From assembly GCF_030384885.1 (NCBI RefSeq), contig NZ_CP128613.1: a stretch of DNA of 64,000 nucleotides; one strand, written 5' to 3'. The notes beneath the pieces were generated by a model, which was not told where the DNA came from, made no database searches, and was given only the letters and a program-made list of their open reading frames with translations. The position numbers and the translations under genes are program-made. Shown piece after piece: positions 1-64,000 of this stretch. Numbering within the stretch: position 1 is the stretch's first letter; the number at the start of each line of letters is the position of its first letter. The DNA comes from Escherichia coli. Its GTDB lineage: Bacteria > Pseudomonadota > Gammaproteobacteria > Enterobacterales > Enterobacteriaceae.

Positions 1-93
1 GGCGCACCGGATGCTATCGCATCGGATGTTGCCCGCCTGCACGCACACTATTTGCAGCTTGCGTCGCAGTTTGTCTCACAGGAAAAACCGTAA
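1..93 (+). CDS. coaE: dephospho-CoA kinase, C-terminal fragment (gene starts upstream of window)
   Basis: Frame-1 translation ends ...[21 protein letters not shown] then TAA at 91-93, overlapping the zapD ATG (TAATG); synteny with zapD/yacG. Confidence 0.7.
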
Positions 94-836
94 TGCAGAC
101 CCAGGTCCTTTTTGAACATCCACTAAATGAAAAAATGCGTACATGGCTGCGCATTGAGTTTTTGATTCAGCAACTCACCGTTAATCTACCCGTCGTTGAC
201 TACGCTGGCGCTCTGCATTTCTTCCGCAATGTCAGTGAATTACTGGATGTTTTCGAGCGCGGCGAAGTCCGTACTGAGCTGTTGAAAGAACTTGACCGCC
301 AGCAGCGCAAACTCCAGACCTGGATTGGCGTGCCTGGCGTGGACCAGAGCCGTATTGAAGCATTAATTCAGCAGTTAAAAGCGGCGGGGAGCGTATTAAT
401 TTCCGCGCCGCGTATCGGGCAATTTCTGCGTGAAGATCGTTTGATTGCTCTGGTGCGTCAGCGACTGAGCATCCCAGGCGGCTGTTGTAGCTTTGATTTA
501 CCTACATTGCACATTTGGCTGCATCTACCCCAGGCGCAGCGTGACAGCCAGGTAGAAACCTGGATTGCCAGCCTGAACCCGCTCACCCAGGCACTTACCA
601 TGGTGCTGGATTTAATTCGCCAGTCGGCCCCCTTCCGTAAACAAACCAGCCTGAATGGTTTTTATCAGGATAACGGTGGCGATGCCGACTTGCTGCGCCT
701 GAATCTGTCGCTCGATTCACAGCTTTATCCGCAAATTTCCGGTCATAAGAGCCGTTTTGCCATTCGTTTTATGCCGCTGGACAGTGAAAACGGACAGGTA
801 CCGGAACGTCTGGATTTCGAACTGGCCTGTTGCTAA
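93..836 (+). CDS. zapD: cell division factor ZapD
   Basis: 247-aa ORF; sequence and position between coaE and yacG match the recalled E. coli protein. Confidence 0.9.
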
Positions 837-845
837 GGAGTAAAA

Positions 846-1040
846 ATGTCAGAAACTATTACGGTGAATTGCCCAACCTGCGGGAAAACGGTGGTATGGG
901 GTGAAATCAGCCCGTTTCGGCCATTTTGTTCCAAACGTTGTCAGCTGATCGACCTAGGAGAATGGGCTGCTGAAGAAAAGCGAATCCCCAGCAGTGGCGA
1001 TCTTTCCGAAAGCGATGACTGGAGCGAAGAGCAGAAGTAA
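846..1040 (+). CDS. yacG: DNA gyrase inhibitor YacG (zinc ribbon)
   Basis: 64-aa ORF with CPTCG...FCSKRC zinc-ribbon cysteines; follows zapD by 10 bp. Confidence 0.85.
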
Positions 1041-1074
1041 TTGGGTGTAAAAGGTGAGATGTTGTCGGATGCAG

Positions 1075-1195
1075 CGCGAATGCCTTATCCGACCTGCAAG
1101 ACCTTTTATATCAACGCATTAAAAAAATTGTAGGCCTGATAAGACGCGCCAGCGTCGCATCAGGCATCCAGTGTAAATGTCGGATGCCTTAACCG
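1075..1195. repeat. REP (repetitive extragenic palindromic) element cluster
   Basis: Imperfect palindromes of the gccggatg.../gcatccggc and taggcctgataagacgcgccagcgtcgcatcaggc type between convergent yacG and mutT. Confidence 0.6.
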
Positions 1196-1197
1196 AT

Positions 1198-1587
1198 CTA
1201 CAGACACTTAAGCTTCGCAATTACCGGTTCATTGGCTGGCGGAAAATCATCTGCATTGAGGCAGGCCTGCGAAATCCACTCACTGGGCTGCCCTTCTTTA
1301 CCCCACGGCTCCCCTTCCCAGCTTTCGACCAGCCAGAACCACAGTGTTATATGCCTGTCCGGGAATTCATATTCCAGTTTTTCAAATAGCGAATAATGTT
1401 GTGGGGTAATCCCGACTTCTTCCTGAAGTTCACGCACCACCGCCTGTTCCGGCGTTTCGCCCATTTCAATTTTACCGCCTGGAAACTCCAGTTTATTCGC
1501 CATGTGCGCATCTGCGGCGCGACGGGTTATAAAGATTTCATTGTTCTCGTTGCGAATAATACCTACCGCAATTTGCAGCTTTTTCAT
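1198..1587 (-). CDS. mutT: 8-oxo-dGTP diphosphatase (Nudix)
   Basis: 129-aa ORF with Nudix box GGKIEMGETPEQAVVRELQEEVGI; lies downstream of secA. Confidence 0.9.
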   Translation of the reverse strand: MKKLQIAVGIIRNENNEIFITRRAADAHMANKLEFPGGKIEMGETPEQAVVRELQEEVGITPQHYSLFEKLEYEFPDRHITLWFWLVESWEGEPWGKEGQPSEWISQACLNADDFPPANEPVIAKLKCL

Positions 1588-1645
1588 TGTCTTAAACCTA
1601 TAAAAAAGGCGCAGAATCCTGCGCCTTTTGTTTCAAGAGTTAGCT

Positions 1646-4351
1646 TTATTGCAGGCGACCGTGGCACTGCTTGTATTTTTTACCAGAACCGCACGGGCAA
1701 GGATCATTACGTCCAACTTTGCGTTCACCGGTTTGTGCCGCCAGTGCAGCTGCGGCTGCAGAGTCATCATCCTGATGGCTAAGCTGCTGCATTTGCGCTA
1801 AACGCTCGGCTTCCATACGACGCTGTTGTTCCAGCTCTTCAACCTCTTCAGGCATACGTACCTGGACTTTGCTCAGCGTGCTGATGACTTCATATTTCAG
1901 CGACTCCAGCATCGCTGCAAACATGGAGAACGATTCACGTTTGTATTCCTGCTTCGGATCTTTCTGTGCATAGCCACGCAGGTGGATACCTTGACGCAGA
2001 TAATCCATCGCTGCCAGGTGCTCTTTCCACAGGGAGTCAAGCGTTTGCAGCATGACGCCTTTCTCGAAGTGACGCATCATCTCAGCGCCAACCACTTCTT
2101 CTTTACGCTGATACACTTCGATGGACTGCGCCAGAATACGCTCACGCAGCGTCTCTTCATGCAGTTCTGGCTCTTTGTCCAGCCACTCGGCAATCGGCAA
2201 ATCGAGGTCGAAATCGTTCTTCAGACGTTCCTGCAGCCCCGGAATATCCCACATTTCTTCCAGCGACTGCGGCGGAATGTAGGCATCGATGGTCGCTTTG
2301 AACACATCTTCACGAATGCTGTTGATGGTATCGCTCACATCGCTGACATCCAGCAGTTCATTACGCTGGGAGTAAATAGCGCGACGCTGATCGTTAGCCA
2401 CGTCATCATATTCCAGCAGTTGCTTACGAATATCGAAGTTACGGCTTTCAACTTTACGCTGAGCGTTGGCAATCGCTTTGGTCACCCACGGGTGCTCGAT
2501 GGCTTCGCCTGGTTTCATACCCAGTTTACGCATCATGCCGGAAACACGGTCAGAAGCAAAAATACGCATCAGCGCATCTTCCATCGACAGGTAGAAACGG
2601 GAAGAACCGGCATCCCCCTGGCGCCCAGAACGACCGCGTAGCTGGTTATCGATACGACGAGATTCGTGACGTTCTGTACCGATGATATGCAGACCACCTG
2701 CAGCCAGTACCGCATCGTGACGCACCTGCCAGTCGGCTTTGATTTTTTCAATTTGCTCTGCGGTCGGATTTTCCAGCGCGGCAACTTCTGCCTGCCAGCT
2801 ACCACCGAGCACAATATCTGTACCACGACCCGCCATGTTAGTCGCGATAGTCACCGCCGCCGGATAACCCGCTTGTGCAACAATCGCTGCTTCGTTAGCG
2901 TGGAATTTGGCGTTCAGAACGTTGTGTTTGATACCGGCTTTGGTCAGCTCGTTTGACACCAATTCCGATTTTTCGATGGAGATAGTACCCACCAGCACTG
3001 GCTGGCCCTTCGCAGTACGCTCTTTGATATCTTCGATGATCGCCTGGATTTTTTCCGCTTCAGTCATATAGACCAGATCTGGCAGATCTTTACGAATCAT
3101 CGGACGGTTGGTTGGAACAACAACGGTATCCAGCTTGTAGATTGAGCTAAATTCGAAAGCTTCGGTATCAGCAGTACCGGTCATGCCCGCCAGTTTTTCA
3201 TACAAACGGAAGTAGTTCTGGAAGGTGATCGACGCCAGCGTCTGGTTTTCGTTCTGAATCTGTACACCTTCTTTCGCTTCCACTGCCTGATGCAGGCCAT
3301 CGGACCAGCGACGTCCCTGCATGGTACGACCGGTGTGTTCATCAACGATGATAACTTCACCATCTTTAACGATGTAGTCGACGTCACGGGTAAACAGTGC
3401 GTGAGCACGCAGCGCCGCGGTTACGTGGTGCATCAGCATAATATTAGCCGGAGAGTACAGCGACTCCCCTTCATCCATGATGCCTTCTTTCACCAGCAGC
3501 TCTTCGATCAGCACCAGACCACGTTCAGTCAAGTTCACCTGGCGAGATTTTTCATCCACCGAGAAGTGGCCTTCGCCCTGGAAGGTTTCGGAGTCTTCTT
3601 TTTCCTGACGAATCAGGTGCGGAATGATTTTGTTCACGCGTTTATACATTTCCGAGCTGTCTTCAGCCGGGCCGGAAATGATCAGCGGTGTACGCGCTTC
3701 ATCGATCAGGATGGAGTCCACTTCGTCCACCAGCGCATAGTGCAGTTTACGTTGTACACGTTCTTCAGGGCTGAATGCCATGTTATCGCGCAGGTAGTCA
3801 AAGCCGTATTCGTTGTTCGTACCGTAAGTGATGTCAGCTGCGTAAGCTTCACGCTTCGCCGGTGCTGGCATGCCCGGCAGGTTGATACCGACAGTCAGGC
3901 CAAGGAATTCAAACAGCGGACGGTTGTTTTCGGCGTCACGTTGCGCCAGGTAGTCGTTGACGGTAACAACGTGTACGCCCTTACCGGTTAATGCGTTCAG
4001 GTAAGCAGGCAGCGTTGCGGTCAGGGTTTTACCTTCACCGGTACGCATTTCCGCGATGCAGCGTTCGTTAAGAACCATACCGCCGAGTAACTGAACGTCG
4101 AAGTGACGCATACCAAAGACGCGCTTACTTGCCTCACGCACCACAGCGAAAGCTTCTGGGATCAGATTTTCCAGCACTTCGCCTTTTTCCAGACGTGCAC
4201 GAAACTCTGCGGTTTTCCCTTTCAGTTCTTCGTCGGAGAGTTTTTCCATCTCCGGTTCCATGGCATTGATGATGTTGACGACTTTGCGCATCCGGCGCAG
4301 GGTGCGATCGTTACGACTACCGAAAACTTTAGTTAATAATTTGATTAGCAT
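1646..4351 (-). CDS. secA: preprotein translocase ATPase SecA
   Basis: 901-aa ORF with Walker A GEGKT and C-terminal zinc-binding [14 protein letters not shown]. Confidence 0.95.
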
Positions 4352-4412
4352 AATAAAATCTCAAACGCCCCGTGTTGCGGAGTCAATAAAATGAAATAAA
4401 GGTTTATTGTTG

Positions 4413-5140
<728 letters not shown>

Positions 5141-5155
5141 ACAGTATAAATGTCG

Positions 5156-6094
<939 letters not shown>

Positions 6095-6173
6095 CTATCC
6101 AACCGAAGTGTACTATACATTCGGCGGGCCAGTTTAGCACAAAGAGCCTCGAAACCCAAATTCCAGTCAATTC

Positions 6174-7325
6174 TTAATCAGCTTGCTTACGCAGGAATGC
6201 TGGGATATCCAGATAATCCGGCTCTTTCGCAGTTTGCGGTGCGTTGTCATTCACGACTTTAGCAACCGGTTTCTGCTCCTGAGTCAGCGGTGCCATCCCG
6301 TGCTGCTGGTAGCGATCCATCACTGGCTGCTGAACCTGCTTATTGGTCACCAGGGTGATTTCAGGACGTTTGTCCATACCGATACCTGTCGCAACAACAG
6401 TTACGCGCAGCTCGTCATTCATATCCGGGTCAAGAGAAGTACCGATAACCACAGTTGCGTTGTCGGATGCAAATGCACGGATGGTGTTACCTACCGTTTC
6501 GAACTCATCCAGACGCAGGTCGAAGCCCGCCGTGATGTTAACCAGCACGCCGCGCGCGCCAGACAGATCGATATCTTCCAGCAGCGGAGAGGAGATAGCC
6601 ATTTCAGCAGCTTCTTCCGCACGGTCTTCGCCGCTCGCCACACCAGAACCCATCATTGCGTAGCCCATTTCAGACATTACGGTACGTACGTCTGCAAAGT
6701 CCACGTTCATCAGGCCTGGACGAGTAATCAGTTCAGCGATACCTTGCACAGCACCTTTCAGTACATCGTTCGCTGCGCCAAATGCATCCAGCAGGGAAAT
6801 ACCGCGGCCCAAGACTTTCAGCAGTTTGTCGTTAGGGATAGTGATCAGAGAGTCCACATGCTTGGACAGTTCTGTGATCCCCTGCTCAGCGAATGCCATA
6901 CGCTTCTTGCCTTCAAAGTTGAAAGGCTTAGTCACGACAGCAACGGTCAGGATCCCCAAATCTTTTGCCACTTCAGCGACAACTGGTGCTGCACCAGTAC
7001 CGGTACCACCACCCATACCCGCAGCAATAAAGACCATGTCTGCACCTTCCAGCGCCGCACGCAGTGCATCGCGATCCTCATCAGCCGCATTACGGCCAAC
7101 TTCTGGATTTGCGCCAGCTCCCAGTCCTTTGGTGATACCGCTACCGATTTGAATCGTCTGTCCAACCGCTGTTTTACGCAGCGCTTGTGCATCGGTATTT
7201 ACCGCGAAGAATTCAACACCTTCAATGCGCTCGCGCACCATGTGTTCAACAGCATTACCGCCGCCGCCGCCGACGCCGATGACTTTAATCACCGCGTCAT
7301 TGGTAAGTTCCATTGGTTCAAACAT
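6174..7325 (-). CDS. ftsZ: cell division GTPase FtsZ
   Basis: 383-aa ORF with tubulin signature GGGTGTG and N-terminal [12 protein letters not shown]. Confidence 0.97.
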
Positions 7326-7385
7326 AGTTTCTCTCCGATTTGTGCCTGTCGCCTGAGGCCGTAATTATCGTCGGCCTCATAAAAA

Positions 7386-8648
7386 TTAAAACTCTTTTCG
7401 CAGCCAACTATTGAGTCGCTTGATCCACGAGCCAACTGATGCTGTAACACGTTTTTCTACTTCAGCTTCACCGTTAAGATGTGACTCTTTCCCATAGTGA
7501 AGCAATCCCACCGCCGTCGAATAATACGGCTCCTGAGCATAATCCGTTAAACCGGTAATGTTCAGCGGCGCGCCGATACGCACTTGCGTATGAAACACGC
7601 GCTGAGCACAGGCTGCAAGACCTTCGATCTGCGCTGCGCCACCAGTTAAAACAATGCCTGCCGCCAGGTGATGTTTAACCCCTTGTTGGCGAAGCTTTTC
7701 CTGCAACTGCAATATCTCTTCGTTGACCAGGTTGAGCAGCTCGGTATAGCGCGGCTCGATCACCTCTGCCAGGGTCTGACGTTGCAGACTCCGCGGTGGA
7801 CGACCGCCTACGCTAGGCACTTCCACGCTCTCATCTTTTCCAACGATGGAACCCAGCGCACAACCGTGGCGAACTTTAATCGCTTCGGCGTCGCTTGGCG
7901 GCGTGCCAAAGGCGTAAGCGATATCACTGGTCACGACATTGCCAGCATAAGGAATTACCTTAGTGTGGCGCAATGCCCCACCGGTATAAACGGCGATATC
8001 CATTGTACCACCACCGATATCGACGACGCAGACACCCAGTTCACGTTCATCTTCCGTCAATACCGAATAACTTGATGCCAGTCCGGCAAATATCAGTTGG
8101 TCAACTTTCAGCCCACAACGTTCAACCGCTTTGACGATGTTTTTCGCCATATCGTTGTGACATGTGATCAGGTGCACTTTTGCCTGCATCCGCACGCCCG
8201 AAAGTCCTACCGGATTCTTGATCCCTTCCTGATAGTCAATCGCATACTCTTGCGGGATCACATGCAGCACACGATGCTCATCGCGCACACGCACTGATTT
8301 CGCGGTATGGACGACGTTTTCCACATCTTCTTGCGTCACTTCTTCTTCAGAAATAGGCACCATACCAATTTCATTCTGGCAGCTGATGTGCTTACCAGAA
8401 AGCGCCAGATATACCGAAGAGATCTGACAATCTGCCATCAATTCTGCCTGGTCAATGGCGCGTTGTACGCACTTGACCACGGATTCGAGGTCGTTCACCC
8501 CGCCTTTATCCATACCACGCGACGGGCAGCTGCCCACGCCAATGATATTGACCATACCGTCGGGCAGAACTTCCCCTACTAAAGCGGCAACCTTCGCGGT
8601 ACCAATCTCCAGTCCTACTACCAGTTTTCTGTCCGTCGCCTTGATCAT
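7386..8648 (-). CDS. ftsA: cell division protein FtsA (actin-like ATPase)
   Basis: 420-aa ORF; dcw cluster synteny. Confidence 0.95.
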
Positions 8649-9475
8649 TGTTGTTCTGCCTGTGCCTGATTTTGTTGCTGAGTAGATTCCTCTGGCGGCA
8701 AGGGCGCCCAGCCTACTGCCGCTCCAGAGTCATAACGCAAATCAACGTAGCTAATCCGTTTGCCATCGGTTTGCGCCTGCTGCTGTAAAACCGGATAAAG
8801 TTCTACAAAGCGAGCCAAACGTTTCATCGTATCGCCCCGGCCAAGATTGAGCTTAATATCGTTATTCAGCGTCAACTGCCAGGAACGCCGCGCGGTCATC
8901 GCCGCTTCCTTCAGAGTAAATCTGTCCTTTGCCAGCATCTGCCCCATTTCGCGATAGCCCTGCAACACTTCATTGGCGCTGCCTTCCGGGCCATACAGCA
9001 TTGGAAGCACCTGCTTGCTGGTGCGATCTGGTGGTACGCTGAAAGTGTTTCCTTCCGCGTCTACCATATGTTGATCATTCCACCGCGCAATCGGCACATA
9101 TTCAACCAGATGAATCTTCAATTCATCAGGCCACTGCTTTCTGACGCTCACCTGCTTAATCCACGGCAGGCGTTGTTCTATTTGCGTCTGGATGATGTTG
9201 ACATCCTGGGTCATAAAGGTACCTGGCTCACCCAATGCCAGGATCGACTGTCGGATATCATCATTACGCGTGTAATGGCGTTCACCGGTCAACACCAGCT
9301 TTGAGAGCGGCAGGCGTTGCGCATCTTCCATCCAGCCCAACACGACCCAGCCGCTCACCAACACTGTCGTTAAAACGGTCAGCAGGAAAAGGATCCCCGC
9401 CAGACGCGTTCCATTATTGCGGCGCGAAGAAACTTCTTCTTCGCTGTTTCGCGTGTTCAGAGCAGCCTGCGACAT
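8645..9475 (-). CDS. ftsQ: cell division protein FtsQ
   Basis: 276-aa ORF with one N-terminal transmembrane segment; 4-bp overlap with ftsA. Confidence 0.93.
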
Positions 9476-9476
9476 A

Positions 9477-11865
<2,389 letters not shown>

Positions 11866-11918
11866 TCTTTACGCCATTAACTTCTTACATTCATACGATG
11901 CAAAAGGCATCGCTACAA

Positions 11919-12986
11919 TTACGCCCGGGCAGCCCGGCTCACTTCATTTGCCACTCGCTCGGTGGCATCCGGAATGGATGCAGCACGGGCGCGTTCTGCC
12001 ATGGTTAATAAGGTTTCTCGCGACCACCCGGCCAGGGTGTTGGCGACAGCATCCACAGTAAGCTGTGGCTGCTCGATAATTTTGGCTGCGCCCGCTTTTT
12101 CCAGCGGTAGCGCATTCCAGTATTGCTGGCGGTCTTTATGTTGAAACGGCACAAACAATGCCGGTAGCCCCGCTGCGGCAATTTCACTCACCGTTAACGC
12201 GCCGGAGCGGCAAACAACGACATCCGCCCACGCATACGCCGCCGCCATATCATCAATAAATTCCGTCACTTTATGCTGCGGTTGCCCCGCTTCCGCATAC
12301 GCCTGTTCAACGGATTGTTGCGAACCTTTGCCGCTCTGATGCCAGATAGTGACTGAATCGCCCAGCTTTGCTGCAACCTGCGGCATTGTTTGGTTAAGAA
12401 TACGAGCGCCCTGAGAACCGCCCACTACCAACACACGAACCGGACCTTCACGACCAGCCAAACGTTGCTGCGGCAGTGGCAACGCCAACACATCGGTACG
12501 CACCGGGTTACCCACCACTTCCGCATTAGGGAAAGCGCCTGGAAACGCCTGCATCACTTTGGTGGCAATCTTCGCCAGCCATTTATTGGTTAAGCCCGCA
12601 ATACCATTTTGTTCATGAAGTACAACCGGAATGCCTAACGACCACGCGGCCAGACCACCTGGGCCTGATACGTAGCCGCCCATTCCGAGCACCACATCAG
12701 GTTTGAACGCTTTCATAATCGCCCGTGCCTGACGCCAGGCGTTAAAAATACGCAGAGGCGCAGCTAACAGTGCTTTTATACCTTTACCACGCAGACCAGA
12801 GATACGAATGAAATCAATTTCGATGCCATGTTTTGGCACTAAGTCCGCTTCCATACGGTCGGCAGTCCCCAGCCAGCGAACTTGCCAACCCTGAGCCATT
12901 AGATGGTGCGCAACCGCCAGTCCCGGGAACACATGTCCACCGGTTCCGCCGGCCATCACCATTAATCGCTTTCCTTGACCACTCAT
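11919..12986 (-). CDS. murG: UDP-GlcNAc:undecaprenyl-PP-MurNAc-pentapeptide GlcNAc transferase
   Basis: 355-aa ORF; synteny. Confidence 0.95.
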
Positions 12987-14227
12987 CGTGAACCTCGTAC
13001 AAACGCCTGCGCTTTCTCCAGACGCGTTTCATAATCAATACGCAACAGCATCATGATGGCTGTCGACATAATCAGTAAGCTCGAACCACCGTAACTGATC
13101 AGCGGCAATGTCAGACCTTTGGTCGGTAACATCCCCGCCGCCGCACCTACGTTAACCAGCGCCTGGAAGCTAAACCAGATGCCAATGGAACAGGCGAGAA
13201 AACCGGAAAAACGATGGTCAATTTCTAATGCTTTACGGCCAATCGACATCGCACGAAAAGCGACGAAGAATACCATTAAAAGTGCTAGTACCACACCGAC
13301 ATAACCTAATTCTTCGCCGATAATGGCGAAAATAAAGTCAGTGTGTGCTTCCGGCAGATACTCCAGTTTTTGAACCGAGTTACCTAAACCTTGCCCCCAC
13401 AGTTCGCCGCGACCAAACGCCATCAGCGATTGCGTTAACTGATAGCCGCTACCAAAGGGATCTTCCCACGGATTCCAGAATGCGGTAACACGGCGGATAC
13501 GGTACGGTTCGGCGAGGATCAGTAACACAACCGCTGAAATCCCCATGCCGATAATGGCAATGAACTGCCACAATTTCGCCCCCGCCAGGAACAACATCGC
13601 CAGCGTGGTCACAAACAGCACCACCACCGTACCAAGGTCTGGCTGTGCCAGCAGTAACACTGCCAACACCAAAATCACGCCCATCGGTTTCAAGAAGCCG
13701 CGCAGGTTATTACGCACTTCGTCGCCTTTACGCACCAGATAGTTGGCGATATAGCAAAACAGCGACAGTTTTGTCAGCTCCGCAGGCTGGATACGCAGCA
13801 AGCCGAGATCGATCCAACGCGATGCCCCTTTAACAGAGCTACCCACTACCAGAACGATCATCAACAGGATGATTGAACCGAGTAGCATCGTAGCGCTGTA
13901 ACGTTGCCAGAACTCCATCGGCAGACGCAGCGTAATGATCGCCAGAATGAACGCCAGGATCAGGTAGACGCCATCACGCTTAGCGAAGAAAAAGGGATCG
14001 TTAGTCAAGCGTTGTCCGATAGGCATTGATGCGGACGTCACCATGATAAAGCCGATCGCCGCGAGGCCGAAGGTCAGCCACAGTAAGGTGCGATCGTACA
14101 TGATCAGGCTGTCGGTATCTTTTTCCCGCGAGCCCATCACCCAGCCCTTTAGCGCCGTGGAGATCCAGACCAGGATACTGAATCCTGGCAGGCGCGGCAT
14201 TTTCAGGCGAGGGAGAGATAAACGCAT
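12983..14227 (-). CDS. ftsW: peptidoglycan glycosyltransferase FtsW (SEDS family)
   Basis: Polytopic membrane protein ORF; start placed at the second Met to give 414 aa (first Met at 14230 is the alternative); overlaps the murD stop. Confidence 0.9.
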
Positions 14228-15543
14228 CAACCTAACTCCTTCGCCAGACGGGCAAACTCATTGCCTCGTTGTTCAAAGTTCTTGAATTGATCAAGGCTGG
14301 CACAGGCCGGGGAGAGCAGAACCATATCTCCTGGTTGAACACGCGGAGCCAGCAAGCGCATCGCCTGTTCCATGGTTTCGGTTTGTTCTGCCACTTCCGG
14401 GCGCAGTGCCGCCAGCTGTGCGCCGTCACGACCGAAACAATACAAACGTACGTTATCGCCATTCAGGTAACGTGCCAGCGGACTAAAGTCCGCCGATTTA
14501 CCATCGCCGCCCAGCAACAAATGCAGCGTGCCATCTACGTGCAGGCCATTGAGCGCCGCTTCCGTACTGCCGACATTGGTCGCTTTCGAGTCGTTAATCC
14601 AGCGCACACCGTTATGTTCCAGCACCACTTCAAAGCGATGCGGCAAACCAGTGAACGTAGTTAACGCTTTCAGGCTACTGGCGCGTGGCAAACCAGCTGC
14701 GTCTGCCAGCGCCAGTGCCGCCAGCGCATTGGTGTAGTTATGCTGACCGGAAAGTTTCATCTCTTTCACGTTCAACACTTTCTCGCCTTTCACCCGCAGC
14801 CAGGTTTCACCCTGCTGATGATTCAAGTGATAGTCGCCCATATTGATACCAAAGCTAACGCAGCGTTCATCCGCACCACGAATCGGCATTGTTAAGGCAT
14901 CATCAGCATTAACCACGCAAACTTTCGCATTTTCATAAATGCGCAGTTTTGCCGCACGATACTGCTGTAAACCAAATGGATAGCGATCCATATGATCTTC
15001 AGTCACGTTCAGAATGGTCGCTGCTACCGCCTGTAAGCTGGAGGTGGTTTCAAGCTGGAAGCTAGACAGCTCCAGCACGTACAGTTCGCACTCAGCATCC
15101 AACAGCATCAACGCGGGCAGGCCAATGTTGCCACCCACGCCAACGTTAACGCCCGCCGCTTTCGCCATTTCACCCACTAGCGTGGTGACCGTGCTTTTGC
15201 CGTTAGAACCGGTAATCGCCACAATCGGTGCTTGTGCTTCGCGACAGAACAGCTCGATATCGCCAACGATTTCGATTCCGGCATCAGCGGCAGCGCTTAA
15301 GGATGGATGCGCCAGTGCAATACCGGGACTGGCGACAATCAGATCGGCCGCCATCAGCCATTCATCATTCAGACCGCCCGTGTGGCGTTCTACGGCTTCG
15401 GGTAATTTATCCAGGCCAGGCGGTGTCATCCGCGTATCCATAACGCGCGGCGTCACACCGCGAGCGAGGAAAAAGTCCACGCAAGAAAGCCCGGTGAGGC
15501 CCAGGCCGATAATGACGACATTTTTACCCTGGTAATCAGCCAT
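14227..15543 (-). CDS. murD: UDP-N-acetylmuramoylalanine--D-glutamate ligase
   Basis: 438-aa ORF; synteny. Confidence 0.95.
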
Positions 15544-15545
15544 GA

Positions 15546-16628
15546 TTAACGTACCTTCAGCGTTGCCAGACCAATCAGGACCAGCATCAGCGAAATAATC
15601 CAGAAACGTACAATGACGCGCGGTTCCGGCCAGCCTTTCAGTTCATAGTGGTGATGAATCGGTGCCATGCGGAAAATACGTTGTCCGCGCAGTTTAAAGG
15701 AGCCGACCTGCAAAATAACCGACAGGGTTTCAACGACAAACACGCCCCCCATAATCACCAGCAGGAATTCCTGACGCAGCAGTACGGCGATAATGCCTAA
15801 CGCACCACCTAACGCCAGCGAACCGACATCGCCCATAAAGACCTGCGCCGGATAGGTGTTAAACCACAGGAAGCCCAGCCCTGCCCCGACTATCGCGGTA
15901 CAGACAATGACCAGTTCCCCGGCGTGTCGTAGATACGGTATGTGTAAATAGCTGGCAAAGTTCATGTTGCCGGTTGCCCATGCCACCAGCGCAAAACCAC
16001 CGGCGACGAATACAGTCGGCATAATCGCCAGGCCATCAAGACCATCGGTCAGGTTTACCGCGTTGCCGGTGCCCACAATGACGAAGTAAGCCAGCAGAAT
16101 GTAGAACAGCCCCAACTGCGGCATCACATCTTTAAAGAACGGGACCACCAGCTGCGTTGCGGGCGTGTCTTTCCCGGCAAGGTACAAAGCGAAAGCAACA
16201 CCCAGCGCAATAACCGACATCCAGAAATACTTCCAGCGAGCAATCAACCCCTTGGTGTCTTTACGCACTACTTTGCGATAGTCATCAACGAAGCCAATAA
16301 CACCGTAACCGACCAGCACGACCAACACGCACCAGACATACGGGTTGGACGGGTATGCCCACAGCAGCACGGAGATCACAATCGCTGTCAGGATCATAAT
16401 CCCGCCCATGGTCGGCGTACCGCGCTTGCTGAAGTGTGATTCAGGACCGTCGTTACGCACCACCTGACCAAAGGAGAGTTTTTGTAAATGAGCAATCATG
16501 CGCGGGCCCATCCACAATGAGATGAACAGCGCAGTCAGCAGGCTGACGATGGCGCGAAACGTCAGATAGGAAAAGACGTTAAAGCCGGAATAATATTTGA
16601 CCAAATGTTCGGCCAGCCAAACTAACAT
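15546..16628 (-). CDS. mraY: phospho-N-acetylmuramoyl-pentapeptide transferase
   Basis: 360-aa membrane protein ORF; synteny. Confidence 0.95.
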
Positions 16629-17980
16629 GTCCCATTCTCCTGTAAAGCGCGTACTACCTCTTCCATGGCAGCACTACGTGAACCCTTAACTAAAATCGTA
16701 ATTACCTGTTGCTCAGCAATCAGTGATTTAAGACGTGTGATAAGCGCAGTTTTATCGGCAAAATGTTCACCAACGCCGCTGGCGGTACTGATAGCATGGC
16801 TTTGTTTACCCACACTTAACACGCGGTCAATACCCGCCGCCTTCGCCGCTTCGCCCACCTGTACATGGCAGGCCTCGCTTTCAGCGCCCAGTTCCGCCAT
16901 ATCGCCCACCACCAGCACACGGTAGCCCGGCATTTCAGCCAGTACCTGAACAGCGGCGGTCATGGAGCCGACGTTAGCGTTGTAGGAGTCGTCGAGCAGC
17001 AACTGATTTTCCGCCAGTTGAATGGGGAACAGACGGCCAGGAACAGCTTTCAGATTTGCCAGCCCCGCTTTAATAGCATCAAGCGTTGCGCCCACGGACA
17101 TGGAGAGCGCAGCGGCTGCCAGAGCATTCGCAATATTGTGACGCCCCGGCAACGGCAGCAGAACATCGACGCTACCCGTTGGGGTTTGCAGCGTAAATTC
17201 CGTACCGTGCGAGGTCACGTGGATATTGGTGGCGGTGAAATCGCTGTTGTTAGCATTCGGTGAGAAGCGCCACACTTTGCGTGAGCCAATCACACTCTGC
17301 CAGTTCAGCCAGTCGTTGTTGTCGGCATTCATAATGGCGATACCGTTTTCCGGCAGGCCGCTAAAGATTTCACCTTTCGCTTTCGCGACACCCGCAAGCG
17401 AGCCAAAACCTTCCAGATGCGCCGCTGCCAGGTTGTTGACCAGCGCCGCTTCCGGGCGAGTCAGACTCACAGTCCAGGCAATTTCGCCCTGATGGTTCGC
17501 GCCAAGTTCAATTACTGCGTAATCGTACTCTGGCGTTAAGCGCAACAGCGTCATCGGTACACCGATGTCGTTGTTGAGATTGCCTGCCGTATAAAGCGTG
17601 TTGCCACACTGGCTTAAAATCGCTGCCGTCATCTCTTTAACGGAGGTTTTGCCGGAGGAACCGGTCAGAGCAACCACGCGCGCCGGAACTTGCTGGCGAA
17701 CCCATGCAGCCAGTTCACCAAACGCCAGACGCGTATCCTTGACGATTAACTGCGGCAGATCGATATCCAGCGGACGGCTAACCAGCAGTGCACCCGCACC
17801 GCCAGCTTTCGCCTGGTCAGCAAAATCATGGGCATCGAAACGTTCGCCTTTCAGGGCAACAAACAGGCAACCCGGCGTCAGTTTTCGTGTGTCAGTGGTT
17901 ACAGCATCAAGGGTAATATCTGCCCCTTTTAGTTCACCGTTGAGAATATCGGTAAGTTGGCTAAGGGTTACGCTAATCAT
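16622..17980 (-). CDS. murF: UDP-MurNAc-tripeptide--D-alanyl-D-alanine ligase
   Basis: 452-aa ORF with GSSGKTS motif. Confidence 0.95.
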
Positions 17981-19464
17981 GCAATCACCCCCAGTAGACG
18001 CGCTACCGTGACGCGATCGGAGTAGTCCAGACGCTGGTTGCCAACAATCTGATAATCCTCATGGCCTTTGCCCGCGATCAGCACCACATCATTCTCTTTA
18101 GCCTGCATAACAGCGCAAGTCACCGCTTCAGCGCGGCCTTCCATCACTTTGGCATGTCCGGCGTCCAGCATTCCCGCCAGAATATCGTTGATGATAGCGC
18201 GCGGTTCTTCGGTACGCGGGTTATCGTCCGTTACCACCGCCACGTCAGCAAACTCTTCAGCAATTGCTCCCATCAGTGGACGCTTACCTTTATCGCGATC
18301 GCCACCACAGCCAAAGACGCACCACAGCTTGCCTGCACAGTGAAGACGTGCAGCCTGCAAGGCTTTTTCCAATGCATCCGGCGTATGCGCGTAATCCACC
18401 ACCACCGTCGGTTTGCCCGGTGCAGTGAACACTTCCATACGTCCGCAAACCGGTTGCAGACGCGCGGCGGTTTTTAACAGATCAGCCAGCGGGTAGCCAA
18501 GTGCCAGCAGCGTCGCCAGCGCGAGCAGCAGGTTGCTGACATTAAAAGCGCCCATCAGATGGCTTTCAATTTCGCCATCGCCCCAGCTTGAGCTAAAGCG
18601 AATAGTCGCACCGCTGTCGTGATAGTTCACGTCGGTCGCTTTCAACCAGCGTCCGTGACAATTCGGATTGATATGATCTTCCATTGATACCGCAACCGCG
18701 TCCGGCAGTTTTGCCAGCCAGCGGCGGCCCACTTCATCGTCGGCGTTAATAATCGCCTGACCGCAATGATGTTCAGAATAAAGCAGCCATTTCGCCGCTT
18801 CGTAGTGTTCCATATCACCATGGTAATCAAGGTGATCGCGACTCAAGTTGGTAAAGACCGACGCCGCAAATTTCAATGCCGCCACACGGTGCTGTACCAG
18901 TCCGTGGGAGGAAACTTCCATTGCGCAAAAAGTCGCGCCCTGATCCACCAGCCCCGCCAGCTCATGCTGAACATCGACTGCCGAACCGGTGGTATTTTCT
19001 GTCGGGATCACTTTTCCCAGCAGGCCGTTACCAACGGTGCCCATTACCGCGCTGGTTTCGCCAAGCAGTTGGCTCCACTGCGCCAGAAGCTGAGTAGTCG
19101 TAGTTTTGCCGTTGGTGCCCGTTACGCCCACGAGACGTAAATTGTCAGAGGGTTCATGGTAAAAGCGGCCCGCAAGTGCAGATAAACGCTCATTGAGCTG
19201 GCTGAGATAGATGACTGGTACGCCGTGCATTTCACGGATTTCACCGTCGGTCGCCTCATCTTTCGCCTCTGCAATAATGGCAGCCACACCTTGCGCTATC
19301 GCCTGCGGGATATATCGACGCCCGTCCGCCTGATGACCTACTACAGCTACAAAGAGATCGCCCGCCGCAGCCACACGGCTGTCGAGTGTCATCTCTCGCA
19401 GTGCTCGCGAAGGTGCGTCTGGCACCCACGGAGCAAGAAGGTCGCGCAAATTACGATCTGCCAC
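17977..19464 (-). CDS. murE: UDP-MurNAc-L-Ala-D-Glu--meso-diaminopimelate ligase
   Basis: 495-aa ORF with GTNGKTTTT motif. Confidence 0.95.
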
Positions 19465-21217
19465 CTGTCCCCTCGCCTTGATTAATCACAAATTCATTTT
19501 TATCACCCGTTGTCAGCGCATCCGGCTCGATGTTCATGGTACGCAATACGCCGCCCATGATGGCACCAAAGACCGGCGCGGAAACGGCGCCGCCGTAGTA
19601 TTTACCCGCCTGCGGATCGTTGATAACAACAACCAGCGCGAAGCGCGGCTGACTCGCAGGCGCAACGCCTGCGGTATAAGCAATATATTTATTGATGTAG
19701 CGACCGTCCGGCCCGACCTTTTTCGCGGTACCGGTTTTAATGGCGATACGATAGCCTTTAATCGCCGCCTTCACGCCGCCGCCGCCCGGTAGCGCCACGC
19801 TTTCCATCATATGCACCACGGTGCGAACAATGGATTCCGGGAAGACGCGTTCACCGGGAACCGGGGGATCAACTTTGGTAATCGACAGCGGGCGATAAAT
19901 GCCATAGCTGCCGATAGTTGCGTAGACTCGCGCTAACTGTAACGGTGTTACCATTAGCCCGTAGCCGAAAGAGAAGGTGGCCCTCTCTATGTCAGACCAC
20001 CGTTGTTTTTGAGGATATAAGCCACTGCGTTCTCCGACCAACCCCAAATTGGTCGCTTTTCCCAGTCCAAAACGTGAGTAAGTATCTACTAACGCTGAGG
20101 ACGGCATCGCTAACGCCAGTTTGGAAACACCGACGTTACTCGACTTCTGTAATACCCCGGTCAGGGTTAATTCGCTGTAGCGTGCCACGTCTTTGATTTC
20201 GTGGCCGTTAATCCGATAAGGAACGGTATTCAGTACCGAGTTTTCTCGCACCACGCCACGTTGCAACGCGGTCATCACCACCATCGGTTTGACCGTTGAG
20301 CCAGGTTCAAACACGTCGGTGATGGTACGGTTACGCATCGCCTCTTTCGGCGTGCCACTCAGATTGTTTGGGTTGTATGACGGGCTGTTAGCCATCGCCA
20401 ACACTTCACCGGTGTTGACATCCACCAGCACGGCACTACCGGATTCAGCCTTGTTAAAGGCCACCGCGTTATTCAGTTCGCGATAAACCAGCGCCTGCAG
20501 GCGTTCATCAATACTCAGCGCCAGGTTGTGTGCCGCCTGACTGTCGGTGGAAGAGATATCTTCAATTACGCGACCATAGCGGTCTTTACGCACAATGCGC
20601 TCGCCAGGCTGCCCGGTAAGCCATTTATCGAAACTCTTCTCGACGCCCTCAATCCCCTGACTATCGACGTTAGTAAAGCCGATGAGGTGAGCGGTCACTT
20701 CGCCAGACGGATAGTAACGGCGAGATTCTTCACGTAGATGAATCCCCGGCAGCTTCAGTTTTTTGATGTACTCTGCCATGTCAGGGTTTACCTGACGCGC
20801 CAGATAAATAAAGCGCCCTTTCGGGTTGGCGTTAATGCGGGCTGAAAGCTGATCCAATGGAATGTTGAGCGCGTTAGCCAACGCCTTCCAGCGGTCACCG
20901 ACGCTGATACCACCAGCGTCATGCACCTCTTTCGGGTCAGCCCAAATCGCTTTTACCGGCACGCTCACCGCTAACGGGCGACCAGAACGGTCAGTAATCA
21001 TGCCGCGGGAGGTGGAAACTTGCTGAACGCGAAGAGAACGCATGTCGCCCTCTTTTACCAGCATATCCGGGGAGATAACTTGTAACCACGCTACGCGTCC
21101 GAGCAGAAAAGCCAGCGCCAGGAGAATACAGCCGCATAACAACGCAAAACGCCAACTGATAAAGTTGGCATGTTCTTCCTGACGTTTTGGTTTCTGCGTT
21201 TTCGCCGCTGCTTTCAT
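19451..21217 (-). CDS. ftsI: peptidoglycan transpeptidase FtsI (PBP3)
   Basis: 588-aa ORF with penicillin-binding motifs STVK and KTG. Confidence 0.95.
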
Positions 21218-21232
21218 GCGTCGCGTTTATCC

Positions 21233-21598
21233 TTATTTTTGCACTACGATATTTTCTTGTGACGGATCAACATGCTGCATTTGCAGCTTTTCCGTGGCGA
21301 TCCTTTCCACCCGGCTATGGTCGCCGAGCGCATTCTCTTCAAGGATCAGGTTGCGCCATTCAATGTCTAAAGCATCTCGCTCCAGCACCAGTTGTTCGCG
21401 CTGAGCGGTCAGCAAACGGGTGTGGTGCGCCGTGGTTACCACGGTCACCGCCGTCAAAATAATGCAAATGAACAGGCAGAGTGGCAGCTTCCCAAATCGC
21501 AATAGATCGTCACCGATAACACCAGGCAATGCATGGCGCTCGTGGCTTCCCATCGATCCTTTAACTTTGCTTAGAGCTTCTGTCACTCTGCTGATCAT
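21233..21598 (-). CDS. ftsL: cell division protein FtsL
   Basis: 121-aa ORF with a single transmembrane segment; synteny. Confidence 0.9.
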
Positions 21599-22536
21599 GC
21601 GTTCGTCCTCTCTGCAATACGCAGAACTGAACTACGGGCACGAGGGTTCTCAGCCACCTCTTCTTCGCCCGGCATTAACTTGCCTAGTGCTCGCAGCTGA
21701 CGGCCACCCAGTTTTTTGAGCTGCTCTTCAGTCATCGGTAACCCTGCCGGAACTTGCGGACCGCGGCTGTTTTCACGCATAAAGCGCTTCACAATGCGGT
21801 CTTCCAGCGAGTGGAAGCTGATGATTGAAAGCCGCCCACCCGGGGCCAGCACGTTGAGCGAGCTTTTTAGCGCCTGCTCTATCTCCTCCAGTTCACTGTT
21901 TACCCAAATGCGCACCGCCTGGAAGGTACGGGTCGCGGGATGTTTAAACTTATCTTTCACCGGCGTTGCGGCAGCCACGACTTCCGCCAGTTCTTTGGTG
22001 CGGGTCATCGGCTGTTCGCGGTTTCGCTCGACAATGGCGCGGGCAATGCGTTTGGCAAAACGCTCTTCACCATAGGTTTTCAATACCCAGGCGATATCGG
22101 CTTCTTCTGCGGTTTGTAGCCATTCAGCGGCTGACTGCCCACGGGTTGGGTCCATACGCATGTCCAGCGGGCCATCGCGCATAAAGGAAAAGCCGCGTTC
22201 TGCATCATCAAGTTGCGGTGAAGAGACACCAAGATCGAGGAGAATGCCGTCGATCTTGCCGATAAGATCGCGCTCGGCAACGTATTCGCCCAGCGCGGAG
22301 AAAGGTCCATGGATGATGGAGAAGCGCGGATCATCAATAGTCTTCGCAACGGCGATAGCCTGCGGGTCGCGATCGATCGCCAGCAAACGCCCCTCTTCGC
22401 CAAGCTGCGAGAGGATCAGACGTGAGTGACCACCGCGACCAAAAGTCCCATCAATGTAGATGCCATCAGGACGGATATTGAGGCCATTAACGGCTTCATC
22501 CAGCAGCACCGTAGTATGTTTATAGTTTTCCATCAT
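21595..22536 (-). CDS. rsmH: 16S rRNA m4C1402 methyltransferase RsmH (MraW)
   Basis: Start trimmed to [14 protein letters not shown] to give 313 aa; synteny. Confidence 0.9.
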
Positions 22537-22537
22537 T

Positions 22538-22996
22538 TTATAGAGACAAGTCCTGCAGTCGCTCCGATAAGTCTCCAGTAGCCAACTGCTCTGCGTCGAT
22601 ATCTTCCTTGACCTGTTGATGCCAGGTTGTTTCATCCCACAGCTCAAACTTGTTGAACTGTCCAACCAGCATCACTTCTTTTGTCAGCCCGGCATGTTGC
22701 CGCAGTACTGGCGCGATTAACAATCGACCGGCGCCATCCATCTGACATTCGCTGGCATGACCTAACAGAAGGCGCTGCACACGGCGCTCAACCGGGTTCA
22801 TGCTCGACAGACGCGATAATTTTTGCTCGATAATTTCCCATTCAGGCAGGGGGTAAAGCAGCAGGCACGGGTGATGAATGTCAATGGTGCAAACCATTTG
22901 ACCGGCAGCGTTCTCAAGCAGCTGTTCCCGATAACGGGTAGGCACTGATAAGCGCCCTTTGCTGTCGAGATTGACTAACGTTGCTCCCCGGAACAT
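22538..22996 (-). CDS. mraZ: transcriptional regulator MraZ
   Basis: Start trimmed to [15 protein letters not shown] to give 152 aa; first gene of the dcw cluster. Confidence 0.9.
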
Positions 22997-22999
22997 GCC

Positions 23000-23596
23000 A
23001 GCCTCACCCCTTATTCCCACTTTGCCCCACAATTTCCCACTGAAAGGAGTTTACGGAGCGGAGGAAAAGCTTGTCAAGCCAGTCACAAGGCATACCGAGG
23101 TAAAAAACCCGATGTTTACGGCTAATATCAGCGTTGTTTATTTTACGTCCAACGTGCGAAGCAAATTAACGTTATGAATAGCTGTAAGAAAAAATCCCTC
23201 ATCGTCATCACCGTTTTAAAATGACTAACTATTTTCCACAGCAAATATAAAGTGTCAGTTTGCGACGCGAGCGGCATTTTAGGACATATCTTCCCCGGTT
23301 AACAGTCCCTGTTGCGTCTGTGTGGCGCTTGATGCCAGCAGGTTTGCGCAAAAGCAAAGAAAAGTGTTTGTTAAATCGGCAATTCATCTCTGCATGTAAC
23401 AAAATAATGCAAAAACGCTCTGTCAATATTGCTTAATTATTGTGAATTTCAGCAGGTGAGTTAATTAATGGGCGGGTTTAAAAGCATTTATCAATAATAG
23501 CCAGGAATAGTCTTATTTACTTTAAGGATATTGATGTCCATTCCCGTACTCGACGCGCCAATGAGAAATTCACTGGCGCGTATTTTTGTTCGCGGC
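23000..23596 (-). promoter_or_regulatory. mraZ upstream region containing the dcw cluster promoter (Pmra)
   Basis: About 600-bp non-coding gap upstream of mraZ; assignment is by position only, promoter hexamers not individually mapped. Confidence 0.4.
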
Positions 23597-24601
23597 TTAG
23601 TTACGGCTGAGCACGCCGCGGCGATAGAGATTACGTTTAATGCGCGTTAACCCAGGTTTTGGCTTACGCGGTTCGTCCAGGCTTGCCAGGACAATTTCCA
23701 GCACACGCTCTGCGACATCGCGGTGACGTTGAGCCACTGCCAGCACCGGGCACTGTAAGAAGTCGAGCAGTTCGTTATCGCCAAAGGTGGCAATTGCCAG
23801 GTCAGAAGGCAGTTTGCCATCGCGACGCAGCGTGACATCCATCACCCCTTGCAACAACGCAAACGACGTTGTGAACAGCGCCTGCGGCATCGGATGCGTT
23901 TCCAGCCATTTTTCGAATAACTGGGCAGCCGCCTCCCGCTCATAACTGTTGGCATAAAGGAAATGCACTTCGCGCGGATCATCTTTCCAGGCAGTACGGA
24001 AACCTTGCTCACGCAAGAAGCTCACAGAAAGCTCCGGCAGCGCGCCAAGATAAAGCACCGTCTCGGCGGGAAACTTACGTAACTCTTCCGCCAGCATTTC
24101 GGCATCATCCTGATCGGCACCAACCACGCTGGTGAAGTGTTCACGATCGAGGGCGCGATCCAGCGCGACAATCGGGAACGGGTCGTTAGCCCAGCGTTGA
24201 TAAAAAGGATGCTCTGGTGGCAACGACGTCGAAACAATAATGGCATCAACCTGACGCTGTAGAAGATGCTCAATACAACGCATTTCGTTGTCTGGCTGAT
24301 CTTCTGAGCAAGCAATCAGCAGTTGATAACCCCGTTGCCGCGCCTGACGTTCAAGATAATTAGCGATGCGGGTATAGCTGGTGTTCTCCAGATCGGGGAT
24401 CACAAGACCAATAGAACGTGTGCGTCCAGCACGAAGCCCAGCTGCCACGGCGTTCGGGTGGTAATTGTGCTCACGCACCACAGCCATGACTTTTTCAACG
24501 GTTTTGTCGCTCACACGGTATTGCTTCGCTTTGCCGTTAATAACATAGCTTGCAGTGGTCCGCGACACTCCCGCTAGCCGAGCGATTTCATCCAGTTTCA
24601 C
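23597..24601 (-). CDS. cra: catabolite repressor/activator Cra (FruR), LacI family
   Basis: 334-aa ORF with N-terminal [26 protein letters not shown]. Confidence 0.93.
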
Positions 24602-24780
24602 AATTGCCCCTTGCGTAAAATGTAAAAACCATAGCCATTGTACTGGTATGGGTTAAATTCATTAACATCTAAGCGCAGAAAATTAACTGCGGCAACTGCT
24701 TTTATTCCAGGTTCCCACTGAATTCGCAAAAAAAGCCCAACGTGACATGTTGGGCTGCAAATTGCGCATTGAGATCATTC

Positions 24781-25272
24781 TCAACGCATTATTTTTTCAC
24801 CGCGCGAAAGTCCGACCACGCCAGAGCGAGCAACTTCCACAATTTTCGCCACATCGCGAATCGATGCTAAAAATGCATCAAGCTTATCGCTGGTGCCTGC
24901 CAGTTGGACGGTGTAAAGCGATGGCGTGACATCGATGATTTGCCCTCGAAATATTTCCGTATTGCGCTTCACTTCGTCACGTCCGTAGCCGCTGGCCTGA
25001 ATTTTCACCAGCATGATTTCCCGCTCAACGTGCGCCCCCTGCCCCAGCTCGCTCACGCGCAATACATCGACCAGTTTGTGTAATTGCTTTTCGATCTGCT
25101 CAAGCACTTTTTCATCGCCCACGGTCTGGATGGTCATACGCGATAATGTCGGATCGTCAGTTGGCGCAACTGTCAGGCTTTCAATGTTGTAGCCACGCTG
25201 GGAAAAAAGGCCAATCACGCGGGATAACGCGCCTGATTCGTTTTCGAGTAAGACTGATAATATCCGGCGCAT
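24781..25272 (-). CDS. ilvH: acetolactate synthase III small subunit
   Basis: Start trimmed to [19 protein letters not shown] to give 163 aa; directly follows ilvI. Confidence 0.9.
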
Positions 25273-25274
25273 AA

Positions 25275-26999
25275 TCAGGTTCTCTCCGTTTTGCTTAACC
25301 ACATTTCATCCATTCCGCCCCCGCGAATCTGCATCGGGTAGACGTGCTCACTGCCATCGACGGTAACATCAACAAACACCAGACGATTATTGCGCACCTG
25401 TTCCAGCGCCTCGCTAAGTTTGCTTTCCAGCTCTTGCGGATGAGAAATCTGAATCCCGACATGCCCATAGGCTTCCGCCAGACGGACGAAATCGGGTAGC
25501 GATTGCATATAAGATTGTGAATGACGGCCGGAATAGATCATGTCCTGCCACTGCTTCACCATCCCCAGATAGCGATTATTGAGATTCACCACCAATACCG
25601 GCAACTCGTATTGCAAGGCGGTAGACAGTTCCTGAATGTTCATCTGAATACTGCCGTCACCAGTGACGCAAACCACGGTTTCTTCTGGCAGCGCCATTTT
25701 GACACCCAGTGCCGCAGGTAAACCAAACCCCATCGTGCCGAGGCCACCAGAGTTAATCCAGCGACGCGGTTTGTCGAAAGGATAATAAAGTGCGGCGAAC
25801 ATCTGGTGCTGCCCGACATCAGAGGTCACGTAAGCGTCCCCCTTCGTCAGCCGCCAAAGAGTCTCGATAACCGCCTGCGGTTTAATCTTTTCACTGTGAG
25901 TGTCATATTTCAGGCACTGACGAGCGCGCCACTGTTCAATCTGCTGCCACCAGTCGCGGATCTCATCCAGCGGTTGATGGGCGGATTCTTGCGACAGGAG
26001 TTCAAGCATTTGTTCGAGGACCTGGCGGGCATCCCCCACAATCGGGATATCAGCAGTCACGGTTTTAGAAATTGAAGTTGGATCAATATCGATATGCAGA
26101 ACCGTGGCATTTGGGCAGTACTTTGCCAGATTGTTCGTCGTTCGGTCATCAAAACGTACCCCGACGGCGAAAATCACATCCGCGTTATGCATCGTCATAT
26201 TGGCTTCGTAGGTGCCGTGCATTCCCAGCATGCCCAGAGCCTGACGATGCGTTGCCGGAAACGCCCCCAGCCCCATTAGTGAGGAAACAACGGGCAGATT
26301 CAACGCCTCCACCGTGTCTTTCAACTGCTGATGGCAGCCCGCCGTGATTGCCCCACCGCCTACATACACAACCGGTTTTTTTGCCGCCACCAGCGTTTGC
26401 AGAGCGCGCTTAATTTGCCCTTTATGTCCGGAGGTCGTGGGATTGTAAGACCGCATACTGACCGACTCCGGCCAGACGTAGGGTAATTTGTTCGCAGGAT
26501 TAAGAATATCTTTCGGTAAATCAACGACCACTGGTCCAGGGCGACCACTTGCCGCCAGCCAAAAAGCCTTTTTCAGCACCTGCGGAATGTCTTCCGTTTG
26601 CTTAACCAGAAAACTGTGCTTCACCACTGGGCGGGAAATTCCCACCATGTCGCACTCCTGAAAAGCATCGTAGCCTATCAACGAAGTTGCTACCTGCCCG
26701 GAAAGAACAACCAAGGGAATGGAGTCCATATAAGCGGTGGCGATGCCGGTAATCGCATTGGTCGCCCCTGGCCCCGATGTTACCAGCACGACGCCGACTT
26801 CCCCGGTCGCGCGTGCCAGACCATCGGCCATATGCACCGCCGCCTGCTCATGACGAACTAATACATGATCGATACCACCCACGGTATGCAATGCATCGTA
26901 AATATCAAGGACCGCGCCTCCGGGATAACCGAATACTTGTTTAACGCCCTGATCGATAAGCGATCGGACGACCATCTCGGCTCCAGACAACATCTCCAT
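25275..26999 (-). CDS. ilvI: acetolactate synthase III large subunit
   Basis: Start trimmed to [11 protein letters not shown] to give 574 aa; thiamine-diphosphate enzyme. Confidence 0.93.
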
Positions 27000-27011
27000 G
27001 GCCTGCCTCAC

Positions 27012-27315
27012 TGTTTAACGGAAAAATGTGTAAAACACATTAACCGCCCGATCTTGCTTAAGCAATTGGTAGCCAGAGACATAAATACGAGGTAATAAGA
27101 ATAAACAGGAGGAAAGGTGAAAAGAAACGATAAAATCCTCCATTACGGAGGATTAAATTGATAATAAATCGGCTAAATCCCACAACTTACAGCAATTTCT
27201 CTATTTTTTTAATTAATCCTAAAATAGTGAACTCACACATTCAGAATAAAATTCTATATTCAATAAAAAATACAGAATAAATCAGTAATCAATATCTGAC
27301 CTATTCTGCATTCAG
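27012..27315 (-). promoter_or_regulatory. ilvIH promoter/upstream region (AT-rich)
   Basis: AT-rich gap between leuO and ilvI; this is where the Lrp-activated ilvIH promoter is expected; individual sites not mapped. Confidence 0.4.
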
Positions 27316-28260
27316 TTAGCGTTTGCAAATTGAGACTAATTGCTCTTCCATCCACTGATGGCCTTTGTCGCGCCCGGCAGCTTCATGCCAGGAGAGATAA
27401 CAGGTTCTGCTATTTTGTTTTAATGGCAGCGGTAATACCTGTAACTCTAAAGATTCAGCGAACTCTTCAGCCAGCCAACGCGGCGCAATAGCGACCAGAT
27501 GCGTTTGCGACACCACGCTCAGTACACTCATCATTGCCATGCCCTGATACGCGATACTGGCTTGTTTATCTACCGTGTCATACCACGGTTGACTAAATGA
27601 CGCGAAACGATCGAGCGAAACTGCCGCATGTTGTTCGTTATAAACATCATGTTTCAGTAACGGGCCTTTAATTGTTGGATGATTTTTGCTGGCTACCAGC
27701 ACCATTTCATCTTTAAATAATGGCACACTGGTAAATTCAGGACGATGGAAGTCTTCATAACTAATCACAAACTCCGTTTCCTGATAACGCAGTTGATGTT
27801 CAGTGTTCTGATTTAATGAAGACTTGAACATAACATGTATATTTGGCGCAGTTTGCTCAATGTGATTATAAATCTGCGAGGTCAGAATGCTGTCTAACGG
27901 ACTGCAAACACAAAGATGAAATACACGTTCACTGCTCGCGGGTTCAAAACCTGAACCTGGCAATTCATTTTGTACTAATTGCAATGCCTGACGAACTGAA
28001 CCAAAAAGTTGAAATGCGCGAGCAGTCGGTTGAATGCCACGGCCATAACGAACAAAAAGCTCGTCATTAAACATCACCTTCAGGCGTGCAACCGCGTTAC
28101 TGACCGCAGGTTGCGACATCCCCAGAACATGAGCGGCACGGGTGATGTTTTGCTCCTGCATCACGGCATCGAAAACGGTTAATAAGTTGAGATCGACCAT
28201 GCGTAGTTGTGGCTTGCTTAACTCCGCCGTCTCTGGTTGCTCTGTTTGTACCTCTGGCAT
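27316..28260 (-). CDS. leuO: LysR-family transcriptional regulator LeuO
   Basis: Start trimmed to [27 protein letters not shown] to give 314 aa; LysR HTH. Confidence 0.9.
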
Positions 28261-28919
28261 ACTTAACTCCACTGTCACACTTAACTCCCTTTCCCTTATT
28301 GGAATGCAGAGAAATAATCCTCGAGAATATGATTTATCATGCATATAAAATAAGAAAAAGGAAAATGAGAAAAATTAGGAAAACATAAAGATACGGGTTC
28401 TTATAAAAACAGAACCCATTGCCGAGTAAAGAGTCATTTACCGCAGCATAATAATCCATAATGTTTTTGTTGCGAAAGCAATCTAATCATAACTACCGCG
28501 AATACTCAATCATCCACAAAATGGATTAAATGTGCTTTTTTAATAATTAATTTATATGTTTAATGCATTAATTCTTAACATTAATCGAACAATAATATTC
28601 ACCAAATGAATATCAAAAAAATTAGCAAAACATATAATTCAATACAAATCATCAAGATAGGTTTTGTAACGCGTGCATTTTATCCCCCTTTTCCTCGTTG
28701 ATTAGATACAAAAATTTATTCTGAAATATGTCAACCGATGAAAAGCGTCGGTGGTTAAGCAGAAATTAATATCGCTTGTTTTAACCACTGCAGCACAATT
28801 AGCTAATTTGACGAATGCAGAACTCACTCTGGCGGAACGTTTTTGTTGCGTCAGGGTTGACATCCGTTTTTGTATCCAGTAACTCTAAAAGCATATCGTA
28901 TTCATCTGGAGCTGATTTA

Positions 28920-29006
28920 ATGACTCACATCGTTCGCTTTATCGGTCTACTACTACTAAACGCATCTTCTTTGCGCGGTAGACGAGTGAGCGGCATTCAG
29001 CATTAA
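28920..29006 (+). CDS. leuL: leu operon leader peptide
   Basis: 28-aa peptide [28 protein letters not shown] with four consecutive Leu codons. Confidence 0.9.
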
Positions 29007-29019
29007 GCCAGCACGCAGT

Positions 29020-29056
29020 CAAACAAAAAACCCGCGCCATTGCGCGGGTTTTTTTA
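29020..29056 (+). terminator. leu operon attenuator terminator
   Basis: Stem aaacccgcgc...gcgcgggttt followed by a T-run, between leuL and leuA. Confidence 0.8.
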
Positions 29057-29098
29057 TGCCCGAAGCGAGGCGCTCAAAAAGAGACAAGGACCCAAACC

Positions 29099-31761
<2,663 letters not shown>

Positions 31762-31763
31762 TC

Positions 31764-33780
<2,017 letters not shown>

Positions 33781-33811
33781 TTTGTACACCGTCCGGCACT
33801 CAATCGCCAAA

Positions 33812-34040
33812 AAGAAAAAAGCCAGCAGATAATCACTGCTGGCGTGGCGATTAACACCAATACTCAGTCACACATGATGTCCGCAAATCAGTAGTCAGAA
33901 TGACTCCCCTCCCACTGCATCAGCTCTTCAAGCATGGTTAATCGTTGTGGGACGCTTAACCAACGCAACCAGCACAACGTCGCTGTCGCGGTAAAATAGT
34001 GCTGATAAAACTGACGCATGGGGCACCTCCTTGCTTCATC
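33812..34040 (-). ncRNA. sgrS: SgrS small RNA (glucose-phosphate stress), dual-function
   Basis: 5' end reads GATGAAGCAAGGAGGTGCCCCATG on the minus strand; ptsG-pairing region GTGTGACTGAGTATTGGTGT; 3' hairpin ccagcagtgattatctgctgg plus T-run; divergent from sgrR. Confidence 0.8.
33888..34019 (-). CDS. sgrT: SgrT small protein encoded within SgrS
   Basis: 43-aa ORF MRQFYQHYFTATATLCWLRWLSVPQRLTMLEELMQWEGSHSDY inside the sgrS transcript. Confidence 0.7.
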   Translation of the reverse strand: MRQFYQHYFTATATLCWLRWLSVPQRLTMLEELMQWEGSHSDY

Positions 34041-34107
34041 GTTAGGAATTATTGACTTAATATAGGGAAAATAAAATTGCTGACTTTTGCGCAGGAGTTC
34101 CCCTTTT

Positions 34108-35763
34108 ATGCCATCCGCTCGTCTGCAACAACAGTTCATCCGCCTGTGGCAATGCTGCGAGGGTAAATCGCAGGACACGACGCTCAACGAACTGGCAGCG
34201 TTATTGAGCTGCTCGCGTCGTCATATGCGCACCCTGCTCAACACCATGCAGGATCGCGGCTGGCTGACGTGGGAAGCGGAAGTCGGGCGCGGTAAACGCT
34301 CTCGTCTGACATTCTTCTACACCGGGCTGGCGCTTCAGCAACAGCGAGCAGAGGACCTGCTGGAGCAGGATCGTATCGATCAACTGGTGCAACTGGTTGG
34401 CGACAAAGCGGCTGTGCGGCAAATGTTGGTTTCTCATCTGGGGCGTACCTTCCGCCAGGGGCGGCACATCCTGCGCGTTCTCTACTATCGTCCGTTGCGC
34501 AATCTGCTGCCCGGCAGTGCATTGCGCCGTTCCGAAACCCATATCGCCCGGCAAATCTTCAGTTCGCTAACGCGCATAAATGAGGAAAATGGGGAACTGG
34601 AAGCAGACATCGCCCACCACTGGCAGCAAATATCACCGCTTCACTGGCGCTTCTTTTTGCGTCCAGGAGTCCATTTTCACCATGGTCGTGAACTGGAAAT
34701 GGACGATGTGATCGCCTCTTTAAAACGAATCAATACGCTTCCGCTCTATTCACATATTGCGGACATTGTGTCGCCGACGCCCTGGACGCTGGATATCCAT
34801 CTCACGCAACCGGACCGCTGGTTACCGTTACTGCTGGGGCAAGTTCCGGCGATGATCCTGCCACGAGAATGGGAAACCCTCAGTAACTTTGCCAGCCATC
34901 CCATCGGCACCGGTCCGTATGCGGTGATCCGCAACAGCACCAATCAACTGAAAATTCAGGCATTCGATGACTTCTTCGGTTACCGGGCATTAATCGACGA
35001 AGTTAACGTCTGGGTTCTGCCGGAAATTGCCGACGAGCCAGCCGGCGGTCTGATGCTAAAAGGTCCACAGGGCGAGGAAAAAGAGATTGAAAGTCGGCTG
35101 GAGGAAGGTTGCTACTATTTACTGTTCGACAGCCGCACCCACCGTGGGGCGAATCAGCAAGTCAGGGACTGGGTAAGTTATGTGCTTTCTCCAACTAATC
35201 TGGTCTATTTCGCCGAGGAACAATACCAGCAACTCTGGTTTCCGGCTTATGGACTGCTCCCCCGCTGGCATCATGCCCACCCGGCGCAGTGCGAAAAACC
35301 TGCCGGGCTGGAAAGCCTCACCCTGACCTTTTATCAGGATCATATTGAGCATCGGGTGATTGCCAGGATCATGCAGCAGATTCTGGCAAGTCATCAGGTC
35401 ACACTTGAAATTAAAGAGATCAGCTATGATCAGTGGCACGAAGGAGAGATCGAGAGCGATATCTGGCTTAACAGCGCCAACTTTACGCTGCCGCTGGATT
35501 TTTCGCTGTTCGCGCACTTGTGCGAGGTGCCGCTGCTCCAACACTGTATTCCGATCGACTGGCAAGCCGACGCCGCCCGCTGGCGCAATGGCGAAATGAA
35601 CCTGGCGAACTGGTGCCAGCAACTGGTCGCCAGCAAAGCAATGGTGCCGCTCATCCACCACTGGCTGATCATTCAGGGGCAACGCAGTATGCGCGGCCTG
35701 CGCATGAACACTCTCGGCTGGTTCGATTTTAAATCCGCGTGGTTTGCGCCACCGGATCCATGA
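34108..35763 (+). CDS. sgrR: transcriptional activator SgrR
   Basis: Start trimmed to [15 protein letters not shown] to give 551 aa; N-terminal HTH plus solute-binding-like domain. Confidence 0.9.
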
Positions 35764-35794
35764 TTGCTGGTTGATAACAAAATCACTACACTAA

Positions 35795-35890
35795 CGCCGT
35801 TCTCAACGGGGTGCCACGCAGACGCGTGCGCTGAGAAAATACCCGTCGAACCTGATCCGGATAACGCCGGCGAAGGGATTTGAGGCTCCT
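35795..35890 (+). ncRNA. TPP riboswitch (THI element) in the thiBPQ leader
   Basis: Conserved THI-box segments ggggtgcc ... ctgaga ... acccg ... gaacctgatccggataacgccggcgaaggga upstream of thiB. Confidence 0.8.
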
Positions 35891-35926
35891 TCTCAAGTCC
35901 TTTGCCACTCTTCTTTGAGGTGCAAA

Positions 35927-36910
35927 GTGTTAAAAAAATATCTTCCCCTGCTGTTGCTCTGTACAGCACCCGCTTTCGCTAAACCCGTTCTGACTGTTTA
36001 TACCTACGATTCCTTCGCCGCCGACTGGGGGCCAGGTCCGGTGGTGAAAAAAGCCTTTGAAGCCGACTGTAATTGCGAACTGAAACTGGTGGCGCTGGAA
36101 GATGGCGTTTCGCTTCTCAACCGTCTACGGATGGAAGGCAAAAACAGCAAAGCCGATGTGGTGCTGGGGCTGGATAACAATCTGTTAGATGCCGCCAGCA
36201 AAACCGGGCTGTTTGCTAAAAGCGGTGTGGCAGCAGATGCGGTAAATGTACCCGGCGGCTGGAATAATGACACTTTCGTCCCGTTTGATTACGGTTATTT
36301 CGCCTTCGTCTATGACAAGAACAAACTGAAAAATCCGCCGCAAAGCCTGAAAGAGCTGGTTGAAAGCGATCAGAACTGGCGAGTGATTTATCAGGATCCA
36401 CGTACCAGTACGCCGGGCCTGGGCCTGTTGTTGTGGATGCAAAAAGTCTATGGCGATGACGCCCCACAAGCCTGGCAGAAACTGGCGAAGAAAACGGTCA
36501 CGGTCACCAAAGGCTGGAGCGAAGCCTACGGCCTGTTCTTAAAAGGCGAAAGCGATCTGGTACTGAGTTACACCACCTCTCCGGCTTATCACATTCTCGA
36601 AGAGAAGAAAGATAACTACGCCGCCGCGAACTTCAGCGAAGGTCACTATTTGCAAGTGGAAGTCGCCGCCCGCACCGCTGCCAGCAAACAGCCGGAGCTG
36701 GCGCAAAAATTCCTCCAGTTTATGGTTTCTCCGGCTTTTCAGAATGCGATCCCAACCGGCAACTGGATGTATCCGGTGGCAAACGTCACGCTGCCTGCCG
36801 GTTTTGAAAAATTGACCAAACCGGCAACCACGCTGGAGTTCACGCCAGCCGAGGTGGCGGCACAACGTCAGGCATGGATTAGCGAATGGCAACGCGCCGT
36901 CAGCCGTTAA
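35927..36910 (+). CDS. thiB: thiamine ABC transporter periplasmic binding protein
   Basis: GTG start chosen to give 327 aa; signal peptide LKKYLPLLLLCTAPAFA. Confidence 0.88.
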   Translation: MLKKYLPLLLLCTAPAFAKPVLTVYTYDSFAADWGPGPVVKKAFEADCNCELKLVALEDGVSLLNRLRMEGKNSKADVVLGLDNNLLDAASKTGLFAKSGVAADAVNVPGGWNNDTFVPFDYGYFAFVYDKNKLKNPPQSLKELVESDQNWRVIYQDPRTSTPGLGLLLWMQKVYGDDAPQAWQKLAKKTVTVTKGWSEAYGLFLKGESDLVLSYTTSPAYHILEEKKDNYAAANFSEGHYLQVEVAARTAASKQPELAQKFLQFMVSPAFQNAIPTGNWMYPVANVTLPAGFEKLTKPATTLEFTPAEVAAQRQAWISEWQRAVSR

Positions 36911-38496
36911 TTCCCGGCTGGTTAATTCCAGGCGTAAGCGCCGCTACGCTTGTGGTGGCGGTTGCACTGGCGGCATTTCTCGCCCTGTGGTGGAACGCGC
37001 CGCAGGGTGACTGGGTGGCAATCTGGCAGGACAGCTACCTGTGGCATGTGGTGCGCTTCTCCTTCTGGCAGGCGTTTCTCTCGGCGCTGCTCTCTGTCGT
37101 ACCCGCGATATTCCTCGCCCGCGCGCTCTATCGCAGGCGCTTTCCGGGTCGGCTGACGCTGTTGCGTCTGTGCGCAATGACCTTGATCCTCCCGGTGCTG
37201 GTTGCTGTTTTCGGCATTCTTAGCGTCTATGGTCGCCAGGGCTGGCTGGCATCACTCTGCCAATCGCTCGGTCTGGAGTGGACCTTTTCGCCCTACGGCC
37301 TGCAAGGTATTTTGCTGGCGCACGTATTTTTTAATCTGCCGATGGCGAGCCGCTTATTACTCCAGGCACTGGAAAACATTCCCGGCGAACAACGTCAACT
37401 TGCCGCCCAGCTTGGGATGCGCGGCTGGCATTTTTTCCGCTTCGTCGAATGGCCGTGGTTACGGCGTCAAATCCCGCCGGTTGCCGCGCTTATCTTTATG
37501 CTCTGTTTCGCCAGCTTCGCCACCGTGCTATCGCTGGGCGGCGGTCCGCAGGCGACCACTATCGAGCTGGCAATCTATCAGGCGCTGAGTTACGACTACG
37601 ATCCCGCCCGCGCGGCGATGCTGGCGCTGATCCAGATGGTTTGTTGCCTTGGGCTGGTGCTGTTGAGTCAGCGACTAAGTAAGGCCATTGCGCCCGGCAC
37701 CACGCTGCTGCAAGGCTGGCGCGACCCGGACGATCGTCTGCATAGCCGCATTTGCGACACGGTGTTAATTGTGCTGGCGCTGTTGCTGTTGCTGCCACCG
37801 TTACTGGCGGTGCTCGTCGATGGGATAAATCGCCAGTTGCCGGAAGTGCTGGCGCAGCCGGTGCTGTGGCAGGCACTGTGGACCTCGTTGCGTATTGCGC
37901 TGGCGGCAGGCGTATTATGCGTAGTGCTGACCATGATGCTGCTATGGAGCAGTCGCGAATTGCGGGCACGGCAAAAAATGCTGGCGGGTCAGGCGCTGGA
38001 GATGAGCGGAATGCTGATCCTCGCCATGCCGGGGATTGTGCTGGCAACGGGCTTCTTTTTACTGCTCAACAACACCATCGGCCTGCCACAATCTGCTGAC
38101 GGCATCGTGATTTTCACCAATGCGTTAATGGCCATCCCTTATGCGCTGAAAGTGCTGGAAAACCCGATGCGCGATATCACTGCCCGCTATAGCATGCTTT
38201 GTCAGTCGCTGGGCATTGAAGGCTGGTCGCGCTTAAAAGTGGTGGAGCTGCGCGCCCTGAAACGTCCGCTGGCGCAGGCGCTGGCCTTTGCGTGTGTGCT
38301 GTCGATTGGTGATTTTGGCGTGGTGGCGTTGTTCGGTAACGATGATTTCCGCACCCTGCCGTTTTATCTCTACCAGCAAATTGGCTCCTATCGTAGCCAG
38401 GATGGCGCGGTGACCGCGTTAATTCTACTGCTGCTCTGTTTTCTGCTGTTTACCGTGATTGAAAAACTACCGGGGCGAAATGTTAAAACTGACTGA
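36886..38496 (+). CDS. thiP: thiamine ABC transporter permease
   Basis: 536-aa polytopic membrane ORF; synteny. Confidence 0.9.
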
Positions 38497-39178
38497 TATC
38501 ACCTGGCTTTATCACCATTTGCCGATGCGTTTTAGCTTAACGGTGGAACCCGGCGAGCAGGTGGCGATCCTCGGGCCAAGCGGCGCGGGTAAAAGTACCC
38601 TGCTAAATTTGATCGCCGGTTTTCTGACGCCAGCCAGCGGTTCGCTGACTATCGATGGTATTGATCACACCACTACGCCGCCGTCACGCCGTCCGGTATC
38701 GATGCTGTTTCAGGAGAACAACCTGTTCAGTCACCTGACGGTCGCGCAGAACATCGGGCTGGGGCTTAATCCTGGATTGAAGCTGAACGCGGCGCAGCAG
38801 GAGAAAATGCATGCTATCGCCCGCCAGATGGGGATTGATAATTTAATGGCGCGATTACCGGGCGAGCTTTCTGGCGGTCAGCGACAGCGCGTGGCGTTAG
38901 CGCGTTGTATGGTGCGCGAACAGCCGATTTTATTGCTCGATGAACCGTTCTCTGCGCTCGATCCGGCGTTACGTCAGGAGATGCTGACGCTGGTGAGCAC
39001 GAGCTGCCAGCAGCAAAAAATGACGCTATTGATGGTGTCGCACAGTGTGGAAGATGCGGCCCGGATCGCCACACGCTCGGTGGTGGTCGCCGACGGGCGC
39101 ATCGCCTGGCAGGGTAAGACTGAAGAATTGTTGAGCGGTAAGGCGAGTGCTTCGGCAATATTGGGGATTACGGGTTAG
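38480..39178 (+). CDS. thiQ: thiamine ABC transporter ATP-binding protein
   Basis: Start [13 protein letters not shown] gives 232 aa; Walker [10 protein letters not shown] and signature LSGGQRQR. Confidence 0.9.
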
Positions 39179-39179
39179 T

Positions 39180-39288
<109 letters not shown>

Positions 39289-39290
39289 CC

Positions 39291-40055
39291 CTAAACCCCA
39301 ACCACTTTCCGCAAAATATCGATATATACCGGCATCAACGGGTGGCGAATTAACACCACCAGCGCCACCACGCCGATGGCAGAAATCAACGGTGTCAACC
39401 ACAACAAATGACCGCGCGACAAATAATGACTTAAACGATCAGTTACCTTGCCGCTGCGCCATAACCGCCAACACAGCCAGCCGCCAACCCACAAAAACAC
39501 CGCTGTTGCCAGCAGCAACCACTTAAATTCACCGCTCTGCATCCCGGCAGGAATATCGATCGCCGCACCCGCCAGAATCCCCGGCAGGAAGTAAAACGGA
39601 GGCCATAACAGGCAGCCGATAATATTTGGCGTAATAAATTTCGCCACCGGGAGATCCAACATTCCCGCCACCATTGGCACCAGCGGACGCGTCGGGCCGA
39701 CAAAACGACCGACCAGAATGGTAAACATGCTGTGTTGATGCAACGCATGTTCAGTTTTATCGAGTAATGCTTTGTTCTTCTTCAGAAACGACCAGCGATG
39801 CAACGGCTTTTTAAAACGCCAGCCCAGCCAGAAGGAGATCCAGTCGCCCATCAGGCAACCGACAATCCCTGCCAGCCAGGCGTGCCAGAAACTTAACTCG
39901 CCGCTGCCAATCAGCGCTCCCAGTCCTGCCATCAGCACCGTACCGGGCAGAATCAAACCGACCAGCGCCAGCGACTCCAGAAAGGCCACCAACATTACCG
40001 CCATCAATGAATACACGGTGGATTGGGTAATAAAGTGTTCCAGCAATGCTTGCAT
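39291..40055 (-). CDS. yabI: DedA-family inner membrane protein YabI
   Basis: 254-aa membrane ORF; position between araC and thiQ. Confidence 0.85.
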   Translation of the reverse strand: MQALLEHFITQSTVYSLMAVMLVAFLESLALVGLILPGTVLMAGLGALIGSGELSFWHAWLAGIVGCLMGDWISFWLGWRFKKPLHRWSFLKKNKALLDKTEHALHQHSMFTILVGRFVGPTRPLVPMVAGMLDLPVAKFITPNIIGCLLWPPFYFLPGILAGAAIDIPAGMQSGEFKWLLLATAVFLWVGGWLCWRLWRSGKVTDRLSHYLSRGHLLWLTPLISAIGVVALVVLIRHPLMPVYIDILRKVVGV

Positions 40056-40140
40056 AATGTGCCTGTCAAATGGACGAAGCAGGGATTCTGCAAACCCTAT
40101 GCTACTCCGTCAAGCCGTCAATTATCTGATTCGTTACCAA

Positions 40141-41019
40141 TTATGACAACTTGACGGCTACATCATTCACTTTTTCTTCACAACCGGCACGGAACTCACT
40201 TGGGCTGGCCCCGGTGCATTTTTTAAATACCCGCGAGAAATAGAGTTGATCGTCAAAGCCAACATTGCGACCGACAGTGGCGATAGGCATCCGTGTGGTG
40301 CTCAAAAGCAGCTTCGCCTGGCTGATGCGTTGGTCCTCGCGCCAGCTTAAGACACTAATCCCTAACTGTTGGCGGAACAGATGTGACAGACGCGACGGCG
40401 ACAGGCAGACATGCTGCGCCACGCTGGCAATATCAAAATTGCTGTCTGCGAGGTGATCGCTAATGTACTGACAAGCCTCGCGTACCCGATTATCCATCGG
40501 TGGATGGAGCGACTCGTTAATTGCTTCCATGCGCCGAAGTAACAATTGCTCAAGCAGATTTATCGCCAGCAGCTCCGAATAGCGCCCTTCCCCTTGCCCG
40601 GCGTTAATGATTTGCCCAAACAGGTCGCTGAAATGCGGCTGGTGCGCTTCATCCGGGCGAAAGAAACCGGTATTGGCAAATATTGACGGCCAGTTAAGCC
40701 ATTCATGCCAGTAGGCGCGCGGACGAAAGTAAACCCACTGGTGATACCATTCGCGAGCCTCCGGATGACGACCGTAGTGATGAATCTCTCCTGGCGGGAA
40801 CAGCAAAATATCACCCGGTCGGCAGACAAATTCTCGTCCCTGATTTTTCACCACCCCCTGGCCGCGTATGGTGAGATTGAGAATATAACCCTTCATTCCC
40901 AGCGGTCGGTCGATAAAAAAATCGAGATAACCGTTGGCCTCAATCGGCGTTAAACCCGCCACCAGATGGGCGTTAAACGAGTATCCCGGCAGCAGGGGAT
41001 CATTTTGCGCTTCAGCCAT
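40141..41019 (-). CDS. araC: arabinose operon regulator AraC
   Basis: Start [22 protein letters not shown] gives 292 aa; divergent from araBAD. Confidence 0.93.
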
Positions 41020-41189
41020 ACTTTTCATACTCCCGCCATTCAGGGAAGAAACCAATTGTCCATATTGCATTAGACATTGCCGTCACTGCGTCTTTTACTG
41101 GCTCTTCTCGCTAATCCAACCGGTAACCCCGCTTATTAAAAGCATTCTGTAACAAAGCGGGACCAAAGCCATGACAAAACCGCGTAACA

Positions 41190-43058
<1,869 letters not shown>

Positions 43059-43068
43059 GGACACGACA

Positions 43069-44571
43069 ATGACAATTTTTGATAATTATGAAGTGTGGTT
43101 TGTAATTGGCAGCCAGCATCTGTATGGCCCGGAAACCCTGCGTCAGGTCACCCAACATGCCGAACACGTCGTTAATGCGCTGAATACGGAAGCGAAACTG
43201 CCCTGCAAACTGGTGCTGAAACCGCTGGGCACCACGCCGGATGAAATCACCGCTATTTGCCGTGACGCGAATTACGACGATCGTTGCGCTGGTCTGGTGG
43301 TGTGGCTGCACACCTTCTCTCCAGCCAAAATGTGGATTAACGGCCTGACCATGCTCAATAAGCCGTTGCTGCAATTCCACACCCAGTTCAACGCGGCGCT
43401 GCCGTGGGACAGTATCGACATGGACTTTATGAACCTGAACCAGACTGCACATGGCGGTCGCGAGTTTGGCTTCATTGGCGCACGTATGCGTCAGCAACAT
43501 GCCGTCGTTACCGGTCACTGGCAGGATAAACAGGCACATGAGCGTATCGGCTCATGGATGCGTCAGGCGGTCTCTAAACAGGATACCCGTCATCTGAAAG
43601 TTTGCCGCTTTGGCGATAACATGCGTGAAGTAGCGGTTACCGATGGCGATAAAGTTGCCGCACAAATCAAATTCGGTTTCTCCGTCAATACCTGGGCGGT
43701 TGGCGATCTGGTGCAGGTGGTGAACTCCATCAGCGATGGCGATGTTAACGCGCTGGTCGATGAGTACGAAAGCTGCTACACCATGACGCCTGCGACACAA
43801 ATCCACGGCGAAAAACGGCAGAACGTGCTGGAAGCTGCGCGTATTGAGCTGGGGATGAAGCGTTTCCTGGAACAAGGTGGCTTCCATGCGTTCACCACCA
43901 CCTTTGAAGATTTGCACGGTCTGAAGCAGCTTCCAGGCCTGGCCGTGCAGCGTCTGATGCAACAGGGCTACGGCTTTGCGGGCGAAGGCGACTGGAAAAC
44001 TGCCGCCCTGCTTCGCATCATGAAGGTGATGTCAACCGGTCTGCAGGGCGGCACCTCTTTTATGGAGGACTATACCTACCACTTCGAGAAAGGTAATGAC
44101 CTGGTGCTCGGCTCCCACATGCTGGAAGTCTGCCCGTCGATCGCTGCAGAAGAGAAACCGATCCTCGACGTTCAGCACCTCGGTATTGGTGGTAAAGACG
44201 ACCCGGCCCGCCTAATCTTCAACACCCAAACCGGTCCGGCCATTGTCGCCAGCCTGATTGATCTCGGCGATCGTTACCGTCTGCTGGTTAACTGCATCGA
44301 CACGGTGAAAACGCCGCACACCCTGCCGAAACTGCCGGTGGCGAATGCGCTGTGGAAAGCGCAGCCGGATCTACCAACCGCTTCCGAAGCGTGGATCCTT
44401 GCTGGTGGCGCGCACCACACCGTCTTCAGCCATGCGTTGAACCTCAACGATATGCGCCAGTTTGCCGAGATGCACGACATTGAAATCACGGTGATTGATA
44501 ACGACACCCGCCTGCCAGCGTTTAAAGATGCACTGCGCTGGAACGAAGTGTATTACGGATTTCGTCGCTAA
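43069..44571 (+). CDS. araA: L-arabinose isomerase
   Basis: 500-aa ORF. Confidence 0.95.
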
Positions 44572-44574
44572 GTA

Positions 44575-44682
44575 GCCGCATCAGGTATGTAACGCCTGAT
44601 GCGACGCTGACGCGTCTTATCTGGCCTACACGTTCCGATTTTGTAGGCCGGATAAGCAAAGCGCATCCGGCACGAAGGAGTC
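44575..44682. repeat. REP element cluster
   Basis: Palindromic units gccgcatcaggtatgtaacgcctgatgcgacgc and taggccggataagcaaagcgcatccggc between araA and araD. Confidence 0.6.
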
Positions 44683-44685
44683 AAC

Positions 44686-45381
44686 ATGTTAGAAGATCTC
44701 AAACGTCAGGTTTTAGAAGCCAACCTGGCGCTGCCAAAACACAACCTGGTCACGCTGACCTGGGGCAACGTCAGCGCCGTTGATCGCGAGCGCGGCGTCT
44801 TTGTAATCAAACCTTCCGGCGTCGATTACAGCATCATGACCGCTGACGATATGGTCGTGGTCAGCATCGAAACCGGTGAAGTGGTAGAAGGTACGAAAAA
44901 GCCCTCCTCCGACACGCCAACTCACCGGCTGCTCTATCAGGCATTCCCGTCCATTGGCGGCATTGTGCATACGCACTCGCGCCACGCCACCATCTGGGCG
45001 CAGGCGGGCCAGTCAATTCCGGCAACCGGCACCACCCACGCCGACTATTTCTACGGCACCATTCCCTGCACTCGCAAAATGACCGACGCAGAAATCAACG
45101 GCGAATATGAGTGGGAAACCGGTAACGTCATCGTTGAAACTTTCGAAAAACAGGGTATCGACGCAGCGCAAATGCCTGGCGTTCTGGTCCATTCTCACGG
45201 CCCGTTTGCATGGGGTAAAAACGCTGAAGACGCAGTGCATAACGCCATCGTGCTGGAAGAAGTCGCTTATATGGGGATTTTCTGCCGCCAGCTTGCTCCG
45301 CAACTGCCTGATATGCAGCAAACATTGCTGGATAAACACTATCTGCGTAAGCATGGTGCGAAGGCATATTACGGGCAGTAA
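44686..45381 (+). CDS. araD: L-ribulose-5-phosphate 4-epimerase
   Basis: 231-aa ORF. Confidence 0.95.
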
Positions 45382-45384
45382 TGA

Positions 45385-45400
45385 CTGTATAAAACCACAG
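45385..45400 (+). promoter_or_regulatory. LexA (SOS) box upstream of polB
   Basis: CTGTATAAAACCACAG matches the CTGT-N8-ACAG consensus, about 55 bp upstream of the polB GTG start. Confidence 0.75.
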
Positions 45401-45410
45401 CCAATCAAAC

Positions 45411-45442
45411 GAAACCAGGCTATAATCAAGCCTGGTTTTTTG
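45411..45442 (+). terminator. hairpin plus T-run after araD (possible terminator); loop carries a TATAAT hexamer
   Basis: aaaccaggc TATAAT caagcctggtttttt; could terminate araBAD and/or supply the polB -10. Confidence 0.45.
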
Positions 45443-45455
45443 ATGGAATTTCAGC

Positions 45456-47807
45456 GTGGCGCAGGCAGGTTTTATCTTAACCCGACACTGGCGGGACACC
45501 CCGCAAGGGACAGAGATCTCTTTCTGGTTAGCGACGGACAACGGGCCGTTGCAGGTTACGCTTGCACCGCAAGAGTCCGTGGCGTTTATTCCCGCCGATC
45601 AGGTTCCCCGCGCCCAGCATATTTTGCAGGGTGAACAAGGCTTTCGCCTGACGCCGCTGGCGTTAAAGGATTTTCATCGCCAGCCGGTGTATGGCCTTTA
45701 CTGTCGCGCCCATCGCCAGTTAATGAATTACGAAAAGCGCCTGCGTGAAGGTGGCGTTACCGTCTACGAGGCCGATGTGCGCCCGCCGGAACGCTATCTG
45801 ATGGAGCGGTTTATCACCTCTCCGGTGTGGGTCGAGGGTGATATGCGCAATGGCGCTATCGTTAATGCCCGTCTGAAACCGCATCCCGACTACCGCCCGC
45901 CGCTCAAGTGGGTTTCTATTGATATTGAAACTACCCGCCACGGTGAACTGTACTGCATCGGTCTGGAAGGCTGCGGGCAGCGCATCGTTTATATGCTGGG
46001 GCCGGAGAATGGCGATGCCTCCGCGCTTGATTTCGAACTGGAGTACGTCGCCAGTCGTCCGCAGCTGCTGGAAAAACTCAACGCCTGGTTTGCTAACCAC
46101 GATCCTGATGTGATCATCGGCTGGAACGTGGTGCAGTTCGATCTGCGAATGCTGCAAAAACATGCCGAGCGCTACCGTATTCCACTGCGTCTGGGGCGCG
46201 ATAACAGTGAGCTGGAGTGGCGCGAGCATGGCTTTAAAAACGGTGTGTTTTTTGCCCAGGCTAAAGGTCGGCTAATTATCGACGGTATCGAGGCGCTGAA
46301 ATCTGCATTCTGGAATTTCTCTTCGTTCTCGCTGGAAACCGTCGCTCAGGAGTTATTAGGCGAAGGAAAATCTATCGATAACCCGTGGGATCGGATGGAC
46401 GAAATTGACCGCCGTTTCGCCGAAGATAAACCTGCCCTGGCGACTTATAACCTGAAAGATTGCGAGCTGGTGACGCAGATCTTCCACAAAACTGAAATCA
46501 TGCCGTTTCTACTCGAACGGGCGACGGTGAACGGCCTCCCAGTAGATCGGCACGGGGGATCGGTGGCGGCGTTTGGTCATCTCTATTTTCCGCGAATGCA
46601 TCGCGCTGGTTATGTCGCGCCTAATCTCGGCGAAGTGCCGCCGCACGCCAGCCCTGGCGGCTACGTGATGGATTCACGGCCAGGGCTTTATGATTCGGTG
46701 CTGGTGCTGGACTACAAAAGCCTGTACCCGTCGATCATCCGCACCTATCTGATTGATCCCGTCGGGCTGGTGGAAGGCATGGCGCAGCCTGATCCAGAGC
46801 ACAGCACCGAAGGCTTTCTCGATGCCTGGTTCTCGCGGGAGAAACATTGCCTGCCGGAGATTGTGACTAACATCTGGCACGGGCGCGATGAAGCCAAACG
46901 CCAGGGCAATAAGCCACTGTCGCAGGCGCTGAAGATCATCATGAATGCCTTTTATGGCGTGCTCGGGACTACCGCCTGTCGCTTCTTCGATCCCCGCCTG
47001 GCGTCGTCAATCACCATGCGTGGTCATCAGATCATGCGGCAAACCAAAGCGTTGATTGAAGCGCAGGGCTATGACGTAATCTACGGCGATACTGACTCAA
47101 CGTTTGTCTGGCTGAAAGGCGCACATTCGGAAGAAGAAGCGGCGAAAATCGGTCGTGCACTGGTGCAGCACGTTAACGCCTGGTGGGCAGAAACGTTGCA
47201 ACAGCAACGGCTGACTAGCGCATTAGAACTGGAGTATGAAACCCATTTCTGCCGTTTTCTGATGCCAACCATTCGTGGAGCCGATACGGGCAGCAAAAAG
47301 CGCTATGCCGGGCTGATTCAGGAAGGCGATAAACAACGGATGGTGTTTAAAGGGCTGGAAACCGTACGCACCGACTGGACACCGCTGGCCCAGCAGTTTC
47401 AGCAGGAGCTATATCTACGTATCTTCCGCAACGAGCCATATCAGGAATACGTTCGCGAAACCATCGACAAACTGATGGCAGGCGAACTGGATGCACGGCT
47501 GGTTTACCGTAAACGCCTTCGCCGTCCACTGAGCGAATATCAGCGTAATGTGCCGCCTCATGTACGCGCCGCTCGCCTTGCCGATGAAGAAAACCAAAAG
47601 CGCGGTCGCCCCTTGCAATATCAGAACCGCGGCACCATTAAGTACGTCTGGACCACCAACGGCCCGGAGCCGCTGGACTACCAACGTTCACCACTGGATT
47701 ACGAACACTATCTGACCCGCCAGCTGCAACCGGTGGCGGAGGGAATACTCCCTTTTATTGAGGATAATTTTGCTACACTTATGACCGGGCAACTTGGGCT
47801 ATTTTGA
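45456..47807 (+). CDS. polB: DNA polymerase II (B family)
   Basis: 783-aa ORF with GTG start; polymerase motif YGDTDS. Confidence 0.95.
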
Positions 47808-47970
47808 GCAAAAAAAGAGTTCGCCAGATACCATTTTGATGCGTGACGAATGCTTTGCCATCCAGTACCATAGCGCCCTTTCCATTCCTGGACCTGAATA
47901 ACACCACTACCTCATAAGCACGGTAGCGGGTGGTTATTGCCTGCAATTAAAGATATAGAGCCGAACACAT

Positions 47971-64000: not shown

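Follow-up and report, generated by a model that had tools for sequence, protein, structure and literature searches.

Three intergenic gaps of Escherichia coli contig NZ_CP128613.1, namely yacG-mutT, thiQ-yabI, and araA-araD, contain clusters of short palindromes, which raises the question of whether the clusters belong to one dispersed repeat family or consist of hairpins that arose separately at each locus. The initial annotation had called them REP clusters. We addressed the question in the 64,000-nt stretch that carries all three gaps (the window), with gene names and coordinates from the PGAP annotation of a matching record, that of strain 2013C-4282 (NZ_CP027579.1). Over the 64 kb, the two sequences differ by seven substitutions (window positions 14622, 27131, 29245, 34315, 38909, 41209, and 48971) and no indels, and none of the substitutions lies inside the repeats. 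By megablast, the first 6 kb (window positions 1-6000, cluster 1 included) is 100% identical to 2013C-4282 and 95-99% identical to most other E. coli, nearly all records falling in that range. The closer surroundings of two clusters are unusually divergent: around yacG-mutT (741-1497), 5395 of 5445 records are just 90-95% identical, as are 4785 of 5437 around thiQ-yabI (38879-39590). K-12 MG1655 is 95.5-98.4% identical to the window, and the window strain is not K-12. The K-12 RefSeq record (NC_000913.3) lists no repeat features for the region, and K-12 was compared by alignment. The three gaps and their flanking genes are:

1041-1197: gap between yacG (846-1040, + strand) and mutT (1198-1587, - strand), convergent
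39179-39290: gap between thiQ (end 39178, + strand) and yabI (start 39291, - strand), convergent
44572-44685: gap between araA (end 44571, + strand) and araD (start 44686, + strand), tandem, within araBAD

Two of the gaps are convergent, one is tandem, and none is divergent; the repeats are thus at extragenic 3' positions, with a single 3-nt exception, the CTAC of the last unit of cluster 1, which overlaps the mutT stop codon. Published REP positions are convergent in approximately 60% of cases, tandem in 40%, and divergent in 1% (preprint 10.64898/2026.03.23.713779), a split with which the location of the three gaps agrees. The clusters are composed as follows:

1063-1201: cluster 1, y unit, 31-nt linker, z2 unit, 11-nt linker, truncated y unit
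1063-1097, + strand: unit a, y-type, iREP on the + strand, tail CTGC instead of CTAC, stem GTCGGAT/ATCCGAC
1098-1128: long linker, 31 nt, A+T-rich, with an IHF-consensus match
1129-1165, - strand: unit b, z2-type, GTAG at 1130-1133 on the + strand, IS621 target at 1130-1140 (- strand)
1177-1201, + strand: unit c, y-type, 11-bp internal deletion relative to K-12, CTAC tail at 1198-1201
39186-39271: cluster 2, y unit, 13-nt linker, z2 unit
39186-39220, + strand: unit a, y-type iREP, CTAC at 39217-39220, 8 nt past the thiQ stop
39234-39271, - strand: unit b, z2-type, GTAG at 39235-39238 on the + strand, IS621 target at 39235-39245 (- strand)
44575-44673: cluster 3, arm fragment, z2 unit, 12-nt linker, short y-stem unit
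44575-44586, + strand: arm fragment, 12 nt, GCCGCATCAGG, beginning 4 nt past the araA stop, a weak HMM match
44594-44630, + strand: unit a, z2-type iREP, CTAC at 44626-44629
44643-44673, - strand: unit b, short, y-type stem CCGGAT/ATCCGG with a z1-length centre, GTAG at 44643-44646 on the + strand

These boundaries keep the three sites of the initial annotation but move their limits. Cluster 1 had been placed at 1075-1195, which cut off the first 12 nt of its first unit; the bounds of clusters 2 and 3 needed only slight correction. In total, the gaps hold six full units (three y-type and three z2-type), one truncated y unit, and one 12-nt arm fragment.

Comparison of the window with itself linked the three gaps to one another. 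Positions 1063-1095 match 39186-39218 directly (91%), 1129-1165 match 44594-44630 in inverted orientation (95% across 37 nt), 39234-39256 match 44608-44630, also inverted (91%), and TTTTGTAGGCCTGATAAG forms a three-copy family at 1126, 39231, and 44639. The earlier claim that the same palindromic families occur at all three sites is therefore borne out by cross-matches of 91-95%, and so is the claim that they are the only dispersed repeats in the window: the other self-matches have 63-86% identity over at most 37 nt and lie inside genes, apart from a tandem repeat in espY1. With two or fewer mismatches allowed, the REP tail motif CTTATCYGRCCTRC was seen nine times versus 1.56 expected (0 of 100 shuffles reached nine), and seven of the nine sites fall within the three gaps, 0.6% of the window by length. 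As queries independent of the window, we also ran the published y, z1, and z2 consensus sequences (Durrant et al. 2024, PMC11208160) against it by blastn-short. All matches with E<0.01 lie inside the three gaps, and identity to the consensus is 80-97% per unit, as expected of the REP family. An HMM built from the six full units and searched to E 100 recovered these units, the truncated unit (1178-1203), and the arm fragment (44574-44585); across the 64 kb it found no further REP copy, its hits elsewhere being chance-level fragments. An Rfam scan of the window returned no family covering the REPs.

The units also share the structural features of REPs. The GTAG/CTAC tetranucleotide is present in six of seven units (GTAG at 1130, 39235, and 44643; CTAC at 1198, 39217, and 44626), the exception being the CTGC variant at 1094. 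Each of the six full units forms a hairpin interrupted by an internal loop of 1-2 nt, the mismatch typical of REPs (-14.3 to -21.9 kcal/mol, z -3.0 to -5.7), and folds of the whole gaps gave z values of -3.3 to -5.4 on both strands. The stem of the y units in clusters 1 and 2 reads GTCGGAT/ATCCGAC versus GCCGGAT/ATCCGGC in the consensus; both sides of one base pair are changed, and pairing is kept. Orientation alternates within each cluster (+,-,+ in cluster 1; +,- in clusters 2 and 3), as it does in BIMEs, and the linkers measure 31 and 11 nt in cluster 1, 13 nt in cluster 2, and 12 nt in cluster 3. Each cluster contains a tail-to-tail CTAC-linker-GTAG pair, which is the BIME arrangement (PMC3333891).

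In cluster 1, unit a agrees with the y consensus at 28 of 35 positions (HMM 34.1 bits; RNA hairpin -15.2 kcal/mol, z -2.96). Unit b is a nearly perfect z2 unit, matching 36/36 at 1130-1165 (E 4e-16) and 36/37 by global alignment, and folds, with an internal mismatch of 2 nt, at -21.9 kcal/mol (z -5.3). Unit c scores 7.3 bits against the HMM and forms only a weak hairpin (-4.2 kcal/mol, z -1.3), short of the folding seen in the full units; it is degenerate and probably inactive. In the long linker, TATCAACGCATTA at 1109-1121 matches the IHF consensus WATCAANNNNTTR, which has four matches in the window versus 2.3 expected, an excess that is weak alone and not significant. K-12 keeps the core of the match (TATCAATGAGTTA) amid many differences in the remaining linker. 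An IHF site is common in the long linkers of BIMEs (PMC3333891), and we regard this linker as a weak candidate for one.

In cluster 2, unit a agrees with the y consensus at 32 of 35 positions by alignment and 30 of 32 by blastn-short (39189-39220), with a hairpin of -19.2 kcal/mol (z -4.3); unit b matches z2 at 35/37 (39235-39271; -21.8 kcal/mol, z -5.7). The flanks GCACTGTC (39182-39189), whose last four bases are the first four of unit a, and GACAGTGC (39223-39230) can extend the unit a hairpin, and GTTTTG follows; the extended stem is seen in the whole-gap fold. In cluster 3, unit a matches z2 at 34/36 (44594-44629, E 2e-11). Unit b aligns to y at 28/30 with a 5-nt gap or to z1 at 25/29 (HMM 25.6 bits; hairpin -14.3 kcal/mol, z -3.8), and it stops 12 nt short of the araD start codon, with the Shine-Dalgarno sequence GAAGGAG in between. 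The arm fragment GCCGCATCAGG can pair along its whole length with the 5' arm of the adjoining z2 unit, so that a competing hairpin is possible; the fold of 44574-44632 uses this pairing (-25.0 kcal/mol, z -3.9). The K-12 counterpart of the fragment is GCCGCATCCGG, with one mismatch in the pairing.

Outside the window, 5425 of 5426 complete E. coli genomes match a 91-nt cluster 2 query, with a median of 40 places each; the search counted at most 40 pieces per record, a limit reached in 5426 records, and the copy number is thus at least 40. Such a high, dispersed copy number is characteristic of the REP family, which in K-12 amounts to approximately 600 units in 355 annotated elements (PMC3333891; preprint 10.64898/2026.03.23.713779). 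Taken together, sequence, structure, copy number, and gene context agree with the initial annotation, and we conclude with high confidence that the three gaps are ordinary E. coli REP/BIME loci, with y and z2 units that are alternating imperfect palindromes of 30-38 nt. Nothing in the evidence contradicts the REP identification. Knowledge of REP/BIME elements dates from the 1980s, and these clusters are of that already-known kind.

Compared with the y/z1/z2 units described in E. coli BIMEs (Gilson, Bachellier, Hofnung; PMC3333891), nothing essential differs here: the mismatch hairpin, GTAG/CTAC, alternation, short linkers, 3' extragenic site, high copy number, and strain-variable unit number are all shared. 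Agreement with the consensus is 34-36 of 36-37 positions for the z2 units of the window and 28-32 of 35 for the y units of clusters 1 and 2; the second unit of cluster 3 departs from the established types in that its stem is y-type and its centre has the length of z1. Judged on composition, linker length (11-13 nt), and amplification rather than on the S/s/l/r linker motifs, clusters 2 and 3 are BIME-2 (y plus z2, short linker, tandem-amplifiable); cluster 3 is amplified twofold and threefold in other strains with an 85-bp period, whereas the window strain has a single pair per locus. Cluster 1 resembles BIME-1, or RIP/RIB (REP-IHF-REP), in its 31-nt A+T-rich linker with an IHF-consensus match flanked by inverted units. 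However, BIME-1 is defined as y plus z1 (PMC3333891), and cluster 1 does not belong to it because the partner unit is z2 (36/37), not z1, which it matches at just 28/30 through shared arms. Cluster 1 better fits the "atypical BIME" class of PMC3333891, a BIME-1/BIME-2 chimera.

Two further systems are comparable. REPINs of Pseudomonas fluorescens and their RAYTs (PMC3116915, PMC3337134) likewise consist of two inverted REPs with a short spacer and are presumed to be mobilised by RAYT/TnpAREP, and the cluster 3 pair can fold as one long hairpin, as REPINs can; however, the REP sequence family and the host are different, and amplification of E. coli BIMEs takes place in tandem, within one locus. 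REP325 (yjdM-yjdN), as described in preprint 10.64898/2026.03.23.713779, is a z2/y array between tandem operon genes, like that at araA-araD, with the same expected effect in favour of the upstream gene, but it has 12 units versus two at araA-araD.

We then compared the gaps between strains. The araA-araD gap differs in exact steps of 85 bp: with one z2-y pair it measures 114 bp (the window and strain 63-2), with two pairs 199 bp (F8111-1SC3), and with three pairs 284 bp (K-12). At yacG-mutT, many strains have a gap of 87-99 bp with two units, the window has 157 bp, and K-12 has 215 bp with four units, so that unit number across strains is 2, approximately 2.5-3, or 4; the allele of the window is rare (17 of 5445 records at least 95% identical over 741-1497). 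Cluster 2 is nearly constant in length (712-713 bp for a 712-bp query in most rows), with a few alleles 12-43 bp shorter. In 2013C-4081 and O157:H7 TR01, a G-rich palindromic insert of 54-82 bp that contains CCCCTCGCCCCTTTGGGGAGAGGGCCGGGGTGAGGGG follows a single araA-araD pair (2013C-4081, L005 301-468; O157:H7 TR01, L006 301-496); we take it to be BoxC-like. No BoxC motif and no ERIC primer sequence was found in the window. The comparison with K-12 thus confirmed the same REP loci but not the same content, K-12 having more palindromic units at two of the three: six versus two at araA-araD and four versus approximately 2.5 at yacG-mutT. The window strain therefore has fewer units at two loci, along with one internally deleted unit and one CTGC tail. 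Because the window strain is not K-12 and unit number differs at two of three loci, K-12 REP annotation can be neither transferred one to one nor copied here, and the annotation value of the present analysis lies in fixing unit boundaries and types. Variable copy number at a BIME locus has been published (PMC3333891), and the variation of these clusters between strains is that already described behaviour.

For the origin of the clusters we draw on the literature. They would be non-autonomous repeats whose single-stranded hairpins are recognised, cut, and recombined by a domesticated HUH/Y1 transposase, TnpAREP (RAYT), which would be encoded elsewhere in the genome; the window annotation contains no TnpAREP gene. 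Unit number at a locus would change through TnpAREP activity or through replication slippage or recombination between units. TnpAREP binds units with GTAG and a stem mismatch, cleaves at sites in the iREP and linker, and can assemble multiple REPs by strand transfer (PMC3333891). Its sequence requirements (GTAG, mismatch, and CT at cleavage sites) are present in the window clusters, which are thus putative substrates. The MG1655 araD-A BIME is cleaved and recombined by TnpAREP in vitro (PMC3333891), and the K-12 araD-A BIME is 95-100% identical to cluster 3. The discovery value here is accordingly small, the araA-araD BIME being a published biochemical substrate.

The following effects on the neighbouring genes are inferred from where the clusters lie and from what has been published on other REPs. 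All three occupy 3' regions that are transcribed, and the RNA hairpins would block 3'->5' exonucleases and partly halt transcription; in this way they would protect the upstream message (yacG, mutT, thiBPQ, yabI, and araBA) and lower read-through into araD or the converging gene. The araA-araD pair should favour araBA over araD, and the two convergent clusters should act as shared 3'-end structures. Preprint 10.64898/2026.03.23.713779 ascribes two roles to REP325, stabilising the upstream message and terminating transcription in part, with partial dependence on Rho. It also reports that, genome-wide, upstream-biased expression accompanies REPs in tandem gaps and that both genes are more highly expressed where the gap with the REP is convergent. 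At the DNA level, the units would be expected to serve as the gyrase, Pol I, and (via the long linker) IHF sites documented for REPs, and as IS621 and IS1397 targets.

A contrary reading, which concerns function only, is that the units are inert: selfish repeats that have decayed in gaps tolerant of them and leave the neighbouring genes of this strain unaffected. Decay is visible in the unit truncated by 11 bp, in the 12-nt fragment, and in the tail mutated from CTAC to CTGC, and unit number at two loci varies freely across strains with no obvious cost; moreover, the preprint (10.64898/2026.03.23.713779) reports large variance among REP loci and no general effect on mRNA half-life. Yet six units have intact stems, the GTCGGAT/ATCCGAC variant is compensated and still paired, the length of cluster 2 is nearly unchanged in almost all genomes sampled, and the same preprint reports that at least some REPs have measurable terminator or stabiliser effects. 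We therefore consider inertness unlikely, though it deserves some weight, and retain the expectation that the hairpins would act on the adjoining messages.

Whether the strain-specific alleles have small, undescribed regulatory or coding consequences, in the araA:araD ratio or at the MutT and YacG C-termini, is a separate matter, and we regard this as a tentative possibility. If such consequences exist, the single araA-araD unit and the point change that yields the -25 kcal/mol hairpin could shift the araA:araD ratio relative to three-unit K-12, and the gain, loss, or decay of REPs would alter C-termini (MutT 129 versus 132 aa; YacG 64 versus 65 aa). The mutT stop codon (TAG, - strand, 1198-1200) is supplied by the CTAC/GTAG of cluster 1 unit c, and the MutT C-terminus would therefore change with the REP state: in SCU-482 and UPEC_U013, which do not have that tetranucleotide, mutT is annotated as 399 nt versus 390 nt, that is, 9 nt longer. 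The last codons and the length of yacG also differ (195 nt here versus 198 nt in K-12) beside the site at which strains either have or lack a z2 unit. Among the papers searched, none dealt with REPs near stop codons and tmRNA.

Much less probable is the idea that each hairpin is a Rho-independent terminator specific to its locus and formed in situ, the likeness among them reflecting G+C-rich palindromy. All three clusters lie at gene 3' ends, and a scan for canonical intrinsic terminators found none in the three gaps, so that the REPs are the sole strong hairpins at these 3' ends; in addition, the y unit after thiQ sits within a longer stem followed by GTTTTG. However, identity between loci reaches 91-95% over 33-37 nt, loops and mismatches included, which goes beyond structural need; the cluster 2 sequence recurs at least 40 times per genome; the units are not followed by T-runs; and exact 85-bp tandem copies vary between strains. 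The cross-locus identity, the copy number, and the consensus matches rule out a local-terminator origin. A REP unit may still play such a part, and that after thiQ, with its extended stem and GTTTTG, may be a weak intrinsic terminator.

The REP units are also targets of insertion sequences in other strains. The native IS621 target is ATCAGGCCTAC (PMC11208160), and this target occurs exactly at 1130-1140 and 39235-39245 (- strand) in the window. At yacG-mutT, 2014C-3050 carries an IS621 inserted at GTAG^ of a z2 unit, and UPEC_U013 an IS1397 in the loop of one, with GCCA on both flanks. Both elements are documented REP-specific inserters (PMC1525189), and the sites agree with the published specificities (PMC1525189, PMC11208160). 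The gaps are therefore natural hot spots for IS621/IS1397 insertion and length polymorphism, which is relevant to typing, assembly, and primer design. It is very improbable that the gaps instead once carried a classical IS or MITE of which the units are the scars or terminal inverted repeats. Inverted pairs 11-30 nt apart could resemble the ends of a miniature element, and in other strains IS elements do lie within the orthologous yacG-mutT cluster. However, neither in the three gaps nor adjoining them is there a transposase gene or fragment, the units match the REP consensus and not any IS end, and the IS621 and IS1397 junction sequences, in which the REP is the interrupted target and its halves flank the IS, led us to reject this reading.

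The initial annotation had further stated that no IS or transposon sequences accompany the repeats, which is correct beside the clusters but not for the window as a whole. A relic of an IS4/Tn5-family transposase is found 7 kb away from the nearest REP, flanked by rluA and espY1, a T3SS effector gene, at the position occupied by yabP/yabQ in K-12; it is single-copy and is present in 2776 of 5426 E. coli genomes. Its identity rests on the PGAP annotation of this and other genomes, and all of its frames contain stop codons. The neighbouring espY1 holds the tandem repeat noted above, three copies of a 15-nt unit, GGTAGCACCGTCCAG, encoding DGAT(L/V)DGAT. Two other differences from K-12 were observed. 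The sugar exporter gene setA (approximately 1.26 kb in K-12, between sgrS/sgrT and leuD) is absent here (site 33775-33814), leaving a leuD-sgrT gap of 107 bp, and apaH-folA contains an insert of approximately 790 bp. These features and two small RNA matches are located as follows:

1602-1670, - strand: STnc40, mutT-secA gap (Rfam 77.6 bits, above the gathering score)
7317-7406, - strand: PssrA ("plasmid-encoded Shigella sRNA A"), ftsA-ftsZ junction (Rfam 106.9 bits, above the gathering score)
51759-51937, + strand: frameshifted N-terminal fragment of an IS4/Tn5-family transposase pseudogene ("transposase DNA-binding-containing protein")
51954-52700, - strand: espY1, with the tandem repeat at 52082-52134
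60779-61569: apaH-folA insert relative to K-12
60797-60868: ccdB toxin gene fragment, in the apaH-folA insert
60914-61528: gene for a "plasmid pRiA4b ORF-3 family protein", in the apaH-folA insert

Besides PssrA and STnc40, the Rfam matches in the window were SgrS, Leu_leader, and the TPP riboswitch, each at its expected place.

Follow-up and report, generated by a model that had tools for sequence, protein, structure and literature searches.

The leuO-leuLABCD divergent control region and its leucine attenuator in an Escherichia coli chromosomal segment

The interval located between leuO and leuA in a stretch of 64,000 nucleotides of Escherichia coli DNA (NCBI RefSeq assembly GCF_030384885.1, contig NZ_CP128613.1; this whole stretch is referred to as the window) is the already known control region between leuO and leuL, and its leu attenuator is intact. 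It is almost certainly the native E. coli leuO-leuLABCD divergent control region. This identity had been proposed in a sequence-only reading of the window, and Rfam, NCBIfam, the alignment with strain K-12 and RefSeq annotation all agree with it; each of the elements described in that reading was found where it had been placed.

Results

Boundaries and gene layout

The sequence and the list of open reading frames (ORFs) delimit the leuO-leuA intergenic interval exactly at 28261-29098 (838 bp), 28261 being the first base beyond the leuO start codon (ATG, complement of 28258-28260) and 29098 the final base ahead of the leuA ATG at 29099. The genes leuO (minus strand) and leuL (plus strand) are divergent and separated by 659 bp (28261-28919). 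The LeuO protein passed the NCBIfam model NF007063 'transcriptional regulator LeuO' (572.5 bits, cut-off 262), and both score and orientation identify leuO as the divergent neighbour upstream of leuL. The annotated leuO ATG is preceded by GGAG on the minus strand, and the 342-residue leuO frame in the ORF list is a mere effect of an upstream in-frame ATG. At the other side of the interval, LeuA passed the NCBIfam equivalog NF002084 (1047.4 bits, cut-off 748), its Shine-Dalgarno sequence is AAGGA at 29086-29090, and leuB, leuC and leuD follow downstream as ORFs of K-12 sizes. The ORF order (ilvH and ilvI, leuO, leuL, leuABCD) is that of the K-12 annotation, the window being in reversed orientation relative to K-12, where these genes are at about 83-85 kb. 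The coordinates of the features are given in Table 1.

Table 1. Features of the leuO-leuA interval and of its flanking genes, with positions in the window.
Feature	Position	Strand	Basis
leuO CDS, 314 aa, LysR-type regulator, annotated ATG at 28260	27316..28260	-	ORF list and NCBIfam
AT-rich divergent spacer with leuO promoters and regulatory sites; AT-richest core 28500-28660	28261..28856	.	Composition, cross-species gap, literature
leuO-proximal segment with ribosome-binding site and two GGAGTTAAGT modules	28261..28321	-	Eight-allele invariance, direct repeat D4
leuLABCD promoter block: -35 TTGACA 28857-28862, TAACTC 28880-28885 at 17-nt spacing, presumed start near A 28893	28857..28896	+	Conservation
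Leucine operon leader RNA, Rfam RF00512 Leu_leader	28906..29055	+	147.5 bits, E = 8.6e-34
leuL leader peptide gene, 28 aa, Shine-Dalgarno GGAG 28908-28911, ATG 28920	28920..29006	+	Translation, NCBIfam
Four consecutive CUA Leu codons, charged tRNA-Leu sensing site	28947..28958	+	Codon list
Protector hairpin sequestering GCGCGG	28945-28951 with 28977-28983; 28961-28964 with 28972-28975	+	MFE structure
Antiterminator: GCGCGG 28973-28978 with CCGCGC 29032-29037 (terminator 5' arm)	28973..29037	+	Constrained nascent folding
Intrinsic terminator: 13-bp stem 29025-29037/29042-29054, GC core 29031-29037/29042-29048, loop CATT, T7 29049-29055	29025..29055	+	Fold, inverted repeat I3
leuA (2-isopropylmalate synthase), 523 aa, first structural gene under the attenuator	29099..30670	+	ORF and NCBIfam

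Two further elements were observed at the other side of leuO. A 14-codon ORF (GTG start, KRNDKILHYGGLN) at 27117-27161 on the plus strand is the counterpart of K-12 yabR and is listed as 'hypothetical' in the genome with an identical interval described below. It overlaps a minus-strand terminator-like hairpin (27134-27154) located downstream of leuO, which is probably the leuO terminator.

Comparison with K-12 and with other E. coli genomes

The alignment of the 838 bp with E. coli K-12 MG1655 (NC_000913.3, 83530-84367, b0074-b0076), which had been suggested as a check of the sequence-only reading, contained no indels and 38 substitutions (95.5% identity). Of these substitutions, 36 are in the spacer and two, at 28997 and 29076, in the stretch of 179 bp that begins with the leuL ATG and ends just before leuA (28920-29098). 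Genes, order, orientation, length of 838 bp, LeuL peptide, terminator, antiterminator and -35 box are all identical in K-12 and the window, and none of the substitutions (4.5% of positions) is at a paired base of the protector, the antiterminator or the terminator. Identity to K-12 is 96.7% for the leuA coding sequence and 96.9% for that of leuO, with one residue difference in LeuA and three in LeuO, and the LeuL peptide is the same, the only change in its gene being a synonymous Ile codon at 28997. With the K-12-sized leuB, leuC and leuD ORFs, these figures bear out the earlier statement that the locus is intact.

The interval was 100% identical to that of E. coli 2013C-4282 (NZ_CP027579.1), whose annotation has leuO, leuL (WP_001300467.1) and leuA in the equivalent places. 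Of 5426 complete E. coli genomes, 5399 contained a match, with a median of one place per genome and a maximum of two, and leuL is annotated in all the RefSeq matches listed. Only 168 of the 5399 genomes reached at least 99% identity, which indicates a minority-lineage allele; the phylogroup F strain SMS-3-5 was 99.5% identical, and by its sequence the window allele is phylogroup-F-like. Less than 80% of the interval was matched in 21 genomes, 27 had no match and three matches were plasmid-borne. In one clinical strain (E. coli elppa9, NZ_CP083481.1, locus L009) an IS1 element is present in the leuO-leuL spacer (467-1164, about 28500-28560 of the window); the LeuL of this strain has a different protein accession, WP_032141177.1.

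Variation along the interval was followed in an alignment of eight diverse alleles, namely that of the window and those of K-12, EC958, O157:H7, 55989, O80:H26 and two further strains. No column varied (0 of 61) in the segment adjoining leuO (28261-28321), about 11-15% of the columns were variable in 28322-28852, and 1-2% from the -35 box to leuA, with one variable column only in 28853-28919. At the level of sequence conservation, the invariant 61 bp implies a strong constraint on the leuO 5' region. Seventeen positions were private to the window allele. The private substitutions in the leader are a T in place of C at 28899, within the 5' untranslated region, and ATT for ATC (Ile26) at 28997, both at unpaired positions of the predicted leader fold. 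The poly-A tract 28615-28621, in the AT-rich core, varied from 6 to 12 A among the eight alleles and was the sole recurrent indel site of the interval.

Composition of the leuO-leuL spacer

The G+C content of the spacer (28261-28919, 659 bp) is 0.325, more than 5 standard deviations under the mean of all 659-bp segments across the 64 kb (mean 0.527, standard deviation 0.039). The segment of this length with the lowest G+C begins at 28263, and only 0.06% of the segments are as low. In the core (28500-28660) the G+C content is 0.21, and the longest run of pure A/T comprises 22 nt (28536-28557); runs of at least 10 nt occur five times within the 0.66-kb gap, versus 0.66 per kb window-wide. The very AT-rich gap of roughly 660 bp and the A/T tracts around 28520-28640 that the sequence-only reading had pointed out were both recovered in these measurements, the gap being the most AT-rich stretch of its length in the 64 kb, and the spacer is as markedly AT-rich as an H-NS-silenced region would be expected to be. 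The ilvI-leuO intergenic region (27012-27315) is equally AT-rich, with a G+C content of 0.31 and a minimum of 0.20. Its length is 304 bp versus 317 bp in K-12, with a misplaced ilvI boundary; it would be about 316 bp if ilvI ends at 26999.

The leu promoter was analyzed by its conservation in the upstream sequences of many species, 95 of them distinct. The five first bases of the -35 hexamer TTGACA were invariant and the sixth was 82% conserved, and the TATCCAGTA..CTAAAAGCATA block was highly conserved. The transcription start is presumed to be near A 28893, following the K-12 leuLp annotation. A generic sigma-70 scan did not call this promoter, whose -10 at canonical spacing is weak (TAACTC), and returned three promoter-like sites in the interval versus 5.6 expected from shuffles. 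A generic terminator scan did not call the attenuator, which is probably an artefact of the scan rule: the stem runs into A:U pairs and fewer than five T are left after it. Because the leu promoter and the attenuator were both missed and promoter-like sites were fewer than in shuffles, the generic promoter scan is unusable for mapping the leuO promoters P1 and P2.

Leader peptide and attenuator RNA

The LeuL peptide matched the NCBIfam profile NF007397 of the leu operon leader peptide over its whole length (residues 1-28 on profile 1-28; 80.9 bits, cut-off 59). The leader ORF has its own Shine-Dalgarno sequence and the run of regulatory codons that is expected in an attenuator. The Rfam RF00512 match of the leader RNA was also full-length (model positions 1-148 of 148) and exceeded the gathering score of 50. 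The minimum free energy (MFE) of the leader was -55.7 kcal/mol (z = -5.1), and none of 200 shuffles folded as well. The terminator hairpin, AAAAAACCCGCGC-CATT-GCGCGGGTTTTTT (29025-29054), corresponds to the 100% complementary inverted repeat I3 and to the terminal hairpin of the Rfam model; the terminator has the form of an intrinsic terminator and its end is 43 nt ahead of the leuA ATG. The four-Leu leader peptide and the attenuator hairpin of the sequence-only reading are accounted for by leuL, with CTA four times in succession, and by the 13-bp stem with T7, respectively.

The hairpin is symmetric, with A6 upstream and T7 downstream, and a sub-threshold Rfam match (33.7 bits) was obtained on the minus strand at 29024-29078. 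In principle, antisense transcripts that enter from leuA could also be terminated at this hairpin.

The antiterminator was derived by folding the nascent transcript, up to the 5' arm or the loop of the terminator, under constraints. When the RNA was masked up to the Leu codons plus 12-15 nt, as it would be by a stalled ribosome, and the terminator 3' arm was absent, the MFE structure was the antiterminator, mutually exclusive with the terminator; when the nascent transcript was unmasked, GCGCGG remained inside the protector. In the complete leader at equilibrium, the terminator persisted under a ribosome mask placed at any of the four CUA codons, and therefore the antiterminator works only in a kinetic, co-transcriptional model. 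Equilibrium folding with a ribosome mask was dropped as a test of the antiterminator, the terminator always being favored.

All the consensus helices of RF00512 and its terminal hairpin are present in the window and nothing notable differs, except that the Rfam consensus depicts the terminating conformation only, whereas the antiterminator described here comes from constrained folding. The trpL, hisL, thrL, pheL and ilvL attenuators have a common logic with this leader: a short leader ORF is rich in codons for the cognate amino acid, the hairpins are alternatives to each other, and an intrinsic terminator precedes the first structural gene. The window differs from them in its four CUA Leu codons and has no homology with them outside the terminator; the Rfam models of the Thr and Phe leaders gave 25.7-27.8 bits on this shared terminator, well under their gathering scores of 55.

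Conservation across genera

Species-representative genomes were scanned for exact matches to a pattern of 19 nt that covers the Leu codons and leaves one position free. A total of 96 enterobacterial leaders (91 distinct) were recovered, each with a peptide of 26-30 residues containing LLLL and with a terminator. The LLLL run was present in 96 of 96 leaders, a figure to be read with the selection in mind, as the pattern spanned those codons, so that their columns are fixed and the set is biased in favor of close relatives. The loci L016, L023, L031, L037, L051, L062 and L063 (Bacteroidales, Treponema, Enterococcus and others) were chance matches that lacked the leader ORF and/or the terminator, and they were excluded.

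Pairing statistics were obtained from an alignment of 92 distinct leaders. The two protector helices were paired in 98.6% and 100% of the cells, and a protector U-A pair was replaced by C-G, a compensatory change, in 18 sequences, with 19 changed on both sides. The terminator was paired in 95.5% of the cells, with an invariant GC core. The six pairs of the antiterminator were all 100% paired and invariant, which gives no evidence of covariation either way. The outer helices of the window MFE structure, which were only 67-74% paired across genera in these 92 leaders, have been left unclaimed.

A near-full-length divergent leuO was found upstream of leuL in 70 enterobacterial species, with a leuO-leuL gap of 480-759 bp (median about 636) and a gap G+C content of 0.32-0.40 versus a locus median of 0.52. 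Because a divergent leuO with a similar AT-rich gap is present in these 70 species, the comparison indicates that an AT-rich spacer of about this length is an old, family-wide feature and no insertion.

A second candidate start of leuO

The two GGAGTTAAGT modules next to leuO are 18 nt apart (28258-28289, minus strand); GTG (28278-28276) comes after the first of them and the annotated ATG (28260-28258) after the second. The leuO sense strand reads GGGAGTTAAGT-GTG-ACAGTG-GAGTTAAGT-ATG, that is, two Shine-Dalgarno-plus-start modules, in frame and six codons apart, with AAGGGAG upstream of the GTG. When 49 enterobacterial species were aligned from LeuO residue 1, the upstream codon was GTG or ATG in 45 of them, and a Shine-Dalgarno-like tetramer was located 5-14 nt before it in 44. 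The codon aligned to the E. coli Met1 was ATG or GTG in 46 species and the non-start GTT in the other three, and in two species stops between both start positions force the downstream start. The true LeuO N-terminus may be ambiguous; translation from GTG 28278-28276, which would yield 320 residues and would replace or accompany the annotated 314-residue form, appears possible from this arrangement, although rather unlikely. The choice of the leuO start is an annotation-level question.

Discussion

The anatomy of the leader suggests how the leucine operon would be controlled. From the promoter with the invariant -35 TTGACA, transcription would yield a leader RNA about 160 nt long, in which the 28-residue LeuL is encoded. 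With plentiful charged tRNA-Leu the ribosome would pass the four CUA codons, GCGCGG would be locked in the protector, the terminator at 29025-29055 would form and transcription would halt ahead of leuA. Under leucine scarcity the ribosome would stall on the CUA run and block the protector, and the free GCGCGG would pair with CCGCGC (29032-29037) once this is transcribed, letting the polymerase continue into leuABCD. This would be the classical kinetic attenuation switch, of which the pairings have been computed and the leucine-dependent readthrough is either inferred or taken from the literature. A rise of readthrough at limiting charged tRNA is established for the leu operons of E. coli and Salmonella in the classical literature.

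The AT-rich DNA upstream (659 bp) would contain the leuO promoters and regulatory sites. In E. coli K-12, H-NS and StpA repress leuO at both of its promoters, P1 and P2, whereas BglJ-RcsB activates P2 and LeuO exerts a negative autoregulation (PMC5025477, PMC3950696), and the same published controls would apply to this spacer. In a Salmonella study, leuO is described as strongly H-NS-repressed and is listed, citing earlier work, among the known H-NS-binding chromosomal loci (PMC10981669). The AT-richness of the spacer fits H-NS silencing, and the claim would derive from this published work on E. coli K-12 and Salmonella, because silencing is unreadable from sequence and the H-NS high-affinity motif is unenriched: two matches to TCGATAAATT with two mismatches were found in the 838 bp, about the window-wide 1.1 per kb. 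The missing enrichment does not strongly weaken any claim, since the motif is not obligatory for binding. H-NS prefers AT-rich, curved DNA over a strict motif.

These observations bear on a more ordinary explanation, according to which the AT-richness would be just the composition of any promoter-bearing intergenic region and no specific H-NS-dependent silencing would take place in this strain. The unenriched motif and the equally low G+C of the neighboring ilvI-leuO gap (0.31) are in line with it, but the gap is the extreme of the 64-kb window and its length and composition have been maintained across genera despite sequence turnover; the published repression of P1 and P2 of E. coli leuO by H-NS/StpA (PMC5025477, PMC3950696) and the citation of leuO as a known H-NS-binding locus in the Salmonella study (PMC10981669) also count against it, and this explanation is considered improbable. 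The established preference of H-NS for AT-rich curved DNA likewise takes weight from the motif result. The low G+C (0.325 vs 0.527) is, on the other hand, typical of foreign DNA, and one strain carries IS1 in the same gap, from which the 659 bp might be taken for a mobile insert or one gained by horizontal transfer, for example the remnant of an island or the scar of an IS. The ubiquity and collinearity of the gap rule out such an origin, whose probability is practically nil: the gap is present at this locus in the great majority of E. coli genomes (5399/5426), equals its K-12 counterpart in length and aligns with it without indels, and has counterparts of similar length and composition in 70 enterobacterial species, and neither a transposase ORF nor long terminal repeats were found in the ORF list and the repeat search.

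A gene for a small protein or a small RNA, hidden in the gap and missing from the annotation, would be an alternative reason for its conservation, and several ORFs of 20-53 codons are indeed found there, including a minus-strand ORF of 40 aa (28337-28459) that is open in 8/8 E. coli alleles. All the substitutions in this 40-aa ORF change amino acids, however, with no sign of purifying selection, and the other frames are broken: 28606-28701 loses its frame through the length polymorphism of the poly-A tract, 28702-28863 has stop codons in 7/8 alleles and 28751-28882 has a stop in EC958. With no Rfam family in the gap at E <= 1 and nothing annotated between leuO and leuL in K-12 or in the identical genome, such a hidden gene has been rejected as very improbable.

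The sequence-only reading had also found the spacer consistent with an H-NS-silenced promoter-relay region. The relay model comes from work on leu-500 topA strains of Salmonella Typhimurium (PMC4264507), in which the relay is a sequential activation by transcription-driven local supercoiling (summarised in PMC4264507, PMC10981669). The arrangement of the ilvIH-leuO-leuABCD relay region of Salmonella Typhimurium (work of Wu and colleagues, PMC4264507) is common to the window, in which ilvIH, leuO and leuLABCD follow in this order, leuO is divergent from leu and the spacers are AT-rich. The relay region of Salmonella Typhimurium includes an AT-rich H-NS-nucleating silencer (PMC4264507), and the window spacer is also AT-rich; in Salmonella enterica arizonae (locus L080) the leuO-leuL gap, of 645 bp and G+C 0.33, is similar to that of the window. 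The Salmonella relay was, however, shown with the leu-500 promoter mutation in a topA background, and a promoter relay in this E. coli strain would be an analogy with Salmonella.

The interval raises no new question on attenuation or on H-NS silencing, and its value is that of quality control only, as it fixes the place of the window in the E. coli chromosome and shows the leucine operon and its attenuator to be undamaged. Leucine prototrophy and normal attenuation control are thus expected of the strain.

Follow-up and report, generated by a model that had tools for sequence, protein, structure and literature searches.

The stretch of Escherichia coli DNA analysed here (64,000 nucleotides, referred to below as the window) carries the glucose-phosphate stress locus in a form that lacks setA, laid out as leuD, then sgrS (containing sgrT) in the opposite orientation, and then sgrR in the same orientation as leuD. 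The leuD coding sequence, taken from the list of open reading frames, lies at positions 33175-33780 on the plus strand; it encodes 201 amino acids and ends in a TAG stop codon at 33778-33780, and its product matches TIGR00171 with 340 bits in an HMM search. A spacer of 33 bp (33781-33813) separates it from a complete sgrS gene of 227 nt on the minus strand (33814-34040), within which the sgrT open reading frame occupies positions 33888-34019. The sgrR coding sequence (34108-35763, plus strand) encodes 551 amino acids and belongs to the NF010149 equivalog, with an NCBIfam score of 1122 bits over residues 1-550 (cutoff 476); SgrR is 97.5% identical to its K-12 counterpart at the amino acid level, a value taken from a near-identical genome. 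The 5' end of sgrS (34040, minus strand) and the start of sgrR (34108, plus strand) are arranged divergently around a region (34041-34107) that is near-identical in an alignment of all Escherichia alleles, and this is the common promoter region from which the two genes are predicted to be transcribed in opposite directions. Downstream of sgrR are a TPP riboswitch and then thiB. The related strains IAI39, Sakai and 042 carry an inserted espY2 in the interval from sgrR to the thiB riboswitch; the window has no espY2 there.

Both SgrS and SgrT are intact in the window, as had been proposed in an earlier interpretation made from the letters alone (hereafter the sequence-only reading). The Rfam model of SgrS (RF00534) matches positions 34040-33814 of the minus strand along its full length (model positions 1-232), scoring 228 bits (gathering score 37, E = 4.7e-64). 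The 20-nt seed for base-pairing with ptsG and manX, GUGUGACUGAGUAUUGGUGU (33854-33873, minus strand), lies in the 3' part of the RNA and is the same as in K-12 by sequence comparison; it is the predicted pairing region for the ptsG mRNA, the ptsG gene itself being outside the window. The intrinsic terminator (33814-33843, minus strand) was recognised by a terminator scan, by folding and by comparison across genera. Its hairpin (33843-33821) has an 8-bp stem with six G-C pairs and a 7-nt loop, the sequence being GCCAGCAG-UGAUUAU-CUGCUGGC followed by UUUUUUC, and in the scan the hairpin is followed by TTTTTTCTTT. A G+C-rich 8-bp stem and then UUUUUUCUUU make this, in both scan and fold, a Rho-independent terminator with a poly-U tail, and the tail is a predicted Hfq binding site. 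The 3' end of the gene does differ from the K-12 sequence, as the sequence-only reading had put forward: identity over the last 87 nt is 75.9% (a comparison too short for a reliable tree), the differences falling in the terminator loop, a small upstream hairpin and the C-terminus of SgrT, with the 20-nt seed unaffected. This allele is already in the literature, as the sgrS gene of the window is of the CFT073/O157 type, whose SgrS was reported to be 88% identical to that of K-12 (Horler & Vanderpool 2009, PMC2760817).

The form of the terminator does not track the presence of setA: the setA-bearing Citrobacter and Enterobacter share the U6C tail with the setA-less alleles, and the U6C tail has therefore not arisen in adaptation to a missing setA. 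A bidirectional sgrS terminator is likewise unsupported, the hairpin on the plus strand preceding GUGGCGAUU with no U-run. The terminator scan found no leu-operon terminator on the plus strand after leuD, and the leu operon lacks any terminator-like site of its own ahead of sgrS. Around the hairpin, at 33801-33852, a perfect inverted repeat of 8 nt (AATCGCCA ... TGGCGATT) flanks the A-run and the sgrS terminator; it is kept in the aligned setA-less alleles, with one substitution in E. albertii, and one of its arms falls in the spacer that a deletion would have created. The repeat may be fortuitous.

The sgrT open reading frame translates, from an ATG start on the minus strand, into 43 amino acids, 35 of them identical to K-12 SgrT and the changes mostly C-terminal. 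It is preceded by a Shine-Dalgarno sequence, AAGGAGGU, that is unoccluded in the fold. A GGGGGUGCCCC hairpin limits sgrT translation in K-12 and two others (3 of 15 E. coli strains in PMC2760817), and in the window a G to A change in this K-12-type hairpin breaks it and leaves the Shine-Dalgarno sequence free. No NCBIfam HMM matched SgrT of the window, so its membership rests on sequence identity and on annotation, the same open reading frame being annotated as 'glucose uptake inhibitor SgrT' in a genome that is 99.99% identical. In Sakai O157:H7 the sgrT start codon is ATT and not ATG, as was also described by Horler & Vanderpool 2009 (PMC2760817); the window retains ATG.

What the locus lacks is setA. 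The interval between leuD and sgrS is 33 bp in the window versus 1254 bp in K-12 MG1655, where it holds the 1179-bp setA gene, so that 1221 bp, setA included, are absent from the window. These figures bear out the sequence-only reading on three points: it had placed the sgrS terminator about 30 bp from the leuD stop codon (with correct coordinates), had taken a segment of about 1.2 kb carrying setA to be missing, and had stated that K-12 has setA at this same position. A tblastn search with K-12 SetA over the full 64-kb window gave no match (best E = 3). It is scarcely credible that the junction is an artefact of the assembly or of the window, produced by the collapse or faulty joining of a contig: the window aligns at 99.99% with a complete chromosome, that of E. 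coli 2013C-4282 (NZ_CP027579.1, 2619417-2683416), with seven mismatches and no gaps in 64 kb, and thousands of complete assemblies made independently have this junction too.

The spacer retains a recognisable trace on its sgrS side. Positions 33803-33813 or thereabouts read TTTTTGGC on the sgrS sense strand and retain homology to the Citrobacter spacer between sgrS and setA; this homology to setA-bearing Citrobacter runs about 12 nt beyond the T-run (TTTTTTC-TTTTTGGC) and then ends. The leuD-proximal 22-25 bp (approximately) have no recognisable counterpart in the leuD-setA spacers of the outgroups, and because those spacers are too variable, neither a deletion scar nor a flanking direct repeat is definable on the leuD side. 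Reading through the junction sequence revealed no setA remnants or flanking direct repeats.

Among complete E. coli genomes the setA-less arrangement is common. A 1-kb query across the junction was found contiguous in 2159 of 5426 genomes (about 40%), and in the remaining genomes the query splits exactly at the 3' end of sgrS. The K-12 setA gene is present in 3241 of the 5426 (at least 99% identical in 3228 of these 3241), and the junction-bearing and setA-bearing genomes are complementary sets. By sensitive blastn, setA was present with at least 95% identity in 3240 genomes, while the other 2182 records had best matches of 60-80% identity and no complete E. coli genome fell in the class of 80-95%. 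The matches listed for setA-less records fell on a 148-nt patch of the paralog setB (72-73% identity), a gene present in almost all E. coli genomes. The lack of an intermediate identity class argues against setA having moved elsewhere in setA-less genomes, and relocation of the gene, which had been raised as an outcome that would overturn the sequence-only reading, found no support: neither megablast nor sensitive blastn returned a second or diverged setA in the setA-less complete E. coli genomes.

Among the reference strains, setA is missing from CFT073 (phylogroup B2), 042 (D), Sakai O157:H7 (E) and IAI39 (F), and also from B36. The proposed natural variant of the stress module without its efflux component is thus real in that setA is absent, but with its junction in the B2, D, E and F reference strains and in 2159 of the 5426 genomes it is not a special one. 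The absence of setA here is an ordinary, widespread and already published gene-content polymorphism; in Gonzalez-Alba et al. 2019 (PMC6896753), a reconstruction of gene content has setA acquired by the A/B1 sublineage.

The lineage from which the window comes is a rare and divergent one within E. coli, since the window is about 96% identical to K-12 and likewise to a B2 strain; at least 99% identity at the locus is reached in only 2 of the 5426 complete genomes. A recent loss of setA by deletion in this lineage alone, as the wording of the sequence-only reading implied, would be in keeping with that rarity and with the presence of setA at the site in the K-12 reference; it is nevertheless very improbable, as the junction occurs in 2159 genomes and in Escherichia species that are about 10% diverged, and the remnants or direct repeats that were looked for at the junction were not seen.

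The wider distribution of setA suggests that the loss is much older. A scan for the SgrS seed, with one genome per species, yielded 47 loci, none of them named E. fergusonii, E. marmotae, E. ruysiae, Shigella or S. enterica subsp. enterica (strain-level names being possible). In every non-Escherichia sgrS locus that extends far enough, SetA directly follows sgrS, with 77-94% amino acid identity to K-12 SetA; the outgroups with sgrS-setA comprise Citrobacter, Salmonella arizonae and diarizonae, Klebsiella, Raoultella, Enterobacter, Siccibacter, Pluralibacter and Superficieibacter. With all assessable outgroup loci carrying setA, sgrS-setA is the older arrangement in the family. Within the genus, on the other hand, setA is missing from four of five sampled divergent Escherichia genomes: E. 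albertii, E. whittamii, Escherichia sp. E1V33 and 'E. coli' SCPM-O-B-8794 share the junction of the window, their alignments with it differing by only a few substitutions and a 2-bp indel. In all, the alignment showed this junction in five genomes besides the window, which represent four lineages or more. E. albertii is 90% identical to the window in the 3' end of leuD and 91% in the 5' part of sgrS, so that the flanks of the setA-less alleles have diverged at the between-species level, which fits vertical inheritance of the deletion. The same junction across species, the species-level divergence of its flanks and the presence of setA in the outgroups together point to one old, vertically inherited deletion. 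A single event of about 1.2 kb early in Escherichia would have removed setA, taking with it the ribosome-binding site and coding sequence of the gene and the leuD-setA terminator region, and the 33-bp spacer of the window would be the junction that it left.

K-12 differs from the setA-less alleles on both sides of setA. On the sgrS side (33814-33925, minus strand, from the terminator to about codon 32 of sgrT), a map of private differences together with sliding identity revealed 25 differences private to K-12 against every setA-less allele within 112 nt, versus 2 in the next 590 nt or so. On the leuD side (33708-33780, plus strand) the last 70 nt or so of leuD contain six K-12-private differences, and identity to K-12 over 33698-33783 is 80% versus a background of 93-98%. 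The C-terminus of LeuD reads ...QPAFMR* in the window, in other setA-less Escherichia and in Salmonella and Citrobacter, and ...FMN* in K-12; as judged from this distribution, the K-12 C-terminus is the derived state. K-12 setA is 77-80% identical in nucleotides to the setA genes of Citrobacter and Salmonella, and K-12 sgrR is 78-80% identical to theirs. With this equal divergence setA looks like a gene of Escherichia depth, with no clear sign of having been imported from a different genus, which places any donor about as far from Citrobacter and Salmonella as Escherichia is. A large protein search returned only near-identical E. coli SetA and identified no donor of the K-12 setA block.

The block is seen to move: in Escherichia sp. 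MOD1-EC7003 the setA-sgrS block is 98-99% identical to K-12 versus 92-94% in the background, and it thus passes between lineages by homologous recombination. Positions 1-600 of the MOD1-EC7003 locus (the 5' part of setA, and sgrS/sgrT), at 98-99% identity to K-12, indicate a recent inter-lineage transfer. At the 3' end of sgrR (window positions 35277-35676), K-12 is 85-87% identical to the window and to B36, the background being about 95-98%, and this divergence suggests another patch of recombination.

The window carries the common setA-less form of the locus, which very probably goes back to one deletion of setA early in Escherichia, with a later return of the gene to its old site in the A/B1 lineage of K-12. 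The A/B1 lineage, K-12 included, would have regained setA through homologous replacement of a block of about 1.4-1.6 kb, comprising the last 70 nt (approximately) or more of leuD, setA itself, and the last 110 nt or so of sgrS with the C-terminus of SgrT. Within E. coli, setA of K-12 is most likely the derived state; the proposed direction, loss and then regain, draws on parsimony and on the short flanks. The two sides are evenly balanced, in our judgement, on a more specific version, namely that K-12 carries an allele atypical of its genus, with one loss followed by restoration in A/B1(/C) from an unsampled, deeply diverged Escherichia-like donor, by a swap of about 1.4-1.6 kb that included the 3' end of SgrS, its terminator tail and the C-terminus of SgrT, and with the block still being exchanged between species, as in MOD1-EC7003.

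An ancient balanced or trans-species polymorphism would account for the same distribution with no re-acquisition: setA would have descended vertically from the ancestor of the enterobacteria to A/B1/C, and a single deletion allele would have come to B2/D/E/F and to other Escherichia species by lineage sorting or by recombination between species. Such a history would agree with setA in every assessable outgroup locus, with a setA gene that does not look foreign (in K-12 it and the adjacent sgrR are equally distant from the outgroups), with recombination of the block between Escherichia lineages (MOD1-EC7003), and with the limitation of haplotype divergence to a few hundred bp, as for an old polymorphism eroded by recombination. 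We consider it unlikely, because setA is found in K-12 and in no B2, D, E or F reference strain checked, and is absent from four of the five divergent Escherichia; moreover, the diversity of setA is very low (at least 99% identity in 3228 of 3241 genomes), the between-species divergence of the flanks fits vertical descent of the deletion and not its spread, the K-12 leuD C-terminus is derived, and the published reconstruction calls setA a gain (PMC6896753). An early loss followed by a same-site regain is accordingly the reading that we prefer.

With regard to function, setA lies just downstream of sgrS and is activated by SgrR (PMC4021124), and the accessible parts of two further studies (PMC4509938, PMC9765468) are consistent with a SetA arm in K-12 that depends on transcription past the sgrS terminator from the sgrS promoter. 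In the strain of the window, the response from SgrR to SgrS and SgrT (repression of ptsG and manXYZ, and inhibition of PtsG) should work as in CFT073-type strains, and its SetA branch would be missing; read-through of the sgrS terminator would here produce only RNA antisense to the 3' end of leuD. At the sgrS-leuD locus K-12 cannot stand for E. coli as a whole: about 40% of the complete genomes of the species, among them uropathogenic CFT073 and O157:H7 Sakai, have the stress response without SetA and with another SgrS 3' end and SgrT C-terminus. Conclusions drawn in K-12 on the role of SetA in stress, or on regulated read-through of sgrS into setA, are not simply transferable to setA-less strains. 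The apparent loss of setA and its restoration at the same site would also illustrate, on a small scale, how an ancestral gene order can be rebuilt by homologous recombination.

Several features elsewhere in the window were also recorded. Rfam matches PssrA ('plasmid-encoded Shigella sRNA A') with 107 bits at 7317-7406 (minus strand), in the chromosomal dcw cluster at the 3' end of ftsA and the start of ftsZ, where the name of the family is misleading; a further Rfam match, to STnc40, lies at 1602-1670 (minus strand) at the mutT/secA junction. Between rluA and djlA, the region 51759-52700 holds an espY1 open reading frame (51954-52700, minus strand), encoding the T3SS effector EspY1, beside a transposase remnant; K-12 has the same transposase remnant at this position and then yabQ. 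The gap between apaH and folA (60797-61528) contains a ccdB remnant and a 204-amino-acid open reading frame of the 'plasmid pRiA4b ORF-3 family' (60914-61528, minus strand), and looks like a small insertion derived from a mobile element in a core region.

Compared with known systems, the locus shares with K-12 MG1655 the gene order leuD, sgrS(sgrT), sgrR and TPP riboswitch-thiBPQ, the 20-nt seed, and an SgrT of 43 amino acids. It differs from K-12 in the terminator tail (U6CU5 in the window, U8 in K-12), in 8 of the 43 residues of SgrT, mostly at the C-terminus, in the last residue of LeuD (R in the window, N in K-12), and in the hairpin that occludes the sgrT ribosome-binding site in K-12 and is absent from the window. 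With the CFT073/Sakai-type allele it has in common both the setA-less junction and the sgrS allele, and B36, which shares the SgrT protein accession of CFT073, does not differ from the window in the 87 nt at the 3' end of sgrS (100% identity). CFT073 itself has an IS200C in the T-run of its sgrS terminator (GCUGGCUUUUUU / IS200), an insertion that the window lacks; this IS200C puts about 0.8 kb between sgrS and leuD, and does not restore setA.

The loci of Citrobacter, Salmonella, Enterobacter and Klebsiella have the sgrS seed in common with the window, and those of Citrobacter and Enterobacter also its terminator form, GCCAGCAG...CUGCUGGC-U6C. Unlike the window, these four genera keep setA right after sgrS, and their leuD-setA spacers, with long inverted-repeat stretches, have no counterpart in the window. 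The presence or absence of setA has been noted before: the synteny figure of Horler & Vanderpool marks setA where it is present (PMC2760817), and Gonzalez-Alba et al. 2019 (PMC6896753) report the same pattern, with setA in A/B1 only, and treat it, in the accessible text, as a plain acquisition. Given that related genera have setA at the site and other Escherichia have the setA-less junction, this published gain looks like a restored loss. What the present analysis adds is modest: the setA-less junction is common to several Escherichia species, and setA of K-12 looks like a restoration at the same site.

Follow-up and report, generated by a model that had tools for sequence, protein, structure and literature searches.

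A common setA-less, CFT073/O157-type allele of the sgrS–sgrT locus in an Escherichia coli genome

Locus organization and identity of the small RNA

The window, that is, the whole stretch of 64,000 nucleotides of Escherichia coli DNA that was analysed, carries on its minus strand a gene for the small RNA SgrS with the sgrT open reading frame (ORF) inside it, flanked by the divergent gene sgrR on one side and by leuD on the other (Table 1). The RNA was identified as a full-length match to the Rfam covariance model RF00534 (all model positions, 1-232 of 232; score 228 bits, gathering cut-off 37; E = 5.8e-65). A sequence-only reading of the same DNA had recognized a dual-function sRNA SgrS with an embedded SgrT ORF at 33812-34040; the Rfam and Pfam matches agree with this assignment, the ORF is intact, and the coordinates were right to within 2 nt of the Rfam match.

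Table 1 Positions of the features of the sgrS–sgrT locus in the window
Feature	Coordinates	Strand	Details	Basis
leuD	33175..33780			
Spacer from sgrS terminator to leuD stop codon	33781..33813	.	33 nt, without setA	
SgrS small RNA	33814..34040	-	227 nt, +1 at 34040	Rfam RF00534
Rho-independent terminator	33814..33843	-	8-bp stem GCCAGCAG/CUGCUGGC with 7-nt loop (33821-33843), then T6 tract (33815-33820) and C at 33814	Terminator scan
Small internal hairpin, first hairpin of the Hfq-binding module	33845..33859	-	SgrS nt 182-196, UGGUG-UUAAU-CGCCA	Fold
Base-pairing (seed) block	33854..33879	-	SgrS nt 162-187, CATCATGTGTGACTGAGTATTGGTGT; identical to K-12	
sgrT coding sequence	33888..34019	-	43 aa + TGA; ATG 34019-34017, TGA 33890-33888	ORF and Pfam PF15894
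sgrT codon 14	33978..33980	-	ACG (Thr); AAG (Lys) in K-12, CFT073 and O157	
GGAGG Shine-Dalgarno sequence	34026..34030	-	SgrS nt 11-15, 6 nt before ATG	Sequence alignment
Divergent sgrR–sgrS intergenic region	34041..34107	.	67 nt; sgrS promoter and SgrR-responsive sequences	
sgrR, transcriptional activator of sgrS	34108..35763	+	551 aa, divergent from sgrS	ORF and RefSeq annotation in collinear record

The gene order upstream of sgrS is the one expected of this small RNA, with the divergent sgrR and a conserved promoter region next to the sgrS +1. The intergenic region is 97% identical to that of K-12, and the 46 nt preceding the +1 contain a single mismatch; this region has been reported to be conserved and needed for activation by SgrR (PMC2760817). 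The sgrR gene itself shows 94.0% nucleotide identity to K-12 sgrR, and beyond it lie a TPP riboswitch and thiBPQ. The riboswitch (35797-35896, plus strand) is standard, and K-12 annotates the sRNA SroA at the equivalent position. SgrS of the window is 87.8% identical to that of K-12 overall, with 98% identity over nt 1-115 and 74% over nt 116-227. Promoter-like matches on the plus strand inside sgrS are weak consensus matches. A 99-aa ORF that starts at TTG (33888-34187) was rejected as a mechanical artefact, namely, the sgrT frame run upstream through the promoter into the sgrR start.

Over its first 50 kb, the window is collinear with RefSeq E. coli 2013C-4282, with 7 differing positions, and in that record sgrT is annotated at exactly the window coordinates, with the protein WP_001248772.1. 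Gene by gene, these 50 kb show ~94-97% identity to K-12 and to CFT073, which are closer to each other; for the genes that flank sgrS, the values are ~94-96%, against ~96.5% between K-12 and CFT073. This pattern suggests that the window strain belongs to an outlying E. coli lineage. The notion that the window is not from E. coli at all, given flanks at ~95% identity to K-12 and CFT073, was rejected in view of the 7 SNPs per 50 kb that separate it from 2013C-4282.

Several other features of the window were noticed along the way. The leucine operon leader ahead of leuA (28906-29055, plus strand) is standard. The Rfam family PssrA ('plasmid-encoded Shigella sRNA A') matches the minus strand at 7317-7406 with 107 bits, on the 3′ end of the chromosomal ftsA and the ftsA-ftsZ junction, a region for which the K-12 annotation has the antisense RNA StfZ on the other strand; this Rfam family probably was built from a homologous segment. 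Another Rfam match, to STnc40 (1602-1670, minus strand, 77.6 bits), covers the secA 3′ end and the secA-mutT gap. The intergenic gap between araA and araD (44572-44685) is 114 nt long, against 284 nt in K-12, where there are ~170 nt extra.

The SgrT peptide and its start signals

The sgrT ORF lies in the 5′ half of SgrS and runs for 43 codons from an ATG, preceded by the GGAGG sequence, to a TGA. The conceptual translation, MRQFYQHYFTATATLCWLRWLSVPQRLTMLEELMQWEGSHSDY, matches Pfam PF15894 over residues 3-37 (48.2 bits; cut-off 27), whereas an NCBIfam scan found no matching family for either this peptide or K-12 SgrT. The public protein collection contains exactly this peptide, from at least 1,000 contigs, as 'glucose uptake inhibitor SgrT' under 'MULTISPECIES ... 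[Escherichia]', and its RefSeq accession is WP_001248772.1.

Comparison with the K-12 peptide taken from annotated K-12 records (MRQFYQHYFTATAKLCWLRWLSVPQRLTMLEGLMQWDDRNSES) reveals differences at 8 of the 43 residues (K14T, G32E, D37E, D38G, R39S, N40H, E42D and S43Y), six of them within the last seven positions. The sequence-only reading had suspected that the C-terminus differs from that of K-12, and this suspicion was borne out, with EELMQWEGSHSDY in the window against EGLMQWDDRNSES in K-12; the two peptides are clearly not identical. The same reading had suggested that the peptide would then be a small natural variant; however, the variant is not a private one, given that its C-terminal form is found in ~40% of complete E. 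coli genomes and is typical of the genus, with K-12 as the outlier.

To see which residues are constrained, we relied on a cross-genus alignment of 17 SgrT sequences; the homologs from other genera came from an exhaustive HMMER search, whereas a word-indexed search yielded almost only Escherichia. All eight residues that are invariant in this alignment (F4, Y5, Y8, F9, W17, L18, L27 and W36) and all five near-invariant ones (R26, L30, L33, M34 and Q35) are kept in the window. The motif F4 Y5 Y8 F9 W17 L18 L27 L30 L33 W36 is, accordingly, fully preserved; conserved leucines and a polar-aromatic motif of SgrT have been described previously (PMC2760817). After W36, both the length and the sequence of the peptide vary across genera. 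At position 32, glutamate is the majority state and the glycine of K-12 is the outlier, and the tail of the window peptide is closer than that of K-12 to the cross-genus consensus MLEELMQWE.

Codon 14 contains the only base that differs between the window and CFT073 SgrS. Position 14 is variable across genera (K, T, R, H, G, N and D), and threonine is found at this position also in E. whittamii and in two Escherichia strains of the cryptic clades, E4208 and E2748. Within E. coli, this codon is rare: a 68-nt stretch containing the ACG is found exactly in 14 of the 5,399 complete genomes that have the locus. K14T is thus the sole rare element of the window SgrS/SgrT within E. coli, and it sits at a variable position. 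Because both the variable tail and K14T lie outside the family-invariant residues, these differences are most likely neutral. A literature search found no experiment on either the CFT073-type SgrT or K14T. The K-12 peptide binds EIICB-Glc (PtsG) and blocks glucose transport (PMC3901232), and inhibition of PtsG by the window SgrT is carried over, by analogy, from this activity.

The start region differs from that of K-12 in a way that could affect translation. At the position of the Shine-Dalgarno sequence, K-12 has GGGGG, which forms the hairpin GGGG-GUG-CCCC that masks the ribosome-binding site; in local folds, this hairpin appears in K-12 only and is absent from the window. The K-12 stem-loop has been reported to inhibit sgrT translation and to be present in only 3 of 15 strains (PMC2760817). 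An 81-nt segment that includes the GGAGG and the ATG is found exactly in 3,310 of 5,399 complete E. coli genomes. Because the GGAGG is exposed, in contrast to the self-paired GGGGG of K-12, the window SgrT probably is translated better than that of K-12; better translation than in K-12 has been reported for Salmonella. However, full-length minimum-free-energy folds of both the window and the K-12 alleles show the sgrT start region paired to codons 33-37, and translation in the window therefore may stay limited despite the exposed GGAGG.

The 3′ half of SgrS and the downstream gene setA

The base-pairing block, which includes the published ptsG-pairing nucleotides, is embedded in a 3′ half that is otherwise 74% identical to K-12; alignment of this seed with K-12, suggested as a check by the sequence-only reading, gives identity over all 26 nt. 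The same 26 nt are found exactly in 35 species representatives from six genera (Escherichia, Citrobacter, Klebsiella, Raoultella, Salmonella and Superficieibacter). The seed is complementary to the ptsG ribosome-binding region ACCCATACTCAGGAGCAC, as read from the K-12 ptsG locus. The cognate gene of the window strain lies outside the window; at the population level, 5,379 of 5,424 E. coli genomes show conservation of at least 99% over the ptsG -110..+10 region. The pairing between the seed and ptsG was judged by the identity of the 26 nt and the visible core complementarity; an unconstrained RNAduplex run (60 nt of SgrS, 140 nt of the ptsG leader) yielded an over-extended, uninformative duplex.

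Downstream of the seed, the window and K-12 alleles form the same two-hairpin 3′ module from different sequences. The counterpart of the small internal hairpin in K-12 is GGUG-UAAAAU-CACC, that is, the same structure built from other nucleotides. The terminator stem is closed by a G-C pair in the window and by G·U in K-12, with hairpin energies of -14.4 and -12.9 kcal/mol, respectively, and the T tract (33809-33820, minus strand) reads T6-C-T5, compared to T8 in K-12. Terminators of Hfq-binding sRNAs have been reported to carry seven or more T, with K-12 SgrS ending mostly in 7-8 U; extension of the terminator stem shortens the poly(U) tail, and transcripts with a shortened tail lose Hfq binding and target repression (Morita et al. 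2017). The window retains both hairpins but has only six consecutive T, followed by a C, against the 'seven or more' rule, and Hfq binding of its SgrS therefore could differ from that in K-12. The T6-C tail is found also in other Escherichia and in many Citrobacter species. In O157:H7, where sgrS has the same 3′ half and terminator as the window, an sgrS deletion makes the strain sensitive to alpha-methylglucoside, and complementation reverses the effect (PMC13293527), a phenotype that, by analogy, supports the functionality of the window allele class.

In K-12, sgrS and leuD are separated by a 1,179-bp setA gene, which is transcribed by read-through of the sgrS terminator; the K-12 interval compared with the window spacer is 3273-4527 of locus L001. 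No such gene turned up when the window was searched by blastn with K-12 setA as the query. Without setA downstream, read-through of the sgrS terminator in the window reaches no cargo gene. It is plausible, judging from the stem and the gene order, that the slightly tighter terminator correlates with the lack of anything downstream in the setA-less haplotype; the T6-C form of Citrobacter, for its part, sits upstream of setA.

The prevalence of the two arrangements was assessed in 5,426 complete E. coli genomes, 5,399 of which have the locus. Alleles at least 95% identical to that of the window are present in 2,158 genomes, and alleles of the K-12 type, ~90% identical over only the first 272 nt, in 3,241. 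The window-type 3′ end abutting leuD was found in 2,143-2,157 genomes and the K-12-type 3′ end joined to setA in 3,240-3,242, with setA itself present in 3,241; the two junction types sum to 5,399 (3,242 + 2,157) and apparently are mutually exclusive. The tract that differs between K-12 and the window extends from sgrT codon 32 through the terminator to the setA junction, and across the 5,399 genomes, the type of the SgrT tail is fully linked to the presence or absence of setA. The C-terminal tail of the window peptide thus represents a major allele class, with a share of ~40% among complete E. coli genomes.

In E. albertii, E. whittamii and the cryptic Escherichia clades, SgrT consists of 43 aa with the tail EELMQWEGS(D/H)S(D/E)Y, the terminator is of the window type, and setA is missing; indeed, every non-coli Escherichia species examined lacks setA. 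By contrast, setA is located directly downstream of sgrS in all examined other genera that share the seed (Citrobacter, Klebsiella, Raoultella, Salmonella arizonae and diarizonae, and Superficieibacter). After the seed, the K-12-type sequence is similar to those of Superficieibacter, the uncultured Enterobacteriaceae MAG UBA5654 and one unidentified locus (L012), and the window-type sequence to those of E. albertii and many Citrobacter.

These observations fit an early loss of setA in Escherichia, after which some E. coli retained or re-acquired the gene, with the breakpoint located within sgrT. One locus, in Escherichia sp. MOD1-EC7003 (L048), encodes, upstream of the seed at 430-455, a hybrid SgrT, MRQFYQHYFTATATLCWLRWLSVPQRLTMLEELMQWDDRNSES, in which T14 and E32, shared with the window, are joined to the K-12 tail DDRNSES and accompanied by a K-12-type terminator and setA, an arrangement consistent with recombination inside sgrT. 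A more far-reaching scenario, which we offer only tentatively and consider rather unlikely, is that the window represents the ancestral Escherichia state, that the K-12-type 3′ end (DDRNSES, T8 and setA) is a block that some E. coli re-acquired or retained, and that the two haplotypes are alternative designs of the stress module. If so, one design would combine a leaky terminator feeding setA with an SgrT that is poorly translated in some strains, and the other a tighter terminator and no exporter with a well-translated SgrT, and their physiology would differ.

Function of the window allele and comparison with known systems

The locus is real but ordinary: a known dual-function sRNA in a known, common allele, whose RNA, peptide, class and exact protein sequence had all been published or catalogued before. 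We are confident (probability of roughly 93%) that it is a functional sgrS–sgrT locus of the setA-less, CFT073/O157-type Escherichia allele. The mechanism is known for K-12 SgrS and is extended to the window from the conservation of every element. Under glucose-phosphate stress, SgrR would activate the sgrS promoter, and the 227-nt SgrS would bind Hfq via its 3′ double hairpin and U tail. The 26-nt seed would then pair with the ribosome-binding region of ptsG, and also with manX and other targets, blocking translation and triggering RNase E-dependent decay. The 5′ half of the RNA would be translated into the 43-aa SgrT, a post-translational inhibitor of the PtsG (EIICB-Glc) transporter.

Three other explanations, each concerning one element of this scheme, have to be weighed. 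The interrupted U tail (U6-C) and the stronger stem might impair Hfq binding, making the window SgrS a weaker riboregulator than its K-12 counterpart, as could be expected from the T6-C-T5 tract, the G-C closure and the lower hairpin energy, together with the loss of Hfq binding and repression that follows stem extension and poly(U) shortening (Morita et al. 2017). We consider this unlikely, given that the same terminator is present in O157:H7, where sgrS is required for alpha-methylglucoside tolerance, that the T6-C tail is shared with many Citrobacter and other Escherichia, and that the stabilisation amounts to only 1.5 kcal/mol, against the change from -10.7 to -24.0 in the engineered stem of Morita et al. 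2017. It is, furthermore, highly unlikely that sgrT is a silent pseudo-ORF in the window allele, with only the riboregulator working, as proposed for O157:H7. The closely related O157:H7 allele indeed has the ATG start replaced by ATT, K-12 SgrT is made at very low levels, and the full-length folds pair the start region with codons 33-37; the window, however, keeps the ATG with a canonical GGAGG 6 nt upstream, an intact reading frame with all invariant residues, and no trace of the K-12 inhibitory hairpin, and the coding part is 98% identical to K-12 compared to 94-95% for the flanking genes, which fits purifying selection.

The remaining explanation attributes a changed function to SgrT, through the tail, K14T or both, with an altered affinity or specificity for PtsG that may also compensate for the missing SetA exporter. 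Eight of 43 residues do differ, with six of the changes clustered among the seven C-terminal positions, tail type and setA state go together without exception in 5,399 genomes, and the setA-less allele is very strongly conserved, with one change over 226 nt compared to ~5% divergence of the flanks. Nevertheless, we find a changed function very improbable: the segment after W36 varies across genera, including homologs reported to complement E. coli mutants, position 14 is variable as well, and the linkage between tail and setA is explained more simply by physical adjacency, because the divergent tract begins at codon 32 and continues across the terminator as far as the setA junction. The conservation itself, 99.6% identity between the window and CFT073 SgrS compared to ~95% for the flanking genes, points to either strong constraint on the whole sRNA or recent exchange, in an outlying lineage.

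For this system, it is K-12 that emerges as the atypical reference, with its masked ribosome-binding site, G32, DDRNSES tail and linked setA, whereas the window form is carried by ~40% of E. coli and by all other Escherichia species examined. Work in K-12 on SgrT dosage, terminator read-through and SetA therefore may not transfer directly to B2, O157 and cryptic-clade strains.

K-12 SgrS/SgrT (b4577/b4662) is the experimentally characterised reference for this locus. The two systems have the same lengths (227 nt and 43 aa) and share the divergent sgrR, the promoter region, the 26-nt seed, the two-hairpin Hfq module and the invariant SgrT residues, whereas the GGGG/CCCC masking hairpin, the T8 tract and a setA gene that is directly downstream and co-transcribed by read-through are found in K-12 only. 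The SgrT peptides of E. albertii, E. whittamii and the cryptic clades differ from that of the window by a few more substitutions, for example, H40D, T12I and V23A. SgrS of O157:H7 is 98% identical to the window RNA and belongs to the same setA-less haplotype, with the same 3′ half and terminator. Its sgrT start, however, is changed from ATG to ATT (Horler & Vanderpool 2009, PMC2760817), which is presumed to abolish SgrT, whereas the window keeps the ATG; O157:H7 differs from the window also by K14 and by a synonymous change at codon 32, and it has espY2, which encodes a T3SS effector, inserted between sgrR and the TPP riboswitch (L003, 523-1092), where the window has no such insertion.

The closest known system is that of CFT073 (sgrT WP_001248768.1), whose SgrS is identical to that of the window at 225 of 226 nt. 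The tail EELMQWEGSHSDY, the GGAGG, the seed, the hairpins, the T6-C terminator and the lack of setA are common to both, and the difference is codon 14, AAG in CFT073 and ACG in the window (K14T). CFT073 also has an IS200C transposase gene between sgrS and leuD (L004, 7078-7536) that is absent from the window. The SgrS RNAs of CFT073 and O157 Sakai were reported to share 99% identity with each other and 88% with K-12, and CFT073 SgrT was included as a separate sequence, 'EcCFT', in the published SgrT alignment (Horler & Vanderpool 2009, PMC2760817). Judged by its sequence, the window RNA is the CFT073/O157-type SgrS described in 2009, plus one base that gives K14T.

Follow-up and report, generated by a model that had tools for sequence, protein, structure and literature searches.

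The sgrR-thiB intergenic region

In a 64-kb stretch of Escherichia coli DNA, hereafter the window, the thiBPQ operon follows sgrR on the same strand after a gap of 163 bp (35764-35926), in which or next to which the following features lie:

35761-35763, + strand: stop codon TGA of sgrR (NCBIfam NF010149, SgrR, 1122 bits)
35764-35792, + strand: putative weak sigma-70 promoter of thiBPQ (-35 TTGCTG at 35764-35769, 17-bp spacer, -10 TACACT at 35787-35792)
35799, + strand: transcription start, the 5' end of the SroA equivalent (transferred by gap-free alignment from the 5' end of K-12 sroA, 75608)
35927-36910, + strand: thiB, with GTG start at 35927-35929 (NCBIfam equivalog TIGR01276, 646.6 bits)
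36886-38496, + strand: thiP (NCBIfam equivalog NF006953, 1195 bits)
38480-39178, + strand: thiQ (NCBIfam equivalog NF008039, 448.6 bits)
35927-39178, + strand: regulated operon thiBPQ, the thiamine/TPP ABC importer (NCBIfam equivalogs and RefSeq annotation of an identical genome)

The original prediction, made from the raw sequence, had placed a TPP riboswitch (THI-box) controlling thiBPQ in this gap, whose length it gave exactly, and had named it as the source of the SroA RNA of K-12. In a 301-base stretch around the element, the identity to E. coli strain 2013C-4282 (NZ_CP027579.1) is 100%, and the annotated genes of that record coincide with the open reading frames of the window from coaE via the dcw cluster, leu, sgrRST, thiBPQ and ara to folA-kefC; the GTG at 35927 is the thiB start used by RefSeq in that genome. 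Two mechanical open reading frames run antisense over the riboswitch and the thiB start, at 35673-35969 (- strand, 98 aa) and 35786-35908 (- strand, 40 aa); both have GTG starts and are unannotated in RefSeq.

In K-12 MG1655 (NC_000913.3), thiB (tbpA) and sroA occupy the same locus, with flanking genes and a 163-bp gap that match those of the window. The ncRNA gene sroA (b4762) is annotated there at 75516..75608 on the minus strand, with 35 nt separating it from either neighbour, and a gap-free alignment carries it to 35799-35891 of the window, thereby bearing out the proposed link to SroA. Between the sgrR stop and the first codons of thiB, differences from K-12 are found at 35820-35821 (GU to AG), at 35913 (U to C) and at two thiB codon positions. 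From the transcription start to the GUG, the two leaders thus differ in three bases, with P1, P2, P4, P5, the linker, the Shine-Dalgarno sequence (SD) and the GUG being identical: the P3 tetraloop is GUAC in K-12 and AGAC here, and the loop of the sequestering hairpin has C instead of U at 35913. None of the three differences alters a predicted pair, and the OFF and ON folds and their energies are identical to those of K-12.

The numbering used in PMC11487190 (G121 in the SD, U130 in the GUG) likewise makes 35799 nucleotide 1, and 5' RACE in Salmonella mapped the start to 129 nt before the GTG, equivalent to 35798 (PMC3511261). The putative promoter was positioned by hand, from the sequence and with reference to the transferred start. 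With only 7 of the 12 consensus positions matched, it was missed by a consensus scan of 35500-36100, which found no sigma-70 promoter with at least 9 of 12 matches. Expression from the natural promoter has been reported to be low and unaffected by TPP (Grondin et al., PMC11487190).

Identity and anatomy of the aptamer

A cmscan search of the whole window against all 4227 Rfam families returned five matches above their gathering scores, among them RF00059 (TPP, THI element) at 35797-35896 on the + strand, with 66.1 bits against a gathering score of 54.3 and E = 9.1e-11. The match takes in the whole model (positions 1-105 of 105) without truncation. Bases equivalent to exactly the same span are labelled "riboswitch / TPP riboswitch" by PGAP/RefSeq in strain 2013C-4282. 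The riboswitch upstream of thiBPQ was thus confirmed, above a curated threshold, by the covariance-model search with RF00059 that had been proposed as its check and whose failure to give a match would have spoken against it. The span originally given, 35795-35890, picks out the right element, namely its aptamer/SroA part, with ends that are off by 2 nt (5') and 6 nt (3') relative to the Rfam match; the expression platform at 35885-35929, which continues down to the start codon, also belongs to the functional switch. The parts of the aptamer, P1 to P5 and J3/2 being taken from the Rfam alignment, are:

35797-35896, + strand: TPP aptamer (THI element), full RF00059 model, with the same span in the PGAP annotation of the identical genome
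35802-35806 (CUCAA) with 35880-35884 (UUGAG), + strand: P1, extendable by U35801-G35885
35807-35810 and 35812 with 35839 and 35842-35845, + strand: P2 (strands 35807-35812/35839-35845)
35813-35831, + strand: P3, with loop AGAC (GUAC in K-12)
35832-35837, + strand: J3/2 motif UGAGAA
35851-35854 with 35873-35876, + strand: P4
35857-35870, + strand: P5, with 35857-35860 paired to 35867-35870

All the listed pairs were checked and are canonical in the window, and each part of the three-way junction, that is P1, the P2/P3 pyrimidine-sensor arm and the P4/P5 pyrophosphate-sensor arm, maps to it. The motifs that we looked for, CUGAGA in J3/2 and ACCUGAUCYGG..UAA..CCRGCG.AGGGA in the core of P4/P5, can be read directly in GCUGAGAA at 35830-35837 and GAACCUGAUCCGGAUAACGCCGGCGAAGGGA at 35848-35878. 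Their role in contacting the ligand is known from the published thiM crystal structures, and they are invariant in 17 Enterobacterales leaders, with one exception in the placement by MAFFT of the leader from locus L114. The unconstrained minimum free energy (MFE) structure of the isolated aptamer does not reproduce P1 and P2 exactly (z = -1.42), which is usual for ligand-stabilised aptamers.

One could argue that such a match is a chance resemblance, or a relic that has no function in this strain, as its score lies only about 12 bits above the gathering threshold. This narrow excess is due to the missing optional P3a stem, which is the sole departure from the RF00059 consensus. The ligand-contacting motifs CUGAGA and ACCCGUCGAACCUGAUCCGGAUAACGCCGGCGAAGGGA are all intact, only the three bases noted above, all of them in hairpin loops, distinguish the leader from that of K-12, which has been validated experimentally, and the thiBPQ operon downstream is intact. 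The E-value, which applies to a search of the whole window, rules out chance, as do two further observations: the leader (35790-35935) is present in exactly one copy in 5398 of 5426 complete E. coli genomes, with at least 95% identity in all but 2, and orthologous places in 14 of 15 non-E. coli Enterobacterales loci have RF00059 matches above the gathering score (63-80 bits). We consequently regard a chance or relic origin as vanishingly improbable. The leader is annotated as a riboswitch in all 25 E. coli records among the matches listed. Three of the 5398 matches sit on records that are typed as plasmids.

The defining features of RF00059 that are open to computation are all present, and TPP binding, published for the near-identical K-12 RNA, would extend to this leader by analogy. 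The element is the E. coli thiB (tbpA) TPP riboswitch/sroA locus itself, which is already known and well studied. We assign a probability of about 0.97 to the reading that the thiBPQ leader is a TPP-sensing OFF riboswitch that mainly controls translation initiation.

Alternative helices of the expression platform

The thiB GTG lies on the same strand 31-42 nt from the end of the aptamer, and is followed by thiP and thiQ. The following features connect the two:

35869-35906, + strand: antisequester (extended anti-P1) hairpin of the ON state, with 5' strand 35869-35885, loop 35886-35890 and 3' switching strand 35891-35906 (UCUCAAGUCCUUUGCC)
35900-35927, + strand: sequestering hairpin of the OFF state, with outer helix CUUUGC 35900-35905/GCAAAG 35922-35927 and inner helix CUC 35908-35910/GAG 35917-35919
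35917-35920, + strand: Shine-Dalgarno sequence GAGG, read from the sequence just upstream of GCAAAG

A chain of repeats and complementarities links the aptamer to the start codon. UUCUCAA at 35890-35896 is an exact copy of the region of the 5' P1 strand at 35800-35806; CCUUUGCC at 35899-35906 is complementary to GGCGAAGG of the aptamer (35869-35876); and GCAAAG at 35922-35927, whose last base is the first G of the GUG, is complementary to CUUUGC at 35900-35905. The 5' strand of the antisequester hairpin is accordingly made up of the 3' strands of P5 and P4, the junction and the 3' strand of P1. This hairpin alone has an MFE of -21.3 kcal/mol (z = -4.47), with 0 of 200 shuffles being as stable. 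The sequestering hairpin alone, which buries the SD and the first G of the GUG, has an MFE of -11.6 kcal/mol (z = -3.20). To mimic the TPP-bound state, we enforced the aptamer pairs, and the remainder of the leader then forms the sequestering hairpin.

Equilibrium folding was dropped as a means of discriminating the ON and OFF states. At full length the MFE structure contains a shortened anti-P1 hairpin alongside the sequestering hairpin, the predicted accessibility from the SD to the GUG is similar with and without the enforced aptamer (0.34 versus 0.26), and neither the MFE nor ensemble accessibility differs much between the states. As equilibrium folding hardly separates the free from the aptamer-enforced state, we used an MFE scan of the growing transcript. 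Here, the anti-P1 hairpin displaces P1 from about 35898 onward. Transcripts that end at 35907-35922 have as their MFE structure a 16-bp extended antisequester (35869-35885/35891-35906), which dismantles P4/P5 and ties up CUUUGC, and the sequestering hairpin becomes competitive only once 35925-35928 have been transcribed. Given that equilibrium folding does not separate the states, the ON state would therefore have to be a kinetic and transient outcome, which folding by itself can suggest and not prove.

The leader thus combines the two sets of alternatives that are typical of translational OFF riboswitches of the thiB/thiM type, P1 against anti-P1 and the antisequester against sequestration of the SD and start codon, with the lack of an intrinsic terminator: on the + strand, a consensus scan covering 35500-36100 gave no terminator-like element.

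Mode of regulation

The K-12 switch has been dissected experimentally in two studies. A reporter assay revealed TPP-dependent repression, with point mutants of the aptamer being constitutively ON, a mutation that weakens the pairing of the ribosome-binding site abolishing the response to TPP, and deletion of linker nt 95-99, the CUCAA copy, locking the switch OFF, so that the linker CUCAA is essential (Berman et al., PMC10578472). The numbering of that study, in which nt 85-89 of the 3' P1 strand fit no single offset together with nt 5-9 and 95-99, was mapped to the window by sequences instead of numbers, with UUCUCAA occurring twice, at 35800-35806 and 35890-35896. SHAPE-Seq in the same study detected a transient antisequestering stem (PMC10578472). 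[quoted passage not shown] These results, which concern the response to the ligand, control at translation and the requirement for the linker, were obtained with the K-12 sequence, and would apply to the present leader by its near-identity, three loop bases being different. Likewise, the co-transcriptional, kinetic decision suggested by our growing-transcript scan has been reported experimentally elsewhere.

It has to be considered whether the riboswitch acts chiefly by ending or destabilising the transcript, through intrinsic or Rho-dependent termination or RNase E cleavage, and not by blocking the ribosome. The mRNA level is also lowered by TPP in PMC11487190, where transcriptional lacZ fusions were repressed 1.6- to 3.9-fold, repression persisting in a GUG-to-GAG start-codon mutant; the papers disagree on this point, mRNA-level regulation being absent with a shorter construct in PMC10578472. 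The existence of a short stable 5' fragment (SroA) would fit such a mechanism too, as would the use of Rho plus translation control by E. coli thiM and thiC (cited in PMC10578472 and PMC11487190). Against it, the + strand has no terminator-like hairpin with a U-tract, the sequestering hairpin being followed by GUGUUAAAAAAA, and in vitro transcription yielded only full-length product at all TPP concentrations, without intrinsic termination, while the Rho inhibitor bicyclomycin left repression unchanged (PMC10578472). The sequence scan and this in vitro experiment together exclude attenuation by an intrinsic terminator. Furthermore, the aptamer-closed structure covers the SD and the start codon, and the mRNA-level regulation requires the SD. 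As it is lost in an SD mutant (PMC11487190), it appears to depend on ribosome binding, and we treat its contribution as secondary. On balance, a switch working chiefly through the fate of the transcript seems unlikely, and control of translation initiation is the preferred reading.

The E. coli thiM riboswitch, whose aptamer is the crystallised one, combines translational control with Rho. Its P5 differs in sequence, being GAUCUGG...CCAGCG, against GAUCCGG...CCGGCG in the window. It belongs to the same aptamer class and follows the same P1/anti-P1/SD-sequestering logic, the two being structurally very similar (PMC11487190). Nevertheless, the thiM operon encodes salvage kinases and the thiB operon an importer, and the mRNA-level effect in thiM needs 34 codons and Rho, whereas that in tbpA needs 12 codons and bicyclomycin had no effect there (PMC10578472, PMC11487190). 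Terminating TPP riboswitches, such as those of the Bacillus subtilis tenA/thiC type and of Neisseria meningitidis thiC, share the aptamer family and the ligand. In contrast to thiB, with its SD/start-codon sequestering hairpin, their platform is an intrinsic terminator.

SroA: fragment of the leader or trans-acting RNA

The K-12 annotation of sroA transfers to the window as a single feature:

35799-35891, + strand: SroA equivalent, 93 nt, comprising the aptamer and 7 nt of linker (coordinates from K-12 RefSeq, NC_000913.3, b4762)

The discrete 93-nt ncRNA annotated in K-12 raises the alternative that the region is primarily the gene for a trans-acting sRNA (SroA/sYJ20), with the aptamer-like fold being incidental or secondary. 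Studies in Salmonella lend this some support: a species of about 100 nt increases about 3-fold under tigecycline or tetracycline, its deletion slightly lowers survival and is complemented from a plasmid, for which the authors argue a riboswitch-independent role, and an sroA deletion reduces fitness in mice (PMC3511261, the last as cited there). These phenotypes are confounded, as the authors note, because the deletion also removes the thiBPQ leader. An independent sRNA gene would be expected to have its own promoter, a terminator or processing site, and validated targets, a combination that is not found here. SroA and the thiB mRNA have a common 5' end (PMC3511261), SroA lacks a terminator of its own, and its 3' end at 35891 lies inside the antisequester hairpin, 7 nt past P1, as would be the case for a trimmed or prematurely ended leader. 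In the literature that we found, there is no validated target, and the constraints of aptamer and switch fully explain the sequence conservation. We therefore consider a primarily trans-acting RNA gene very unlikely.

As the + strand has no terminator-like site, the 3' end of SroA is apparently not a site of intrinsic termination, and the 93-nt RNA is most likely a stable, aptamer-containing 5' fragment of the riboswitch leader rather than a separate gene. That this fragment accumulates when TPP closes the switch and acts in trans, for instance under stress from antibiotics or the host, as has been proposed for sYJ20 of Salmonella, strikes us as a long shot; if true, it would link thiamine status to other pathways.

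Conservation across Enterobacterales and beyond

We aligned 17 Enterobacterales thiB leaders with MAFFT (alignment A2), including those of Escherichia, Superficieibacter, Enterobacter, Klebsiella, Yersinia, Photorhabdus and Acerihabitans. The antisequester hairpin is the MFE structure in 17 of 17 leaders, at -18 to -28 kcal/mol, and the CUUUGC/GCAAAG sequestering helix in 15 of 17, Enterobacter sp. Bisph1 and Yersinia having a different fold. In the outer sequestering helix, 100% of cells are paired. The OFF structure, P1-P5 included, has 94.3% of cells paired, versus 28-53% in slid controls, with the 3' partners displaced by 1-3 columns, and the ON helix 89.0%, versus 42-62% in the slid controls, a comparison in which the structures are favoured because they were derived from the window sequence. 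Shuffle controls were uninformative, as the alignment columns barely vary.

P3 varies in sequence by genus yet forms a hairpin in 15 of the 17 leaders, such as CACGC/GCGUG, GCAUC/GAUGU, GGACA/UGUCC and GGCUGUU/AACAGCC, with none being predicted for Superficieibacter and L114; its compensatory changes (2 pairs, 9 cells) are seen even on a structure-blind alignment of the leaders. Outside P3, no two-sided covariation was found in the 17 leaders of alignment A2. Changes in P1, P2, P4, P5 and the outer sequestering helix, where there are any, affect one side only (GC to GU, UA to UG), and the comparative support for the platform is conserved pairing potential, not covariation. The SD itself differs by genus, being GAGG in Escherichia and Enterobacter and AGGAG or AAGGA in Yersinia, Photorhabdus and others, and the opposing pyrimidine stretch varies accordingly. 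In contrast, all 17 leaders have the same GCAAAGUG, which includes the unusual GUG start codon.

Two natural variants affect P3. In Citrobacter werkmanii NBRC 105721 (L022:9769-9904), an insertion of about 135 nt lies exactly in P3 of the orthologous thiB riboswitch, with a core (GAGTGAATCCCCAGGAGCATAGATAACTATGTGACTGGGGTAAGCGAGC) that resembles the ERIC/IRU enterobacterial repeat. No Rfam TPP match reaches the gathering score at this locus. Its MFE structure keeps P1, P2, P4 and P5, with the insert forming a long hairpin that extends P3 (-85.4 kcal/mol, z = -7.05), and the folding suggests that it may be a functional aptamer missed by automated annotation. In E. coli strain H2 (NZ_CP028733.1, L125:61-196), a 10-nt deletion equivalent to 35815-35824 removes most of P3 (CACGCAGACG) and leaves GGGGUGC|CGUGCGCUGAGA, and PGAP still annotates a 90-nt TPP riboswitch there. 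P3 thus tolerates extremes of length, from a 10-nt deletion to the insertion of a repeat element of about 135 nt.

Beyond the order, a DNA-pattern scan with the P4-P5 core GAACCTGATCCGGNTAANNCCGGCGNAGGGA over one genome per species gave at least 120 loci across many phyla, the exact core occurring in over 120 species that range from Proteobacteria to Spirochaetes, Chloroflexi, Bipolaricaulota and Bathyarchaeota. In 46 of 122 loci, these being the 120 matches listed and the E. coli references L001 and L002, tblastn detected a ThiB homologue (E < 1e-10), and in 44 of the 46 it follows the pattern on that strand at a distance of at most 500 nt; about 38% of the examined loci with the core pattern have a ThiB homologue close downstream. 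Expression platforms differ, with Rhizobiales leaders, for example, pairing GCGCC...CC with GGAGGCGC around an AUG start.

Other features of the window

Several further elements of the window deserve mention. At 33781-33813, between the leuD stop (33780) and the SgrS terminator (33814), leuD abuts sgrS/sgrT, and setA, which in K-12 lies beyond sgrS, between it and leuD, is absent. Of 5426 complete E. coli genomes, 2143 cover this junction to at least 80%, and the others match in the leuD part alone, with about 88% identity. This looks like a common presence/absence polymorphism of setA, bordered by a divergent 3' end of leuD. Two textbook elements lie nearby, the leucine operon leader/attenuator upstream of leuA (28906-29055, + strand, Rfam, 147.5 bits) and SgrS (33814-34040, - strand, 228 bits), which together with the sgrT open reading frame at 33888-34019 is divergent from sgrR.

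A full-length match to RF02797, PssrA ('Plasmid-encoded Shigella sRNA A'), is present at 7317-7406 (- strand, 106.9 bits, gathering score 69). It is chromosomal and lies across the ftsA stop/ftsZ start junction, sense to ftsZ (ftsZ 6174-7325, ftsA 7386-8648), where the family name seems misleading; the match may simply be the ftsZ 5' leader. Similarly, an Rfam STnc40 match at 1602-1670 (- strand, 77.6 bits) overlaps the 3' end of secA (1646-4351, minus) and a terminator hairpin before mutT, and is probably an RNA derived from the secA 3' end/terminator. Between rluA and djlA (51759-52700), the annotation of the identical genome has a frameshifted transposase fragment (51759-51937) and espY1 (51954-52700, - strand), a type III secretion effector islet that marks an attaching-effacing (EPEC/EHEC-like) lineage. 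Between apaH and folA (60797-61528, - strand), a CcdB-family toxin pseudogene fragment (60797-60868) and a gene of the 'plasmid pRiA4b ORF-3 family' (60914-61528) look like a remnant of mobile DNA in a gap of the core genome.

A model for the switch and its implications

We propose the following sequence of events. Transcription would start at about 35799, about 35 nt past the sgrR stop, and the first 87 nt or so would fold into the TPP aptamer, P1-P5. If TPP is bound while the RNA is being made, P1 (CUCAA 35802-35806/UUGAG 35880-35884) would be locked and the switching strand 35891-35906 would stay free; its CUUUGC could then pair with GCAAAG (35922-35927) in the hairpin that buries GAGG and the first G of the GUG, so that ribosomes could not load and the thiamine importer would not be made. 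When TPP is scarce, the switching strand would invade the aptamer by means of UUCUCAA, the copy of the 5' P1 strand, and of the complementarity between CCUUUGCC and GGCGAAGG, and form the 16-bp antisequester stem with the 3' half of the aptamer. This stem would destroy the ligand pocket and withhold CUUUGC from the sequestering hairpin, as a result of which the ribosome-binding site would stay open.

The locus serves as a positive control, in that the earlier reading of raw sequence was accurate within a few bases. It carries little weight as a discovery, the element being automatically annotated by PGAP, included in Rfam and dissected experimentally in K-12. As to the evolution of the leader, the chain of complementarity that runs from the invariant aptamer segment GGCGAAGG through its pairing with CCUUUGCC to CUUUGC/GCAAAG may explain why GCAAAGUG, with its unusual GUG, is invariant: a single 16-nt switching strand would be constrained by the aptamer on one side and by the start codon on the other.

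Follow-up and report, generated by a model that had tools for sequence, protein, structure and literature searches.

The 74 bp that separate araD, the final gene of the araBAD operon, from polB, the gene for DNA polymerase II, raise the question of how the end of one transcription unit and the beginning of another can be accommodated in the same short spacer, and whether transcripts of the first can run on into the second. The answer that we consider highly probable is that this is an E. coli-type araD-polB junction, in which a terminator and a LexA-controlled core promoter are placed on shared DNA and the terminator is probably leaky. The evidence for each of these elements, and for their overlap, is presented below.

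Gene layout, hairpin and polB start

The window, i.e., the whole 64,000-nt stretch of DNA that was analysed, contains the Escherichia araBAD-polB-rapA region. By the ORF list and the RefSeq annotation, the genes around the junction are araC on the minus strand, followed on the plus strand by araB, araA, araD, polB and rapA. A 1-kb segment with the junction at its centre was 100% identical to E. coli strain 2013C-4282 and found a match in 5,400 of 5,426 complete E. coli genomes, where the annotation was araD and polB every time. An Rfam search of positions 45200-45700 returned no family match at E <= 1. The features of the junction are as follows, in order of position.

44686-45381, plus strand: araD (L-ribulose-5-phosphate 4-epimerase), final gene of araBAD, with its stop codon TAA at 45379-45381; from the ORF list and from RefSeq, where it is so annotated both in K-12 and in the 100%-identical genome.
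45385-45400, no strand assigned: predicted LexA (SOS) operator core CTGTATAAAACCACAG, within a 20-mer at 45383-45402; from sequence and conservation.
45398-45403, plus strand: candidate weak -35-like element CAGCCA, matching TTGACA at 3 of 6 positions, with a 17-bp spacer; read from the sequence.
45412-45438, plus strand: terminator-type hairpin with 5' arm AAACCAGGCT, loop ATAATCA and 3' arm AGCCTGGTTT; from RNA folds and conservation.
45421-45426, plus strand: polB -10 hexamer TATAAT (TATACT in K-12), with C at -13; from conservation in 80 of 80 sequences and from mapped starts.
45433, plus strand: start of polB transcription as transferred from the homologous K-12 site, 65803(-), with a 5' UTR of 23 nt.
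45436-45441, plus strand: T-run TTTTTT, the putative U-tract of the araBAD intrinsic terminator and also the start of the polB 5' UTR; from sequence and conservation.
45445-45447, plus strand: candidate Shine-Dalgarno-like GGA, 9-11 nt 5' of the GTG; suggested by a conserved purine-rich ATG(A/G)G(A/G) block in the alignment.
45456-47807, plus strand: polB (DNA polymerase II), with the GTG start codon at 45456-45458; from the ORF list and RefSeq annotation.

On inspection of the sequence, the elements named in the initial annotation (the LexA box, the hairpin and its T-run, the TATAAT and the GTG) were all present, and the coordinates that it had given were correct. The GTG start that it had assigned to polB is likewise sound, since it opens an ORF of 783 amino acids that is annotated as polB in RefSeq, both in the identical E. 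coli genome and in K-12, and GTG occupies this position in 80 of 80 sequences.

The hairpin begins 31 nt past the araD stop and is built on a G+C-rich core, CCAGGC (45415-45420) and GCCTGG (45430-45435), which A-T pairs lengthen to a dyad of 45412-45421 and 45429-45438. Six to seven strong pairs enclose a loop of 7 nt, with an A-tract upstream and a six-U tract downstream. When a 77-nt stretch was folded as RNA, its energy was -24 kcal/mol (z = -4.45), and none of 200 shuffled sequences folded as well; the 21-nt core with its 7-bp stem scored -10.8 kcal/mol and the A/U-extended stem -14.4 kcal/mol. The window of 64 kb contains a single copy of the dyad, where 0.10 would be expected. The hairpin is, therefore, well beyond chance, and the earlier claim of a stem-loop followed by a T-run is borne out by the dyad, the six T's and a fold far better than the shuffles. 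It is to be noted that a generic scan reported the hairpin on the minus strand only, missing it on the plus strand because the maximal stem absorbs three of the T's. A G+C-rich stem, a U-tract and a location close past a co-directional stop codon are what the sequence of an intrinsic terminator should offer, and all of them are found here, such that transcription of araBAD is predicted to terminate at this site. An araBAD terminator has reportedly been described. As for mapped RNA 3' ends, the Term-seq tables of Adams et al. 2021, obtained from cells grown without arabinose, contain no 3' end for araD and a single, internal one for polB, and the SMRT-Cappable-seq supplements mention neither gene.

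The initial annotation had also placed a TATAAT hexamer in the loop of the hairpin, and this is indeed its location, with the sole qualification that the first T of the hexamer is paired in the 10-bp fold, the remainder being unpaired. That the hexamer serves polB is supported by published 5'-end maps, which the annotation had named as the appropriate check, and by its invariance in 80 sequences. In the genome-wide maps of Kim et al. 2012 (PMC3415461, supplementary file 2), obtained by RACE sequencing with enrichment for 5'-triphosphate ends from glucose-grown cells in mid-exponential phase, the polB start of K-12 is at 65803(-), with a 23-nt 5' UTR and the upstream sequence GACTGTATAAAACCACAGCCAATCAAACGAAACCAGGCTATACTCAAGCCT. 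K-12 coordinates were converted as 111236 minus the window position, anchored on the polB start codon (65780 in K-12, 45456 in the window) and in agreement with the alignment; the E. coli start then falls 7 nt past the hexamer, which places it within the 3' arm. The same study (PMC3415461) mapped the polB start of K. pneumoniae MGH78578 to a point 8 nt past TATAAT, with a 24-nt UTR and the upstream sequence ...AAACCAGGCTATAATCAGGCCTG. The reads at these starts were few, namely 2 in E. coli, where the method requires presence in both replicates, and 4 in K. pneumoniae, whereas the dataset means are near 108 and 79, respectively (PMC3415461), as is expected of a LexA-repressed gene in unstressed cells. 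Nonetheless, the two species give concordant starts, which also fit the invariant hexamer.

The remainder of the promoter is weaker. Of what is customarily looked for in a promoter of the sigma-70 family, a -10 element with a start 6-8 nt downstream is present, whereas a recognisable -35 element at 16-18 bp is absent; the CAGCCA is unconserved in the alignment beyond the CAG that it shares with the LexA box. It is because of this weak -35 that a generic scan, at its thresholds, called no sigma-70 promoter at the junction. Promoters of the sigma-S type and those with -14G tolerate a poor -35.

Possible read-through from araBAD into polB

In the reading that we favour, araBAD transcripts made upon induction by arabinose would form the hairpin of 45412-45438 followed by UUUUUU, and most of them would end there. 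The same 27 bases would act as the core promoter of polB, with the -10 carried in the loop. RNA polymerase would begin at about 45433, within the 3' arm, such that the polB mRNA should contain the 3' arm and the U-run but lack the 5' arm, and could not form the hairpin that would otherwise terminate it. LexA bound to 45385-45400 would cover the -35 region and presumably hold the promoter low by occlusion until damage triggers the cleavage of LexA. Lastly, since a 7-nt loop holding most of the 6-bp -10 is combined with a short stem, the terminator is probably of moderate efficiency, and some of the arabinose-induced transcription may pass into polB.

Read-through from araBAD into polB is thus plausible, because a loop of 7 nt and a stem of -10.8 kcal/mol make for only a moderate terminator, and the initial annotation, which had called such read-through structurally possible, was reasonable in that respect. 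There may also be a built-in limit to what the terminator can become, as shrinkage of the loop would destroy the -10 within it. The alternative that survives best, although we regard it as unlikely, is that the terminator is efficient and insulates polB fully, the overlap being mere compaction of the spacer and arabinose being without effect on polB. The hairpin is indeed stable (-10.8 to -14.4 kcal/mol), its six-U tract is perfect, an A-tract lies upstream, and the structure is strongly conserved where araD abuts, all of which would suit an insulating terminator; the 7-nt loop and the count of only six to seven strong pairs would not, as these are not the hallmarks of a strong terminator. Unexpected read-through at the terminators past araD and araE, raising the expression of polB and ygeA, has also reportedly been observed, which, if correct, would mean that an experiment has already borne out the read-through hypothesis. 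For the second of these junctions, a secondary statement cites Stringer et al. 2014 for co-transcription of about 50% of ygeA with araE. Both of these points weigh against full insulation. A literature search for polB together with araD or arabinose read-through returned only mentions in strain construction or unrelated papers.

The araE-ygeA junction is akin to the present one in being the end of an AraC-activated unit, where an intrinsic terminator leaks partly into an unrelated next gene. The two differ in that the gene downstream of araD has its own LexA-repressed promoter, embedded in the terminator itself.

Conservation among enterobacterial species

The regions upstream of polB were collected from 80 enterobacterial species, of which 79 were aligned with the window to give 80 rows that extend from the LexA box to the start codon; locus L005, which ends at a contig edge, was left out of the alignment. 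The CTG and CAG half-sites, TATA(A/C)T and GTG were invariant in all 80 rows. The spacing between box and hexamer was also nearly fixed, being 20 nt in 77 rows, 21 nt in two and 10 nt in one, and the distance from hexamer to GTG was 29-33 nt in nearly all scored loci. Relative to K-12, the spacer in the window was 97.3% identical, against 93.5% and 96.0% for the flanking coding DNA of araD and polB, respectively.

The fate of the hairpin was then compared with the gene found upstream of it, for which there were three contexts.

araD adjacent (74-352 nt away, sometimes with REP-like repeats in between): 55 species; in 51 of them all six core pairs are retained and 5 or more of the 8 bases that follow are T.
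Insertion of a DUF4751 gene on the opposite strand (Salmonella and several Citrobacter): 8 species; all-Watson-Crick core in none of the 8.
Insertion of a co-directional gene (for a DUF218, HSDR_N or small membrane protein): 12 species; strong hairpin by RNA fold in about 6 of the 12.

In Salmonella and C. sedlakii, where the DUF4751 gene is inserted, the 3' arm was entirely lost. Pseudocitrobacter presented a different solution, in which the old hairpin has decayed and a new one of 13 pairs, with a T-run, is located directly past the araD stop. A Fisher test of hairpin against context gave P of about 1e-7, a figure that is uncorrected for phylogeny and, the species being related, is not a proper probability. 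There were exceptions in both directions: in two Pluralibacter loci (L065 and L079) araD is adjacent and the hairpin degraded, and two Citrobacter loci (L012 and L017) have kept stems with G-U pairs although their neighbouring gene is not co-directional. The hexamer and the 5' arm, on the other hand, were always kept, the latter as AACCAGG(C/T) even where the 3' arm was lost (Salmonella L009 and L010, Pseudocitrobacter and Phytobacter). A terminator by itself is not a sufficient explanation for this lone conservation of the 5' arm AACCAGG. Since the hexamer and 5' arm are always retained, and the 3' arm and T-run mainly under co-directional transcription from upstream, the two constraints appear separable, which points to promoter and terminator as two overlapping elements. 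The initial annotation had described the terminator and the SOS-regulated promoter as interleaved, and this description holds, in that the mapped starts lie in the 3' arm, the hexamer is invariant with or without the hairpin, and the 3' arm and T-run track the adjacency of araD.

Analysis of covariation in the arms was less informative. In the register of the hairpin, 83.8% of the cells were paired, as opposed to 20-64% when the register was shifted, but the pairing did not surpass that of the shuffle controls, and compensatory changes were confined to one or two lineages. The high conservation of the element, which hardly varies, accounts for this weak signal. Full compensation was seen only in Buttiauxella (L078), one of the genera with a co-directional insertion, which retains a strong hairpin with the arms GTGGTC and GACCAC.

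These data also bear on a second alternative, namely that the dyad of CCAGGC and GCCTGG acts chiefly as DNA within the polB promoter, e.g., as a cruciform or as the site of a dimeric regulator, rather than as a terminator in RNA. The near constancy of its 5' half beside the -10, in species that lack the 3' half, does suggest some role on the promoter side, and the weak covariation statistics would also be in keeping with a DNA-level element. As an account of the whole dyad, however, we hold this to be very improbable: a T-run follows every intact stem, the 3' half decays where no co-directional gene lies directly upstream, Pseudocitrobacter has a replacement terminator after araD, and Buttiauxella has preserved the pairing and not the sequence, which argues for structure and against recognition by a protein.

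The LexA operator and the variable base of the -10

The core of the predicted operator is a 16-bp CTGT-N8-ACAG dyad, the centre of which, ATAAAACC, has A or T at 6 of 8 positions. It extends from -48 to -33 relative to the mapped polB start and overlaps the -35 region, its right end (CAG) being common to the -35 position. On its own, this pattern is not significant, as it matches twice in the 64-kb window against 0.65 expected, and two or more matches were obtained in 15 of 100 shuffles. The box and the TATAAT, each of which is at chance level as an isolated pattern, are taken as real because they are conserved at a fixed spacing, with both halves of CTG-N10-CAG invariant in the 80 enterobacterial sequences. 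The full LexA consensus of 20 bp is TACTGTATATATATACAGTA, to which the polB operator, counted by eye, conforms at 13 of 20 positions. Thus, the name of 'consensus LexA box' in the initial annotation is apt for the 16-bp core and not for the 20-bp consensus. A dyad core, overlap with the core promoter and conservation among orthologues are all found, as would befit a LexA operator, and on this basis both the binding of LexA and induction by DNA damage are predicted. LexA control of polB, also known as dinA, has reportedly been established. In a review, polB is indeed listed as a member of the LexA regulon (PMC6590174).

The TATAAA within the LexA box (45388-45393), which matches the consensus at 5 of 6 positions and would be directly occluded by LexA, was considered as the true polB -10, with the hairpin as an attenuator in a long leader, and was rejected as having hardly any likelihood, since the starts mapped in two species lie past the loop hexamer and not near 45400, the box reads CTGTACAAAA in many species, which weakens TATAAA while the loop hexamer is invariant, the end of araD offers no usable -35, and the transcript would run directly into its own terminator. 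The hexamer in the loop is accordingly retained as the polB -10.

Among the closest parallels to this arrangement are the LexA-repressed promoters of dinB and umuDC, where, as in polB, a DNA polymerase gene that is inducible by damage has a CTGT-N8-ACAG operator overlapping its core promoter; the three genes are found in listings of the SOS regulon (PMC6590174 for polB). The polB operator differs from the other two in its poorer match to the 20-bp consensus (13/20), in covering only the -35 side, and in belonging to a promoter that is nested in the terminator of the upstream operon. The umuDC box, in comparison, is described as among the strongest (heterology index, 2.77).

The K-12 junction has the same genes and a spacer of equal length (74 bp), with LexA box, hairpin, T-run and GTG, and 72 of the 74 spacer bases are identical. 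One of the two differences is at 45448, in the polB 5' UTR, where this strain has A and K-12 has T. The other falls within the hexamer, at 45425, where A in this strain (TATAAT) corresponds to C in K-12 (TATACT). Together with the C at -13 that both strains possess, the -10 context is CTATAAT here and CTATACT in K-12. The former is the sigma-70 consensus, whereas CTATACT with C at -13 fits a -10 of the sigma-S type. According to a review, polB needs RpoS for full expression in E. coli (Dapa et al. 2017, as cited in PMC6590174), and such dependence fits the CTATACT-type -10 of K-12.

Overall, the description of the junction is correct, and it concerns a locus that is already well characterised in E. 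coli and yields no new biology. The three inputs to polB, i.e., LexA, probably RpoS, and leakage from the arabinose operon, have reportedly been described for K-12. The junction is, all the same, a compact and clear case of a promoter built into the terminator of the preceding operon, and since Pol II is among the three E. coli polymerases that are induced by damage, the control of its level bears on repair and mutation rates. What may be unrecorded, and is incremental, is that the promoter half is invariant, whereas the terminator half persists mainly where araD, or some other gene in the same direction, lies directly upstream. One could go further and regard the nesting as a selected coupling device, in which the leak would connect Pol II supply with sugar catabolism and a switch between A and C in the hexamer would tune the shares of sigma-70 and sigma-S in basal polB expression. 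We view this as rather improbable; if true, it would imply heritable differences among strains in the level of Pol II and in stress-linked mutagenesis.

The frequencies of the two hexamers in E. coli, which are perhaps a second unrecorded and likewise incremental observation, were obtained with a 41-mer carrying either form. Of the 5,426 complete E. coli genomes, 2,396 contained the 41-mer with TATAAT and 2,928 the one with TATACT, a split of about 45:55, and the two sets of genomes should not overlap, as the central mismatch prevents seeding. TATACT was also found in E. whittamii, Citrobacter, Raoultella, Pluralibacter, Siccibacter and an Enterobacter sp., and this scattered occurrence suggests that the base has switched repeatedly between A and C.

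Insertions upstream of the polB promoter block

In the polB upstream loci of other enterobacterial species (designated by L-numbers), the insertions that separate araD from polB were all found after the araD stop codon and upstream of the LexA box (loci L007-L081). The inserted elements were as follows.

DUF4751 gene; opposite strand; Salmonella and Citrobacter
DUF218 gene; between the araD stop codon and the LexA box
Gene whose product has an HSDR_N (type I restriction) domain; between the araD stop codon and the LexA box
Small membrane protein gene; between the araD stop codon and the LexA box
REP-like palindromes; Klebsiella and Enterobacter

The few bases 3' of the araD stop codon serve as a recurrent insertion point, and the polB promoter block travels as one unit. 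The spacing inside the block differs in locus L080 (Siccibacter turicensis, about 1429-1460), where the LexA box and the -10 hexamer are 10 nt apart versus the usual 20, which moves the operator by one helical turn and places it wholly over the -35 position. Besides the polB box, a single further match to CTGT-N8-ACAG occurs in the window, namely CTGTTGCTCTGTACAG at 35951-35966, which is probably a chance match because its centre is G+C-rich.

The -10 hexamer and the adjoining hairpin arm

The -10 hexamer differs between the window and K-12 at its fifth base (window 45425), which is A in the former (TATAAT) versus C in the latter (TATACT). By 41-mer match to complete E. coli genomes, the two alleles were found in 2,396 and 2,928 genomes, respectively. 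Among the enterobacterial polB upstream loci, TATACT is also present in scattered other genera, and this distribution suggests that the -10 has switched repeatedly between sigma-70-consensus and sigma-S-type forms.

The 5' arm of the terminator-type hairpin, AACCAGG(C/T) at window 45413-45420, adjoins the -10 on its upstream side, and is near-constant even in species without the 3' arm (L009, L010, L024, L035, L038, L039, L045, L048 and L051); in most of these species the C at -13 is replaced by T. Such constancy despite the loss of the pairing arm makes a promoter-side constraint on the 5' arm seem likely, possibly residing in the G at -14/-15. It was also seen in the sequence that both arms carry CCWGG, the Dcm methylation motif (CCAGG at 45415-45419 and CCTGG at 45431-45435), which gives the polB core promoter two Dcm sites, one on either side of the -10.

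Other start sites near polB

Two further weak start sites lie near polB.

Window 45467, minus strand (K-12 65769, plus strand); antisense start in the Cappable-seq table
Window about 45290, plus strand (K-12 65946, minus strand); second polB-assigned start (Kim et al. 2012, PMC3415461)

The antisense start falls within polB codon 4, on the strand opposite polB, and is preceded at 7 nt by TAAGAT, which is the same in the window and K-12. A transcript from it would run across the start codon of polB and its ribosome-binding region before reaching the hairpin, which was also terminator-like on the minus strand in a generic promoter/terminator scan; the 60-nt stretch on that strand folds at -20.5 kcal/mol. 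A short antisense RNA across the polB start is possible. The second polB-assigned start, 166 nt upstream and within araD, had 2 reads (Kim et al. 2012, PMC3415461), and transcripts from it would need to cross the LexA box and the hairpin.

Lineage of the segment

The surrounding 1 kb (window 44936-45936) represents either an Escherichia lineage that has diverged or a stretch that has recombined. Its identity is only 95.0% to K-12 and 90-95% to 4,302 of the complete E. coli genomes; among all the complete E. coli genomes, 100% identity over 44936-45936 was found in strain 2013C-4282 only.
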